64,000 bases of DNA from Kiritimatiellia bacterium (lineage in GTDB: Bacteria > Verrucomicrobiota > Kiritimatiellia > RFP12 > UBA1067): assembly GCA_050949565.1 (NCBI GenBank), contig JBMNFY010000007.1, positions 96,001-160,000 on the forward strand, read 5' to 3'. Each line of letters starts with the position of its first letter. Position 1 is the stretch's first letter. The position numbers were made by a program, and so were the translations under genes. Shown piece after piece: positions 1 through 64,000 of this stretch. The notes under the pieces were generated by a model that did not search any database, was not told the DNA's origin, and worked only from the letters and a program-made list of their open reading frames with translations.

Positions 1-1352
1 CACTGCTTGACGGCGCTGACCACATCGTCAAAAACGCCGATACCAACACCGGCGAGCAGGGCACTGCCGAACGAAGCGTCGCAACAGGCGGGGCACTTGA
101 CCGGCGCGTTGAAAAGGTCGCAGACAATGCTGCTCCAAAGCGCGCTCTTGGCACCGCCGCCGATCAACAGGAACTCGTGAACCGGAAGCTTCATCTTCTC
201 GATGGTACGGTAGCAGTCGCGCAACGAGTACGCCACGCCTTCAAGCAGCGCACGCGACGCATCGCCGCGTGTGCTGGCCATGCTGAACCCAGTGAAGCTG
301 CCGCGCAGATCCGCGTCCCAGTAGGGCGAGCGCTCGCCCTGCAGATACGGGTGGAAGAAGACGCCGTTGCTGCCGGGCGGCGCTTGGGCGGCCTCGGCGT
401 CGATGGCGTCGTAGTGCGTTCCCGGTGTGCAAAAGGTGTCGCGGTACCAGCGCTGGCAGACCGCCGCTGCGTTGGTCGCGGTGACGGTGTACCACATGCC
501 GGGCACGACATGCGAGTAGGTGAGCGTCTCGCGGTGCGGGTGAGCCTTGGCGGTCATCACATTGACATTGCCGGCGGTGGCGAGTTTGAGCACGCACTGG
601 CCGGGCTCGATCGCGCCGGCTGCGTAATCCTCGACCGCTGAATCGCTGGCTCCCATAATGACGGGCGTACCGACCGGCAGACCTGTGTCGGCCGCCGCCT
701 GCGCCGTGATGTGTCCCGCCAAGTCCGTCGGATCGCCGATGCGCGGCAGGGCTTTCAGCGGGATGCCGGCCAACTCGCAGAGCGCCTCCGACCAGCACGC
801 TTTGCGCATGTCCCAGAAGAGCGTACCTTGCGCCTCGATGCTGTCGCAGGCCATCTCGCCGGTCAGGAGATAACGGATGTAATCTTTGACGAACGAGATG
901 TGCCGCGTCTGCTTGAGGGTGCGCGGCTCGTTGTTGCGCAACCACAGCATCTGCGGCAGTGTCCACGTCGGCGTCGGCGCCTGATAGGCGGTCTTGAAGA
1001 TCAGGTCGAAATGATTCCGCTTCAGGGCCGCGCACTCCTGCACGCTGCGCTGGTCGGTCCAGATGATGGTCGGGCGCACCACGTTGAGTTTGCTGTCGAG
1101 CAGCACCGCGCCGTGCGTGTAGCTGTCGAGCGCAATGGCCGCGATGCGGCGGCGCTGCTTGAGCTTCTTGAGCACCTCGCACATGACGCGATACCAGTCG
1201 GCAGGATCCTGTTCGGCCCAGGCCGGTCGCGGGTGGTGGGTGGGGTATTCGCCGGACACACTCTCGACCACGTTGCCCGCAAGGTCGATCAATGTCACCT
1301 TGCAGCCGCCCGTGCCGAAATCGATTCCAAGTAAAAGGTCTTGGCGTTTCAT
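1..1352 (-). CDS. FGGY-family carbohydrate kinase (xylulokinase-like), 3' end outside window
   Basis: Hand translation from ATG at 1352: MKRQDLLLGIDFGTGGCKV...AEQDPADW...IIWTDQRS...FHPYLQGERSPYWD...LEGVAYSL...IGGGAKS. The start overlaps the upstream stop (TGATG). Confidence 0.9.
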   Translation of the reverse strand, partial: MKRQDLLLGIDFGTGGCKVTLIDLAGNVVESVSGEYPTHHPRPAWAEQDPADWYRVMCEVLKKLKQRRRIAAIALDSYTHGAVLLDSKLNVVRPTIIWTDQRSVQECAALKRNHFDLIFKTAYQAPTPTWTLPQMLWLRNNEPRTLKQTRHISFVKDYIRYLLTGEMACDSIEAQGTLFWDMRKACWSEALCELAGIPLKALPRIGDPTDLAGHITAQAAADTGLPVGTPVIMGASDSAVEDYAAGAIEPGQCVLKLATAGNVNVMTAKAHPHRETLTYSHVVPGMWYTVTATNAAAVCQRWYRDTFCTPGTHYDAIDAEAAQAPPGSNGVFFHPYLQGERSPYWDADLRGSFTGFSMASTRGDASRALLEGVAYSLRDCYRTIEKMKLPVHEFLLIGGGAKSALWSSIVCDLFNAPVKCPACCDASFGSALLAGVGIGVFDDVVSAVKQ

Positions 1353-2146
1353 CAACCCAATATCCATTTGTGGTCGGGATCGGGCACCGACAAAAACTTG
1401 CGGTGGTTCGGGCCGGCCATGACCCACAGGTAGTACATGGTGTAGCCCGGCGCGTTGATTACGGGGTGGTAGCCGCGCGGGATCAGCGTGGTGTCGTTCT
1501 GTTGCACCGTGCAGGTGAAATCGATCGAACGGTCATCGGTGTAGATCTTCTGGATGCCGTAGCCCTGCGATGGATTGAAGCGGAAGAAGTAGACCTCTTC
1601 CATATCCACCTCGACCGGCAGGTTGTCGAAATCGTGACGGTGCGGCGGATAGCTCGCATGATTGCCCGAGGGCACAAACGCCTCGCCGATGAAGAAGTGG
1701 CTGGAAGGAAACTCGTCGGTCAACATGAGCAACGCATCGCGTTGGTAACTCTCCTTGCCGATGCGGGCTTCCTTTACCTGTTCGGGTGTGATCTCATACG
1801 CGGCGGTCTTGAGGTCGGATGGCGAGGCCGCCCAAGCGATCTCGACATCGGTCGTGCCGGTCACGGTGTAGGCGGTGCCGCACGGAATGTAGACGGTGTG
1901 CGGCTTGCCGGAGAAGACATCCTTGCGCGTGCCGACCTTCGCGAAATTGAAGCTCTCGCCGGTGACGGCACAGGTTCCGCCCAGCACGACCAGGGCGACC
2001 TCAAACGCGCCGGACTCGGCTTTGTACGACTCGCCTGCTTTGAGCGTGATGATGCCGAACTCGGTCAGTTTCAAATCGCCGTCGCCGATCGAGGCGATCT
2101 TGGTGAACGTGCCTTGGTTCTTGTAGTGTTTCAGATACTCTTTCAT
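1352..2146 (-). CDS. iolB: 5-deoxy-glucuronate isomerase (IolB/KduI family)
   Basis: Motifs SYPPHRHD, MEEVYFF, IPRGYHPV and MYYLWVMAG; start taken at MKEYLKH. Confidence 0.88.
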   Translation of the reverse strand: MKEYLKHYKNQGTFTKIASIGDGDLKLTEFGIITLKAGESYKAESGAFEVALVVLGGTCAVTGESFNFAKVGTRKDVFSGKPHTVYIPCGTAYTVTGTTDVEIAWAASPSDLKTAAYEITPEQVKEARIGKESYQRDALLMLTDEFPSSHFFIGEAFVPSGNHASYPPHRHDFDNLPVEVDMEEVYFFRFNPSQGYGIQKIYTDDRSIDFTCTVQQNDTTLIPRGYHPVINAPGYTMYYLWVMAGPNHRKFLSVPDPDHKWILG

Positions 2147-2193
2147 GATGCTCCTTTCTTTACGCCGGTATGCCCCGGCTTGCCGCGCGCGGA

Positions 2194-3120
2194 TCACGCG
2201 TCGCGGATTGTGGTTTCAAACTTCTTCAAATGCTGTTCTGCCGTTTTGAGATTCGGTATGCCGGTTCTGCCGCCGAGCTGCGTGCATTTCAGCGCGGCGA
2301 CGACGGTCGCGAAGCGCATGCAGGACTCCCAAGGGCGCCCCTGCGCAACGGCGAATGTGAAAGCGCCGTGATAGGTGTCGCCCGCGCCGGTGGTGTCGAC
2401 CTCAGCAGGCACCTCGTACTGCGGACAACTGAACACCTGCTTCCCGTCAAAGCCGATCGAACCGCGCTTGCCGAGGGTGATCCCCGCGAAGCGGCAACCG
2501 GGCACAAACAGTTTGCGCACCGCAGCGGTCGGCGAGCGCGATCCCGTAAACCGGGCGGCGAAAGGCTGTGAGGCGATGATGATATCGCTCAACGCCAACA
2601 GCTCTTCGATGCCTGGGACGAGCGTTCCGGCGTCGATAGAAACACACACGCCATGTTTGCGGGCGGTTTTGGCCGCAGCGAGCGCGGCTTGCATCTGGTG
2701 TCCGTCAAGATGCAGCAGGTCGCTGGCGCGGATCCGCTCGCGGCAGAACTCGCGTGCCGAGAGAGGACGGGCTGTGCCGCGCGTCCAGGCGATGCTGCGC
2801 TTGCCGCTTGGCTGATCGATCCAGCAAAAGCCAGCCGGTGACTCGGCGTTTTTGCGGACTTTGATGCCTGCGGTGTCGACGCCCTCATCCGCGATGCCGC
2901 GCACGATCTGCTCGCCGCGCTCGTCGTCTCCGACCACCCCGCAAAACGCAGTGTCCGCGCCTAGACGGGCAGCGGCGACGATGGCGGTGGCGGCCGGACC
3001 GCCACCCTGTATGAGGCTCTCGACGATCTCGACTTTGTCGTCATGCGGGATATGCGGCAGGACACAGAGGTAGTCCATGCCGCAATAGCCGATACCGATG
3101 AGCTTGGGGGTTCGCTTCAT
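2194..3120 (-). CDS. PfkB/ribokinase-family sugar kinase
   Basis: GGGPAATA and DTTGAGDTYHGAF PfkB signatures. Confidence 0.9.
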   Translation of the reverse strand: MKRTPKLIGIGYCGMDYLCVLPHIPHDDKVEIVESLIQGGGPAATAIVAAARLGADTAFCGVVGDDERGEQIVRGIADEGVDTAGIKVRKNAESPAGFCWIDQPSGKRSIAWTRGTARPLSAREFCRERIRASDLLHLDGHQMQAALAAAKTARKHGVCVSIDAGTLVPGIEELLALSDIIIASQPFAARFTGSRSPTAAVRKLFVPGCRFAGITLGKRGSIGFDGKQVFSCPQYEVPAEVDTTGAGDTYHGAFTFAVAQGRPWESCMRFATVVAALKCTQLGGRTGIPNLKTAEQHLKKFETTIRDA

Positions 3121-4379
3121 TCTCGCGCGACGCTTTCCTCGTTGATGAAGTCATCCTTAAAACTGGTGAGCGCGGCGACCAGCAGAACGACGCCTCCGAG
3201 CACGAACCCGATGGAGAGGTAGGACATCGCGGTGGTCAGGCCAACCGTCTGCTTGGCCCAGCCCAGGATGACCGGGGCAAAGGCGCCGACAAAGAAAATA
3301 CAGGTCAGCATCAGGCCGGTGGCCGAGCCGCGGTATTTGGGCTCGATCACATCAAAAAGCGTGGCATAGATATTTGAGTCGAAGATCCCGCGGAAGATGC
3401 CGAAACCAGCCAGAGCGGCGTAGCAGACCCACAGCGTGCTGGTCGCGCCCATGAGATAAACGAAGGGGGCGGCCAGGAACAGGCCGAAGACCACGACCTT
3501 GATCCGGACACGCGGGAAACGCACTGCCAGCAGGTCGGAGATCCGTCCGCCCAGCAACACACCGGTGGCGGCCGCGACCTGATGGTAGAACATCGAGGAA
3601 AAACCGACTTTGGCCAGTTTGAGTTCGTATTTCTCGTACAGGAAGGTGGAGATCCAGGTGTTGAAACCGCAGATTACAAAGAAAAACGCGCTGAACGAGA
3701 GGCAGAGCGCCCAGAAAGTCGGTTTGCACAGGACACCGTGGAACAACTCCTTGAGAGGGATACGGCTGACCTTTTTGCGGTCGTCGGTCTGTGAGGGCTG
3801 CCCCACATCCTTGACGCGCCAAAGGATGATGAAGCAGAGGATCAGCGCCATGGTGCCGAAGAGAAAGAAGGGGGTCCGCCAACCGAAGTGCTCGCCCATC
3901 CATCCGGCAATCAGGCCGCTGAAGATCAGGCCGAAGTAGAGCGCCGTCTGATGGATGCCCATGGCGAGCGCGCGGGTCTTGTGATGGTACTGACCGATCA
4001 GCGAATTTGCGGAGGGAAAGTAGCATGCCTCGCCGCCGCCGTTGCCGAATCCCCGGATCAGGATGAGACTTGTCATGCCGCCCGCAATGCCGGAGAGGAA
4101 GGTACAGCCGCTCGCCAGCAAGAGGCTGAAAAAAAGCACCCACTTGCGGCGCGAGATATCGCCCAAGTACCCGCCCAGCGGAACCAGCAGCGCGTAGCAC
4201 CAGAGAAAGATGGAGCCGATGAGCCCGGTCTGCACCGAGGAGAGCCCCAAGTCTTTCGTCAGCAGCGGCAGGACCACGTTGTAGGACTGTCGGTCGGCTT
4301 GGTTAAAGAAAAACGCGAACCAGAGCAGCGCGATCAGTTCCCATTTGTAGGGCAACCAGGTTTTTTTCGTGTCAGTCAT
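3117..4379 (-). CDS. MFS sugar/organic-acid transporter
   Basis: About 12 hydrophobic segments; NQADRQ and GYLGDISRRK (MFS motif A-like). Confidence 0.9.
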   Translation of the reverse strand: MTDTKKTWLPYKWELIALLWFAFFFNQADRQSYNVVLPLLTKDLGLSSVQTGLIGSIFLWCYALLVPLGGYLGDISRRKWVLFFSLLLASGCTFLSGIAGGMTSLILIRGFGNGGGEACYFPSANSLIGQYHHKTRALAMGIHQTALYFGLIFSGLIAGWMGEHFGWRTPFFLFGTMALILCFIILWRVKDVGQPSQTDDRKKVSRIPLKELFHGVLCKPTFWALCLSFSAFFFVICGFNTWISTFLYEKYELKLAKVGFSSMFYHQVAAATGVLLGGRISDLLAVRFPRVRIKVVVFGLFLAAPFVYLMGATSTLWVCYAALAGFGIFRGIFDSNIYATLFDVIEPKYRGSATGLMLTCIFFVGAFAPVILGWAKQTVGLTTAMSYLSIGFVLGGVVLLVAALTSFKDDFINEESVARE

Positions 4380-4459
4380 CGGAAACTTCCTTCTTTTGGA
4401 GTAGCACAGGGGTGATAACGCTCAACGTTCAACTTCAGCTTTATCATGCTCTGGAATCG

Positions 4460-4511
4460 GGGAGGGACGAGCGTCTGCTCGTCCTCGGGCAAGCAGACGC
4501 TTGCCCCTCCC
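4460..4511 (-). repeat. REP-like double-hairpin element; empty copy of the group II intron target
   Basis: Reverse complement GGGAGGGGCAAGCGTCTGCTTGCCCGAGGACGAGCAGACGCTCGTCCCTCCC matches 11889-11938 plus 12635-12636 with one mismatch. Confidence 0.9.
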
Positions 4512-4544
4512 GTTTCGTACTTGATGTGTTGAGCGTTGAACATT

Positions 4545-5816
4545 TCACTTGTCTTTGCCCGGGCGCGGGGCGACGTTCTCTTCGGGCAACTCGATATCCG
4601 CCGTGCCTTCGAAGTCAATCGCGGCAGGCTTACAGTTCATGTTGTAGAACGGCGAGTCCTTGTTCGTCAAAATGTCAGACATGCGCACGACCTGTCCGGT
4701 ATAAGCCGAGAGACGCCCCATGATCGCTGCCGCCGTGGCGTAGGCGATGGTCTCGCCCTCGTTAAGTTGCTTGCCGTGGATCACACTGTCCAGCAGGGCC
4801 GAGTGCTCGTTAACGTAGGGGTTGCCTTCGTTACCGACATCTTCCAGTTTTATCTCCTCGCCGTCATAACGGCGGACTTTGCCGCCGCCGGAAATCTCTG
4901 CCAGTTCGGTTGCAAACAACTCGCCCACGCGGCCGGCGCAACCGGGGATTTGGCGTGCGAGACTGTGGATGTGCAATCCGTCGCCGTAGTCGAAGTCTAC
5001 GCTGAAAAAGTCATACTGATTGCCGGTGGGACGGCGTACGCGTGCGCCCACGCCCATCGCGGTGCGCGGATAGCGCCCGATGAACCAGTTGGCCACGTCG
5101 ATGTTGTGGACGTGCTGCTCGACGATGTGGTCGCCCGACATCTCGGCCCAGTTCATCCAGTTGTTGCACATATACTGTGCGTTGGTGACGCCCTCCTTAC
5201 GCGGACGGATACTACCGCGTGCCTGGCACCAATAGATGTTGCCGCCGCGGATTGTGCCGAGCTGACCTTTTTGAAACGCCAGCGCCTGACGCATGTAGGC
5301 ACCCTGATGGCGACGTTGCGTACCGGTCACCAGTGTCAACTGCTTGGCTTTGGCGGCAGCCGTGATTTCCAGAATATGGCGCACGCCTTGCGGGTCAACC
5401 GCGATTGGCTTTTCCGCGAACACATGCTTGCCGGCCTTGATGCAGGCGTCGAGGTGGCGCGGGCGGAAGGCGGGCGGCGCGCCGAGGATTACGATCTCGA
5501 TGCCCGGTACATCGAGCATCTTGAAGTAGCCGTCGCCGCCGCCGAAGGCGAATTTCTCATCGCAGCCGAACTGCTTACAGCGGCGCTGCGCCTCTTCGAG
5601 GAAAAAGTCGTGTGCGGCCACCAGTTGAATGTTATGGCCGATCTTTTTGGCGGCTTCGGCCATGTTGTTGAAAGCATCGGCAGCGCGTCGGCCCGAGCCG
5701 ATCATGGCGACCTTGAAGGTGCGTGCCGCGCCTTGCGCGGACACGATCGTGGGAGCTGCGGCCATCATGGCCGAGAATAAGGATGCATTTTTAATGAATT
5801 CTCTACGGTTCTGCAT
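4545..5816 (-). CDS. Gfo/Idh/MocA oxidoreductase with Tat signal
   Basis: MQNRREFIK twin-arginine signal; HVFAEKPIA, GTQRRH, EQHVHNID. Confidence 0.9.
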   Translation of the reverse strand: MQNRREFIKNASLFSAMMAAAPTIVSAQGAARTFKVAMIGSGRRAADAFNNMAEAAKKIGHNIQLVAAHDFFLEEAQRRCKQFGCDEKFAFGGGDGYFKMLDVPGIEIVILGAPPAFRPRHLDACIKAGKHVFAEKPIAVDPQGVRHILEITAAAKAKQLTLVTGTQRRHQGAYMRQALAFQKGQLGTIRGGNIYWCQARGSIRPRKEGVTNAQYMCNNWMNWAEMSGDHIVEQHVHNIDVANWFIGRYPRTAMGVGARVRRPTGNQYDFFSVDFDYGDGLHIHSLARQIPGCAGRVGELFATELAEISGGGKVRRYDGEEIKLEDVGNEGNPYVNEHSALLDSVIHGKQLNEGETIAYATAAAIMGRLSAYTGQVVRMSDILTNKDSPFYNMNCKPAAIDFEGTADIELPEENVAPRPGKDK

Positions 5817-5877
5817 GGTTGGTACCTTTTGGTTGTGCCGGACGTGGCTGACAGGCCAGACACGTCCGACGGGGTTA

Positions 5878-6822
5878 TTACGCTTGAGCCCACTGCTCGC
5901 GCATGAGCGCGGCGGCTTGTGCCAGAAGCTTTCGTTTTTGATCGTCGGAAACGCCTTTCGGATAACCGGCCTCAATGCTGATTGCGCCACGGTATCCGAT
6001 CAGCTTCAAGCCTTTGAAGCCGAGCACATAATTGTCAGCCTCGCTATCGACACCCGGGATCTTGCGGGTCTTGCGCGAGGCGATGTGGACGTGCTTGAGA
6101 TAAGCGCCCGCTGAGATAAACGCCCCCATGTCGTTGGTCTCTTCAGCGGTCATGTGCCAGAAGTCGCCGAGCACGCCGATGGCGGGGCTGTTCGCATCGC
6201 GTGCGATGGCGGCGGCGTCCGCCACGAGACGCAGGAACATGGTTTCGTTACGATTAAGCGGCTCCATGATCAGGCAGACGCCCAGTTTCTCTGCATGAGC
6301 GAGGATTTCCGGCAGGATCTCCTTGAGGTAACGTTCACGCAGTTCGGGGAAGGGCAGGTCGATCTTCTTGCGCGCCGGCACGGTGATGACGCCGGTGGCA
6401 CCGAGCTTGGCCGCGCTCTCTAAGATGCTCTTGGTGGTGTCGATCACCGCGCGGCGCTCTGTGGGATCGGCCATACCTGCGTTGCCGCGTGCGCTGATGC
6501 AGGTCACACTGAAGCGTAGGTTGCGATTTTTGATCGCAGCGGCCATCTCGTCGACGTTTTTGGCCAGCCACTCCCAGTTGCCGCCGTTGATCTCGATGCG
6601 GTCATAGCCGTTAGCCTCAAGGAAATCGTAGCGCTCCGCGAAGCTTTTGCCCGGCACCAGCATCTGCTGGCAGCCGATGTGCAACTCAGCGGGCGGTTCA
6701 GGTGCCTTGAGAACCGGCATGCCGCTCGTGGTGGCGGCGTGCGCCTGCCGTGCGCCGAACAGCGCCGCACCGCCCAGTCCCGCTGCACTGAATGTGAAAA
6801 ACTGTCTTCTGTTGATAGCCAT
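5878..6822 (-). CDS. Sugar phosphate isomerase/epimerase TIM-barrel protein with Tat signal
   Basis: MAINRRQFF; MEPLNRNE, GDFWHM, HVHIA, GAISIE. Confidence 0.88.
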   Translation of the reverse strand: MAINRRQFFTFSAAGLGGAALFGARQAHAATTSGMPVLKAPEPPAELHIGCQQMLVPGKSFAERYDFLEANGYDRIEINGGNWEWLAKNVDEMAAAIKNRNLRFSVTCISARGNAGMADPTERRAVIDTTKSILESAAKLGATGVITVPARKKIDLPFPELRERYLKEILPEILAHAEKLGVCLIMEPLNRNETMFLRLVADAAAIARDANSPAIGVLGDFWHMTAEETNDMGAFISAGAYLKHVHIASRKTRKIPGVDSEADNYVLGFKGLKLIGYRGAISIEAGYPKGVSDDQKRKLLAQAAALMREQWAQA

Positions 6823-6851
6823 GTGTGTCTGTCTTTTCCCCGTGTTAGAAG

Positions 6852-8210
6852 TTAGAGTGTCCAAGGTTTTCGCAACGTGCGGCTCAGCATCGCACTGGCC
6901 GCATCGTTTCCGACGATCTTTTCCGCAACGGGATCCCATTTGAGGTTCGCGTGTCCCAGACGCAGACCGATGACTGCCAGCGCACCGATGGTGTTTGAGC
7001 GGTGCCCGACTTCGCAAGGGGCGACGGTAGGCTTGCCGCTGTAGATGCAATCGATGAAATTCCGTTCGTGAGAGCGGCTGGCATAGACGCGGATCTCGTC
7101 CTCCTTGATCTTTTCACGGATCAACTCGGCGGGATTCGTCGAGATGCTGCCGCGCGTGACGAAAAGCGATCGATCATTTTCACCGTAGAAACGGATGCCA
7201 ACTTTAAATTCGTTGTTCACCGTAACGCGCGCGCCCTCGGGGTACACGAAATCGTAGGAGAACCCCTTGGCCACGTTGAAGACGTCACCGGCTGGCGGCA
7301 TCTCCACCGCCTTGATGTTCTCGATCGAAGTCGGTCCGGAATGATCTTTGTCAAAGGCCCACTGCACGATGTCGGAGTGATGCGCGCCCCAGTCGGTCAA
7401 CACACCGCCCGCGAAATCGTAGTTGCTGCGCCACGAGAGCGGCTGCAGCGCGGAGCAGTAGGGGCGCATCGGGGAAGGCCCCGTCCAAAGCTCGTAATCC
7501 AGCCCGTCCGGAACCGCGCACGGTTCGAAGCTGGCCAGCGCGCCGGTGCGTCCGTAAAACTTATGCCACGCCTTGGGCAATCCGATTTCAACCTTGTGGA
7601 TTTTTCCCAGCCGGTTGTTGCGGATGAACTCGACAGCCATCTTGAAGTAGGTGTCGGAGCGTTGTTGCGAGCCGGTCTGAAACGTCACGCCGCTCTCCTT
7701 GGCGACGTTGGCCATGGCACGGCCTTCGGCGACCGAGAGCGAAAGCGGCTTTTGGCAGTACACGTGCAGGCCTTTGCGCATAGCGGTGATCGCCATGACC
7801 GCATGCCAGTGGTCGGGCGTGCAGATCATCACGGCGTCGAGTCCGGGGATTTCCAGCAACTCACGGAAGTCGACAAAAGACGCGCATCCGTTATACGATG
7901 ACTGGCCTGTCTTTTTTGCGTAATGCGCATTGATCGCGCGTGTGCCGTGATCGCGCCCGCCCGGCTCTCCGGAGTTATATCCATAGAGCGAGGACTCGCG
8001 GTTGCAGTCGCAGACCGCTACGGCCTGCACGCGGTCATCCTGCAGGAAGTTACTCGTGTTGTAGCGGCCCTGCGTGCCGTAGCCAATGATGCCGAGCGTG
8101 ATACGGTCAGACGGCGCGGGACGGCCCGCGCGGCCAAGCGCCGAAGCCGGTATCAGCGCGGGGAAGCCGAGAGCGGCCGCGGTTGCTTTGATGAATGAGC
8201 GACGTTTCAT
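6852..8210 (-). CDS. Gfo/Idh/MocA oxidoreductase with Tat signal
   Basis: MKRRSFIK; GIIGYG, TPDHWH, YCQKPL, DWGAHH. Confidence 0.92.
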   Translation of the reverse strand: MKRRSFIKATAAALGFPALIPASALGRAGRPAPSDRITLGIIGYGTQGRYNTSNFLQDDRVQAVAVCDCNRESSLYGYNSGEPGGRDHGTRAINAHYAKKTGQSSYNGCASFVDFRELLEIPGLDAVMICTPDHWHAVMAITAMRKGLHVYCQKPLSLSVAEGRAMANVAKESGVTFQTGSQQRSDTYFKMAVEFIRNNRLGKIHKVEIGLPKAWHKFYGRTGALASFEPCAVPDGLDYELWTGPSPMRPYCSALQPLSWRSNYDFAGGVLTDWGAHHSDIVQWAFDKDHSGPTSIENIKAVEMPPAGDVFNVAKGFSYDFVYPEGARVTVNNEFKVGIRFYGENDRSLFVTRGSISTNPAELIREKIKEDEIRVYASRSHERNFIDCIYSGKPTVAPCEVGHRSNTIGALAVIGLRLGHANLKWDPVAEKIVGNDAASAMLSRTLRKPWTL

Positions 8211-8211
8211 A

Positions 8212-9030
8212 TTAAGCTCTCCCTAGTTTTTTCATGTACGCGAGACAGTCGCGCACGTCATCCAGCGTGTCGGGTCGGACTTCGGCCTCGACCACATACC
8301 ACTCAGTGACATCGGCCTCGCACGCAGCGAAAACCTTCTCCCAATCCGCGCCATCGGTGCCGATTACGCCGGTGGTTTTGGAGGCGGCCTTGACATGCAC
8401 GGCGGGGTTGCGGTTCGGGTATTTCTTCAACCAGAAGGCGGGCGATTCTCCGGCCAACAGGCAGTGTCCGAGATCAAGTTGTTGCAAGACGTCCGGCGAG
8501 GCGTTCTGATAGAGGATATCCCACTTGCACACGCCGTCAAAGCGGTCGCGGAACTCATGCTGGTGATTGTGGTAGCCCAAACCGATCCCAGCCGCCTTGA
8601 AAGCCTGCGCGGCAACGGACATCTGCTCCGCGAAGCGCTTCCAGCCATCCGCTGTCTTGGCGTCGAACCAAGGAACAAACAGATAGGGGGCGCCCAACTC
8701 GCTGGCAAATGTCACCGATTCCGCGATGTTCTCGGGCTTGATGATCCGGTCGGCCTGCATCTGCATACCGGCTGCCGCGAGACCGTGGTCTTTAAAAAGC
8801 GTGTTCAGTTCCTTGGCGGTGCGACCAAAAAAGCCGCCGCACTGCACCCCCTCGTAGCCCATCGCTTTGAGCGCACGCAGCGTACCGGGAAAATCCCGCT
8901 CGCAAAGCTTACGTACCGAATAGAGTTGAACCCCCGCTTTTACACGCCGCGTCGGCGCGGCACCGAGCCCAGACAGCGCCAAACCCGCCGTAGCGGCGAA
9001 GCCTGTCCTTAGAAAAGAGCGTCTGTTCAT
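8212..9030 (-). CDS. Sugar phosphate isomerase/epimerase TIM-barrel protein with Tat signal
   Basis: MNRRSFLR; QLYSVR, YHNHQHEF, QLDLGH, VHVK, VVEAE. Confidence 0.88.
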   Translation of the reverse strand: MNRRSFLRTGFAATAGLALSGLGAAPTRRVKAGVQLYSVRKLCERDFPGTLRALKAMGYEGVQCGGFFGRTAKELNTLFKDHGLAAAGMQMQADRIIKPENIAESVTFASELGAPYLFVPWFDAKTADGWKRFAEQMSVAAQAFKAAGIGLGYHNHQHEFRDRFDGVCKWDILYQNASPDVLQQLDLGHCLLAGESPAFWLKKYPNRNPAVHVKAASKTTGVIGTDGADWEKVFAACEADVTEWYVVEAEVRPDTLDDVRDCLAYMKKLGRA

Positions 9031-9135
9031 GAAAGCATTCCCCTTGGTTACTCGCTGTATCATAGCAAATTATGAGAGTCATATACCACCAAATGCGAAA
9101 AAATAATAATGCATTTTGCGCAATGAGGGAGGAGC

Positions 9136-9167
9136 GGAAGGCGGCTCGCGAGGACGCTCGCCCTCCA
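9136..9167. repeat. REP-like palindromic unit (GGAGGGCGAG family)
   Basis: Near-identical inverted copy at 11815-11847. Confidence 0.7.
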
Positions 9168-9213
9168 GTCTATGATCAGGCTTGCGGAACGCCGAGAGTA
9201 AGCGTCTACTGCA

Positions 9214-9340
9214 AAATTTGGAGACAAGAACTGCGCTGTGCGCGGGTCGCGGCACCGCTTTTGCGTACCATCCTGCCGTCGCACTCCTACTCAAAAAGCG
9301 GCGTCGCACGGAATACCGCTTGCCGCCGCACTCCAAATTT
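9214..9340. repeat. ~125-bp REP/MITE-like element (TTGGAGTGCGG...CCGCACTCCAA family)
   Basis: Inverted second copy at 12747-12878 sharing both arms, with a different central spacer. Confidence 0.85.
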
Positions 9341-9377
9341 TTTCGCCAGACTTGCGGGTTCCGAAGGAAACAAACGT

Positions 9378-10178
9378 TCAACGCTCAGCTTTCAACTTTG
9401 ACTGCAAAGCGCGGCCGACGTCCGGCACTGCCTCTAGCAGTGTGCGCGTGTAGGCGTGGCGGGGCACGTCGAGCACATCGGCGGCAATGCCGGTTTCGAC
9501 GAACACGCCGTCATGCATCACAGCCACGCGGTCGCAGATGTTGCGGACGACGGCGAGGTCGTGCGAGATGAGGATGATGGAGAGGCCGAGGCGCTGCTGC
9601 AAGGAACGTACGAGATTGAGGATGCGGGCTTGGACCGAGACGTCGAGCGCGCTGACCGGTTCGTCCGCGATGATCAGGCGCGGTTCGAGCGCCAGGCAAC
9701 GCGCGAAGCTGACACGCTGACACTGGCCGCCGCTGATTTCACGCGGGAAGGCGTCCAGCACTGTCGTGGGCAGTCCCACCAGGTCCAGCAGTTCGTCGAC
9801 GCGTTGCGGAATCGCCGCCGCCGGGCGCATGCGGTGGACGCGTAGCACTTCGTGCAGCGTCTGTCGAACCGTCATACGCGGATTGAGCGAGCCCGTGGCA
9901 TCTTGGAAGACCATCTGCACGGCGCGCCGGTAGTCGCGGAAGCCCTGACGCGAGAGCCGGTCGACCGCCCGGCCTTCAAACGTGAGTGTTCCGGCGCTGG
10001 CCGGTTGCAAGCCGATCAGCGCGCGGGCGAGCGACGATTTACCACAACCGCTTTCGCCGACGATGCCGAGTGACGCGCCAGCCGCGAGGCTGAATGAAAC
10101 GCCGCGCACGGCGCGGACCGGCGGCTGGCCGGGCGTGCGATAGGTGACGTGCAGGTCTTGGACGGTCAGGAGTGACAT
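9378..10178 (-). CDS. Oligopeptide/dipeptide ABC transporter ATP-binding protein (OppF/DppF-like)
   Basis: GESGCGKS, ISGGQCQR, IIADEPVSALD. Confidence 0.92.
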   Translation of the reverse strand: MSLLTVQDLHVTYRTPGQPPVRAVRGVSFSLAAGASLGIVGESGCGKSSLARALIGLQPASAGTLTFEGRAVDRLSRQGFRDYRRAVQMVFQDATGSLNPRMTVRQTLHEVLRVHRMRPAAAIPQRVDELLDLVGLPTTVLDAFPREISGGQCQRVSFARCLALEPRLIIADEPVSALDVSVQARILNLVRSLQQRLGLSIILISHDLAVVRNICDRVAVMHDGVFVETGIAADVLDVPRHAYTRTLLEAVPDVGRALQSKLKAER

Positions 10179-11137
10179 GGCTGTGTATGCCAGCAGCGCG
10201 AACGGTGGCTGTCGGCGTCGTCGGTTTCAGGGGGTTGTTCGGCGTGGCAACGCGCGTCGGCCTGTGCGCAGCGCGGCGCAAAGGCACAACCGGCGGGCCA
10301 GGCGTCCGGCGAGGGCACGGTGCCGGGAATATCCTGCAGCGGAGCGTTGCGCGGTGCGTCAAGCATCGGCACCGCGGCGAGCAGGCCGCGCGTGTAGGGG
10401 TGGCGCGGGTTCGACAGCACGTCGGTCACGGCACCGGACTCTACCACCTGCCCCGCATACATCACATACACGCGCGTCATGCGCCCGGCGACCAATCCGA
10501 GGTTGTGGGTGATCAGCAACACCGCCATGCCGTCGGCGTCAGCCAGTGTGTCAATCAGGTCGAGCACCTGCTGTTGGGTTGTGACGTCAAGAGCGGTGGT
10601 CGGTTCGTCTGCAACCAACAGCTTGGGACGCGCGGCTAACGCCATGGCGAGCATGACGCGCTGCTGCTGGCCGCCGCTGAGTTCGCACGGGAAAGCGCGG
10701 GCCGCGCGGGCGGGATCTGGGAGTCCAGTCCGCGTGAGCAGTTCAACGCAGGCGTCGCGGTGCGCGGCGCGCGGCAAGTCAGGCAGGCATTCCGCGATTT
10801 GATCTTGTACGCGCATCACCGGGTTGAGGCTTGCAGAGGGGTCTTGAAAGACATACGCGATACCGCGACCGCGTACGCGGGTCAGGGCGTCGGGACTGAG
10901 CGCCAGAGTGTCCGTGCCGTCAAACAGCACACGTCCCTGCAGGCGGGCGCGATCCGTGGGCGAGAGCCGCGTGAGCGACAGGGCGGTGAGACTTTTGCCG
11001 CAACCGCTTTCACCGACTACAGCGACGCGCTCGCCGGCCTGGACGGTCAGCGAGACATCACGCACAGGCGTGGTCAGCATTCCGTCACGTCGGAACGTGA
11101 CGGAGAGGTGATCAACTTGGAGTAGGGGATGGGGCAT
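10166..11137 (-). CDS. Oligopeptide/dipeptide ABC transporter ATP-binding protein (OppD/DppD-like)
   Basis: GESGCGKS, LSGGQQQR, DEPTTALD, HPYT and C-terminal GCAFAPRC. Confidence 0.92.
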   Translation of the reverse strand: MPHPLLQVDHLSVTFRRDGMLTTPVRDVSLTVQAGERVAVVGESGCGKSLTALSLTRLSPTDRARLQGRVLFDGTDTLALSPDALTRVRGRGIAYVFQDPSASLNPVMRVQDQIAECLPDLPRAAHRDACVELLTRTGLPDPARAARAFPCELSGGQQQRVMLAMALAARPKLLVADEPTTALDVTTQQQVLDLIDTLADADGMAVLLITHNLGLVAGRMTRVYVMYAGQVVESGAVTDVLSNPRHPYTRGLLAAVPMLDAPRNAPLQDIPGTVPSPDAWPAGCAFAPRCAQADARCHAEQPPETDDADSHRSRCWHTQPCHS

Positions 11138-11164
11138 GATTAGGCAACTCTCAACTTTCAACTC

Positions 11165-11401
11165 TTAACTCTCAACTTTCAACTCTTTTTCGTCCCCGTC
11201 ATCTTTTGTTCGCCGCCGATTTCTGGTTGTTTTGAGCCTCAAAAAATAATCGATTAACCCCAGAAGAACGATACACGTCCACAACACGACATGCCACTTC
11301 AAACGGCTGGAAGCTTGGGAGTACATGCGATAGTACGAGCTAACCGTGTTGAACAGCGCTATGGCCACAGCAATGATCCAAATGATTGTTCGCATTTTCA
11401 T
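11165..11401 (-). CDS. Small two-TM hypothetical protein, AT-richer
   Basis: 78-aa ORF with two hydrophobic segments and a basic tail. Confidence 0.55.
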   Translation of the reverse strand: MKMRTIIWIIAVAIALFNTVSSYYRMYSQASSRLKWHVVLWTCIVLLGLIDYFLRLKTTRNRRRTKDDGDEKELKVES

Positions 11402-11416
11402 GGGAAACTCGTAGAT

Positions 11417-11548
11417 TCAATTTTCACCGACTACAGCGACACGCTCGCCGGCCTGGACGGTCAGCGAGACATCACGCACGGGCGTGGTCAGCATTCCGTC
11501 ACGCTGGAACGTGACGGAGAGGCGATCAACTTGGAGCGTGAGTGCCAT
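11417..11548 (-). pseudogene. Truncated duplicate of the OppD-like gene 5' end
   Basis: Encodes MALTLQVDRLSVTFQRDGMLTTPVRDVSLTVQAGERVAVVGEN*; about 113 bp nearly identical to ~11009-11122. Confidence 0.85.
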
Positions 11549-11938
11549 GATTTACCTGCCTTTCGCCGACGCGGTATACTCCCAGATTTCGAACATGGCG
11601 ACATGGTATCTTTTGCGTTACATAAATCAACAACTTTTTTATTCCGCGTGGTAATCGGTTGGTGACAGGGGGGTGATGCTTGGTTTTTTTATCACACGAA
11701 GGCACAAAGGGCACGAAGGTTTTTTGGGGGCATGGCCCGGGTTTGTTTAACCACGGAATACACTGAACACACGGAAAGGCACAGCTCTGCTGTTTCACGC
11801 GAAGACGCGAAGATTGGAGGGCGAGTGGTCCCCACGAGCCGCCTTCCACTGTGCGGAAGGATGGTTTCAGGGTTTATTGCGGAGCGCCGGGAGGGGCAAG
11901 CGTCTGCTTGCCCGCGGACGAGCAGACGCTCGTCCCTC

Positions 11939-12634
11939 GTGCGCCCAGCATGGGCATGTACTAGTCAACTGAAAGGAGTTGATCGCAAAAGCAGTGACAG
12001 CAAGCGTAGCGAAACGGCAAGGCCGCGACCGCAAGGGAGTGAGCTGAAGGAAGCCGATAGCAAAGACACGGCCGCAGGAACACGAACGGGCAGTGAGGCA
12101 TGGTCCGGGCGATGAGTGTGCGAGGAAACACGAAATCCGACAGTCACCGAAAGACGCACTGTGTAGAGCCCGGCGGCACGGGTCGAAAGTACATGCACCT
12201 TACCTGGGGAGGCCCCGTGCGTGAGAGCGGACGGGGAGTCAGCAGAGGCCGTAGTAGTGAAGAGGCCCGCCGAAAGGCGGGAGGAGCGAAGGGCCGAAGG
12301 ACAACGAAAGTGCGGTCAGCCGACCGCCTTGGAAGCATGGCGAGGAGGGATGTGAAACAAAGGGGCGCGACAACTACGGTAGCCACCTCTGCGGCGCGGC
12401 GGGTCGGAGCCGGTGGATTCCGGTTCTGTCCAGTCGCACGCGGCCTGAGTCAGGCTTTCAGCGGCATGGAGGTGATGGATGATGCACAATGAAGCGAACA
12501 TGGCGTTGCCACGCCGTGGGACTTCGCGGGGGCGCGTCAGCGACCCCCGCCGTGTCCAACCGCCGTATGCGGAAAACCGCACGTACGGTGGTGTGGGAGG
12601 GGCACGGGGCGCAATCCCCGTGCCCCCACCCGAT
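11939..12634 (+). mobile_element. ORF-less group IIC intron (696 nt)
   Basis: 5' GTGCGCCCAGCATGGG; conserved CCTTACCTGGGGAGG, AGTCAGCAGAGGCCGTAGTAG and GAAGGGCCGAA blocks; short domain V ACCGCCGTATGCGGAAAACCGCACGTACGGTGGT with a CGC triad (~12559-12592); domain VI hairpin ending ACCCGAT; sits 3 nt after a hairpin; no RT ORF. Confidence 0.92.
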
Positions 12635-12746
12635 CCTGGCGGCGGTCACGCCGCCACCCCGTAAAAAAATCTCTGCGCCTCTGTGTCTGCGTTAAAAAAC
12701 TTTCAACGCTCAACTCTCATTTCGGCACTCACAAGTCAGGCGAAAG

Positions 12747-12878
12747 ATTTGGAGTGCGGCGGCAAGCGGTATTCCGCGCGACGCCGCTTTTTGAGCAGTG
12801 TTTTTCCGCGCGTGGCGCGGAGGGAAAGCGGTGCCGCGACCCGCGCACAGCGCGGCTCTTGTCACCGCACTCCAAATT
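12747..12878. repeat. REP/MITE-like element (TTGGAGTGCGG family), second copy
   Basis: Terminal IR TTTGGAGTGCGG...CCGCACTCCAAA; inverted relative to 9214-9340. Confidence 0.85.
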
Positions 12879-12969
12879 TTCCGCCGCGCCATGCGCGGCA
12901 CAACCTTTTGCGCCCGCGCAGCGGAAAATCATGTCAATCCTGTCAATCGTGTCAAAAAAAACATCCTGC

Positions 12970-13057
12970 TTTTCACCAGAAACGCATAATCCTCGCGCCC
13001 CCCTGTCACTAACCGCGCGATTACCGCGCACTGTAATCGGTTGGTGACAGGGGGGGG
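12970..13057. repeat. Compact inverted-repeat element CCCCCTGTCACTAACCG...CGGTTGGTGACAGGGGG
   Basis: Arms recur at 11651-11673, 13241-13289 and 16779-16828. Confidence 0.8.
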
Positions 13058-13093
13058 CATGCGAGTCGAGCGCGTGTTTTGTGCGCATGCAAA

Positions 13094-13225
13094 GGTGGCG
13101 TGGGCGTCCCGCCCGCTCTGTGAAAGGCCACTCGTGATTCCGGCGCGCGGTTTGGTTTCGAAATGAAATACGCGCATCACCCTTTTGCAAGGCACGTTGT
13201 CGCGGGCGAGGACGCCCACGCTACC
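13094..13225. repeat. REPIN-like inverted pair (GGTRGCGTGGGCGTCC...GCCCGC)
   Basis: Inverted units at 13094-13116 and 13202-13225; related single unit at 16843-16866. Confidence 0.7.
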
Positions 13226-13289
13226 TTCTCACGGCCCCCCTTTTCACCAGAAACGCACGATCTTCGCACCCCCCTGTCACTAACCGATT

Positions 13290-14699
13290 CGCGGTCCGTC
13301 AAATAGAAAAGACACCGTAGGTTTTTTTGAGGCGGTGACGATCCGTCAAATACTGGACACCGAGGGGGTCAAGGGACGAGGGGCTGGTCAACGGCGTGAA
13401 GGGCGCGGAACCCGGGGTGGTCATCCCTTGCGCTTCGCGTTTGGCGAGCTTGTTCTGCTTGCGCAGGATCAGCGCGTATCGGCGGCGGATGTCCTCAAGG
13501 AGGCGGATCGGATTGGTCTTTTCGCGGAGCGCGGTAAGACGCCGGATCACGGCGGGGTCCGCGTATCCCGACGCAATCACCCTGTCGAGGGGCGTGGCGG
13601 GCTTGTCGTAACGCTTGGAGAAGCCGTGCGAGTCCGGCCTTTTGGTTTTGGAGATGAGCCGCTTGCAGGGGCGGAAGAGGTTGTTGTACAGCGATATCTT
13701 CGCGCACAGGACGTCCATGTCCTTCTTGAGCTCGAGGCGGTCGATGCGCTCGTAGCCGAAATACTCGCGGACGACGGAGGCGTTCTTCTGCTCCACGCGG
13801 GCGTTGTCGTTCTTGTTCCCGGGGCGGGAACGGGTGAAGGCGAGGGGGCGGGGGCGGTCCCGCGCGTAGCCGAGCACGTGGGCGTTGAGGAACTCCAGCC
13901 CGCTGTCCGAGTGCATGGCCGTGAGCGGGAACGGGAACGCGGCCTCGGCGTCGGCGAGGCCTTCCTTGGTCGCGGCCGCGCCGCGGTTCCAGACGCAGCG
14001 CAGCTCCGTCCACTGCGTCAGGCGGTCCGTGAGCGTGAGGATCCAGAAGAAGTTGCCGCTCATGTCGCCCCCGCAGAGCGCGACCGTGTCGACCTGCGTG
14101 TCGCCGGGGGCGGCGGGCGGCAGCGCCTCGCCCGGGACGCAGGGGACGCTCGACGCCAGCGCGTTCGCCCCGCTGCGGCGGTTGCGGCGGCGCGGGGCCT
14201 CGCGCGGGTGCTTGCGGAGGATGCGCTCCATCGTCGACGCGCTCATGCGCAGAACCTGCGCCGCGGCCGCCTCGTCGACATGCTCGAGCTCGCGCAGCGC
14301 GGCCATCTGGCGGTCCGCCACGGTCACAAGGTACCGGGGCGTCATGCGTCCCGAGGCGCGCCAGAGACGCAGGAACAGGGCTTCCGCCCCGGGCGTGTAC
14401 GTCTTCCCGCGCCCGGCGTGATCGCGGTACTTCCGGTTGCCGGTCAGCAGCCGGATGGCGTATTTGCGCTCGGCCCCCGTGACCTGGCAGAAGTCGTCGA
14501 TCGCGGCACTCTTGGCCTTCTTGCTCTTCAGTTTTGAATAGGCGCGACGCTTCGCGCCGACGTATCCCATCGTGGCTTTCCGTGACATCTCGTTTCTCAT
14601 GCGAGCCGATTCTAGCACGGTGTCCAGTATTTGACGGATGCGCTTGATTTCCGGACACCGCGATTTTGGCTACGGTGTCCATGACTATGACATACCGCG
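13290..14699 (-). mobile_element. Insertion sequence (1410 bp) with integrase-core DDE transposase
   Basis: Imperfect IRs CGCGGTnnGTCA...GACACCGTAG; inner IR CCGTCAAATACTGGACACCG; 4-bp TSD GATT (13286-13289 and 14700-14703). Confidence 0.8.
13299..14600 (-). CDS. Transposase, rve/integrase-core DDE type
   Basis: TQVDTVALCG, HSDSGLEF, FTRSRPGNKNDNARVEQKN. Confidence 0.88.
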   Translation of the reverse strand: MRNEMSRKATMGYVGAKRRAYSKLKSKKAKSAAIDDFCQVTGAERKYAIRLLTGNRKYRDHAGRGKTYTPGAEALFLRLWRASGRMTPRYLVTVADRQMAALRELEHVDEAAAAQVLRMSASTMERILRKHPREAPRRRNRRSGANALASSVPCVPGEALPPAAPGDTQVDTVALCGGDMSGNFFWILTLTDRLTQWTELRCVWNRGAAATKEGLADAEAAFPFPLTAMHSDSGLEFLNAHVLGYARDRPRPLAFTRSRPGNKNDNARVEQKNASVVREYFGYERIDRLELKKDMDVLCAKISLYNNLFRPCKRLISKTKRPDSHGFSKRYDKPATPLDRVIASGYADPAVIRRLTALREKTNPIRLLEDIRRRYALILRKQNKLAKREAQGMTTPGSAPFTPLTSPSSLDPLGVQYLTDRHRLKKTYGVFSI

Positions 14700-14722
14700 G
14701 ATTACCCGCGCACTTACGTTGC

Positions 14723-16171
14723 AAGGACTTTCCCCAAAAAATCGGGGGCAATTATATCTAAGTCCTTGAAAACAAAGGGGATGCGTCTCTGACGGGCGTG
14801 CCTGAAAGTGAAAAAGTGGTTTTCCTCCGCCGGTTCTGCCAAAATGGCGGTTCAACCAAAAACCAAAAACCGGAAAGGAAAACCGACATGAATCATAGCG
14901 CAACGGCGTTCAAAGCGCGAGAGCAACTCAAGAATTTTTTGGGGGAACTTTCCCCCCGGTTTTCCAAGCCGCTCGGCAAGTTCGTGGGCGACATGGTCTA
15001 CGGGATACAGGCGTCGCAGGACGTGAAGCTCAGCCGGATCGCCCGCGCGCTCGACGAGCCGATATCGATGAAGAAACTGGAGGACAGGCTGAGCCGGATG
15101 CTCGGGAGCGAGGGCATCGAGCAGGGGATTTCCGACGCTGTCGCCCGTCTGGGCTCGCGTCACGTCCATCAGGACACGCTGATCGTCATCGACCCGACCG
15201 ACATCCGTAAGCTGTACGCGAAGAAGATGGAATATCTCGCCCGCGTCCGGGACGGGAGCACGGGGGAGATCGGCAACGGATACAGCGCCTGCCTGGCGGT
15301 CGCCTGCGAGAGCGGCGGCCGCCGGATCACGCCGTTGCACATGCGGCTGTGGTCGAGCGAGGCGGAGGGCTTCATCAGCCAGAACGACGAGGTGCTCGGC
15401 GTCATCGACCAGATCAGCTCCCGCGCGAAGAAGCGCGGCATCTACGTCATCGACCGCGGAGGCGACGGAGACTGGCTGTTCGACGGCCTGGACCGGCGCA
15501 AACTGGACTACATCGTGCGCCTCGTGGGCAACCGCAACCTGCTCCACGGCCGGCGGACCGCGCTGGCCGAAGAACTGGCGGCATCCTGCCCCATGAAGCA
15601 CATCGAGATCGTCACGAGGGAGACGGGGGACGGGGTGAAAAGCTATAAGCTGGAGTTCGGCGCCATGACCGTCGCCCTGCCGCAGAGGCCCGACAAGCCC
15701 CTGCGCATGGTCGTGGTGAAGGGGTTCGGCGAGCGGCCGATGCTCCTGCTGACCACGCTGGCCGGGACGACGTCGCGCAAGTCCCTGTGGCAGGTCGTCG
15801 AGGGCTATCTGACGCGGTGGCGCGTCGAGGACGCGATCCGCTTCGTCAAGCAGAGCTACAACCTCGAGGACATCCGGGTCCTGACGTACCGGCGCCTGAA
15901 AAACATGGTCGCTCTGCTGCTGGCCGTCATCTACTTCAACTGCGTCTGGCTGGCCGGACGGCTGCGCTGCGAGATCCTGACGACCAACATCACCCACGCC
16001 GCCAAGCGCATCTACGGCGTGGCCGAGTTCCTCCACTACGCCGTCGCCGACGGCCTCGGGAGGCTCTTCACGCGCCACGGGAAATGGTACGGCTACAAGC
16101 CGCCAGACCCCGAATCAAACCCGCTCGGACTGGTCTTTCTGGAATGACCAGATTTTTTGGGGAAACTCCTT
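14723..16171 (+). mobile_element. IS4-superfamily insertion sequence (1449 bp)
   Basis: IRs AAGGA(C/G)TTTCCCCAAAAAATC; 9-bp TSD TTACGTTGC (14714-14722 and 16172-16180). Confidence 0.9.
14888..16147 (+). CDS. IS4-like DDE transposase
   Basis: IDPTD, IDRGGD and YLTRWRVEDAIRFVKQ (YREK-type motif). Confidence 0.9.
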   Translation: MNHSATAFKAREQLKNFLGELSPRFSKPLGKFVGDMVYGIQASQDVKLSRIARALDEPISMKKLEDRLSRMLGSEGIEQGISDAVARLGSRHVHQDTLIVIDPTDIRKLYAKKMEYLARVRDGSTGEIGNGYSACLAVACESGGRRITPLHMRLWSSEAEGFISQNDEVLGVIDQISSRAKKRGIYVIDRGGDGDWLFDGLDRRKLDYIVRLVGNRNLLHGRRTALAEELAASCPMKHIEIVTRETGDGVKSYKLEFGAMTVALPQRPDKPLRMVVVKGFGERPMLLLTTLAGTTSRKSLWQVVEGYLTRWRVEDAIRFVKQSYNLEDIRVLTYRRLKNMVALLLAVIYFNCVWLAGRLRCEILTTNITHAAKRIYGVAEFLHYAVADGLGRLFTRHGKWYGYKPPDPESNPLGLVFLE

Positions 16172-16220
16172 TTACGTTGCGCATGGACGATTAGAAACGA
16201 ATCGGGTACAATGTGTTGAG

Positions 16221-16781
16221 GTGCTGGGTTCTCTCACACAACTAGCTCAATGCGATCCGGCCAAGTACAATCCTCGCCTACAGGCCCTCCTTAAACCACA
16301 GTTGAAGCAGACCAACAAGAGTGTTAAGGATATCCTGCTAGCTGTCTGGTCGGCGGATCTGCGCGATCTGGCACCCGCCTTAGAAAACATCGCCACTTCC
16401 TCACCTGACGACTACGAGGACGAAAGAGCCCGCAGTTGCGGAGGCGAAGTGCGTGCTATTGAAGGGCGTTTTCATTTGGCCAGGCAGATTCTGTCCCTGT
16501 GGAACGAAGAAGATGCGATGACTCGGTGCAGATTGTTGTTGGCTTTCGGATTCAATCATGCGTACGAGTTTGTTGAAGAACCGGTACCTGAACGGCTGGC
16601 CCGCATGAAGATCGAACTTGCCAAGACAGCACAGGCGCTGACTTGTGATGAGCGGAAGGAAGCGACCGACTTCCTTCAGTGGTATCAAGATGAACACATC
16701 AACAAAGAGAATGAACCGGTGTATCGTGATCGTCTCGTCAAGTTCGCCGCATTGGCCCAAGCCGTGCTGAATCTCCAGTAA
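16221..16781 (+). pseudogene. Hypothetical helical protein, probably a 5'-truncated fragment
   Basis: Frame stays open back to the IS TSD; no clear RBS; stop abuts the inverted-repeat arm. Confidence 0.5.
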
Positions 16782-16891
16782 TCGATCAGTGACAGGGGGG
16801 ACGAGGGGCATGCGTTTCTGGTGAAAAGTAGAGTAGAGAGTCGGGAGCGCGGGCGTCCTCGCCCGCAACAACGCGTCTTGCAAAAGAACGG

Positions 16892-16946
16892 ACTATTACC
16901 TATTGCTTATTACTTATTACTTCTTACCTATTACTTCTTACTTCTC
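16892..16946. repeat. Degenerate heptamer tandem repeat, (C/T)TATTAC-type
   Basis: ctattac ctattgc ttattac ttattac ttcttac ctattac ttcttac. Confidence 0.85.
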
Positions 16947-16966
16947 TCCGCCCAGTCCACTGCTCA

Positions 16967-19657
16967 TTATTTTTTGTTCGTGATCCGGCACGCTCCGCCG
17001 GTGGTTGTGAAAGAGAGTGTATGGTTGCCGGCGGCGCAGTTGGCTGTTGTCTTGCCTTGCGGTCCGGCGATGTGCCAAGTGCCTGCGGCGAGACCGGCCA
17101 GCACAACCTCGTAGCGTGTGCCGTCCGAAGGCACTAAGATGTCAAGAGTGCCGTCGAACAGTTTGCCGCCGTGTGACAGGCAGACGATCCGGTCGGCGAT
17201 ACGGAGGATCATGTGGTCGGCGGTCTCGGAGAGCGTGTGCGGCAGGGGCGTTGCGGCATCGTCATGCGCCTGCATCAGGACGAGGAAGGTGTCGTGCGCT
17301 CGCGCTTGTTGAGGCGAAACGAGTACGCGGTGGCCGTTGGCCTCGGGCCGGGCGGGGAAGGGCGGCGTGACTCGGTAGCCGAACACATCGTAAACATCGG
17401 CACCGCTCTTGATCTCGATGGTCTGGTCGTTCGACGCGGGACGCAGCACGCAGACATCGACGCGGCCCGTCACGTTGTTCACCGCGTTGTGAAACTGGAC
17501 GCCGCGCGGCGTACGGCGCGGCGGATTCAGTGTGTTGACCTGCCAGTATTTCTTGAAACTGGGATCGGCGGTACGGATGTCATCCAACACGATCACACAT
17601 GCGGGATGACTGGGCTTACCAAGGTTGAGGAAGCAAAACGAGCGTGTGAATGAGGCGACCTTGTCGCTATAGGCGGCGGTCAGGTCGGCGGCGTAGTAGC
17701 TGTACGAAGGGCGCAGAGCATCGGGGCCGAAACCGCATGCGAGTTTGCGTCCGTAGTGAAAGAGGGGAGTCTCCTGAAGGTGCTTAGGTGTACGCGGAGC
17801 GCTTTGGATAAAGCGCGAACCGCCGTCGTTGGCCGGCCTATTGAGAAACTTCTCGTTGGGATCGAGCACCAGCAGCATGCTGTGCGCGATGGAGCGCTTG
17901 TTGAAATTCATGTCGTACGGGGTGCCGTAAAATCCGTATTGGCCGAGATCTGCGACCTGTAGGCCGCGATAGTAGAGCTGGATCGCGCCGACGTCCGCAT
18001 GCTGATGGTTGCCGAAGTGATAGCCGCCGCCCTTGATCTCCGCGACGACCGTGTTGTTGATGTTGCTGTCGATGTTCCAGTCTGTGCGGGCGATCATGCT
18101 GCTCAGCACCGGGCCGAAGTCAATAGTGGTCGGGAGGGTCTCGAATCCCTGCACAGGCTGGAGTGTGGGGTCGTTGAGCAGTAGGTAGAGCAGGGGATCG
18201 GCCTTGCCGCCCTGTCGTTGGAACTCGCCTTTAAGAATCGGGTCGCCGTTGTAGGCGTAACAGAGCAGGGCAGTCTGCGCGAAGCTGTAACGTCCGGACG
18301 GAACACCATCGCCGTCACGCAGCATCTCCAAGTTCGGCAGCCGCATATTGAGCCAATAGAGCGGCACGGTTTTGATGTTGGGGTCAAACACTTCTTTTCC
18401 GGACATGCGGAGGAAGAGCCAGGCCGCGTGCATTTCCCATCCAAAGCGGTAGGTCGCGTAACTGACACCTTGATTGTGGCGTGGCGACTGATACTCGAAA
18501 CGCCGCATCGGGACGAGTTCTTCGAGGACGCGGTAGGCGCAGTAGCGGTAGGGCACGGGGTCTTCGTCATATAGCGCGATGCCCATGGCAAGGAGGTCGC
18601 GATTGATCATGGCCTCATTGCCGTGTCCATTGACGATCAGCCCCTTGAAGGGGGGCCAGCCGCACTCCATCTCTTCGGCGAGACGCATCATGTGGCGACG
18701 CAGGATCGCACGGTCGGCGGGCGTGCAGAGTGCGTAGCACCAGTCATAAACGAGGGCGGCGGTGTAGATCGCGGCGCCGGTTTCACGCGTGATATCAAGC
18801 AGATTGCCGAAAGAGACGCGCGACAGATACTCGCGCATCAAACGGACTGCCTCAAGGCCGTGCTGTTTGTCGTCGGTCATCAACCAGACGAACGCCTTCG
18901 CAGCCACGGCGCGTTCAAGCGCCGTGTTGTAGGACATTTCCGCATCATCCGGGAAGGAGACCTTCAGGGGTTTGGTCGCCAGTCCACGGACAGAGCGCCA
19001 CTGTGCCGCATGCTCCGGATGAGCAAGACGGGCGCGGACATTCGCGAGCGTGTTGCTGGTGACCCACAGGCGCGGATGGCCGGAAGGCGGCTGTACGGGG
19101 GGACGATACGCGGCGGCCTCTTTCGGTACGGCCGGCGCACGGTAGGGGTGCACTTCAAGCCGGTCAAGCCGTACATGGGGCGGCAACCAGAACTTGATTG
19201 ATTGCGTACCGTTGGTCAGGTCGAAAATGCCGAGGACTTGGGTGCAGAGTTCCGGTGCGCTCCACGGGACAAAAACGACGCGCCGCGTGGGGCGTCGCGC
19301 GTCGATTTGGATATCGGCGAATAACGAGTGATGCTTGCTTGAGGCACGGCGCATTTGTTCGGCACCGGCATCGTCCACGGCGGCGTAGGTGCGCAGAACG
19401 AAACGTCCAGCGGTCGGTTCGTTGATGGAAAAGATGAGGTCCGGAGGCGTATCGTTTGTCGGGCCGACGGCGGGCATACCGTCTTTGAGCGCGACGCCTC
19501 GTCCATCTTTAAACGAGGCCTGCTCCACGATTTCAGCACGTTTTGGGTTGATGTGGGCAGACTCCGCCTGATAGACCAGCGTGCGCTTCGCCGGTGCAGC
19601 GACAAGTGCACAGGGAAATCCGAGGAGCGGAATAATAAGGAGGGTTATTTTTCTCAT
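16967..19657 (-). CDS. Secreted heparinase II/III-like polysaccharide lyase (PL21-like)
   Basis: Signal peptide; GHPRLW; helical region with GHGNE; GNHQHADVGAIQLYYRG; NDGG. Confidence 0.8.
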   Translation of the reverse strand: MRKITLLIIPLLGFPCALVAAPAKRTLVYQAESAHINPKRAEIVEQASFKDGRGVALKDGMPAVGPTNDTPPDLIFSINEPTAGRFVLRTYAAVDDAGAEQMRRASSKHHSLFADIQIDARRPTRRVVFVPWSAPELCTQVLGIFDLTNGTQSIKFWLPPHVRLDRLEVHPYRAPAVPKEAAAYRPPVQPPSGHPRLWVTSNTLANVRARLAHPEHAAQWRSVRGLATKPLKVSFPDDAEMSYNTALERAVAAKAFVWLMTDDKQHGLEAVRLMREYLSRVSFGNLLDITRETGAAIYTAALVYDWCYALCTPADRAILRRHMMRLAEEMECGWPPFKGLIVNGHGNEAMINRDLLAMGIALYDEDPVPYRYCAYRVLEELVPMRRFEYQSPRHNQGVSYATYRFGWEMHAAWLFLRMSGKEVFDPNIKTVPLYWLNMRLPNLEMLRDGDGVPSGRYSFAQTALLCYAYNGDPILKGEFQRQGGKADPLLYLLLNDPTLQPVQGFETLPTTIDFGPVLSSMIARTDWNIDSNINNTVVAEIKGGGYHFGNHQHADVGAIQLYYRGLQVADLGQYGFYGTPYDMNFNKRSIAHSMLLVLDPNEKFLNRPANDGGSRFIQSAPRTPKHLQETPLFHYGRKLACGFGPDALRPSYSYYAADLTAAYSDKVASFTRSFCFLNLGKPSHPACVIVLDDIRTADPSFKKYWQVNTLNPPRRTPRGVQFHNAVNNVTGRVDVCVLRPASNDQTIEIKSGADVYDVFGYRVTPPFPARPEANGHRVLVSPQQARAHDTFLVLMQAHDDAATPLPHTLSETADHMILRIADRIVCLSHGGKLFDGTLDILVPSDGTRYEVVLAGLAAGTWHIAGPQGKTTANCAAGNHTLSFTTTGGACRITNKK

Positions 19658-19851
19658 GGATCGTCAAAAGTTGGTGACGGCCGTCAAGGCCCAACGTGGG
19701 TGACAAGCATTGCTGGAATCGACATACAGGAGTATGGTACGGTCACTCGGTCTCAAAGGCAAGCCGAGAGAGTGTGAATAACGAATGGCACGAATGCGCA
19801 TAACGGGGCATGGGTGTGCGGTTTTTTCATGTGAATAGAAGTGAGTTGTGA

Positions 19852-19880
19852 TTGACAATCGCGGTCGCTTGTACTAAATT
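19852..19880 (+). promoter_or_regulatory. Sigma70-type promoter of tRNA-Val
   Basis: TTGACA, 17-nt spacer, TAAATT. Confidence 0.7.
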
Positions 19881-19904
19881 GCTCCCCGTTTTCACGCCCT
19901 ATAC

Positions 19905-19981
19905 GGGGGATTAGCTCAGTTGGTTAGAGCACTTGCTTGACATGCAAGGGGTCGGTGGTTCGAGTCCACTATCTCCCACCA
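19905..19981 (+). tRNA. tRNA-Val(GAC)
   Basis: Acceptor stem GGGGGAT/ATCTCCC, anticodon arm CTTGC-TTGACAT-GCAAG, GGTTCGAGTCC T arm, encoded CCA. Confidence 0.97.
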
Positions 19982-19987
19982 GATTTC

Positions 19988-20017
19988 GACCCCGTTTTTT
20001 GCAAAACGGGGTTTTTT
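19988..20017 (+). terminator. Intrinsic terminator after the tRNA
   Basis: ACCCCGTTTT...AAAACGGGGT hairpin followed by a T-run. Confidence 0.75.
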
Positions 20018-20035
20018 GTTAAAGGAGAGAACTGA

Positions 20036-20701
20036 ATGAAGACGCTGATATTCCTCATGACCTTGTTATGCAGCCTGCATGTTGTCGCGGATGCGATGAC
20101 CGTGAAAGAGGTGCCGGTGACGCCCACGCAGACCGTTAGTCTGTTCAACGGCACTGATTTTTCCGGCTGGACCAAAGTGATCACCGCAGAGCCGGGTAGC
20201 GATCCGGACAAGACGTGGACGGTCGCAGACGGCGTCATCCGCTGCACGGGAAAGCCGTTCGGCTATCTAATGACACAGCAGAGTTACGCTAACTTCACCT
20301 TGAAACTTGAGTACCGCTGGTACGCGCAGTCCGAACAGATGAACAGTGGTATCTTTGTTTTGAAAACGGGGCCGGATAATTTCTTTTTGCCCAAAGCGAT
20401 TGAGGCCCAGCTTAAGAAAGGTAGCGCCGGTGATTTCGTGTTGCTTTCTCAAGCCACGATGAACGGTCTGGAAAACCCCAGAATCAAGTCTGTCAAAAAA
20501 ATGGCAGAGTCCTCGGAAAAGCCTGATGGCGAGTGGAACAGCGTCGAGATCGTCGTGAAAGCGAATACCGTCACGGTGAGCGTCAACGGAGTGTTGCAAA
20601 ACAAGGGCACCGCGGCCTACACCGATGCCGGTGCTATCTGCCTCCAGAGCGAAGGCGGTCCGATTGAGTTCCGTAACATCACCATCGGCCCTGCGAAATA
20701 A
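20036..20701 (+). CDS. DUF1080 (3-keto-disaccharide hydrolase-like) secreted protein
   Basis: SLFNGTDFSGW, NSGIF, GEWNSVEI, LQSEGGPIEFRNI. Confidence 0.9.
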   Translation: MKTLIFLMTLLCSLHVVADAMTVKEVPVTPTQTVSLFNGTDFSGWTKVITAEPGSDPDKTWTVADGVIRCTGKPFGYLMTQQSYANFTLKLEYRWYAQSEQMNSGIFVLKTGPDNFFLPKAIEAQLKKGSAGDFVLLSQATMNGLENPRIKSVKKMAESSEKPDGEWNSVEIVVKANTVTVSVNGVLQNKGTAAYTDAGAICLQSEGGPIEFRNITIGPAK

Positions 20702-20911
20702 GCGCGCCGGATGCACGTCCAGAGCTGACGCGCATCCAAAGTGAGAAAGAAGAGAGAAGAGTTTGCTGGAACCGGCTTGTTGCTGGTTGTGGCAAACTCT
20801 TTTTTCATTTGTTCTGAGAGGACGTTGAGATTCACAACTTCTTTTTCGATCGTTCTTGTCTGTCTGGGGACACTCGCCTATAATTGACAAACACAATTGG
20901 AGATTTCAGAA

Positions 20912-21916
20912 ATGTTGAATTGGCCCCCTGAATTGTATGGACGCTCGCTTTTGCGGATAGCGGACCTGACTGATACGGAAATGCTGGACTTGATTGACCT
21001 GGCGGTCGCGCTGAAGGCGCGGCGGCGCGCAGGCACCCGCGGCGATCTGCTCAAGCGACGTCAAGTCGCACTGATTTTTGAGAAAAGCTCTACGCGCACG
21101 CGCAACTCCGCGGCGGTGGCGATCCGTGACGAGGGCGGTTCGACGGAGTATCTGACCAAAAATGACATCCATCTGGGGGTCAAAGAGTCGGTCAAGGATA
21201 CCGCCCGCGTGTTGGGCCGGATTTTTGACGGCATCCTGTTCCGCGGCTTCTCGCAGGAGACGGTTGCCGCGTTGGCGCGTTACTCGGGCGTGCCGGTCTG
21301 GAATGGCCTGACCGACCTGTTTCACCCGACGCAGATCCTTGCGGATTTGATGACGATCAAAGAGGCCTTCGGGCGGCTCAAGGGCATCAAGCTGGCATAT
21401 GTGGGCGACGGGCGCAACAATGTGGCGAATTCACTGATGATCGGTTGCGCCAAAGCCGGCGTCCACTATGTGAACTGCACGCCGTCCGAATTGTCGCCCG
21501 ATCCGGTGCTGGTCAAGGAGGCGTCCGAGGTGGCCGCACGTAATGGGGTGACGCTGGAGATCGTCAACGATCCCAAGCGGGGCGTGGCCGGTGCCAACGT
21601 CCTCTACACGGATGTGTGGGTCTCGATGGGGGAGGAGGCGAAGCAGGAGGCGCGGCTGCGCCTGTTGCGCCCCTATCAGGTGAACATGGAGCTGGTCGAG
21701 GCGACCGGTAATGCGGGCGGCGAGTTGATCTTTCTCCACTGCCTGCCGGCTCTTCATGATCATGATACCGCAATAACGGCCGAGAGCGGGGCACTGGAAG
21801 TGACCGACGAGGTTTTTGAGGCGCCTTTCTCTAAAGTGTTTGACGAGGCTGAAAACCGCATGCACACGATCAAGGCGTTGTATGTGTCGGCAATGGCTGA
21901 TCTGTCCGCCCTGTGA
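20912..21916 (+). CDS. argF: Ornithine carbamoyltransferase
   Basis: KSSTRTR, HPTQ, DVWVSMG, FLHCLP, AENRMH. Confidence 0.92.
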   Translation: MLNWPPELYGRSLLRIADLTDTEMLDLIDLAVALKARRRAGTRGDLLKRRQVALIFEKSSTRTRNSAAVAIRDEGGSTEYLTKNDIHLGVKESVKDTARVLGRIFDGILFRGFSQETVAALARYSGVPVWNGLTDLFHPTQILADLMTIKEAFGRLKGIKLAYVGDGRNNVANSLMIGCAKAGVHYVNCTPSELSPDPVLVKEASEVAARNGVTLEIVNDPKRGVAGANVLYTDVWVSMGEEAKQEARLRLLRPYQVNMELVEATGNAGGELIFLHCLPALHDHDTAITAESGALEVTDEVFEAPFSKVFDEAENRMHTIKALYVSAMADLSAL

Positions 21917-21942
21917 TGCGGCAATTCGGAATGGGAGGAAAT

Positions 21943-23025
21943 ATGGCTAAAAAACTGTTCAATATCGCATGGGAAGAGTTCAGCGCGTTGCCGCTGGTGG
22001 AAAAAACCCCTTATTTGATGCAGCCGGACGGCTCGCCGTATCACACGCTGTTCGCGCAGCAGTTTGACAGCGTGCTGCTTGATAAACTCGCGGCACTGGC
22101 GAACGAGATCCGCGCGATTGCCAAGACCCGCATCGGAGCGGAATACCTGCGCCAACAGGTCACGCACAAGCGGGCCATGCTCTATTTTTCACAGCCCAGC
22201 TCGCGTACTTTCCTCTCGTTTGTTTCCGCCTGCCAGATTCTGGGCGTGCCGGTCGGCGAGGTGCGTGATACCTCCATCTCGTCGGAGTTCAAGGGGGAGT
22301 CGCGCGAGGATTCGGTGCGCACCTTCAGCTCTTACTTCGACTTGATTATCATGCGCACGCCGGAGAAGGGATTGGCCGAGCACATGGCCTGGGTCATCTC
22401 CAACTCCGACCGCCCCATCCCGATCATCAACGCGGGGTCGGGCAAAGACCAGCACCCGACCCAGGCGCTGCTCGACATCTACACCCTGCTGCGCAGCTTT
22501 GATCGCGGCGGCGGGCTGCACGACAAGACGGTGGTCTTTTGCGGCGATCTGTTGCGCGGCCGGACGGTGCGCTCGCTGTCGTACCTGCTGACCAACTATC
22601 CCCGCATCCGGCAGATTTTTGTGGCGCCTGATCCGCTCCAGATCGACACCGATGTTTTGGATATCCTTCGCGAGAAGGGCGTGGAATTTGTGCAAACCGA
22701 CAATTTCCGTTCGGTGATCCCTGAAGCCGACGCGGTCTACATGACGCGCATGCAGGATGAGTGGGACAACTACAAAAATGAAAGCGCGGCGATCGATACC
22801 AGCCATTTCAAGTTCGGATTGGAAGAGCTGGCATTGCTGCCGCCCCGCGCCATCATCATGCACCCGCTGCCGCGCCGCGATGAAATCGCGGTCGCAATAG
22901 ACGACGATCCGCGCGCCATGTACTGGCGGCAGATGCGCAACGGCATGTGGATCCGCACGGCGCTGATTGCCATGACCTTTGGCTGTGAAAGACGCATCCA
23001 CGACTATTACTGCCATAACAATTGA
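21943..23025 (+). CDS. pyrB: Aspartate carbamoyltransferase catalytic subunit
   Basis: PSSRTFLSF, KGES, HPTQALLD, GDLLRGRTVRSL, YMTRMQ, MHPLPR. Confidence 0.88.
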   Translation: MAKKLFNIAWEEFSALPLVEKTPYLMQPDGSPYHTLFAQQFDSVLLDKLAALANEIRAIAKTRIGAEYLRQQVTHKRAMLYFSQPSSRTFLSFVSACQILGVPVGEVRDTSISSEFKGESREDSVRTFSSYFDLIIMRTPEKGLAEHMAWVISNSDRPIPIINAGSGKDQHPTQALLDIYTLLRSFDRGGGLHDKTVVFCGDLLRGRTVRSLSYLLTNYPRIRQIFVAPDPLQIDTDVLDILREKGVEFVQTDNFRSVIPEADAVYMTRMQDEWDNYKNESAAIDTSHFKFGLEELALLPPRAIIMHPLPRRDEIAVAIDDDPRAMYWRQMRNGMWIRTALIAMTFGCERRIHDYYCHNN

Positions 23026-24314
23026 TCGCTGATTTGCACACACCTTTCTGCTGTACTCGCGCTTTAGTCGCCGCGTTGGCGTGCGTAACGGCCCTAGCGG
23101 CGGGGGCGACCAATAGTGCGCCGGATCATGTGGTTCGACGCTTCCGGCTGGGTCCTTTTTTCGAGTACAGCGCCACCCGCGACGGCGCGACGTTCTGGGC
23201 GCTGCGGCCGTTCTATTCGAAAGTCCAAGACCCGGCCATCGACACGCGCGTCACCGATGTGGTCTGGCCGCTCGGTACTTTTCACCGTGACCGTGAGCAG
23301 TCCTGGTGGCGCTTTCTGCTGGCCTACGGGTCGGACGATGATGTCGCCTGCGACGCATCCGCATGGAAGTTCACACTGCTTCCTATCTGGTTCCAGGGGC
23401 GCAGCAAAGCGGGCGAGGATTACTGGGCGCTTTTCCCGATCCACGGTCACCTGCCGCACATGGCCTTGATGGATGACATCGACTTCACGCTGTTTCCGCT
23501 CTACTTCAATTACGAGGTCAACGGTGTCGAGCGGGTCTACACCCCCTGGCCGTTTTACTCGCGTCTGACGGAGAATCCGCATCTGCGCGAAGAGGGGATT
23601 TTCCCCATCTGGAGCAGCAAGATCAACACCAAGCGACAGGTAGAGCACCATTATGCGTTCTGGCCGTTCTGGACTTCGGCGGTCTACAGCGACGCGCGTA
23701 ATCCGGGTTCATCGTTCCTGCTCTTTCCGCTCTACGGTGAGGTCAACCGCACCAACGAGACACAGCGCCTAGTGCTACCGCCCTTCTTCTCCTATGCGCG
23801 TACCGATTCGGCGGAGCGCTGGCGTTTGCCCTGGCCTTTTTATGAGACGCATGAAGTCTGGGCGACCGCCACCACCAAGCCGGCGATGAAGCGTTCCTAC
23901 TGGCCGTTTTATGCGAGTGTTGTTGGCGAGGGCGATCGCCGCTGGTATGCGGCATGGCCGCTGTTGTGGTACTCAAGCTCCGAGAGCAAGAACCGCCGCG
24001 CCGAGCGTACTCGCTTCTTCCCGTTTTACGCACATGAGACCGTCCGCAATACCGACAAGGCCGGGAGAGAGTACGAGGCCGAGCACTACACGCGGCTCTG
24101 GCCCCTCTACTTGCGGGACGAGACGCCGGAGCGCACACGTTTGCGTGTGTTGGAGCTCAATCCGATCCGACACAGCGGCGGCATCGAGCGCAACTGGGCA
24201 CCCTTCTGGACGCTTTACGAATGCACTCGCACGCCGGACGGAACAGCGCGGCATGATCTGCTGTGGGGACTGGTGCAGTGGACGACCCGCGGACTTACGG
24301 TAGCGCCGCCTTGA
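23022..24314 (+). CDS. Exported hypothetical protein with Trp/Phe/Pro-rich repeats
   Basis: Signal-like N-terminus; many recurring (L/F)(W/F)P(F/L)(Y/W/F) units. Confidence 0.7.
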   Translation: MIADLHTPFCCTRALVAALACVTALAAGATNSAPDHVVRRFRLGPFFEYSATRDGATFWALRPFYSKVQDPAIDTRVTDVVWPLGTFHRDREQSWWRFLLAYGSDDDVACDASAWKFTLLPIWFQGRSKAGEDYWALFPIHGHLPHMALMDDIDFTLFPLYFNYEVNGVERVYTPWPFYSRLTENPHLREEGIFPIWSSKINTKRQVEHHYAFWPFWTSAVYSDARNPGSSFLLFPLYGEVNRTNETQRLVLPPFFSYARTDSAERWRLPWPFYETHEVWATATTKPAMKRSYWPFYASVVGEGDRRWYAAWPLLWYSSSESKNRRAERTRFFPFYAHETVRNTDKAGREYEAEHYTRLWPLYLRDETPERTRLRVLELNPIRHSGGIERNWAPFWTLYECTRTPDGTARHDLLWGLVQWTTRGLTVAPP

Positions 24315-25848
24315 GGCGGAAGAAGCCACGTTGCGCGGCGTCGGGTGCGTCGCGGCGGAACCGCGCCGCACCCTCTGGCGTACCCTCAGTCACCGGCACG
24401 GCGTTGACCCACTGCGGGGTGCCGGTCAGCGCGCCGGTTGTCTCAACCCACACGTTGACAAAACCGACGGCGTCGGGATCTTTCACGGCGGTCTCCGCAA
24501 CGGGCCCTGTCGGCGTGTGGCGAATCGTCAGGAGCGCGCCGTCCACACGGTTGGTTCCGAACGCATAATCGAGACCATTGGGGATACCGTCGTTGTTGTG
24601 GTCACGAGCGAACTGGTCATTGACGTCGATGGGCAGGTCGCGCCGGTGCAGCCAAAGTTCGAAACCGTAATAGTCGATAATGGCAGGGTTGTGTTCATAC
24701 GCGCCCATGTCGACCGCCGCGCCCTGAACGCGCGTGTTGCCATTCAGGTCCGGACCGGCTGGCGCGGAGGCTGTCGATCCGGCATTCGTGCAGGGCGAGT
24801 GGGAGAGTAACGAATAATCGTACGCGTTCCGATCCCGGAAACGCGGATAGGCGGCGATGTTGCCTGGGCCGGGCGCGAGCGGTTCGGCGCAGCTCCAGGC
24901 GAGCGTTGAGGCCGCGTCGTAGTTTTTCCCAATCGACGCATGGTTGTCGTACAAGATTGAGTTGGTCACGCTCGCGCCGCAAACGCCTCCGCCTTGGTGG
25001 CCGGCGGTGTTCCCGACGAGTGTGCAGTTGACCGCCGTGCCACCGTAGAGCGCGGCGCCGCTCTGGTTGGCGGTGTTCTGCATCAGCAGTGTGTTGGCCA
25101 GATCGGCTTGAGAGGCACCGCCGCCAAAGACAGCCCGGTTGCCGTTGAACAGGCAGCGCGTTGCCCGTCCATGCAAGAGTCCGCCGCCTTGTTCCAACGC
25201 CTGGTTCTCTTCGAAGACGCAATCCTCAAGCACGGCATACGCCGCCGCACCGCCCTTGTCCGCGCTGTTGCCGAAGAATGTGCAGTTGCGGTAGAGCCCG
25301 CGCATCGCGCCGCCGCCCTGCTGCGACGCGGTGTTGCCGCTGATGATGGAGTGGTCAACCGTGAGGCTGGCATCTGCACCCGGCATGCAGTACAGCCCGC
25401 CGCCATTGGCGGCTGAGTTCCCGGAAACCACGCAGTTCGAGACGATCACACGTCCTTCCCCAACGAAAATCGCACCGCCTGAACCGTCCGTCACGCCGTT
25501 GCTCAGTGTGAGGTTCAGGAAAACGACAGGAAGCGTGACGCCATATTCTACAGGAATGGAGACTGAGGCAATCCGCGTGTCACCTGCCGGTTGAATGATC
25601 GTGTCCAACGCACCGGCACCCTGCAACGTGACGGCGTAGTTGATCGTCAACTCCGGTTCTTCGAAGACACCTGACGTGAGCGCGAGAGTCTGGCCGTCGG
25701 CATTCACCGCTGCAAGGGCTTCAGCCAACGTGGCATGAACGGCATGCGTGGTGGTGTTGGAGACGCTCGTCGCGGCGTTCAGCCAACCGGCAAGCATGCA
25801 CACGCCGGAAATCAGCAGGCTGGTGATGGTTTTGATTCGGTTATTCAT
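24295..25848 (-). CDS. Secreted beta-helix repeat protein (choice-of-anchor Q-like)
   Basis: Repeated GNxA..GGG; SPCTNAG...DLNGNTRVQGAAVDMGAYE; C-terminal GFFRLK. Confidence 0.8.
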   Translation of the reverse strand: MNNRIKTITSLLISGVCMLAGWLNAATSVSNTTTHAVHATLAEALAAVNADGQTLALTSGVFEEPELTINYAVTLQGAGALDTIIQPAGDTRIASVSIPVEYGVTLPVVFLNLTLSNGVTDGSGGAIFVGEGRVIVSNCVVSGNSAANGGGLYCMPGADASLTVDHSIISGNTASQQGGGAMRGLYRNCTFFGNSADKGGAAAYAVLEDCVFEENQALEQGGGLLHGRATRCLFNGNRAVFGGGASQADLANTLLMQNTANQSGAALYGGTAVNCTLVGNTAGHQGGGVCGASVTNSILYDNHASIGKNYDAASTLAWSCAEPLAPGPGNIAAYPRFRDRNAYDYSLLSHSPCTNAGSTASAPAGPDLNGNTRVQGAAVDMGAYEHNPAIIDYYGFELWLHRRDLPIDVNDQFARDHNNDGIPNGLDYAFGTNRVDGALLTIRHTPTGPVAETAVKDPDAVGFVNVWVETTGALTGTPQWVNAVPVTEGTPEGAARFRRDAPDAAQRGFFRLKAALP

Positions 25849-25868
25849 GTCGGTTCTTCCTTTACAAC

Positions 25869-26873
25869 TCACATCTGTGCCGGGGCGGCCGAGGCACGGA
25901 TCGGCACCTCGATGATCCGGCAGATCGGATGGTCGGTTGTGATGCGCACCATGGCACCATGGAGCGATTCGGCTAATGCGTTTGAGGTCACATGGATGCG
26001 GGGGCGTTCCTCTGCAGGATCAAGGGTGACGCGGATGCGCGCGTCGGTGGCGTTCACTTGCGTGACGCGGAAAGCGATGCGGTGCGCCGAAAACAGTGTG
26101 AGCGAGGCGTCCAGTCCGACACCGCGCCGGGCGGCGATCACGGAGGGCTGAGCCTCAATGAGCGGGGCGGCGAGGCCTTGGTAGGGGATCTGCACCTGCG
26201 GCATCTCTGGCAGGTCGGTGGTGGCAATCGCAAAACCTGAAAACGCGCCGATGCGTAGCGGCACCGGCAGGGTCAAATGGATAAGATGGCGCGGGCTCGC
26301 GGTGTCGGCTTGGTAATCGGCACGCGCGTCGGCACGATCAAGCCCGACGTTGTGGATGCGGAAAGCGTGTGCCTGACCGGCGGCGAGTTCCACCGTTCCG
26401 GTCGCCGTGCCGCCCGGTACCTGCACACCGAGGTCAAGGCTGTCCGGGTAGCGCATCACCGGCGTGAGAATTGTCCCTTGCACGGTGAACGTCAGCGTCC
26501 GTGTGCCATCAGGCGCATCGGGCGTGCGGTAGACAAGATGCACGGCTCGCCGCTGCGCACCTGAGCGACCTTGAAACATGAGATGAACCGGCAGCGCCAG
26601 CGCCTCGCCGGGCCGTATGGTTTTGCGTTCCAACTCAGCCGTGAGACAATCGCAGGAGGTGCTCACGGCTAAGACCTCAACGGTTTCAGTGCTCGTGTTC
26701 TCCACGTCAAAGGTGTGCGAAGCGCTCTGTTCGCTTGCGGGCAGGGTGCCGAAATCGAAGCAGGGCTGTGCGCATGTGAGCAATGCCTGCCGGATGTCGT
26801 CACACCGGCCACCGACGGTCGTCAGCAGACATAACGCGTATGCAGCAGCCCATCTGGAGCGTGGTTGGAACAT
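25869..26873 (-). CDS. DUF1573-domain protein
   Basis: FDFGT...HTFDVEN...VSTSCDCL...IRPGE. Confidence 0.75.
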   Translation of the reverse strand: MFQPRSRWAAAYALCLLTTVGGRCDDIRQALLTCAQPCFDFGTLPASEQSASHTFDVENTSTETVEVLAVSTSCDCLTAELERKTIRPGEALALPVHLMFQGRSGAQRRAVHLVYRTPDAPDGTRTLTFTVQGTILTPVMRYPDSLDLGVQVPGGTATGTVELAAGQAHAFRIHNVGLDRADARADYQADTASPRHLIHLTLPVPLRIGAFSGFAIATTDLPEMPQVQIPYQGLAAPLIEAQPSVIAARRGVGLDASLTLFSAHRIAFRVTQVNATDARIRVTLDPAEERPRIHVTSNALAESLHGAMVRITTDHPICRIIEVPIRASAAPAQM

Positions 26874-26880
26874 GTCGCGT

Positions 26881-28443
26881 TTAGCGTTCAGCTTTGATCC
26901 TGAAAAAGAGGGTGGGCTTTCCTTCAATCTGAATCGCACAGGTGCCGATCGTCTCGGTGGGCGGCAGATTGGTAGAGACGGGACGCCATGTGCCGGTCGC
27001 CAGATCACCCTCCAGCATTTCGACGATCTGCATGGCTTCGCGTCCGCCCTGCCACGTCAGGTTGGCGGTGACGCCGTTTTTCGACAGTGCCGTGATCCGA
27101 AGATTAGAGGCACGGTTGGTAGGGGAGGTGTCCGCGAGCCACTCTTGCAGATTGCTCATGCCGTCTTTGTCGGGGTCGGCACTCATATCGCGATCCGCGC
27201 CGACCAGTCCGGCTTGTGTGAGCCACCATTCTGGCATGCCCTGTCCGCCCGGCACGAGGACGGGCTGGAAGGCGGCGACCAGTTGTCCGGGCGACGATAC
27301 TGTGAAAGCGGTCACGGGGTCGGAGCCCGATGCCATGCCGGACCAGCCGTCAAACAGCCATTCGGCGTCCGGTGTCGCTTGTGCGCTGAGCGAAGCGCCC
27401 GCGCGATACCATCCCGGCGACAGATCGACAACGCCGTGTTCCGCGACGACATCCAACCAGTAGTTGGTGCGCCAGTTCCAGATGACTTCCGAATCGGCAG
27501 AGAGCGCGAAGGTGAATGCGGTGGTGCGTCCGCTGACCGGCACCGAGCCGCTGCCGCTCCAGCCGTAGGCGACGAACTGGGTGTCCACCTGCGTGACGGT
27601 GGTTTGAGCCACGCGGCAGGTAATCGCGCTGCCGTCGAAAAAGAAGTTTTCGCCGGGTGCCGGTTCGGTGACGCTCTGCGCGGCTGACGCGATCATGAGG
27701 CGGAGCAGCGGTGCGACCTCGGTGCTCAGCACCGCGACGGCGGCATCCTGCGCGTCGGGCGCTGCGTAGGTCATGGTGCGCTGCGTTGCGGGTGCGCCGC
27801 CCCTGCCGTAGAGACGGAAGGTAATCGGGGTGCCTGCAACCGGTGTGAACGGTGCGCCCGTTTCATCGGCGAGGTCGGCGTAGTTGAAGAAGAAGCAGGT
27901 GTTGGTAGGGGTGCCGTCGCCGCACACGGCCAGCAAAGGCGCGTATGCGCCCAGCACGGTCAACACGCCTACCCAGCCGTCGCCGGGCCTGTGTACATCG
28001 ATCATTGTCTGGTGCGTGGTAGGGCGCCAGGCACCAATGGGCAGCGTGCGCACCTCTTGGAGGCCGCTCGCCGGCCATGTGACGTCATCGGCCACAACGC
28101 GTACATGGTAGACGGTGTCGAGCGTGGCGTTATCCACCCGGAACAGCAGGTTACCGCACGCGGTCATGGCACTGCGAATCTGCCGGTCCGCGCAGCGGCG
28201 CGCATAGTCGTCGCCACTCGTCGCGCCGGTGAAGAGCGCCTGCCGCTCGATGGTCACCGCCGTCTCGGGCTGGGTGCCTGCGGCGTCGCGGTAGATCTCC
28301 AGCCGACAGGAGGCCGGTGGCGAGTCGGTGCGCAGAAAAACATCGAAGCCGCGCGAAGCGACGTTCGCGATCACGCCTTCGGCGGATGCGATACAGAGTC
28401 CGCGCGCGGCACATACCAACAGCGCAAGGATCAGGCGTTTCAT
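26881..28443 (-). CDS. Secreted protein with InlB-B-like repeats and a Ca-binding D-rich motif
   Basis: Signal peptide; FDGWSG repeats; DPDKDGMSNLQEWLADTSP; C-terminal LFFRIK. Confidence 0.75.
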   Translation of the reverse strand: MKRLILALLVCAARGLCIASAEGVIANVASRGFDVFLRTDSPPASCRLEIYRDAAGTQPETAVTIERQALFTGATSGDDYARRCADRQIRSAMTACGNLLFRVDNATLDTVYHVRVVADDVTWPASGLQEVRTLPIGAWRPTTHQTMIDVHRPGDGWVGVLTVLGAYAPLLAVCGDGTPTNTCFFFNYADLADETGAPFTPVAGTPITFRLYGRGGAPATQRTMTYAAPDAQDAAVAVLSTEVAPLLRLMIASAAQSVTEPAPGENFFFDGSAITCRVAQTTVTQVDTQFVAYGWSGSGSVPVSGRTTAFTFALSADSEVIWNWRTNYWLDVVAEHGVVDLSPGWYRAGASLSAQATPDAEWLFDGWSGMASGSDPVTAFTVSSPGQLVAAFQPVLVPGGQGMPEWWLTQAGLVGADRDMSADPDKDGMSNLQEWLADTSPTNRASNLRITALSKNGVTANLTWQGGREAMQIVEMLEGDLATGTWRPVSTNLPPTETIGTCAIQIEGKPTLFFRIKAER

Positions 28444-29342
28444 GGTTGTTCCTCCTGCTGAATAACGGTGGCGAATCCGGCGTTTCCGGCAGGCGCGTCA
28501 TCCGTCAGCCCGGTTCCGGGGCCGCGCCGCAAGAGGCCGGGTTCGCCCTTGCGCCGGATGATGGTTTCGCCACCGGCCAGAATCGCTACGCGCGAGATGC
28601 CTGCCGCTCGCAGTGTCTGCGCGGTGCGTTCGGCTGTGCCGTCGCCTGCGTCAATCAACACGTAGAGCGGCGGGACGGTCTGCGCTTCGCCCGGTGTTGC
28701 GGTGGCCGCCAGCATGCCGCGCTGCGGCCGGGTTCCGGGAATCGTGCGCGTGATGCTGTAGCCGGGCAGTTCGGATGCCAGATCAAGACGCGGCAGCGCC
28801 GTTGCGGCGGGCGTCGCGCTGGCTTCTGTTCCTTCGCCTGCGGCGAGGGCGGCGGCGGGTGCGCGCGGCGGCGCGGGCCGCAGATCGACGAGCACGATGT
28901 CGGCTGCGTCTTCCGTCATGTCGCCGGTCACCTCTTGATAACTGACATACCGCGTCAGGGTGGGGCGCAGCCCTTTGGCCTCGCTGGTCTGGCCGCCCGC
29001 GTCGCACCAAGCGGCGTATCCGCCCGCCAAGGCGTCGGCGGACACGTTGCTGTTCGCCTCCGCAAGCTGTGCGGCGGCGCGGCGCGCGAGGTTAGGGCCG
29101 GTGCCGTCGTCGAAGAAGATGACCTCGCCGGTGAGCGGTTTTTGCGTCGCCTCGCGCGCCGTCATGCGGATGGCGTTCGGCAGTGTGCCGGCTTCGTAGG
29201 CGTCGCGCGGCCTGAGATCGATCAGGGTGACGCGATCACCGCGGGCGAGCCGATCGCGCAGTTCGGCCGGCGTGACGGCGGCGCAGGCCGCGCCGACGGC
29301 ACCTAGCGCGACGATCAAGCTGATAAGCGTGTGACTGTTCAT
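28440..29342 (-). CDS. Secreted tandem rhodanese-like protein
   Basis: LIDLRP...GTLPNA...LAGGYAAW; second domain LVDLRP...LAGG. Confidence 0.75.
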   Translation of the reverse strand: MNSHTLISLIVALGAVGAACAAVTPAELRDRLARGDRVTLIDLRPRDAYEAGTLPNAIRMTAREATQKPLTGEVIFFDDGTGPNLARRAAAQLAEANSNVSADALAGGYAAWCDAGGQTSEAKGLRPTLTRYVSYQEVTGDMTEDAADIVLVDLRPAPPRAPAAALAAGEGTEASATPAATALPRLDLASELPGYSITRTIPGTRPQRGMLAATATPGEAQTVPPLYVLIDAGDGTAERTAQTLRAAGISRVAILAGGETIIRRKGEPGLLRRGPGTGLTDDAPAGNAGFATVIQQEEQP

Positions 29343-29376
29343 GGTTTCACCTCGTTGGGTTCGCTGTCTCTGCGTG

Positions 29377-32300
29377 TCATTGCGGCATCCATCCGTTGAC
29401 CGCATGCGTCATGTCAATCAGGATCACCGCGATGCGCGGGATCGGGAAGTCGGTTCCGACCAGTCGGCCCGCCTCGACCTGCACGGTCTGCCAACGTCCG
29501 GAGGACGGATCATGCAGACGCAGCGCACGGACATTTTGCAGACCGAGCTGGCGCATCATGCGGAAGGCCGAATAGTCGATCGGGAAGCCGCTGTACGTCA
29601 GAACACTGGTGCCCTGCGGCAGATCGAGCGGCGTGCTCTCGGATGGGCCGAAATCGATGAGCTGGGCGCGGTCGAAGCCCAGCCAGACAAACATACCGAG
29701 CGTCAGCGGGAAATCTTCGCCTTGCAGGGTGCCGGTGGTGCCGTCACGCCATGCACGGCGTGTCTCCACCGTCGGCCAGAGTTGCTCGTAGGTCGCGACC
29801 TCAATGACATTTGCGTCCATGCGCCAACGGTCAAGCAGTTGGAACGCCGTGGCAGCGGTTTCGAGCATCTGCGCAGTGACCGGAACTGCGTTGCGCTCGG
29901 CATAGACACCCCGCAGCGAGGGCAGCGCACCGGCTACCACGCGCGTCCCGGCTGGCGTGACATCCAGCCAGGCGATGTGGCGCGTCAGCAACGCAGGATA
30001 ACGCTTCTGCGTTTCCGTGCGCGTCATCGGCGCATGCCGCAGCGAGGCCAGATGCAGGAGACTCAGGTTTTCGAGGCCGGCTCCGAGTGCATTGTCGGTG
30101 AAGAGGACCCAGTCGCCGTACACCGCAGGCAAAGTCTCGTCATACGGCGTATCGGTCAGGCGGGTCTCGCGACCGTCCCGTAAATCAAAGGCGTACAGAT
30201 CCTGTTGCCCGTTGCGGTTGTCCTGCCAGACGATGATGGGGCCGTCCATCGCGGGCTTGTATTGACCGGCGGTGCTGGTCGTGATGCGGCGTTCTTCGCC
30301 GGTCTCGAGGTCTTGGAAGTAGATCTCGCCGGGGCCGACATCGCGCCAATCCTGCCAGACCACGCGGTCGGCGTTGACGTGCGGATCCAATTGATCCTGC
30401 GTGGTGGGCGAAACGGCACGCCGGGCACCGGTCACAAGGTTTTTCGCGTACAGTTGTGTCGGAGCCGAGGCGATGCGTACGTCGCGTGCTTGCCAGACCG
30501 CCCACGGCCAGTAGATTGAGGGGTTGGTCTCGTCGATGTCCGGCAGTGCCGAGAGCACATGGATCGGCATGCCGGGGTCGGTCAGATCTGTCCAATACAC
30601 CGCCCAGGTGCTGTCTTCCTGACGCCCTTGCCACACGACATAGCGCCCGTCGGTGAAGGGATCGTCCTGCGTGTTGGCCGATGAAGTCAGCGCGAACGCC
30701 GCGCCGTTGGTCGCAATGTTGCGCGCCCAGATCTGCCACTGCTCGCCCGAGCGGTCGGTCCAGACCACCCAATCGCCGCGTCCGTGCATGCGTTGCACAC
30801 CGCGGCTGGCGGCGGCGACCTCGCTGTCGCTTCCGCCCAGCTCCTCGACGGCGACATAAGCTTTGGCCCAGATGACCTGCCCCAGCGCATTGCTGGCGCT
30901 GACCCGCACCGTGTACCATCCCGGGAAGACCAGCACACCGGCATCGTTGCGTCCGTCCCAGACGAAATTCGTGCCAGCATCGAGCGGCATTGCCGGGGCG
31001 GTTCTGACGCATGAGAGTCCGGTGCAGTCATACCCGTATGCCAGCCGGTTCGTCCAGTGATAAGCGGCATATCCCTCTTCGGTGTGTTCGCCGTTCGGCA
31101 GGTTGGGGAAGATGCGCACTTCGTAAGCGCCATCGGTCAGGTTGGAAACGGCAAACGGTTGGCTCACGGGCGCGCTGGGACGGATGTAATTCGCGTTCAA
31201 CGACCAGCGGTAGGTGGTGATGTCCGTGCCGGAGACGCGGAACGGCGCGGTCTTCGCGGTATGCGGATGCGTGGGCGCTTCGAGCAATACAACGCCCGGC
31301 GCGTCGTCGGCCACGGCCCACGAAGCGCGGACGGCATCGGCATCCGGCGGATAGCCGCCGTGCGCACTACGAGCGACCACATCCAGCGTGTAACCGCCTG
31401 CGGTCGTGCAGTTCAGCGCGATCGGTTCGCTGACCGGTGCTTCCGCCGACCATGCGCCGCCGTTCAGCCGCCAGCGATAGTGGTCAACCGCTTCGCCCGA
31501 GACCGTGATTGAAAGCTCGCCGGGGCGCATGGGCGTGGCGGGCAGACCGCCAAGCTGCGGCCAGGCGCGGATGCCGCGGAACACCTCGACGCTCGCGTAT
31601 AGCGGAACCGGTCCGGGCGGTGCCGAGAATTCGAAGCGGATGTCGTCAGGACGTGCGCTGGCAAGTCCGGAGAGTAGCGAGAGTCCTGTGCGGTTGGCCG
31701 CCAGCGTCAGCGCCGTACCGTCCCCGGCCGGATCGAGTACGACGATCTGTGCGGTCTTTGTTTCTTCCACGTTCATCGCGGCGTCGGTCGCGCGATAGGC
31801 GATGGCGTGAGTGCCGACCGGCAACGAGAAGGGGAGTGCCGGCAACCAGGCAGCCTCGGGCGTTGGCTTGTACTCGATGGACACCGCGCTCTCATCCTGC
31901 GAGAGGAAGTAGACCTGCGTGGCCGGCGCGATGTAGTTCGTACCTTGGTGAAGCAGGTGCTTGCCTGAGAACTCGATTGATGTGACCGGCGGCGTGGTGT
32001 CGTTCGCATCGGCGGCATACGTCAACGTGTATGACAGATCGCCCTGCGGGACGATGTCGAACAGGTGCAGTTCGTCGAGCCGCTGGTTGCCGGTTTTCAA
32101 GTAGCGGGTGGAGGTCCAGACGTTGTTGCTGTTGACCACCGTGCCGTCGGGGCGCAAGACCTGAGCGATACGGCGTTTGTTCTGGCCGGGGTCGGCCACG
32201 CGCAGATAGACCGGGCCTTCTGTCAACGTCGTGCCGGTGAGGGTGAAGGTCGATGCGTTGACCGGAGTGATCGCGCACTCTTGCGCCAGATTGACCGGCA

Positions 32301-33372
32301 GAACCGTGCCCTCGCTTTCATAGAGGGCGTCCGGCAGTTGGTCGGGGTCGCGGTCGGTGTCGGCCAGGAAATCGCGCACGTTGTCGCGGCCGACAGTGTC
32401 GTTCAGCACCTCATGCACAATGAAATGGGCGTTCATTGAGCGGATCAGCGAAGTCTCCTCGCCGCCGAATTCGGGGGCATGGGTGTAGGTGGCCTTGAAC
32501 TCGGTAAAGGTTCCTGAGAGCGAGGTGATCATGTCCCACGCGGCGACACGCGCCTGACCCGGCTCGATGTCGCCGATATTGACCGTGAGCGAGGATCGGT
32601 CGAGCGGCGCGTCCATGACGCGGCAACCGATGAGTTGCGCGATCAGCAGTAGCAGTTGCTTGTTCTCGACGATTCTCGGTTGTTCAGAGCGGATCACGAC
32701 ATTGCGTGCATTGCCGTAGCCGACGTTCTTGACGAGCACGCCCAGCGTGAAAGGAACCGGTGCCTCGACCCGTTCGGTGAAGGGGTCGTCGCCTTGTACG
32801 TCGCGCGGCTGGAAGTAAGTGATCTCCAGTTCGGGCTCGGGTTTGACGGTGATCATGTCGGGGATGGCGAACATGACGTTTTCTGGGATTACCTCTCCAC
32901 GCATGCTTCCCGCGAGGTCGCAGTGCACGTAGTAGCGCACGCCGCTGGGGGATGAGCCGCCGGCACCGGGTTTGGGCACGATGAACCACTTGACCGTGGC
33001 CTTTGCGCCCGGTGCGATGTTGCCTTCGCCGTCGATGCCGTTGATATTGATGAGTTCGGGTTGGCGAACCCAAAACAGGGAGGTAGCATCATCTTGGACG
33101 CCGCCACTCTGCGGTTGCGTGAAACGCAGCCCCGCCGTGAAGCCGGTGATGGGATCCACCGCATCGTTGTTGGTTACCTCCAGCGTGGCCAGAAAACCGA
33201 TCCGCTCCAGCGTCAGCTCTTGCAGGATCTCGATCTTTGCAAACGCGCAGAACCCTTGGTACTGCTGCTGGGCGCGTGCAGCGAGGGTCAACGTAACAGC
33301 TACCCCGACCGCACACGCCAACGACGCGGCGGGGCGGCTCAGGGCATTGATGGTCGCGAAAAGGCGCTTCAT
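29377..33372 (-). CDS. Large secreted multidomain protein (Ig-like, FlgD-like and beta-propeller repeats)
   Basis: Signal peptide; WDGRNDAG..VFPGWY; repeated VVWQD units; start overlaps the upstream stop. Confidence 0.8.
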   Translation of the reverse strand: MKRLFATINALSRPAASLACAVGVAVTLTLAARAQQQYQGFCAFAKIEILQELTLERIGFLATLEVTNNDAVDPITGFTAGLRFTQPQSGGVQDDATSLFWVRQPELININGIDGEGNIAPGAKATVKWFIVPKPGAGGSSPSGVRYYVHCDLAGSMRGEVIPENVMFAIPDMITVKPEPELEITYFQPRDVQGDDPFTERVEAPVPFTLGVLVKNVGYGNARNVVIRSEQPRIVENKQLLLLIAQLIGCRVMDAPLDRSSLTVNIGDIEPGQARVAAWDMITSLSGTFTEFKATYTHAPEFGGEETSLIRSMNAHFIVHEVLNDTVGRDNVRDFLADTDRDPDQLPDALYESEGTVLPVNLAQECAITPVNASTFTLTGTTLTEGPVYLRVADPGQNKRRIAQVLRPDGTVVNSNNVWTSTRYLKTGNQRLDELHLFDIVPQGDLSYTLTYAADANDTTPPVTSIEFSGKHLLHQGTNYIAPATQVYFLSQDESAVSIEYKPTPEAAWLPALPFSLPVGTHAIAYRATDAAMNVEETKTAQIVVLDPAGDGTALTLAANRTGLSLLSGLASARPDDIRFEFSAPPGPVPLYASVEVFRGIRAWPQLGGLPATPMRPGELSITVSGEAVDHYRWRLNGGAWSAEAPVSEPIALNCTTAGGYTLDVVARSAHGGYPPDADAVRASWAVADDAPGVVLLEAPTHPHTAKTAPFRVSGTDITTYRWSLNANYIRPSAPVSQPFAVSNLTDGAYEVRIFPNLPNGEHTEEGYAAYHWTNRLAYGYDCTGLSCVRTAPAMPLDAGTNFVWDGRNDAGVLVFPGWYTVRVSASNALGQVIWAKAYVAVEELGGSDSEVAAASRGVQRMHGRGDWVVWTDRSGEQWQIWARNIATNGAAFALTSSANTQDDPFTDGRYVVWQGRQEDSTWAVYWTDLTDPGMPIHVLSALPDIDETNPSIYWPWAVWQARDVRIASAPTQLYAKNLVTGARRAVSPTTQDQLDPHVNADRVVWQDWRDVGPGEIYFQDLETGEERRITTSTAGQYKPAMDGPIIVWQDNRNGQQDLYAFDLRDGRETRLTDTPYDETLPAVYGDWVLFTDNALGAGLENLSLLHLASLRHAPMTRTETQKRYPALLTRHIAWLDVTPAGTRVVAGALPSLRGVYAERNAVPVTAQMLETAATAFQLLDRWRMDANVIEVATYEQLWPTVETRRAWRDGTTGTLQGEDFPLTLGMFVWLGFDRAQLIDFGPSESTPLDLPQGTSVLTYSGFPIDYSAFRMMRQLGLQNVRALRLHDPSSGRWQTVQVEAGRLVGTDFPIPRIAVILIDMTHAVNGWMPQ

Positions 33373-36300
33373 TGGGCACCTCCCTTCGTCCGGCTCGGTG
33401 TTCCATGCGTGGGCGTCATGCGAGGGAACTGCATGCCGCACAGGTGCCGGACCAGCACGCCGTGCGCGTAGTACGCGATATCCTCACGCAACTCAAAGGT
33501 GTAAACGGTGGTGGACTGCTGCACGGGGGACGATGCCGTCACCGTGGCGGTCGCATCATTCGTGCAGACGACACGGTCGCCGACGCGGATATCTTTGGCG
33601 AGCGTCCAGCCGTGCGCGTCTGTCCAGATGCGGTGTTCCGCCGTGGTGCGCAGCGTGGTGCCGTTGTCCAGCGTGATCTGGTGGATTGGCACCTCCGGCC
33701 GTTTGTAGGTCTCGGTGACGCGTGCCACATCCTCCTTGCGCGGCCCGGTGCGCACAACATCGCCGGGCTTGACCGCCTCGATGGCGCGCGACGTTCCATC
33801 GGCCATCAGCACGGGGGTTCCGGCCGCGAAACAGCCGCCGCCAGCACCGTTGTAGCCTCCGGTGTTACCGCCGCCTCCGCCGCCGCCTCCGCCACCTCCT
33901 CCGCCGCTTTGTGCGCCGCTTGACGTGACACCCGTCATTAACTCGGCCATACAGAGGATAGTCTGATACATCGTCGCCATGTCGCTGATACCGATCGGCA
34001 TCTGGTCGCTGTCGGCTATTTCCCACATGATGGTGAGCGCGGCTTGCGCCTGCATCAACGTGGTGCCGGACATCGAACCGTACCTGCCGTTTAGGTAGGA
34101 CATCAGGTTCTGGACCGCCTCCATGAAATCATCGGTACAGGGGTTGTACTGCGGCGGGTCGCTCAGCGGCCCGACGCCGCGTCCCATGCTGGCCGTGCCG
34201 CGCGGTGCGGACAGCGGTCCGAACACCGGCTCAGGTTCTGGCAAGGCCAGCGGCCCAGGCGCGGGCGCAGGAGCGGGAGCGGGGGGCGCGCCCTGTTCGC
34301 CCCAATAACTCACCGTGTAGGGAATCTCGATCTGCTCCATCGGTGCCAAGACCGGCAGGTAGGTGATCGCAGGCGTTATCGACGCCGTTGCGGTCTGCGT
34401 GCCTTTCACGGTGAAATCTGTCAGCTTGATCAGGCCGTGGTTTTTGGCGGTCGCCGTGAAGGTGTACTCGAAGGGTCCCGACATCTTGCCGAGATTGCGG
34501 TACACGGGATCAACGACCAGCACGGGCGCCGGCACATACGTGGAGAAGGTCTGTTCAATCTTGATCTCGTAGCGGTCGGTGAACGGCACCGGCACGACCG
34601 TGAAGGTCACCGTCACCAATTCGCGCGTCAGGACCGGCTCGACCGACGTGTCGAGGTCAGCTTCAACTTGCAAAGTGCCAGCCTGTGTGGCGTGCCCGGA
34701 TGCGGAGACCTGCCAGTGCCACCGGCCTTCCATGAGGCCGCTGATGAGCACGTCACCGTTGGCGTCGCTCTTGAACCCGGTGCGTTCGGTTCCGTCCAGC
34801 GCGCTGCGCACGCGGACCGACGCATCCGGCACCACTTGGCCGAGGTTGTTGGCGATGTGGAAGGAGAGGCCGCCGCGGCGTTCCGATGTAACCTTGGCGT
34901 ACAGGTTCAGCGCCTTGGTCGTGACCGAATTGGTTCCGGTGATGGCGAGCGCATCGCTGTAGTACTTCATCTCCACATCTTCGCCCGGCGCGTAAAGCAC
35001 CTGGAAGGTGAAGCTTTGGCCCGGTGCCAGATCGGGCAGCGCGAAGGTGCCGTCCGGCTGCGGGGTCAGCGCGACATGCATCCACGGGATTGTGGGCGCG
35101 GTCATCTTGACGCCGAGTAGCGGCTTGAAGCCGTCATTCCGCAGCTCCACGTCTGTCGAACGGGTCTTGCCGCGATCCAGGCTCATGTCCACATACCCGT
35201 TGGCGGGCGAGGCCACGGTGATAAGCGGCAGCGGCGCCGTCACCGACACGCGCGCGTCGAACGGAATCCGCAGCCCTTCCGGCGTGACCAGCTCGTAGCG
35301 GCAGTTGAAGGCGGGCAGTGCGTCTTCGGTCGCGAAGAGCTTCAGCGTGACTGGCGTCAACTGCTTGGGCGGCAGTCCGAGCCCTTCGACGTTTTCGACG
35401 GCACCGCTTACCACGTTCATGGGCAGCATGTTGGTGACGCCTTCCGTGATCTGCCAGGCGGTGAATGCGGCGGTCAGGTTCGTGAACGTGAAGCTGCCCG
35501 GATTGTACGCATTCAGGCGCAGAGTCAACACGTCATTGGCGGCCATCCGCACGTTGCCCTCGGGCGGTCGGAAGTAAGCCTGATAGATGGCGGTCTGGCC
35601 ATGGTTCAGGCGGTCGCGCACGTCGGGATGTGCGGCCCAGATCTGGCAGAGGCCCGAGATACCGTGGACAATCGGCCATTCAGCGCGGAAGCAGCCGTTC
35701 GAATCGCTGACAGTATCCACATGCCATGCGAAGCCGTCGAGCCCGATGCCGGCGCTCACAAGGGCGTTCGTCATCGGCAGGCCGGTGACGCGCTCAAAGG
35801 CGTAGCCCGTGATCACCAGCGTCTCGCCCGCGCGGTATGCCGACTGCTCGGGCAGGCCGAAGGCCGTGTAGGGCGTCAGCCGCGGCGTGATCGCCAAGCG
35901 CGCCTGCAACGGCCCCGACAGCTCTTCACCCGCCGTGCCGCATGCCGTGTAGACGAATGCCGCCGCGACTTCGATCGACGCCCGGGCCTGCTCGCCCAGC
36001 GCCTCGGGCACGATGATTTCAGGCAGTATCATCAAGGTCGAGCTGTTGGCGGGAATCCGCACAAACCCGCGCTGGCCGTCCGGCGTGGCGATCAGCGATG
36101 ACTTGGGCATCATGACATCGATCCGGTTGACCTCTGTTTCGTTGGCGTCCAGCACGCGGATCGCGACGTCGCCCGGCTGGCCGTTGCGCCACATGACGAT
36201 GTCAATCGGTACCTGGCTGCGGTTGTAGAAGCGTGCCTGCGGCGCACATGCCGCGCCGGCGACAGGCTGTTGCTCAACCGTGATTTCAAGTTGCGCTTGC

Positions 36301-39300
36301 GCCAGGCTCGGTGTGCCGCCGTCAAAGGCTACTTCATAACGCACGGACGCGCTCGCGTCATCCAACGCTTGCAGCAACACGCCGGAGTAGGTTTGCAGGC
36401 CGGCTTCGGTCGCGCACGGATATGTAACGGCCAGTTGCACGGTTCCACCGGGCATCGCCGATTGTGCGCTTGTCACGGTGCGCGTCAGGCTGGCGCCACC
36501 CGCGATCGCACGGGTGAGTTCCAGCCGCGCCACATCGAGCGTGGCACCGCCGGTCAGGTTGCTGACGGTGACCACGCACTGGTCGAAGTAGCGCAGGAGC
36601 GCATGACCGCCGGCCTCGGGATTGACCGCCAGCGCGAAACCGGTGTGGTAGACCGGAAGCTGACGCGCCGCACTCTCAGCACCTTCACTGTTGACGCCGC
36701 GCACTTCGTAGCGCGTCACGGCGTTGCCGGAAAGCCCGTAGTCGGTGTAGCTCGTGCCGGTCAGCGGCGTAGCGTTCAGCTTGACGCCGTTGCGGTAGAG
36801 GTTGATGCCGACATGCTCGGCGCGCGTCTGCCAGGTAATCCGCGGAATGCGGTCGAGGCCGACGATCACGTCGGTGCGCACCACGCCGGGCAGCGTCAGG
36901 TCGATCGATGCCTCGTTGGAGAGCGCTTCATTGCGGTTGATGTCCGCTGCGGCGACGCGGTAGATCCAGGTTCCCTTGGGCGGGTTGTCGAGGATGTAAC
37001 GCGTGCTGGCGGAGAGCCGGTCGCGCAGCAGGGTACCGTTGCGATAGACGCGGAAGTGGGCCGGTTGCTCACCGGATGTGGCATACTCCCACTCGACGCG
37101 CACACCGGAACTGGAGAGCGCGGCGGTGAGATTCTGCGGTGCCGGCGGCGGTGTACGGTCGGAGATACCCAGCGCGATGGGGCTGGGATCGGCCATGGCA
37201 CCGCGCCGCACCGAGCACACCACGTAGCGGAAGAAGCCGTCTTCCGGCGGCAGGTCTTCGTAGGTGGCGGCCGTGATGCCTGCGGCAAGCAGCGTGTCCG
37301 GCATCGTGCCGGTCATGCCCGCCTGCCGGTAGAGCGCATAGCTCTCGGCGGTGGGCACTGCAAGCCACGCCAGCTTGATGACGCCGTCCTTCTGGTCGGT
37401 CGAAGCGCGCAGGTCGGTAACTGACGGCGGCGGTTCTGGTGTGGCTGTGTTGTAAAGTTCAGCCTGGGCCGCGCCGCCGAGTTGCGTACCGGCGTTGCCG
37501 AGGATGTCGCTGACGGCGAGCGTGAAGGTGGCGATGCCGCTGCCCATGGAGGGCAACAGTTCGAGCGTCCCGCTCCAGTTCGTGCCGCCGCCTGTCAGCG
37601 TGACCGGCAGAGTCGCGCCCTCGGGCGGGGTGAAGCGCAGCAGCGGGGTGTCGGCCGGTGTCTCGTCCAGCATCAGCGAGATCTGCATCATGACAGGATT
37701 GGTGACCTGGATCAGCCCGGCGGGCACGGTGTTGAGCAGCCCGGCCGGTGCGCGGGTGTCGAGAATCACGACCGGCCCGGCGGGCGTCACGCCCGTCGCA
37801 CGGTTGCCGGCGAAGTCCGTGCCCGACACCTTGATCGCGAGCGGCCCCGAACCCGCTACGCTCTGTACGTTGTATACGCAGGTGTAGCGGTTGGGCGCGG
37901 TGTTGCTGACGGTCAGCATGGTGGGGCCGCTGGCCGCAGGCGGCTGCACCGTGACGATGGGCAGCCCCGACAGCGGTTCCGACGACTCGATTTCGATCTG
38001 CAGCGGACCTGTGCCGCACGGGCTCGGCTTGTTGAAGGCGTTGGTGAAGACGGGCGGCGTGCCGTCAAAGTCGTTGGTGATCACGTTCGAGATCAGCGAC
38101 ACATTATGCGCAGCGTCGCGCCCGATCACAGCGAAGTACCAGCGTCCGTCGGACGGCGGCGTGTGAACCAGCGGATTGGCGGTGGTCCAAGCGCCCTGCC
38201 ATGTCGCGCCGCTGGCAGCGGTGAACGGCGCTGCCGCCCGCAACAGGGCTACGCTGATCGGCTGCTCGCCCTCCGGCGCGAAGAACCAGTCAAACTGCAA
38301 CCCCGTGCCCGGCTTGTAGCTGGGTGCATCCAGCGTCACGGGTTCGGGAGCACCGGAGTCGCGTGTGACGCGGCGCTCGTTGGAACGACCGGAACCGAAG
38401 TCGTCGGTGATCCAGGCGGCGATGATGTTTTCACCCTCGGCCAGCGGGACGGTCGCGGAGAACGCGCCGTTCTGTGCGGCGGGAACCTGCTGCACGACTG
38501 CACCGTTGCGGCGCAGCGCCACGGTTGCGAACGGCTCCGCCGTGCCGCTGGCGATGACCGTGGCTTCGGTGGTCAGCAAGCCGTCTTGCGGCGCGGTCAG
38601 CACCGGATTCGGCGGCGGCTGGATATTGGCCGTCACGTTGAACGCGCGTGTGCCCAGGTTACCGCGGGTGTCGAGCGCTTCAAGCCGCACACGGTGCGTG
38701 CCGGGGGTGAGCGTCCGCACGTCCCAACGTGCGTTGAGGCTGGCGGCGTTGGTTTCGGCGACGACCGTTTCATCGACCAGTGCGCGCAGAGAGACAACGC
38801 CCAGTCCAGACGATGCGCTCGCAGTCAGGCGGAAGGGCCGCGTCAGAACTGCGCCTTCCGCGATGTTGCAGGCGGTGATTTGCGGACCGCCGGTGATGTA
38901 GGTGATCGGCAGTGCAACGGTGTCGCTGATCTGTCCCGCCGCGTTGCGGAAGCGGATGTAAAGGGTCTTGAGCCCGCCGCCTGCGGAGAGCGCCACGTTC
39001 TTGGGCGTGGTGAACGGATCGAAGAAACTGCCTGTAAAGGAGGAGTCTTCGCTGATCTGTACCGCTTCTGCTACGCGCGCGGCCAGTGCCAGTGTGATGT
39101 TCGCCACACCGACGGTGCGGTTGCCGTCATGCGCGTCGGCAGCCGGCGTCAGCACCGGTTCGTCGGTCAGCATCGGCTCGCACGCGACGGTGCCCACATG
39201 GTTGGACCGCACAGTGGCCAAATCGGCCGCGCCCCACCAGACGTTGGTGGCGGTCATTTGCGAGCCTGCAACCGCCAACGCGTTGGTCTGGTTGTTGCGT

Positions 39301-42300
39301 ACGATCGAGCGCGAGACTTCCAGCGTGGCATCGGCTTCAGCGAGTAGAGCCACTGCGTTGTAGAGCAGCAGTGCGTCGGATGTGCGCAGCGTGGCTCCCG
39401 CGCGGGCGCGCAACGCCGCCGGTGCGTTGTACTGTGCCGAGCAGGCGTCGATGGTCGGGGCGCAGCCTTCAACCGTCAAGCCGCTGCCGTATTCGATCCA
39501 GACGTGCCGCAGCAGTGACGCGCCGGCGCCCGCGCCGAGCGTGATGCCGGACCAGTCGCCGGCCTGGAGCACGCGGCCATCAGGATTGGCCGCCGTGAAG
39601 CGGATGGGTGCGAGCGCCGTGCCGTTGGCGACCAATGCACCGTTCTCGACCACGATGCCCGCCCCTTGGCGGAACGACAGCGTGGTGCCCGCCGGGATAG
39701 TCAGGGTGGCGCCGTTGCGTACTGTCAACGTGCCCAAGATCTCAGTGGTGCTGCCGGGTGTGCCCAGCGTGAGGTTCTGCGTGATCTCGCCCTGATACGG
39801 ATCGCGCCAGGCGCGTGCGGTGACCTCCGGAACAAATTCGCCGCGCGTGTTGTAGCCGACGACAGCGAACCAGTGCGTTACCGATCGATCCAACCCGCTC
39901 GCCGTATAGGTGCGGGTGACTTTGCTCAGCGTCGTAATCGGGGTCATCCCGGCGACACTGTCAAAGGGCGCGGTGGCACTGTAGACACGGAAGCCCGCGA
40001 AGCCGAAGGAGTTGCCGGCATAACCATTCCAATTCAGCAATGCGGTGTCGGCACCCGGCGCGGTGACGGTCAGCGTCACGGGAGGCGGCACGGCACTCGG
40101 CAGACGGATGATGATGGGGGCGACGATCGTCTCGGTGTTGCCTGCGCGATCAGTCGGCACTACCGCCACCCAATAGTTGGTGTCGAGCGCCATGGAGGAA
40201 ACCGTGTAGGTGCGCGCGCTCTTACCGATGAAGGTGCGCGGGGAGACGTCGGCCAGATTGGTGAATGCGGCCGTGCTGACGTAAATGCGGAAACCGTTCA
40301 GATCTTCCGGCGCGGCGTAGTCCTGCCAGCCCACGGTGCAGGAGGTTTCATTCGAGGCCGTCACACGCAGCGTTGGGAGTGCGGGCGGCGTGGCGTCGAC
40401 TGTGAAGATCCAAGCGTTGGTCGGCATCATGATCGATCCGAACGGATCGCGTGCTGCTGCGGCCACCAACGCGTAGGTGCCGTCCTCGCCGCGCGCGAAC
40501 GAGGCGGGCGGGCAACGGTAACTGTCGGTCGTCGTGTTGATGCGTTGCCAGACTCCGCCTGCCAGCGGCAGGGTGCGGATGACCGTGCCGTTGAAGTTGG
40601 AGAAGGTGACCGTCGGCACAACCGTCGGGTCCATCGTGCGGTCAAAGACCAGCGTGGCCACGAGATTCGTGGTGATGGGCACCGGTGTGTCCAGCGTGCG
40701 CCGCACGTCGATGACGCGCGGGTTCAGCGCATACGTGGCATATTCGGCGCGCACGGTTGCGCTCACGGGATCGGCGCGGGTCAGCGTCCAGTTCCAGACG
40801 TTGGTGGCGGCGGCATAACTGCCGTCGCGCGTGTAGCGCTGGAACAGGTAGCGGTTCTCGCCCGAGACGATCATGTGGGGCGCTACAAACTGCGCGGTCT
40901 CGCCGTTCTTCCAAGAACCGGCACCGCTGACGGCGGCGAGCCCCGGCGGAACGGTTTCGGTCGTGATGGCGTGATTGCTGTTGACCTCGGAGAAAATCGC
41001 TACCAGTGCACGATTGTCGGTAACCGCGAACGCATAGCTGGGCGAGGTGGAAACGACCGCATAGGTGGACTGGTCACGCCACTCCACAAAAGCGCACAGC
41101 CGGCCGCGGGCGTTGCGGTCAAGGTGTTGGTGATGCCGTAATTCCACCAACCGCCGCCGCTGACGCTACCGAAGCCCACCGGCGAGACGCTGGCGGAGAC
41201 CGTGAAGCGTTTCAGGTCAAAGACAGCGGTCAGCGTGCCGGTGTTTTGAGCCGTGAAGGTATAGGGGTTGGCATAGCTGACGGTCGAGCCGTTGAACAGC
41301 CAGCGACCGAACACATAGCGCTCGGTATCTGTCACCGTGGCGGTTGCCGTGAACGACGCGCCGCGGCGCAGCGTCGCGCCGTCGGACACGGTGCCGACGC
41401 CAGTCGTGGGCGAGGCGGCGGTGGTGATCGTGACATACACCACCTCGGCGACCGTGACCTGCGCGGTGGCCCACTCGGACCAGAGTCCTTCGGAGTCTTG
41501 CACGCGCAACCCGATGGTCTTGACGCCGGGCGTGTCGAAGGTCCACTGCGCGTCGGGCGTGGTGGAACTGACATCCGCGATCGTGTCGCCGTTGAAGTCC
41601 CATGCGTACACCGCGATGGTCTGTCCCGGATCGGGATCGGAGGAGGCAGCGCCCGAGAAGCTGATCGGTGCGTCCTCTTCACCGGCGTAAGGACCGCCGG
41701 GCACGGCCGCCGGCTGCCGGTTCGCCACGATCACCACGCTTGCCTCCGCCCATTCCGAAGTCAGGCTCACGCCGTTGTTGAAGAGCCCGTCGTCGAGTAC
41801 ACGCAGGCGGATGGTGTAGGTTCCGGGAGTGTCCCACGACCATGTGGCCGTGGGGGAGGCCGTGCTGACGTCCGGGGTGCCATCCAGCGTGAAGTCCCAC
41901 TGGTAGAGGGTGATGCCGGCGTGCATGTCGGGCTGGTTGTCGAGATCGTAGGAGCCGCTGCCGTCAACCGTCACGGCAAGATTCGTCAGTCCCAGATACG
42001 GCCCGCCCGGCACGGCGAATGGCGCGAACGGGGAGTCGCCGAACTGGATGACGACCGAGGCCGTGGCCTGTTTGGGTGTCGGAGCGTCGTCCGTGACACG
42101 CAAGGTGACCGTGATGTTGGTAGCCGGGTCAGAGACACCGGATGTGGGATCGGGCAGGGTGAAGACCGCATTCGTGTCTGCCGGATCGGATGTGACCAAG
42201 TCGTAGGTGCCGTCGCCGTCGAAGTCCCATTCATAGCGCACGATGTTACGCGACGGGTCGGCGTGGTGCGAGAGATCGGCGCTGAGGGTCAGCGGCAGCC

Positions 42301-45022
42301 CATAGGACCAGTAGCGCGGCGCGGTGATCACGGGCTGCGGCAGCAGGGCGACCGGTGCGCCGGAGAGCATGTCCACGACGAGGGCGGTGGAGAGCGCATG
42401 ATAGAGGTGGCCTGATGTGCCAGGGCTACAGTAGCCGTCCCACCGTCCATTGGAGTTTTGTTCGGTCAACAGCTTCTGGCGGAGGCCGACCGCAGGGTCG
42501 TCAAACCAATCGCGTCCGGAGTGCCACAGCGCCGTGACCGGCTGCGGCGTCGCTTCGCGCAGAACAGCACTCAGACCCCAGAGCATCATGTAGGATTTGT
42601 CGTTGTTGCTGAGCGGCCAGGGCTGGTCGTCGAGCCAACGCTCGGCATTGCGCCAGAAGGGCTGCGTGCGGTCAAAGCCGTGGAGTCGGGCGAAGTGCAG
42701 ACCACCGACCGTCGCGGACCAGAGATCGGAGCCGCCCTGCGGATAGGGGGTCGTATTGCCGAATGATCCGTCGGGACGCACCTGCCGGTTGAGCCAGCTC
42801 AGGTTCGCGGCCTTGAGGCTGTCCGGTATCATCACGCCCAATTCGCGTTGCGCCGAACGCAGCGCAAGGGCGACATGCATGCCGGCCGCCGTGTCGCCGC
42901 GGTAGGAATCCAAACGGCTCCAGGAGCCGTAGTAGGTGTCGTCTGTGCGCTGGCGCGCGACCAGCGTGTCGGCCAGATCGGCCGCGAGGTCGGCGAAGTG
43001 CCGGTGCTTGACGCCGTCCGCGCCCGTGCCTGCCATTGCGAAGTGGCGTTGTGCGCGGGACAACGTGTCGAGAATGCGCGACACCGTGACATCCGGGTAG
43101 TCGCCGTTGGGTGTCGTGAGCCCGATGCCGTTGTTGTTGCTGTCGGCAGAACCAGAAATGGCGACCGTGGCGAGTTTGTTGAAGAGCCAGTCGTAGCCGA
43201 GGCGCACGGTCTCAACATACGGGTTGTCCGCCGCATTCCCGTCCAGCCGGTGTCCGTTCTTTTGGAAAGCGTTGATGCAGGCACCGACCGTTTCGATGCC
43301 GTTCCAGCCGCCGTACATGCTGTTCCACTGGCCTGTACTCTTGTTCTGGTCTTTGTGCAACCACCAGAGTGCCAGATCGATCGCCAGATCGGTACGGGTC
43401 ACGGGCGTGTCTTCCACGAGGACGATCGGATAGGTAGCTTCACCGACGTTGTTCGCGGCGTCCCATACCCGTAACGTGGCGGTGAAAGTCTGGCCCGGCG
43501 TGCCGGTGTAGGTGTACGTGGACTCGATCTTGTTGCGGTCGCCCACGTTAGCGACATTGTTGCTGGTGCCGTCGCCGTAGATCCATTGGTAGCGCAGGGT
43601 GCCGCTGTCGCGCGCGACGCCCTTGAGCAGATGCGGCACACCCGAAATGACGGGATGGGGGGCTGAGGGATCACCCTGATAGAAGGGCGTTATGACCTGC
43701 GGTGCGCGGTCGGCCTCGACCGTGACGGTCACGCTGTTGGTGTCCGCCTGTCCGGCGCCGTCCACGACGACCAGACGCACGGTATAGGTGCCGGCATTGG
43801 TGTATGTGTAGGATGGACTGACGCCGACCGCATCGATGTCGTTGGCCGGATCGCCGTCGGAGTCGGAATCCGTCGCGGTATCCATGTCCCAGAAGTAGGA
43901 GACGATGCCCTGCTGCACGCCGGGTGCGGCGTTGTCGGAGGAGTGTACAGCGTTGAAGTAGACTGGAGGTCCGCCCGCGCCGCCGATGGTCGGGGTGCCG
44001 GGGTCAGCAGTCGGGGGCGTGGAAGCTGCCACGATGACCGGCAGGGTTGCGGCGGCGGATTCGCGGCCGGCGGCGTCGGTCACCACAAGCGTCGCGGTAT
44101 AGGTGCCGGCGGAGCGATAGCGGTGCAGCGGCGTCGCGCCCTCGCCGGTTGTGCCGTCGCCGAAGTCCCAGCGGAAGGTCAGCGAGCGCGACATCGCCGG
44201 TCGAGGCGTTGCCATTGAAACGCACCGTCCATCCGGTCTCAGCCGTAAGCTGGCTCGCATCGGGGACATCGGTGCTGATCACCGCCGTCGGGGTGCTTCC
44301 GGGTGCCGTGAGCGTGACCGGGCAGACCGTGACATGCGTATGCGCCGCCGCCTTGGTTGGTTGGCCGTGTTGCCGATGAAGACGCAGTTATGGCACGTGG
44401 AATACATTGCGCCGCCGCCCTCTGCCATTGCACGGTTGTTCAGAATCCGGCAATCGATCACGCGCCCCTCGTGAACGCCCCCGCCGGAGTATGCGGCGTT
44501 GCCGGCCACCACGCAGTTCGAGAGGGTGACATCCCAGTACCCCAGGTACGCGCCGCCGCCCGAGCTGTCCGTCGCCCAAGCGTCTGCGGCGGTGAAGCCG
44601 TTGGTCAGGGTGAACCCCGCGATCAGCGTGCCATCGAAGGTCGCATGTACGCAACGGATGGCGTCAGCACCCAAGTCGTCCGCGTTTGGATCGGGGGCGC
44701 CGACGATAAACGTTTGGTCGGGGCCTGCGGCCGCGAGCAACGTGAGCGCCTTGTCAATATACACGCGGTTGTTTAGCGTGTCGTCGCCAGATTCGGCCGG
44801 ACGCCCGCCTTCGGCATAAAAGCCCGGTGCGGCCAGCACCACATCCCCCGGCTCAGCGGCGTCGACGGCCGCTTGCAGCGTTCGCTTGGCGGTGGCGGCG
44901 GTCAAGCCGTCGTTGGCATCGGAACCGCTGACCGCATCCACATAGTTCGTTGTGGCGCCGGTTGACAGGGCGAGAAAGAAACTCAGGCAACCGCTGAGCA
45001 AGAGGGAGGATTTGATTTCCAT
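33369..45022 (-). pseudogene. Giant surface protein, frameshifted (beta-helix, PKD, alpha/alpha-barrel, FN3, Ig, C-terminal Hint); roughly 3900 aa if joined
   Basis: ORFs 44279-45034, 44004-44282, 41000-44269 and 33369-41150 continue the same domain text across frame changes near 44355, 44335, 44185 and 41095; WDFGDG PKD repeats; CFAAGTPV...TTAEH Hint. Confidence 0.8.
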
Positions 45023-45144
45023 GGCATCTCCCAAGACGTTAGGGCAGGAAGCTTCAATACACGGAGGGACATAACGGGATGCCGCTACGTGCCCAAACCA
45101 AGGTTGTTGTCTGCGAGTATAGTGTACCGCTCCAACGGATGCAA

Positions 45145-45650
45145 GGGCCTCTGCGGCAGGGCGACGGTCATGGCGCCGAACTCCAGCTTATAGCTTTTCA
45201 CCCCGTCCCCCGTCTCCCTCGTGACGATCTCGATGTGCTTCATGGGGCAGGATGCCGCCAGTTCTTCGGCCAGCGCGGTCCGCCGGCCGTGGAGCAGGTT
45301 GCGGTTGCCCACGAGGCGCACGATGTAGTCCAGTTTGCGCCGGTCCAGGCCGTCGAACAGCCAGTCTCCGTCGCCTCCGCGGTCGATGACGTAGATGCCG
45401 CGCTTCTTCGCGCGGGAGCTGATCTGGTCGATGACGCCGAGCACCTCGTCGTTCTGGCTGATGAAGCCCTCCGCCTCGCTCGACCACAGCCGCATGTGCA
45501 ACGGCGTGATCCGGCGGCCGCCGCTCTCGCAGGCGACCGCCAGGCAGGCGCTGTATCCGTTGCCGATCTCCCCCGTGCTCCCGTCCCGGACGCGGGCGAG
45601 ATATTCCATCTTCTTCGCGTACAGCTTACGGATGTCGGTCGGGTCGATGA
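45145..45650 (-). mobile_element. Internal fragment of the IS4-like element
   Basis: Appears identical by eye to ~15186-15691; no IRs. Confidence 0.9.
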
Positions 45651-45745
45651 GGAACCGGTTGTTTTTGGGTTAAGATTCGGTTAAGGTTCGGTTTTTGAGG
45701 TTGAGTGCTCGGATTAGTTGGGTCGGCAGGATCATTTCTGGAGAC

Positions 45746-45777
45746 AAAAAAGGCCAGCGTTGCCGCTGGCCTTTTTT
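45746..45777. terminator. Bidirectional intrinsic terminator downstream of tsf
   Basis: AAAAAAGGCCAGCG-TTGC-CGCTGGCCTTTTTT. Confidence 0.85.
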
Positions 45778-45805
45778 ACGATTGTCCTGTCGGAAGCGTC
45801 GGGTT

Positions 45806-46663
45806 TTACGCCGCGCCGAGCTGGAAGCGCACGAAGCGCGTGATGGTGATCGCGTCGCCGGTGGCCTTTTCGCATGCCTTCACGATATCCGTGATGGACT
45901 GCTTGGGCTCTTTGACGAACGGCTGGTTGATCAGGCAGACCTCGGAGTAGAACTTGTTGACGATGCCTTTGAGGGCGTTCTCTACGATGTTCGCCGGCTT
46001 GCCCTTGAAACGGTCGCTGTTGCGCGCGATCTCTTTCTCGTTCTCGATCACATCGGCCGGAACTTCGGCGGAGAGCAAATAGCGCGGAGCCGCCGCCGCG
46101 ATCTGAAGGGCGAGGTCGTGAACCAGCTCTTTGAACGCATCAGTTTCCAGCGTTTCGGCTTTGCCGGCGGCCACTTCGACGAGTACGCCGACCTTGCCGC
46201 CCATGTGGATGTAGGACTCGATCATCGCATTATCCGCGCGGACATAGTGTGCCGCACGGCGGATCTTGACGTTCTCGCCGGTCTGCGAGACGATCGTCAT
46301 GAACGGATCTTTCAGCGTTGCGGCCAACTCTTCCGGGCAGGTCTTGCCGGTCTCGAGCACCGTCTTGGTCACCAATTCGGCAAAAGCCTTGAAGTTATCG
46401 GTCTTGGCGACGAAATCGGTCTCGGTATTGACCTCCGCCATCGCGAAAACCTTGCCGTCATCTGAGGCCAAAGCGCTGATGATGCCCTCCTTGGACTCTT
46501 TATCGGCGCGCTTGACCTGAATGGCCAGGCCCTTCTCGCGCAAGATCTTGACTGCGGCTTCCATGTCGCCGCCGGTCTCGGTCAGCGCTTTCTTGCAGTC
46601 CATCATGCCGGCATTGGTGAGCTGGCGCAGTTCATTGATAAGTGCAACAGTGACAGTAGCCAT
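45806..46663 (-). CDS. tsf: Translation elongation factor Ts
   Basis: LRQLTNAGMMDCKKAL, EVNTETDFVAK, LINQPFVK. Confidence 0.98.
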   Translation of the reverse strand: MATVTVALINELRQLTNAGMMDCKKALTETGGDMEAAVKILREKGLAIQVKRADKESKEGIISALASDDGKVFAMAEVNTETDFVAKTDNFKAFAELVTKTVLETGKTCPEELAATLKDPFMTIVSQTGENVKIRRAAHYVRADNAMIESYIHMGGKVGVLVEVAAGKAETLETDAFKELVHDLALQIAAAAPRYLLSAEVPADVIENEKEIARNSDRFKGKPANIVENALKGIVNKFYSEVCLINQPFVKEPKQSITDIVKACEKATGDAITITRFVRFQLGAA

Positions 46664-46737
46664 AAGTGTCTCCTCAATTAGAAAGGGTTAGTGTTGGTGG
46701 GGGGGGGCGGTCCGGCAACAGACTGCCCCGTCGTGAA

Positions 46738-47937
46738 TTATTCAGCCTCCGGAGTCGCGCTCTCGGCGGCGGCTTCAGCCTTTGGCTCGGCGGTTTTTGC
46801 GTCAGCCTTCTTCGTATCAGCCTTGGCAGCCGGCGCTTCGTCCTTCTTGGCGTCAGTTTCAGGCTTCGGCTCAGCGGCCTTGGCCTTTGTCTCAGCCTTA
46901 GCTTCCGGCGCGTCAGCCTTCTTCGCGGCGGCCTTGGTGTCTGGTTCGGCCTTCGCAACGGCCGGTGCTTCGGTCTTCTTGGCGGCAGTTTCAGTAGCAG
47001 CCTCAGCCGAGGTCTCAGGAGCGGCCTCGACTGCGGCGATCTTCGCATCGACCGCATCCTTCGCGGCCTTGGCAGCGCGCTTACGGGTTTCAGTCAGCTT
47101 GGCCTTGGCCTTGGCGGCACTTTCGGCATCGGCGGCATCCCGGCGTGCCTTGCGTGTCGCACGCTCCTGCGCGTCCTTGGCGGCCTGTTCAGCCTCGCGC
47201 TGACGTTGACGTTCGGTGGCAATCCGGCTGTACTCTTCGTTCGCCTCTTTGATGACCTTGCTGAGGCCGTCCACGATTGCCTTGACACCGCGCACGGCGT
47301 CATCGTTGGCAGGGATCACATAGTCAACGAGATCAGGGTCAGCGTTGGTATCGACCATCGCCACGATCGGGATGCCGAGACGGACCGCCTCCTTGACAGC
47401 GTTCTGCTCCCGGCAGATGTCAATGATAACGAGCGCACCGGGCTTGTTATCCATGTCCGCCACGCCGCTGAGGTTTTTCTGCAACTTGTCCAGTTCGCGG
47501 CGCAAGCTTGCCGCTTCTTTCTTATGGACGGAGAGCACGCCGTTGTTGTTGCGGGCCATCGCCTCAATCTGGCGCATACGGCGCACGCTGCGACGGATGG
47601 TCTGATTGTTAGTGAGGGTGCCGCCCAACCAGCGTTCGGTCACGTAGTACTGACCACACGCGGAGGCCGCTTCCTGCACAACCTCCTGCGCCTGCTTTTT
47701 GGTGGCTACGAAAAGCACCTTTTTGCCAGCCAGCACAGTGTCGCGCAGGAACGCGGCTGCCTCGTCGATCAGGGGGATCGTCAGGGTCAGGTCGATGATG
47801 TAGATCCCGTTGCGCTTATCAAAAATGTAGCGCTTCATCTTGGGATTCCAACGCTTGGTCTGGTGGCCGAAGTGTAGACCTGCATCCATCAGGTCTTTCA
47901 GGGTGAGCCCGGTGAGGCTCGACACTGGCATTTGCAT
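46738..47937 (-). CDS. rpsB: 30S ribosomal protein S2 with a long Ala/Lys/Glu-rich tail
   Basis: GLHFGHQTKRWNPKM, RWLGGTLTN, VDTNADPD, IPANDD. Confidence 0.98.
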   Translation of the reverse strand: MQMPVSSLTGLTLKDLMDAGLHFGHQTKRWNPKMKRYIFDKRNGIYIIDLTLTIPLIDEAAAFLRDTVLAGKKVLFVATKKQAQEVVQEAASACGQYYVTERWLGGTLTNNQTIRRSVRRMRQIEAMARNNNGVLSVHKKEAASLRRELDKLQKNLSGVADMDNKPGALVIIDICREQNAVKEAVRLGIPIVAMVDTNADPDLVDYVIPANDDAVRGVKAIVDGLSKVIKEANEEYSRIATERQRQREAEQAAKDAQERATRKARRDAADAESAAKAKAKLTETRKRAAKAAKDAVDAKIAAVEAAPETSAEAATETAAKKTEAPAVAKAEPDTKAAAKKADAPEAKAETKAKAAEPKPETDAKKDEAPAAKADTKKADAKTAEPKAEAAAESATPEAE

Positions 47938-47939
47938 GG

Positions 47940-48070
47940 TGTCGTTTCCTTGAACGTGTAGGACGGTCCATCACACCGTCCCCAGGGTTAATCCGCTTTG
48001 ACGCCCGGCGACACGCCGACACGCCTTCGCTTCCGCACGAAGGAGCCACTCGGCAGTTCGTGCTGATGTG
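47940..48070 (-). promoter_or_regulatory. Probable rpsB structured 5' leader
   Basis: Located upstream of rpsB; hairpin CCTTCG...CGAAGG; complementary CATCAGCAC/GTGTGATG ends. Fold not verified. Confidence 0.4.
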
Positions 48071-48125
48071 AAAAGGAACAGATTACCGCTTCACGGCGGC
48101 AAAAGCAAGGGCAAAGCCTGCAAAA

Positions 48126-48818
48126 TTACGCTCTCTTGGCGATGTCTGCACCGAGGCGATAGGCTTTATCACAATCCTCTGGGAACTGTGTCTGCCGAAC
48201 CGCATCCTTATGCGCCACATCAAAACGCCCCGCATGGAATTTTGCGTAGTCGCTGAACTGATAGGTGTCGCAAACGAACAGTGACTCCGGCTTCCCATCG
48301 CCGAACAGACGCGCAGCGGTTTCCGGGAGCAAGCGGAACCGCTCCGGATAGCCCATTTTTTGCGCCATCTCCTCCGGCACATTCATGGTGTAGACGAACG
48401 CTACCGGAAACCTTTTCTGGGCCATGCTAACGGAAAAGTCATCATAGCTCAGCGCCGGGAAAAACAGGCGTTCAATCAGATTCCGGCACATGCCGGATTC
48501 GCCACCGAAGTAAACCGGCGTGCCAATGATGAGCCCGTCTCCCTTGCAGACCTCCTCCAGAACCGGGGTCAAAGCATCGTTGAGAGCGCACATTCCGGTG
48601 CTGTCTCTATCTTTCCGTTTGCAGACAAAACAACTGCTGCAACCACTGAATGTAAGATCAGCCAGATGAATGAGCTTTGTTTCCGCACCGGCGTCGGCCG
48701 CGCCTTTCAAAGCACTTTCAAGAACCTTGGCGGTGTTCCAGTTCTTACGCGGGCTGCAGTTGATGGCATAGACTTTTTTATCGCCACGGCATGCTGCGGA
48801 TACATTGGGGGTGGTCAT
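48126..48818 (-). CDS. Flavodoxin-like iron-sulfur flavoprotein (NADPH-dependent FMN reductase family)
   Basis: INCSPRKNWNT, CSSCFVC...C, GTPVYFG. Confidence 0.88.
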   Translation of the reverse strand: MTTPNVSAACRGDKKVYAINCSPRKNWNTAKVLESALKGAADAGAETKLIHLADLTFSGCSSCFVCKRKDRDSTGMCALNDALTPVLEEVCKGDGLIIGTPVYFGGESGMCRNLIERLFFPALSYDDFSVSMAQKRFPVAFVYTMNVPEEMAQKMGYPERFRLLPETAARLFGDGKPESLFVCDTYQFSDYAKFHAGRFDVAHKDAVRQTQFPEDCDKAYRLGADIAKRA

Positions 48819-49011
48819 AGGTAGGTGATCTCCTTTTCGGGGGTGGTTTCGTGTTCGTGAAGGATGAAGGCGAGCATGCCGTCAGGGTTTCGGCATTCCG
48901 TCATGGTCGCATCAGGTCTCCCGAGGCTCCCTTAACTAGAGAACTGGGGCACTGTAACAGATGCGAGCATCACATTCAAGCACACACGCGAGAACGCGAC
49001 GCGTTTCCCTC

Positions 49012-51407
49012 TCAACGAAGGAAGTAAACCGTGCCGTTTGGCTTCCGCGCCACGATGGCGAACCAGCCCGCATTCCACGTTTCCGATGAGGCGTCAACGG
49101 CTGTCGTGGTTTCGATGTACGGATTGGCAGGGTCAAGCGTGACCAGTGTGCCGCTCACACGTGACCATCCGCCCGAAGGCGAACCGTCGTGATGGTAGAC
49201 CCCCAACTTGTGGTCTGGCTCAATGCCCTCCGGGTCGTAGCGGAACTTGACGGTCATGCCCTCAAACGTGACCGGTGTTGGTTCCGCGGCACTGCCTGAT
49301 ACCGAGGAAAAGCCTACGCGCCATACACCTTTCACGAGGTCATGCCGGTTGTTTGAAAGACCGACCGGGATGTCGCTGCGGTCAGCAGCATAGAGTTCGG
49401 CGAAATTGTAGAACGTCCCCGCCGGATACGTCGTCATCGTATAGCGGAAGCTGTTCACGAGCGAGAAACCCGCACGTGTCGGGTAATCACCCACTGTGGT
49501 GTGAGAACTCCCCGAACAATTCTGCATTCGCGGGTAGATGAGGCGCCCCTTCCCGACGGCATACCAGCCGTTTGTGCCTGACGCATTGTTTTCGACGTTG
49601 TAGCCGACTGTCCTGAATGCGCTGAAATCCAAGTCATGCTCCTCGCCGCCGCCATCCGCGACAAACTGTCCGTGCGGCGTGAGGCGGAGTGTGTTGGACG
49701 CTACTGCACGTTTGATGCTTCCCCACCCGTGGACGCGGCTGGCCGACATGCTATCGCTTCGCCCCAGAAAGAGCGACCAGTAACCGCTACCGCCGCCAAC
49801 GAAAGCAATGGTGCCGCCCTGCATGTTCAGAAGACCGATCGCGGTTTGGCTATTGGCGGCGATCGAGAGATTCGTGATCGGCCCGAGAAAGACATTTTCG
49901 TCCACGGTCAATTGACCATACGAACCGGTCCCCGCGGCGATATCGATGCGTTGGCTGGCGATATTCGTAATGGACGCGGAATCGAGTACCTCCACGATGC
50001 CCGTCGCACCTGCACCATACCCGATCGTGAGTGATTTCGGGCTGTCGATCATCGCGGTGTCGTTCAGTGTCACTCTGCCCGAACTCGCACTGCCGCGCCC
50101 CACATGCCAATCGGCATTTCCCGCCACGCAGCCCGCGCCGTTCAGCGTCATCGCTCCGTACGCCTCGCGACCGCTCGCGACCAGACAATATGTGTTGATG
50201 TCAAGGGTGGCGTCGGTAACCGTCACACGCCCTGTTGCTGTTGTCTGATTGCCCAACGTCACATACGTGCCCGTCGACCAATCGTCGTCCAATACCAGTT
50301 CACCCGTCCCTACACTACCGACGATGATCTCCCGGCTGCCGGCCGCCATGTTGATTGTACCCCCCGGCTTCAGATGAAAACGTCCAAACCCGCTACGCCC
50401 CAGCGTAAATTTTCGCGCAACGTTCAATATTTCGCTGTTCTCGGCGTATCCAACACTGCTCGATTCGCCGCCGACAAAGAAGTCGGTCACTGTGATCTCG
50501 CCATTGTTCGTGAGCGAACTGCCCTGGCCGCGTACACTCACGATGAATTCGCCCGCGTCGCTATTGATGAAACATCCCCCCTCATCCACCGTCAAGGAAC
50601 TGACGCCGGCGGAGTAGCCGATGTAGACGTGCTTCTTCGTGCGCCATTCGCCGCCCGAGGCGATGCGGATGTGCGCTGCCGTGTCACTTGTGCTCGTGCC
50701 GCCCCCCCCAGAATGAGATTCTCGGCATTCGTCACCGTGCCCCCGTCTTCCACGAGAAACTGCTGATGATATGTGCTGTTCCCGATAGTCATGCGACGCG
50801 TCTCGGCATGGACACCGTTTCCCACGCGAAGCGGCACGTTCACGTTCTTCGAAGAGTAGAGAACCACGTCATCGCCCAATGACGGCAAGAAATTTAGGGG
50901 GTCATAATTGCCTGGGCTCGAAAACCAGTCCTTTGCCGAGTCCCAGGGATAGTCGCTCAGGCCAGCCGGTGGCTTATAGCACATCTGAGTGAAGCCCGCC
51001 GGGGTGGTGAACGTCGTCTCATTCGTGGCAGCCGGTCCGGCCGACCCCGTGGCGATCGTCCGCACGTAGTACTGTGTGCCCGGCACGAGTTCAGTCCAGC
51101 CAAATACCGCACTGCCCGCCTCGGTTAGGGAGGATGTGCCGACGGACAGAATGTCACCTTCGGCAAAAACATCGGTGGCGGACAACTCCACGGTGAACAC
51201 CGCCGATGTGTTGCCATCCCCGAGAGCCGATAGGAAGGCCGTTGTCGTGGCCGTCAAATAGGACGCCGTGCGTTCCGCAACCTCTGTGGCGGAATCGGCC
51301 AGCGTGGGCGCCTCGGCCGCGCCCGCACCCGAACACAGAAGAGCAAGCCCGCTCACCACCAACAGGCGTACCACATTCACAGGCATTACCGGTAGCATCT
51401 CTTTCAT
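49012..51407 (-). pseudogene. Secreted beta-helix/autotransporter-repeat-like protein, frameshifted at a G8 tract
   Basis: ORFs 50592-51464 and 49012-50595 join if the C8 run at 50702-50709 gains one base; C-terminal KPNGTVYFLR. Confidence 0.75.
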
Positions 51408-51683
51408 TTGCACGTCACTCCTTCTGCGCGAGCCATTACCCAAGCAAACCGTAGGGATTTGCAATCTCTTCGTCCGATATATAGTAAACCTTGTTCCCGT
51501 TAGATGAGCGCGTCGTTTCTGTCAGAAAACAGTTAGAAATTGTTTTTTGCTTTTCAACCTCAAACCGATTGACTTTCCGCCTGTCGCTCATTTATCATCA
51601 CGATACTGCGTGCTTTGGGGAGGGTCCCCTGCGCTGGAGGGCGACGATATTTACACCGAAACCGAGATGTGCTGGAGGTGCGT

Positions 51684-54631
51684 ATGCGTAATCCGTTGGT
51701 AGGGGGGGGTATCATTCTTTTTGCGGTCGTGAGCATGAGTAGCGCTCAGGAATCGGTGACGCTTCCCATCGAACGGCGCATGTTGTTTAACGAATGGATG
51801 TTTTTGCCTGCGGTTCGTACTATCACCCGAACTGGACGCATGAGGGGCCTAATCCCCCTGGTGTTGTGCCGCCACGCCGCATGTTGTTGCCCGGAACGAA
51901 TCACTATCATGCGGCGGGATGGCGGTTGACGGCGTGCCGCACCGGCACATCGGCGGGGCCGACGGGGCAGGGCGTTAATTTCATTCCGCCGCTCTCTTAC
52001 AACCCCACGATCCAGACAAACTGGCAGGCGAATTTGCAAAACACCTTGGATGCAAAAATCGAGAGCCCGTTCTACCGGAGGGTATCGGCACCCTCTATTT
52101 TGAGGCCATCAACGTGTTCTCATCCTACCCGACTGAAATCACCGTTGAGATCGCCACCAATATGCTGGAGTATCTGTATCTGGGGGGCGGCGTCACAAAT
52201 GTCATGTACCCGGTCGTCAGAGCAGTTTTCATACAATTGGCAAGTCCTCGACGTGTTGCCCCTTGCGGCGGCATCATCTAACGATTTTACGCGCTATCAA
52301 CGGTTGTTGCAGTGCCGTACGCCGGCCAGATTTCGTATTCGTAGAACGGGAGACGTATACTCTACACAACCGCTAGACAATGCGCTTACCGCGATCGATA
52401 ACATCTGCGCCTCATATCCCCCGGCGGATGTCGTGTTGGTTCGTCCGGCCGTGGTCTTCAAGCCGGGGTATCCCGCCACCGGTGAGCCGTGTGTGATCCG
52501 GTGCGAAGTTAGTTGCGTGGGGACAAACTGGAATGAACGGACCGATCATACGAACCGCGCGATGACGGTTCACTATAGATGGCGGTATCTGGACCAGATG
52601 TCCAACGCATGGGCCAGTGTACCGATGAGCTATGTTGCGGGGTCGGGCGTCGGCGATGGCGAGATGTATGAGGCGACCTTGCCCGCGCAGGCCGATATCG
52701 GCGATCTGGAGTATTTCTTTGAATGTGACTTTGAAGGGTATCGTTATAGGCACCTTGATTATACGGGCTCGGGCTATGCGTACACGACGGAGTGGCTGTC
52801 GCCCCGTATTTTGCGCGGCGACACGGCGGTGGAGGGCGGGCGCGAGTTTTACACGCGGTTGCGGCCCATGGCCTCGTCCTTTGGCGAGATGCTGCTGGTG
52901 GTCGGCGAATCGGGCGCCGAACAGACGACGGTGGTTATGACGCCGCTTGAAACCGGACGCTGGCGCGGTATCATCCCGCTTGCGGGCCGAGCTCCTACCA
53001 ACATCTGCTTCTACCTGCGCGGCGAAGGCCAGTATGACGCGGTCGCCGATGCCTTCCTGCCCGATCCGGTGTATTGGAGCGACGCATCACAGACGGTACC
53101 TTCTCCCTTGCCGCTGACAGGCACGTGTGACAGCGGTGCCGTTCCGCCGAATCACCGCATCCGCATCGCAACGGCCGGAAGCAGTTGTGTGGAGGTCTTG
53201 TTTGATGAGGTGTCCGGCACCTATTGGACCGCGCGCGCGGAGTACCAGAATTTCAACAGCCAGACGGCGGACACGGATCCGATTCAAGATCGTGATCAGC
53301 CTTTCCTGCAATCGCCAGCGCTCTCCTTCCCGTTGGGGTCGCTCACATTCATGGCCCGCGCCTACGACGTGGCGTCTCCGGCGCGGATCGCGGTGTATGC
53401 GTCGACCAACGGATGGGACGCGCCCGCCGAGAGTTGGTTTGAGGTACATGCGTTCTCCGGCATTGCGCACGTTCCATACCGAACCTACCGATTTGTACCG
53501 GCGACGCCGGTGCAGTATGACGCGATCCGCTTGGTGGTTGCGGCGGATGGATCGTCGGGGCGGGCTTGCGTGGATGAGGTGGTGATCAGCGAGCTGGGGG
53601 CTGCGGGGGTGCCGCCTAGCGTGAAGGTGTTCGTCCCCACGGAGCCGGTTTCGGAACTCGCGGGGACAGGGGCATATATAAAGAAACGCTTGATTGTCAG
53701 ACTCTCGGAGCCCTATGCGCAGGATGTGACGGTGCGCTTGGATCTTTCGCCGGATGCCAATGCGCAAAATGGTTGCCTTGGCTTGTCGCAAACCAACTTG
53801 GTCTTCGCGGCCGGTGCGGAAGAACAGGTTGTCGACATTGGCCCCCTGGACGGCACGGCTCTTTCGGCAACGGATGGCTTTACGGTCACGCCAGTGGTTG
53901 TGTCGCCGGTTGCCGCGCAGCACCACTACTTGTCTTTGGTCGCGGTTGCGGTGCGGGTCCTAAACGAGGCCCCCGTGATTGTTGAGCCAGCCGGTGGCAT
54001 CGCATCGCTGCCCGCGTCGTTCTTCGTCCAGAGCGGACAGCCGCATTCCTTCTTCTGGAACGTAACGGATGCCGCAGCGGACAGCAGTGCCGATGTGGGG
54101 AGTGGAATGAAGATCACATGGCACTTCGGCGATGATACGTGGTCGGTGGCTTGGGGGGCAAGCGGCACGATCGAGCATACGTATGCCAACGTGGGTGACC
54201 GGGTGGTCAGAATGATAGCAGAAGACAAGGACGGCGGTTTTGATGAAGTTCAGTTTAGAGTCAGAGTCGCGACAGAACCCGTGACACTGTCGACCCCGGT
54301 GCCGGTTCCCCTCGCATGGTTGGATCTGTATCCGTCGGCGTTGGCAGCGGCTGGCGGCAATTACGAGTCGGCGGCGCTGGGCGACGTGGACGGCGACGGC
54401 CATACGACTTGGCAAGAGTATGTAACCGGCTCGGATCCGACGAACACGCTCTCTATCCTCCGCGCCCACATCACCGTTGACGGCGGGACGGCGCAGGTCA
54501 CATGGACGCCGGATCTCGGCCCGGTCGCCCGGTGCTACACGGTTGAAGGCAAGACGAACCTGACGGATGGGGTTTGGCTGGAAAGTGGACCCGGCATGCG
54601 TTTCTTCAGGGTCAGGGTGGCGTTGCCGTAA
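51684..54631 (+). pseudogene. Secreted PKD-domain protein with several frameshifts
   Basis: Signal peptide MRNPLVGGGIILFAVV is out of frame with ORF 51794; out-of-frame segment EGIGTLYFEAIN... at ~52078-52220; WHFGDD PKD; DVDGDG..WQEYVTGSDP; C-terminal FFRVRV. Confidence 0.72.
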
Positions 54632-54633
54632 AG

Positions 54634-54917
54634 GTGAGAAACGGGATCGTGTTTTGACGCGAGACAGTCGAGGGGTGCAAAGCGTTTTCGCGGTGCGGTA
54701 AGGTGCCGCCGTGGCAAGGCGAACGAGACACCGCGGACAGGATGGACGGCGTGGCTGAAAACACGAAATGTCTAATGTCAAACGCGAGACAGTCGAGGGG
54801 TGCAAAGCGTTTTCGCGGTGCGGTAAGGTGCCGCCGTGGCAAGGCGAACGAGACACCGCGGACAGGATGGACGGCGTGGCTGAAAACACGAAATGTCTAA
54901 TGTCAAACTACGACCCC
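54634..54917. repeat. MITE/REPIN-like element with a 125-bp internal tandem duplication
   Basis: 54657-54781 repeats at 54782-54906; ends GGGATCGTGTTTTGAC and AATGTCAAACTACGACCCC. Confidence 0.88.
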
Positions 54918-55361
54918 GGTAACCTGGAAATCATTGATGCGGAATTCACGCCTGAGTTCCTTAAGATTTCACCAAGTGCATTAGCGATGGATACCGTGCT
55001 TTCGGCGTCGAAGCGTTATTATCGAGACTGCGGAAAGTGGCCTGATCTCGGCGAAGGACTTGCGTCACTCGTTCAGGAGGATCATGTAGAAGGATGGAAC
55101 GGGCCGTACATTCCTCACCGTCTTTTGAGTGACGGGTTTCTTTGTGACTCGTGGGGAAATCAATATCGGATTCTTATGACGCAAACACGGCTGTCTCTCG
55201 TCTCTGCTGGGCACGACGGCATGTTTGAAACTAGTGACGACATTGTTGGTTCTGTCACGCTCGAATCCGGAACAGTGATTGAAGCAAATGTGAAGGGCTT
55301 AACACAGAACGAAAAATTTGTCTTCCCAAGTTCACAAGAGGAGTTGTCATGTCGAAATTGA
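54918..55361 (+). pseudogene. GspG/T2SG-like C-terminal domain, probably 5'-truncated
   Basis: GLASLV..WNGPYI..DSWGNQY..SAGHDG..SDDI; no prepilin N-terminus. Confidence 0.65.
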
Positions 55362-55735
55362 TCGCGGGGGTTTCGATAGTGGTGGGCGGTGGCTTGCTAG
55401 CTGTTGTCCATCAGGACGTGACCGGGATATCGACGGATATGATCCCGATCGGGGTGCGCTTTTTTATTTACCCGCTCGCTGTTCTTGCATACCTCACAGG
55501 CTCGGGCATCTGCCTGTTTTCCTGTTTCAGTCGCTCCCGAAGACATTTATGGTCTTTTGCCGGGATAACGATCAACCTCATTTCCATGATACTCCTGCTT
55601 AGCACATGGCTTTTGATCATTCGCCTCTACGTTCTGCCACTAGGAAGAAGCACATGCGATCAAGGTGAAATTGACGGGATATTAAGGAGAAAACCATGGC
55701 AAAACGTATGCAAGCCATACTTTCGGTGTTTGTAA
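55349..55735 (+). CDS. Hypothetical membrane protein
   Basis: Three hydrophobic segments; GAGGAG RBS. Confidence 0.6.
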   Translation: MSKLIAGVSIVVGGGLLAVVHQDVTGISTDMIPIGVRFFIYPLAVLAYLTGSGICLFSCFSRSRRHLWSFAGITINLISMILLLSTWLLIIRLYVLPLGRSTCDQGEIDGILRRKPWQNVCKPYFRCL

Positions 55736-56280
55736 TGGGTTGTCTCGTGTTTCTGGGGTGTTCATCTCCGCCCAAGAACGTTTTCTATTTACGGGACGAG
55801 ACTAACGGTTTCATACAAGGGCCGTTCTTCACTGAAGAGAACGTGACACCGGGGCTTCATACGCTGAGGGCTGTTTTTCCAACAGACGAGGAATTAGCGA
55901 CCCTGGAAACGTTGAGGACGACTGTCGTTAGGTTCCAGCCGTTCTGTCTTGAAATTGAAGAGGTGATCGAGTATCTAAACGATGCGTTAAATGGGGCAAA
56001 CGATGCCCAAAGCAAAGTCAGCATCAGGGTGGAGTTTCCGCCGTCGTGGGACTTGCCCCAATTTTCAGCAGAAGAGTTGAAACGATGGGGTTACAAAGAA
56101 GGCTTTGGTGGTTCACGAAAATCAAACCTGCCGAAGGTGTCACTCAACACCGCCGGAGAACTTTCTGTTTACAACATATTACATGCGCTGCCGGTGATAT
56201 GGTCGATACCGATCCGGTTTTCGATTGATGGAGAGACCGCTGTGTTGACAGTCGCCGATTATGATGATGTCTGTTATTGA
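55696..56280 (+). CDS. Hypothetical lipoprotein
   Basis: AGGAG RBS; signal peptide ending FLGC. Confidence 0.65.
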   Translation: MAKRMQAILSVFVMGCLVFLGCSSPPKNVFYLRDETNGFIQGPFFTEENVTPGLHTLRAVFPTDEELATLETLRTTVVRFQPFCLEIEEVIEYLNDALNGANDAQSKVSIRVEFPPSWDLPQFSAEELKRWGYKEGFGGSRKSNLPKVSLNTAGELSVYNILHALPVIWSIPIRFSIDGETAVLTVADYDDVCY

Positions 56281-56334
56281 ATGTGTTTCACTACATGACT
56301 TCAGGAGAAAATGAGATGGAGGTAAAAGCAGAAA

Positions 56335-56988
56335 ATGAGCACCAATATTTTTCAAAAACCAAAGAAAGTCAGGAAATGTTTCCGTTTGTTTTTTTTGATA
56401 TTGTCGTTGGCATTGCTTGCCACAACAGTGAAGGCATACCTCTCTGTCCGGCTGGAACTGATGGAGGCACGTGGCGTTTTGTCGGATGTTCTGTTTAGCA
56501 CATGTGTGATCAGCAAGGCCCTTGCAAAAGGAGACGTCGACAAAGCGTTGGCGCTTTCGATAACGAACCAACTTAAAGGGATTCAATACGCGATTAGACG
56601 TGATGTAAAAGATGCCGACATTGATCTGGCAACGGATTTTTGTTTTAGGGAAGGGAGGCTGCCTCTTAACGATGAACAACGTAGTTTTTATTTTGCGTAT
56701 GCGAAGAACTACAGGAATTGGGAATGTTCTGGATGGCTTGGCAACAATCATCCCTTAATGGTTCAGATGATGGATGTTCTATATTACTATTGGGCCGATT
56801 GCCGTCCGAGGTGGACAACATGGAAACCCCGCGATTACGCGACAAACATCAAAGTCGGCTCACCGCAGGAACGCTTGAGGAAACGCCAACCCTGTTTGGA
56901 AGACCAAGTGTCGATCGACGAAAAGCTGCGCCGAGCGCTCGAAAAAGTGGGCGCTGAATCCGACTCGGACGAGGAGAGTGAAGACTAG
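56335..56988 (+). CDS. Hypothetical protein with an N-terminal TM anchor
   Basis: GGAGG RBS; basic then hydrophobic N-terminus. Confidence 0.65.
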   Translation: MSTNIFQKPKKVRKCFRLFFLILSLALLATTVKAYLSVRLELMEARGVLSDVLFSTCVISKALAKGDVDKALALSITNQLKGIQYAIRRDVKDADIDLATDFCFREGRLPLNDEQRSFYFAYAKNYRNWECSGWLGNNHPLMVQMMDVLYYYWADCRPRWTTWKPRDYATNIKVGSPQERLRKRQPCLEDQVSIDEKLRRALEKVGAESDSDEESED

Positions 56989-57015
56989 CATTAGACAAGA
57001 CTTGTGGTTGTCACC

Positions 57016-57170
57016 GTGAGAAGCGGGGTCGTATTTTGATATTGGGTTGCGATGCGAAGCGTTTTCGCGGTGTGGTAAGGTGTCGCCGTGGCAAGGTGAA
57101 TGAGGCACCACCGGAAGGATGGACGGCGTGGCTGAAAACACGAAATGTCTAATGTCAAACTACGATCCCC
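57016..57170. repeat. MITE/REPIN-like element, second direct copy
   Basis: GGGGTCGTATTTTGATATT...AATGTCAAACTACGATCCCC; body similar to 54634-54917. Confidence 0.88.
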
Positions 57171-57206
57171 AATGACTCATTCTTGTCTTCTTCCCCCTCC
57201 AGTCGC

Positions 57207-57408
57207 ATTTCCACATATTGAAAGGTGTGGAAGTGAGGGAGCGGCAGCCAATACAGGGGGGGAAATATCGAAAACCCTTTATTTACTACTGTTTTCCGTA
57301 CTATCGGCTTCCATTTTCTCTCTGGCTACTTTTCCACACCTTGAAAGGTGTGGAAGTAGAGTGGGGCGTTTTTGGAGGTGGTTTTTTACGCAGAGACGTA
57401 GGGGTTGG
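57207..57408. repeat. ~200-bp repeat with two TTCCACA...TGTGGA palindromes, copy 1
   Basis: Direct copy at 60579-60784. Confidence 0.88.
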
Positions 57409-57478
57409 TTTTGTTTTTCCCAATCGAACAGCACAGTAGGGCGGGACGTCTCGGACCGCTCATTACTTGAGACGCCGC

Positions 57479-57507
57479 TTGACCCCAGTAATCAGAATGA
57501 ATACGAT
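57479..57507 (+). promoter_or_regulatory. Recurrent sigma70-like promoter, copy 1
   Basis: TTGACC-17-TACGAT. Confidence 0.7.
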
Positions 57508-57580
57508 TTTGACTGAACGGAGGGGCCTGTCCGCCTTTATGAGGCAGACTTAAGAACACTGTTCAGAGCAGAGGATAAAA

Positions 57581-58252
57581 ATGGATGATGCAACAAGCAA
57601 AACCATCGGCATTTTTGCTTTTATGTTCCTGCCGTTGATTGTTTCAGTCATCGTGTTTCTACTTGGCGATGGCTTTAAGCGGCGGATCTCATCTGGCCTT
57701 TCAATACTGTTTTCTTTGATCTTATGGGCCTATGTCTGCAAAGTGACTGCAAATCCGGAATATATGTTTCCCATTTTGCATGCTATCTATCCCATAGTCT
57801 GCGCAGGCGCTTTTGTTGTGTTTTTCATATTTGAGCTGTTCTTTTGGTATGTTGTAAAGAAAAGGCGTATCGCCAAATTGAGAAAACATCTCCAAATGCA
57901 AGGCAAGCTTGGGACCACAGACTTTATTGCGCAGGTGTCGATAGATGACGTTGGACGGCTGCGTATCGCGCCAAGAACACAATCCTTTCCAGCCATACAG
58001 AAAGTGTATGACGATATTATGTGGGATGCTGAGCGGCATGACCTTTGCCCGGCAAAACGGCATGAGTGGGGCTGTCTAAGGTGGTGCCGACACATAATAA
58101 AGGGGGTGGCATCGTCATATGGGTGCACGCTTGCGCTTCATCCTGAAACGCACTGGGTGGATGTCCCGTCAAGGCTGAAGTCTGACATTGAAAGTCTGCT
58201 CAAAAAATCATGGGAGCGTCATGTTGATGACAACATCAACCGAGTCGGTTAA
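57581..58252 (+). CDS. Hypothetical membrane protein (cassette-like gene)
   Basis: Three N-terminal TM segments plus a soluble domain; GAGGA RBS. Confidence 0.7.
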   Translation: MDDATSKTIGIFAFMFLPLIVSVIVFLLGDGFKRRISSGLSILFSLILWAYVCKVTANPEYMFPILHAIYPIVCAGAFVVFFIFELFFWYVVKKRRIAKLRKHLQMQGKLGTTDFIAQVSIDDVGRLRIAPRTQSFPAIQKVYDDIMWDAERHDLCPAKRHEWGCLRWCRHIIKGVASSYGCTLALHPETHWVDVPSRLKSDIESLLKKSWERHVDDNINRVG

Positions 58253-58266
58253 CCGAAGAACGATGC

Positions 58267-58295
58267 TTGACCCCGGCAGGCAGAACTAATATGAT
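58267..58295 (+). promoter_or_regulatory. Recurrent sigma70-like promoter, copy 2
   Basis: TTGACC-17-TATGAT. Confidence 0.7.
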
Positions 58296-58331
58296 CCGTT
58301 AGCTTCAGGACATGAACAAATTACAGAAGAT

Positions 58332-59896
58332 CACTAGCATCCCATAGGCGGGATAATTCACCCTTACCCATGTGGATTTGCTTGGATTTTTGATGTCTTT
58401 TTTGAGGTTTCAGGTTAGAGGTTTTCCCGGAGCGACCGGCCGTTTCGCGTTTTTGTTGGGTTTTACGGCCCTGCTGTCCCATAGTCGAGCCGCCAAAAAT
58501 CGAAAAAGGCCTGTAAAGGCGGGGGTTTTTCGCGGGGTTCACCAGGTTTTGGCCGCGGTGCTGTCCCATAGATTTTGAGGATCTCGACCAGGTCGCGCTT
58601 GACCCACACCGCCGCGCGCACGACGCCCGCGAGGCGCGAGAAGCTCAGCTCCCAGTCCGCGACATGGCTCATGAACCGCAGCAGGAGATGCACGAGCATC
58701 CCCGTCCAGATCTGCCACTTGACCGCGTTCTCGTTGTAGCCGACGAAGTCGCGGATCTGGCAGGTCTGCTTGAGTTCCTTGAAGAACAGCTCGACGGCCC
58801 ACCGCGCCCGGTACAGTTCCGCGATGGTGCGCGCGCTCCAGTCGAGGTTGTTCGTCAAGAAGGTCATCTCCTTCATCTTGCCGTCCACCTCGACGTTCGC
58901 GGTCACGCGGCGCAGGGGGACGGGATAGAGCTTCTTGGAGCGGGCGAGGGCGGGCTCGACGAGTTCGTCGCCGACGATGCTCGCGTCCCGGTTCTCCGGC
59001 AGGCGCCTGACGCGTTTGAACTTCATGTTCGTTTTCTGCCTGACCACGAAGAAGATGCCGCGGGCTCGCAGGCCGTCGAGGAAGGAGAAGTCCGTGTAGG
59101 CGCGGTCGGCGAGGCACACGTCGCCCGCCTTCAGCCCGGCGCAGAGCGTCTTCGCCCGGGTGGAGTCGTGGTGGCCCGCGTCCTCCACGACGGCGAAGGC
59201 GGGCAGGCGGCTGCCCACGTCGAGGTTCATGTGCAGCTTTGCCGCCGCCTTCTTCCTGCGGTGCCGCGCCCAGTCGATGCAGTTCAGGCACAGCCTGATC
59301 GTGCTGGAGTCTATGGCGAAGATCCCGCGCTTCATCCGCGCTAAGAAGCCCTTATGCCTTTTGTACTGCCCGAACCCCGGACAGACGGAGACCAGATGCT
59401 CGAAGACTTCCCAGTACAGTCGCTCGGCCATGGCCGCGTCACGGTGCCGGTTCGCGTTGGAAAACGTGTTGCGTTTCGGCGGCTGCGCACCCCGGATGTT
59501 GCGCCACTCGCCCTCGTGGACGCGCGCCGCGTCCACGATCCCGTTGAGGCTGTCGCAGCCCGCGAGCTGCCCGTACATCAGCGCGACAACGTGGCTCACG
59601 GCCGACCACTTGCGGATGTCGAGCTTGTGCCCGTCGGCGAGCCGCTGGATCATCCCGGGAGGAATCCATTGGACGAGCTGCCGCAGCACGGTGTATTCTG
59701 TCTTCGTCGGCTTCGGGGGCGTGGCCCCGAGCAATTGGGGTATCAGCTCTTTCATGCGCCTGTAGGCTACAGGCAATCGCCTCCGAAGCCGACACTTTTT
59801 TGCGAAATTTCGGGGTTGACGGTTTTCGCCCCCCCAGCATAATAAGTGCCAATCATGGGGACCGGTGTTGCCGGTCTGCCCTATGGGATGGTAGTG
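58332..59896 (-). mobile_element. IS4-family insertion sequence (1565 bp, CACTA ends)
   Basis: IRs CACTA(G/C)CATCCCATAGG; 9-bp TSD ACAGAAGAT (58323-58331 and 59897-59905). Confidence 0.93.
58463..59755 (-). CDS. IS4-family transposase
   Basis: IDSSTI, ADRAY, LYRARWAVELFFKELKQ; start (MKELIP) uncertain. Confidence 0.92.
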   Translation of the reverse strand: MKELIPQLLGATPPKPTKTEYTVLRQLVQWIPPGMIQRLADGHKLDIRKWSAVSHVVALMYGQLAGCDSLNGIVDAARVHEGEWRNIRGAQPPKRNTFSNANRHRDAAMAERLYWEVFEHLVSVCPGFGQYKRHKGFLARMKRGIFAIDSSTIRLCLNCIDWARHRRKKAAAKLHMNLDVGSRLPAFAVVEDAGHHDSTRAKTLCAGLKAGDVCLADRAYTDFSFLDGLRARGIFFVVRQKTNMKFKRVRRLPENRDASIVGDELVEPALARSKKLYPVPLRRVTANVEVDGKMKEMTFLTNNLDWSARTIAELYRARWAVELFFKELKQTCQIRDFVGYNENAVKWQIWTGMLVHLLLRFMSHVADWELSFSRLAGVVRAAVWVKRDLVEILKIYGTAPRPKPGEPREKPPPLQAFFDFWRLDYGTAGP

Positions 59897-60361
59897 ACAG
59901 AAGATCATCCTGATGGCAGCGTTTCTGATGAGCGCGTGTGCGCTTCTTCGGACATTTTCTTTGTTTCCCGTCACGAGGATCAACAATGAAAAGGATTCGC
60001 CTTTTGCGGCTGCGACCGCAACTTACATGAGGAATTGCCTGCGCGAGATGACCCGTCAGGGGAGTGCCGTGCACTTTGTCTTTCCCGAAAACAGTTACGG
60101 CATAATGGTGGAGACCACGCCTAACACAAACTATCCAAACCTGAAATATCCCAGATGGACCGGCGATTTTGTCTTGGGGGTTGGCGAATCATTCAGGGGT
60201 CGCCCGGATCATCATTCCAGCGGAAGATATACGCTCAAAGCGATTGAGCCGACCGGTGTCGTACTGGCCTACGACACCAGATTTGACCACAGGTCTTTCG
60301 GTAAAAATCTGATCAACGTGAACCGAGGCGAACTTCGGATTCCGTGGAAGAACAAGGAAGA

Positions 60362-60421
60362 GGCCAACAAGCTGCCGGAAGGTACACGCTGACGTGCCGT
60401 TCCTCACCACTGACATTGAGT
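60362..60421 (+). other. Degenerate attC-like site (60 bp)
   Basis: GGCCAAC-5 nt-GCCGGAAG...CCTCACC-6 nt-ATTGAGT (GTT altered to ATT); central hairpin; overlaps the gene end. Confidence 0.45.
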
Positions 60422-60578
60422 AAGAGAAAATGAAAATGTAGTACATTCATAAACACCAATGCGCTTGATCTCGTGGTGCCGCAAGATGGGACATTACGGT
60501 TTTGTATTTCTATGAACGGAGGAGGTGTTTCGCGTAACGAAACACTGCTATACCTCAAGCCTGGAGAGAGGGCTGGTA

Positions 60579-60784
60579 TTTTCCACATATTGAAAGGTGT
60601 GGAGATAAAAGAACGGCGGTTGACACAGGGGCGAAAACATTAAAAACCCTTTATTTACTACTATTTTCCGTACTATCGGCTTCCATTTTCTCTCTGGCTA
60701 CTTTTCCACACCTTTCAAGGTGTGGAAGTGGAGTGGGGCGTTTTTGGGAGGACTCTTTTTTGACACAGAGACGTAGGGGATTGG
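60579..60784. repeat. ~200-bp palindrome-bearing repeat, copy 2
   Basis: Direct copy of 57207-57408. Confidence 0.88.
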
Positions 60785-60801
60785 CTCTATGAAAGCGACG
60801 C

Positions 60802-60830
60802 TTGACCCTGGCAATCAGAATGAATACGAT
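60802..60830 (+). promoter_or_regulatory. Recurrent sigma70-like promoter, copy 3
   Basis: TTGACC-17-TACGAT. Confidence 0.7.
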
Positions 60831-60856
60831 CTTGCTCCATCAGTTTGGTGTGCAAC

Positions 60857-61297
60857 ATGAACTCATTCGAGAAAGCGGTGTACAGCGTCCTTGATGTCTG
60901 CATCTCCTCCGATGTCGGACTGGTTGTTTTTCTTTTAGGCGGCTTCGTGCTTTGCGGTATCTTTTCCCTTCTGCTCCTCGTCCCATGATCACGTCAGATT
61001 CCACACCGTTTCTATGTCGCTGCGGCTGCGGCACTTCCGGTGATCGTCCTAATCTATGCTCTGGTTTTCCATCTATTGGTCAGGGGCCGAAAGCCGACTA
61101 TCATGTTGGCGCTCAGCCCTGCGCTCCTGGCAGTCATCCCGTCGGTCGTTGCCTTGGTCTCTACTATCCGGAGAGACTCGGTGCCAAGGCGCGCTCTTAT
61201 CGTCGTCGTATTGGTTTGCGTGATTCTCGTTCAACTCTGGACGGCACTTGTCCTTTGGCTTGCGACGAACTATGGATTCATGGGAGCTTCGTGTTGA
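60857..61297 (+). pseudogene. Multi-TM membrane protein with an internal TGA
   Basis: MNSFEKAVY...LLLVP*SRQIPH...; TGA at 60986-60988 is in frame with ORF 61040-61297. Confidence 0.7.
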
Positions 61298-61340
61298 TAA
61301 CAACATCAACTGCGCGAGTTGATTAACTGAAAAGCGACAC

Positions 61341-61369
61341 TTGACCCCAACAATCAGAACGAATACGAT
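61341..61369 (+). promoter_or_regulatory. Recurrent sigma70-like promoter, copy 4
   Basis: TTGACC-17-TACGAT. Confidence 0.7.
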
Positions 61370-61439
61370 TTTGATCGGATGAGGGGGGGGGCTATTCGCC
61401 CTTGTGAGGTGGATCGAACGACACTGTTGAGAGATAAAC

Positions 61440-61935
61440 ATGAAGATGGGGTTGATACTCTTGGCCTTGATGCTTTGCCCGTCCGGCGGAATATGGGCCA
61501 ATGAGCGCCCGCAAATGCTCGACATTGCCGTCGGCGGTTTTGATGGTCCATCGTACAGCGTCACGCTTACAAACGGTGTCTTGGCATATCGATCCGGCGG
61601 AAGTATGTCTCTGCTCGCTCTTGGAGACAAAGCCGGAGATAGTCTCACCGACCGATTCCGAATGGAGAGCGTTCAGAACCTCGCGCGATCAGATCGGGGC
61701 CTGGAACTGGAAGACAAACTACGTGGACCCGAACGTACTGGATGGTACGGAATGGCATGTCATAGTGAAGTATGGCTCGAAGGCCGTTGAGAGTGAAGGA
61801 GCAAACGCTTATCCACACGGGAAGGGCGCAGATCCAGGCCCTGCCTTCAAAAAACTGCTGACCGCAGTGAGCAAATTGCTTTCGGAGAGAGAGTTCAAAT
61901 GCTGGTCGAATTTGAGGCCGGAGGGTACACACTAA
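61440..61935 (+). pseudogene. Secreted hypothetical protein, frameshifted near 61600-61630
   Basis: Signal-peptide ORF 61440 (GGFDGPSYSV) continues in ORF 61501-61935 (W.WKTNYVDPNVLDGTEW...GANAYP). Confidence 0.7.
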
Positions 61936-61960
61936 GAATGAAATCAATTCTCGCGTGCGT

Positions 61961-62303
61961 GCACGGGCGAGATCGGCAACGGATACAGCGCCTGCCTGGC
62001 GGTCGCCTGCGAGAGCGGCGGCCGCCGGATCACGCCGTTGCACATGCGGCTGTGGTCGAGCGAGGCGGAGGGCTTCATCAGCCAGAACGGTGAGGTGCTC
62101 GGCGTCATCGACCGGATCAGCTCCCGCGCGAAGAAGCGCGGCGTCTACGTCATCGACCGAGGAGGCGACGGAGACTGGCTGTTCGACGGCCTCGGACGGC
62201 TCTGCGCCACAGAAAATGGAACGGCTACAAGCCGCCAGACCCCGAATCAAACCCGCTCGGACTGGTCTTTCTGGAATGACCAGATTTTTTGGGGAAACTC
62301 CTT
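61961..62303 (+). mobile_element. Internally deleted, diverged remnant of the IS4-like element with its right IR
   Basis: Matches ~15260-15489 fused to ~16048-16171 at the shared CGACGGCCT. Confidence 0.88.
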
Positions 62304-62352
62304 GCACCTAAAGCGTTGTTGGCCACGTCTAAATCGGGTATAGTATCCTTCC

Positions 62353-62862
62353 ATGATTCGGACGGGAATAGGGTATGACTCGCATCGGCTGGCCGAAGGG
62401 CGTCGTCTGGTTATCGGAGGGGTCGAGATTCCGCATACGTGCGGGCTGCTCGGGCACTCTGATGCTGACGTGCTGGTCCATGCGCTGTGCGATGCCTTGC
62501 TCGGTGCGGTCGCTGACGGCGATATAGGCACTCACTTCCCCGACCGCGATCCGCAGTGGGAAGATGCCGACAGCACGGTGTTGCTGCGCCAGGTGACGGA
62601 GCGTTTAACGCAGGCGGGCTGGCGCATTCTGAATACGGATGCCACGGTCGTGACTGAAGCGCCGCGCCTGGCGCCCTACATCCCTTCGATGCGGACGCGA
62701 CTGGCCGAGGTGATGGGGCTTGAGCCGTCGCGTGTGTCTGTCAAAGCCAAGAGCAATGAGGGCATGGATGCCGTCGGCCGCCGTGAGGGCATCGCCGCCA
62801 TGGCGGTGGCGACGGTCTGCCGTGCCTCTGCCGCCAACCTTTCACTTTCAGGAGATCAATAA
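62353..62862 (+). CDS. ispF: 2-C-methyl-D-erythritol 2,4-cyclodiphosphate synthase
   Basis: GIGYDSHRL, GHSDADV, DIGTHFPD, VSVKAK. Confidence 0.97.
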   Translation: MIRTGIGYDSHRLAEGRRLVIGGVEIPHTCGLLGHSDADVLVHALCDALLGAVADGDIGTHFPDRDPQWEDADSTVLLRQVTERLTQAGWRILNTDATVVTEAPRLAPYIPSMRTRLAEVMGLEPSRVSVKAKSNEGMDAVGRREGIAAMAVATVCRASAANLSLSGDQ

Positions 62863-62864
62863 CT

Positions 62865-64000
62865 ATGCACATTTACAACAGCCTGTCGCGCACCAAAGAG
62901 GAGTTGCGACCGATCGAGCCCGGCCATGTGAAGTTTTACACATGCGGGCCGACCGTCTACAACTTTGCGCATATCGGCAATTTCCGCGCCTACACCTTTG
63001 AGGATATCCTGCGGCGCGTCATCCTTTACAATGGCCTGCGGGTGACACAGGTGATGAATCTGACGGATATCGATGACAAGACGATCTGCGGCGCACAGGA
63101 AAAAGGCGTACCGCTGAAAAGTTTCACCAAGCCCTATATCGATGCGTTTTTCGATGACCTCAAGGCGTTGAACATTCAACCGGCCGAGCACTATCCGGCG
63201 GCGACCGACCACATTCCCGAGATGATCGCGCTGATCGCCAAGCTCTTCGAGCGCGGACTGGCCTACACCTCTGAGGACGGCTCGGTCTACTTCAGCGTGG
63301 ACAAGCTGCCGGGCTACGGCAAACTGGCGCGTCTCGACCGCCAAAATCTGCGGGCCGGTGCGCGCGTGGCGCAGGATGAGTATGAGAAGGAGAGCTACGG
63401 CGACTTTGCGCTGTGGAAGGCCTGGGACGAGGGCGATGGCGAGGTGGCATGGGATTCGCCGTGGGGTAGGGGGCGGCCGGGCTGGCACCTGGAGTGCTCG
63501 GCGATGTCTATGCACTATCTGGGCGAAACCTTCGACCTGCACACCGGCGGCATCGACAATCTCTTTCCGCATCACGAGAACGAGATCGCGCAGTCTGAAG
63601 GTGCGACCGGCAAACCGTTTGTGACCTACTGGATGCACTGCGCGCATCTGCGCGTCAACGGCGAGAAGATGTCGAAATCGCTCGGTAACTTTTTCACCTT
63701 GCGCGACCTGATCGAGAAAGGCTGGAGCGGGCGTGAGATCCGCATGGTGTTGATCAACGGCCACTACCGTCAGCCGCTCAACTTTACCTTTGACGCGCTG
63801 GAGGCGGCGCGCACCGCGTTGGCCCGTATCGACGAGTGTGTGGACGCGCTTGAAGAGTACGCGGACGGTGCCGCGCCTGCCGACAGCGTGCCGGTCTGGG
63901 CGTCCGAGGCGCGCGATGCGTTCACGGCGGCGGTCAACGACGACCTCAATATCCCGGAGGCGTTTGCCGCGCTGTTCGCGTTGGTGCGCGGCAGCAACAG
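62865..64000 (+). CDS. cysS: Cysteine--tRNA ligase, 3' end outside window
   Basis: MHIYNSL...YTCGPTVYNFAHIGN, DFALWK, GRPGWHLECSAM, FPHHENE, KMSKS. Confidence 0.97.
   Translation, partial: MHIYNSLSRTKEELRPIEPGHVKFYTCGPTVYNFAHIGNFRAYTFEDILRRVILYNGLRVTQVMNLTDIDDKTICGAQEKGVPLKSFTKPYIDAFFDDLKALNIQPAEHYPAATDHIPEMIALIAKLFERGLAYTSEDGSVYFSVDKLPGYGKLARLDRQNLRAGARVAQDEYEKESYGDFALWKAWDEGDGEVAWDSPWGRGRPGWHLECSAMSMHYLGETFDLHTGGIDNLFPHHENEIAQSEGATGKPFVTYWMHCAHLRVNGEKMSKSLGNFFTLRDLIEKGWSGREIRMVLINGHYRQPLNFTFDALEAARTALARIDECVDALEEYADGAAPADSVPVWASEARDAFTAAVNDDLNIPEAFAALFALVRGSN

Follow-up and report, generated by a model that had tools for sequence, protein, structure and literature searches.

The ORF-less group II intron and its site

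The window is the whole stretch of DNA that was analyzed, 64,000 nt of a draft genome (G000; 4.66 Mb in 21 contigs, 92% complete). It contains an intergenic cluster of repeats in which one copy of a 52-nt palindromic repeat is split by 696 nt. We found that the inserted 696 nt are, beyond chance, a group II intron. The intron contains no open reading frame (ORF) resembling a reverse transcriptase (RT). Both genes flanking the cluster are on the opposite strand, and the locus has no conserved neighbour. For annotation, the intron accounts for an intergenic stretch of 0.7 kb that would otherwise appear "empty". The features are:

4460-4511, minus strand: empty copy of the 52-nt repeat, uninterrupted, one mismatch (sequence comparison; repeat search)
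11889-11938, plus strand: 5' exon, the first 50 nt of the 52-nt palindromic repeat (sequence; repeat-family search; IBS1-EBS1 pairing)
11939-12634, plus strand: ORF-less group IIC intron, 696 nt, 5' GUGCG ... GAU 3' (Rfam matches; no RT ORF; fold)
11952-12199, plus strand: domain I body, closing helix 11952-11962 / 12188-12199 (consensus fold; includes the Rfam D1-D4 match)
12120-12127, plus strand: EBS1 loop GCGAGGAA, stem 12116-12119 / 12128-12131 (fold; stem covariation UA/CG)
12213-12295, plus strand: domain II hairpin (12213-12236, loop UGAGAG) and domain III (12247-12295) (consensus fold)
12296-12555, plus strand: domain IV, ~260 nt, with a conserved 5' part, RT ORF remnant and closing hairpin 12524-12549 (alignment of relatives; fold)
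12468-12503, plus strand: RT start remnant and deletion junction (alignment with siblings; BLAST pieces)
12504-12545, plus strand: remnant of the last ~14 codons of the RT (...PWDFA...), out of frame with the start (alignment with the 3' ends of the G244 and G250 ORFs)
12560-12591, plus strand: domain V, 32 nt, with CGC triad 12561-12563, 2-nt bulge and AAAA loop (Rfam; alignment with relatives)
12595-12634, plus strand: domain VI, bulged A 12628, 3' end GAU 12632-12634 (sequence; Rfam; fold)
12635-12636, plus strand: start of the 3' exon, CC, the last 2 nt of the repeat (sequence)

Joining the exons (11889-11938 plus CC at 12635-12636) gives GGGAGGGGCAAGCGTCTGCTTGCCCGCGGACGAGCAGACGCTCGTCCCTC|CC. 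The uninterrupted copy on the minus strand differs from the split copy by C/A at repeat position 27. The split repeat contains hairpin 1 (11894-11913, loop GTCT) and hairpin 2 (11916-11935, GGACGAGC-AGAC-GCTCGTCC). The intron begins 3 nt (CTC) 3' of hairpin 2. No run of T follows this hairpin; the 3' exon reads CCTGGCGGCGG.... An earlier first-pass annotation of this DNA had described the same arrangement (a repeat restored by removing 11939-12634, an uninterrupted minus-strand copy with one mismatch, and insertion 3 nt after a hairpin without a T-tract), and the sequence confirms it.

The 52-nt repeat is abundant, as the annotation had proposed. There are 104 matches in the 4.66-Mb genome (at least 45 nt at 90% identity or more) and another 100 partial matches. 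The 23-mer made up of the hairpin and CTC occurs 105 times with at most one mismatch; the backwards control occurs 0 times. Each unit can fold, as read from its sequence, as two 8-bp hairpins or as one hairpin of 26 positions with 2 mismatches. The repeats also occur as tandem arrays and mosaics. Like REPs, the repeat is a short palindromic unit in many extragenic copies. A second hallmark of REPs, association with a REP-type transposase, was not found. There are nine matches to Y1_Tnp in the genome (five above the cut-off alone and a sixth together with neighbours in frame), and no copy of the repeat lies within 1.5 kb of the eight places checked. The REP identity suggested by the annotation thus lacks the transposase link, and we use "REP-like" as a descriptive term only.

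The ribozyme is complete and belongs to a lineage with RT-encoding members

Two Rfam models match the intron: group-II-D1D4-3 (RF02001) at 12025-12197 (95.8 bits, E 3.4e-18) and the D5/D6 model RF00029 at 12558-12634 (46.3 bits; cut-off 40). We did not find in the literature the intron class that the D1D4-3 model represents. The single-sequence fold has the six-domain layout (z -4.66). In a consensus fold of seven copies, 27 of the 100 pairs have compensatory changes on both sides. One such pair, 12218/12231 in the stem of domain II, reads U-A in this intron, C-G in the copies of genome G028 and G-C in G244. The ribozyme is small (domains I-III ~355 nt, domain I ~260 nt, domains V-VI 77 nt), and domain IV is also short, as first reported. 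The hallmarks of group II introns are present: the CGC triad, the 2-nt bulge, a bulged branch A (12628) located 7 nt from the 3' end of the intron, GUGYG/AY ends and a covarying fold of domains I-III.

Introns in other genomes of the order are 82-86% identical to this one and encode a 424-aa RT (P0001). The copies in G244 and G250 are 1905 nt long, with the RT/maturase in domain IV. The best solved relative of P0001 is the GsI-IIC RT (6ar1), which aligns over the full length (E 3.7e-110). The next comparisons were with the 427-aa chain 7uim_D (E 3.9e-85), a group II intron reverse transcriptase/maturase that we take to be the protein of a IIC intron RNP, with LtrA of class IIA (E 2.9e-33) and with 6me0 (E 2.5e-28). 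P0001 scores 348 bits on TIGR04416. Its Pfam domains are limited to RVT_1 and GIIM; an endonuclease domain is absent. A CGC triad, in place of AGC, marks IIC introns, and the 696-nt intron has CGC. Based on these results we assign the intron to class C (IIC), as the annotation had, with the class read from the best matches of the siblings' RTs.

One deletion removed the RT gene

Domain IV retains both ends of the lost ORF. The ribosome-binding site of the RT is still present (GGAGG, 12468-12472), followed by the first six codons, ATGCACAATGAA (MHNEAN), from the ATG at 12482, homologous to MHNEEN... in the sibling. Aligned by BLAST with an RT-encoding sibling, the intron falls into two pieces (q1-565 and q562-696) that overlap by 4 nt, and positions up to 565 are 86% identical. 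The overlap corresponds to a 4-nt microhomology, ATGG (12500-12503), at the junction. These alignments show that a single deletion of ~1.2 kb at ATGG produced the ORF-less form and spared the ribosome-binding site, both ends of the ORF and the whole ribozyme.

The first-pass annotation had noted a ribosome-binding site and a five-codon mini-ORF here (GGAGGTG ATG GAT GAT GCA CAA TGA, 12468-12492). The letters are as described. We dropped the mini-ORF as an independent gene: it is a frame artefact, with 12475-12492 in another frame than the RT start remnant.

The intron's target: GC-rich hairpins followed by CTC or CTA

EBS1 GAGG (12122-12125) pairs with IBS1 CCTC (11935-11938) at the end of the 5' exon. 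Across the lineage, all three EBS1-IBS1 pairs that were scored form in 32 of 36 copies (2000 shuffles: mean 15.3, maximum 24). Position -1 covaries with EBS1, G with C and, in G075 and G290, U with A; this covariation rests on few pairing types common to kin, mainly GAG/CTC and UAG/CTA.

All 16 distinct 5' junctions of the lineage follow a hairpin by 3-9 nt and end in CTC, CTA or CCA. Insertion just 3' of a stem-loop next to a short IBS1 is the IIC pattern. Of the 11 different 3' junctions in the order's genomes, 10 have C as the first base of the 3' exon, and the one in G044 has T. We take this C as a putative IBS3, and C12635 is likely to be IBS3 in the window.

The annotation had named the repeat family as the target. 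Hairpins of the repeat host 6 of the 16 5' junctions, one of which is probably the window's own site. The other 10 follow GC-rich hairpins unrelated to the 52-nt repeat. What defines the target is a GC-rich hairpin with CTC or CTA after it, and the repeat is not the sole target. With ~105 sites of hairpin plus CTC in the genome, the repeat is a frequent landing pad, though not the only one. Besides terminators and attC sites, IIC introns can thus use abundant palindromic repeats that have no T tract as landing pads.

The same deletion junction is found at several sites

We found the identical deletion junction in two ORF-less copies in a related genome (G028a and G028b), which are 94-95% identical to the window's intron and whose insertion sites have unrelated unique flanks. 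The junction is also present in 11 metagenome stretches that represent six places, with one further stretch, L145, whose contig opens with an incomplete copy that cannot be placed. Of the six places, three were already known, two are new 5' junctions and the last is a 5'-truncated copy, encountered four times and truncated at intron position 333.

Junction sites in metagenomes are subject to misassembly through repeats. L151 and L153 have 1.1 kb of 3' flank in common and different 5' flanks, which could reflect recombination or chimeric assembly through the repeat. This conflict weakens two of the six sites. Their unique 3' flank maps to C17:1352372-1353525 in the window's genome, where the repeat cluster is missing and the locus reads as neither occupied nor cleanly empty. 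Counted together, one ORF-deletion junction is found in the window's copy, G028a, G028b, L151, L153 and the truncated copy, and its presence at several sites is compatible with the intron having moved once its RT was gone.

Another genome, G063, has six contig ends that break off within the intron's 5' end and three in its 3' end, which we read as proliferation of the intron in the genus. The flank of one G063 junction (L056) is the one seen at the window's site. The G075 copy contains an insert of ~1.5 kb that we considered as a possible RT gene and rejected; it holds fragments of a DruA-family gene and an IS66 transposase on the opposite strand.

No cognate RT was found in the assemblies with ORF-less copies

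A search of the G000 assembly detected no second copy of the intron; the other copies and the RT-encoding parent type sought by the annotation are in relatives' genomes. Protein searches found no cognate RT in G000, and there was no nucleotide trace of the cognate ORF. The sole RVT_1/GIIM match is a 5'-truncated RT of 242 aa that is 31-34% identical to P0001 and belongs to another lineage. The triad is AGC in the only other intron of this genome (C8:45141-~46040, minus strand), whose truncated RT abuts a DDE transposase-like ORF. G028, a 90% complete draft with two ORF-less copies, also has no match to P0001. With no related intact RT in either draft, the step in trans is inferred from other systems. 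The mobilization in trans proposed by the annotation is consistent with the RT-encoding relatives and the multi-site junction, and lacks an RT in these two assemblies.

Domain V and sequencing-run data

In domain V, both members of the pair U12566-A12585 differ from those of relatives, which have G-C. The first position is U in every copy that bears the junction. The pair is a mismatched U x C at three places and U-A in G000, L151, L153 and L145. We read this as a compensatory change that restored pairing after the ORF was lost, which would indicate selection on domain V.

At least 85% of the sampled words of the stretch were found in each of 14 DNA runs from 13 studies. A DNA-run contig of 759 nt (X4) spans 11909-12667 without a difference, and two metagenome contigs (L143, L147) are 100% identical to the locus. 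Some DNA-run joints skip 699-740 nt and were considered as an empty allele. These were rejected; their sides are 23-30 nt long with extra letters, and they derive from other copies of the repeat.

Contigs from three RNA-library runs run unspliced over the 5' exon-intron boundary. We saw no spliced exon joint among these contigs, which cannot show absence; contigs are silent on expression level, RNA ends and absence of splicing. One RNA-library contig (X15, 1641 nt) matches 11899-12500 at ~94% and continues for ~1 kb unlike the stretch. The similarity breaks at the deletion junction, as would be expected of an ORF-containing relative.

Proposed history and alternatives

We think it very probable that the intron is a deletion derivative of a IIC intron that spread with an RT supplied in trans and is now a stranded single copy. 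The parent resembled the 1905-nt introns of G244 and G250. Loss of ~1.2 kb at ATGG stripped the ORF, leaving the ribosome-binding site, codons 1-6, about the last 14 codons and the ribozyme. The shortened RNA would then be bound by the RT of a full-length relative in the same cell, and would enter single-stranded DNA by reverse splicing, immediately 3' of a GC-rich hairpin. Guidance would come from the 3-4-bp EBS1-IBS1 pairing (GAGG/CCTC), probably together with the single IBS3 base C. The integrated RNA would finally be copied into DNA. Most likely, the copy in the window is stranded: a ribozyme that appears intact and is immobile unless an RT comes in. The stranded state follows from the single copy and from the lack of a cognate RT in the assembly.

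Our results might also indicate that the ORF-less RNA is maintained as a stand-alone ribozyme, one that cuts ssDNA or RNA at CCTC in the manner of HYER or that integrates without an RT. Neither assembly with full ORF-less copies has a cognate RT, pairing in domain V was apparently restored after the ORF was lost (the restored form is at three places or more), domain II has a double change, and DNA-cutting ORF-less IIC introns have been published (10.1101/2024.08.31.610620, in its available text, citing Liu et al. 2024). Against this, the intron is present once, among intergenic repeats and without a conserved neighbour, the remnants of the RT start and end point to recent descent from a retroelement, and the absence of an RT rests on draft assemblies. 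We consider a stand-alone ribozyme quite unlikely. A broader reading, which we also view as unlikely, is that an ORF-less IIC lineage persists with its core under selection and reaches new hairpins without a cognate RT. The RNA would then integrate by host enzymes alone or act, to its own or the cell's benefit, as a ribozyme that is guided by hairpins and cuts DNA at the abundant repeat.

It is very unlikely that the ORF-less copies spread as DNA, by gene conversion of full-length copies or by carriage with repeats that duplicate or recombine. Every 5' junction is base-exact at GUGYG and fits EBS1, unique and unrelated sequence flanks the G028 sites, and the copy truncated at 333 bears the junction, as incomplete copying of RNA would yield. 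These observations outweigh the common 3' and different 5' flanks of L151 and L153, the tandem arrays and mosaics of the repeat, and the flank that L056 shares with the window's site, all of which would be expected of spread as DNA. An inert fossil whose ribozyme no longer folds or splices would be compatible with a single copy without an RT and with the lack of a visible spliced product. We find it barely credible, given that all catalytic landmarks are intact, the fold has a z of -4.66, a compensatory change appears to restore domain V, and the locus is 100% identical in L143 and L147 and without difference in X4.

The trans-mobilized deletion derivative that we favor would be a natural case of a retroelement shedding its protein gene, with one deletion, both ORF stumps visible, later spread and catalytic repair. 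The lineage also provides matched parts for bench tests of mobilization in trans or of protein-free activity: a sibling that encodes the RT, a derivative that has lost the ORF and a 23-nt target.

Comparison with known systems

GsI-IIC of Geobacillus stearothermophilus and the IIC introns of Eubacterium rectale and Roseburia intestinalis likewise have a small ribozyme and insert after a stem-loop followed by a 3-4-nt IBS1. The sibling RT aligns with the GsI-IIC RT over its full length and, like it, has no endonuclease domain. Unlike these IIC introns, the present one has no ORF, and its hairpins have no T tract, are not attC sites and in many cases come from a genome-wide palindromic repeat. 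The insertion sites of previously described IIC introns are terminator motifs and, more rarely, attC sites, according to the part of PMC4424553 that was available.

The TeI3 introns of Thermosynechococcus elongatus, of type IIB/CL, offer another ORF-less comparison. As described in the sections consulted of Mohr et al. 2010 (PMC2882425), the ORF-less TeI3 introns have one common deletion breakpoint, and among known IEPs that of EcI5 is the nearest to theirs. Both TeI3 and the present intron retain N- and C-terminal remnants of the ORF, with one breakpoint in all ORF-less copies. In contrast to the present intron, TeI3 homes by long EBS/IBS pairings, and the same account gives six potentially active IEP genes in its genome, whereas here there is no cognate RT in the assembly.

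HYER (Liu et al. 2024, as cited in the preprint above) is likewise an ORF-less IIC intron of ~600-700 nt with a short recognition sequence. The present copy differs in that the start and the end of its former RT ORF are still visible, and in having RT-encoding siblings at 82-86% identity. It shares with the definition of HYER the part "ORF-less IIC".

Palindromic extragenic repeats have served as landing pads before. In the table of Tobes and Pareja 2006 (PMC1525189), two of nine copies of a Pseudomonas putida group II intron are associated with REPs, and most of the elements listed are insertion sequences. In the present case, unlike those, recognition of a hairpin plus IBS1 explains the link to the repeat. 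Our literature search for other group II introns in REPs returned this table as the only relevant report; its additional files may list more. The IIC-attC introns of integrons (S.ma.I2, in the available text of PMC4424553) are likewise of IIC lineage and use a repeated imperfect hairpin motif. The present target differs in that it is not attC, has no integron context and includes unrelated hairpins. The element is a well-preserved further case of a known intron type, and not a new kind of element.

An ORF-less intron inside a palindromic repeat

We found that the 696-nt insertion in the window is a group II intron without an ORF and that it splits a palindromic repeat, as the first-pass annotation had proposed. 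The insertion matched two Rfam models, D1-D4 at 12025-12197 (RF02001, 95.8 bits, E 3.4e-18) and D5/D6 at 12558-12634 (RF00029, 46.3 bits against a cut-off of 40). None of the 21 ORFs of at least 20 aa overlapping 11850-12700 was RT-like. Without the insertion, the flanks form one 52-nt palindromic unit, and sequence comparison identified an empty copy of this unit in the window.

11939-12634, + strand: group II intron insertion, 696 nt, beginning GUGCG and ending GAU
4460-4511, - strand: uninterrupted copy of the 52-nt unit, one mismatch

A 2.1-kb intergenic cluster of repeats surrounds the intron. The cluster is flanked on one side by an ABC-transporter ATPase gene and on the other by a 439-aa ORF that has no Pfam family and that we take to be transposase-like. 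Both flanking genes are on the opposite strand, and no host transcript obviously reads through the intron. Just 3' of the intron, an inverted repeat of ~12 nt (tttggagtgcgg ... ccgcactccaaa) surrounds ~100 nt (12745-12880) and is probably another small repeat element. Two ORFs antisense to the ATPase gene (11291-11665 and 10760-11125, +) have a stretch in common (..TDYSD.LAGLDGQRDITH.RGQHSVT.ERDGE.INLE), which suggests, from sequence, that part of the 5' region of that gene was duplicated in the intergenic space. A 449-aa DDE_Tnp_1 transposase ORF (14798-16147, +) is 2 kb from the intron, and a tRNA gene is at 19905-19978 (+; 68.7 bits, Rfam tRNA model).

RT-encoding siblings and intron class

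At E <= 1e-5, 20 of the 319 genomes of the order matched the intron, including the window's own genome (G000, of which the window is C7:96001-160000), where it is a single copy; in many of the 20, the match is confined to domain V of other introns. The search scored two candidates per genome, and five genomes were then rescored in full. G028, a genome of another genus, contains two full ORF-less copies (G028a and G028b) with 94-95% identity to the window intron. G244 and G250, each outside the family of G000, contain 1905-nt copies. Intron positions 1-565 and 562-696 match these at 78-86%, and the ~1.2 kb between the two pieces is an intact 424-aa ORF.

This sibling ORF (P0001) scored 348 bits on TIGR04416, and Pfam matched it with RVT_1 and GIIM only. 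Its top solved relative was the GsI-IIC RT (6ar1, E 3.7e-110, residues 10-414 on 2-408), followed by 7uim_D and then by 5hhl and 5hhj, both "retron-type reverse transcriptase" chains; we take these three to be IIC RTs. The values against LtrA and 6me0 were 2.9e-33 and 2.5e-28. Besides the sibling RT, the small ribozyme, the target pattern and the CGC triad, which is linked to IIC introns, fit class C. The nearest named RT records bear titles of Lentisphaerae, Kiritimatiellae and Verrucomicrobiota MAGs.

Loss of the RT ORF

The ORF-less copies retain GGAGG followed by ATGCACAATGAAGCGAAC, homologous to MHNEEN of the sibling, and on the far side ...CCGTGGGACTTCGCG, the sibling's ...PWDFA directly before the stop. 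The mini-ORF of the first-pass annotation (12475-12492) is merely another frame across this remnant of the RT start. At the deletion junction, the two BLAST pieces overlap in a microhomology, ATGG (12500-12503). The junction is identical in G000, G028a and G028b.

Elsewhere in the lineage the ORF was lost by other routes. G075 represents an independent one: most of the ORF has gone, and fragments of a DruA-family ORF (263 aa) and of an IS66 transposase take its place on the opposite strand (L015, G075:C35, 1036-3036, -). The ORF has internal deletions in G257; G290 has a 3' truncation, and G062, G044 and G300 have 3' fragments. A 973-aa ORF in G062 (L016, G062:C89, 25-2946, +), presumably RHS/YD-repeat-like, runs into the 3' intron fragment (2917-3037), and its final ~16 codons (..KRYGFIIPWDFAEANV) correspond to the end of the lost RT ORF.

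Probable spread of the ORF-less form and state of the ribozyme

A junction-specific pattern was found in 11 metagenome stretches. The window's own locus (100% identity) accounts for two of them, the G028 sites for two more, and a single 5'-truncated copy, beginning at position 333, for four; another (L145) is a partial copy at the start of a contig. The remaining two are L151, after the hairpin GCGGGCG-AGGA-CGCCCGC and with the same flank as one contig end of G063 (a genome of the same genus as G000), and L153, after the repeat's other hairpin in reverse orientation. One deletion junction would then be present at about six places. L151 and L153 have a common 3' flank and different 5' flanks, a pattern that could reflect recombination or chimeric assembly through the repeat. 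In G063, six contig ends fall in the intron's first 28-52 nt and another three in its 3' end, indicating that the intron is multicopy there. A degraded remnant of the cognate RT gene also persists in G063: 190 nt at 82% identity that include a stop codon.

The consensus fold of seven copies has 100 pairs, 27 with compensatory changes, and the single-sequence fold has six domains (z -4.66). The domain V pair 12566/12585 is G-C in relatives, and position 12566 is U in all junction-bearing copies. The pair is U x C in both G028 copies and in the truncated one, and U-A in G000 and the loci L145, L151 and L153. The U-A pair is a repair that postdates ORF loss, and further spread came after it. The domain II pair 12218/12231 is U-A in G000 and C-G in G028. 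In public sequencing runs, the exact locus is present in digester and sludge metagenomes, and contigs from RNA libraries read across the 5' junction in unspliced form. The contigs of these runs included no spliced joint, though contigs alone cannot settle splicing.

The missing RT

The first-pass annotation had invoked an RT encoded elsewhere. We found no candidate able to act in trans in the G000 assembly (draft, 92% complete), nor any remnant of the cognate ORF at the nucleotide level. Its sole RVT_1/GIIM match is a 5'-truncated RT of 242 aa on contig C8, lacking the N-terminal half and 31-34% identical to P0001. Likewise, there was no match to P0001 in G028 (draft, 90% complete). The C8 RT belongs to an intron remnant of another lineage than the window intron.

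G000:C8:45141-~46040 (L005 4142-5041), - strand: second group II intron remnant, D5/D6 51.7 bits, AGC triad

A 275-aa ORF adjoining the truncated RT (L005 4920-5747) reads, by eye, like the C-terminal part of the 449-aa DDE_Tnp_1 protein, and the C8 intron was probably cut by the same insertion sequence.

The intron recognises a hairpin followed by CTC or CTA

The EBS1 loop carries a GAGG that pairs with the exon end CCTC.

12120-12127: EBS1 loop GCGAGGAA, on a covarying 4-bp stem

Table. EBS1 and exon ends in copies from the order
Copies; EBS1; exon end
G000, G028a, G028b; GAGG; CCTC
G075; UAGG; CCTA
G290; UGGG; TCCA
G244, G250; GAGA; CCTC (3 pairs)

We examined this pairing in 36 loci: five copies from the order and the 31 usable among 80 RT-relative loci (35 had no 5'-end motif; the others had no loop match or too short a flank). 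All three positions paired in 32/36 and four in 17/36. In 2000 shuffles the mean was 15.3 and the maximum 24, compared to the 32 observed; the signal is carried mainly by two pairing types common to kin.

In the close lineage, each of the 16 distinct 5' junctions is 3-9 nt 3' of a GC-rich hairpin. Only six are within the repeat's hairpins, one of them probably the window's site again, and the repeat family is thus not the specific target that had been suggested. These results indicate that the intron recognises a hairpin plus CTC or CTA, and that the repeat is often a landing site because it is abundant. In contigs from two RNA libraries (X15, X18), the intron is behind a variant hairpin with changes at window positions 11918, 11920, 11931 and 11933. 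In two stem pairs both bases differ (A-T to G-C, G-C to A-T), which preserves the stem with a different sequence.

The 4.66-Mb G000 assembly contains 104 matches to the 52-nt unit (at least 45 nt at >=90% identity) and 100 partial ones. As read from its sequence, the unit can fold into two 8-bp hairpins or one long imperfect hairpin. It is a module within larger mosaic repeats and tandem arrays. We counted targets with a 23-mer (second hairpin + CTC, at most one mismatch); the 23-mer read backwards gave 0 in each of the five genomes.

Table. Counts of the 23-mer
G000 (own genome); 105
G063 (same genus); 27
G028 (other genus); 20
G244 (other family); 50
G250 (other family); 0

The repeat had been called REP-like. 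It is a multicopy palindrome, but no copy was within 1.5 kb of a Y1_Tnp match at the eight places checked (G000 has nine such matches), so the term is descriptive only. The G000 arrays are a mosaic repeat system. Halves or whole units recur in them at fixed spacings of ~105, 181, 623 and 289 nt (for example C20:28731-30017, C17:978657-979775, C15:27012-28932, C1:40630-41259 and C6:54202-55092), with short modules that include ggcggcg-gtca-cgccgcc, gtttcaggtttcattgcggagc and acgctcaacg...

Comparison with known group II introns

In the relevant passages of PMC4424553, the IIC specificities named are homing sites, terminator motifs and attC sites only. The window intron follows the same hairpin logic, on hairpins other than terminators and attC sites. 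Insertion at REPs is described for a P. putida group II intron (2/9 copies; PMC1525189). ORF-less IIC introns as such are already known, the HYER ribozymes being published examples (Liu et al. 2024, as cited in 10.1101/2024.08.31.610620), and the window intron is a well-documented further case. As PMC4424553 describes them, ORF-less bacterial group II introns are rare and usually found beside a related IEP. The point of note here is that no cognate RT was found in the draft genomes carrying the ORF-less intron (G000 and G028). For one deletion followed by spread with an RT in trans, the best parallel is the T. elongatus introns, which are of another class (PMC2882425).
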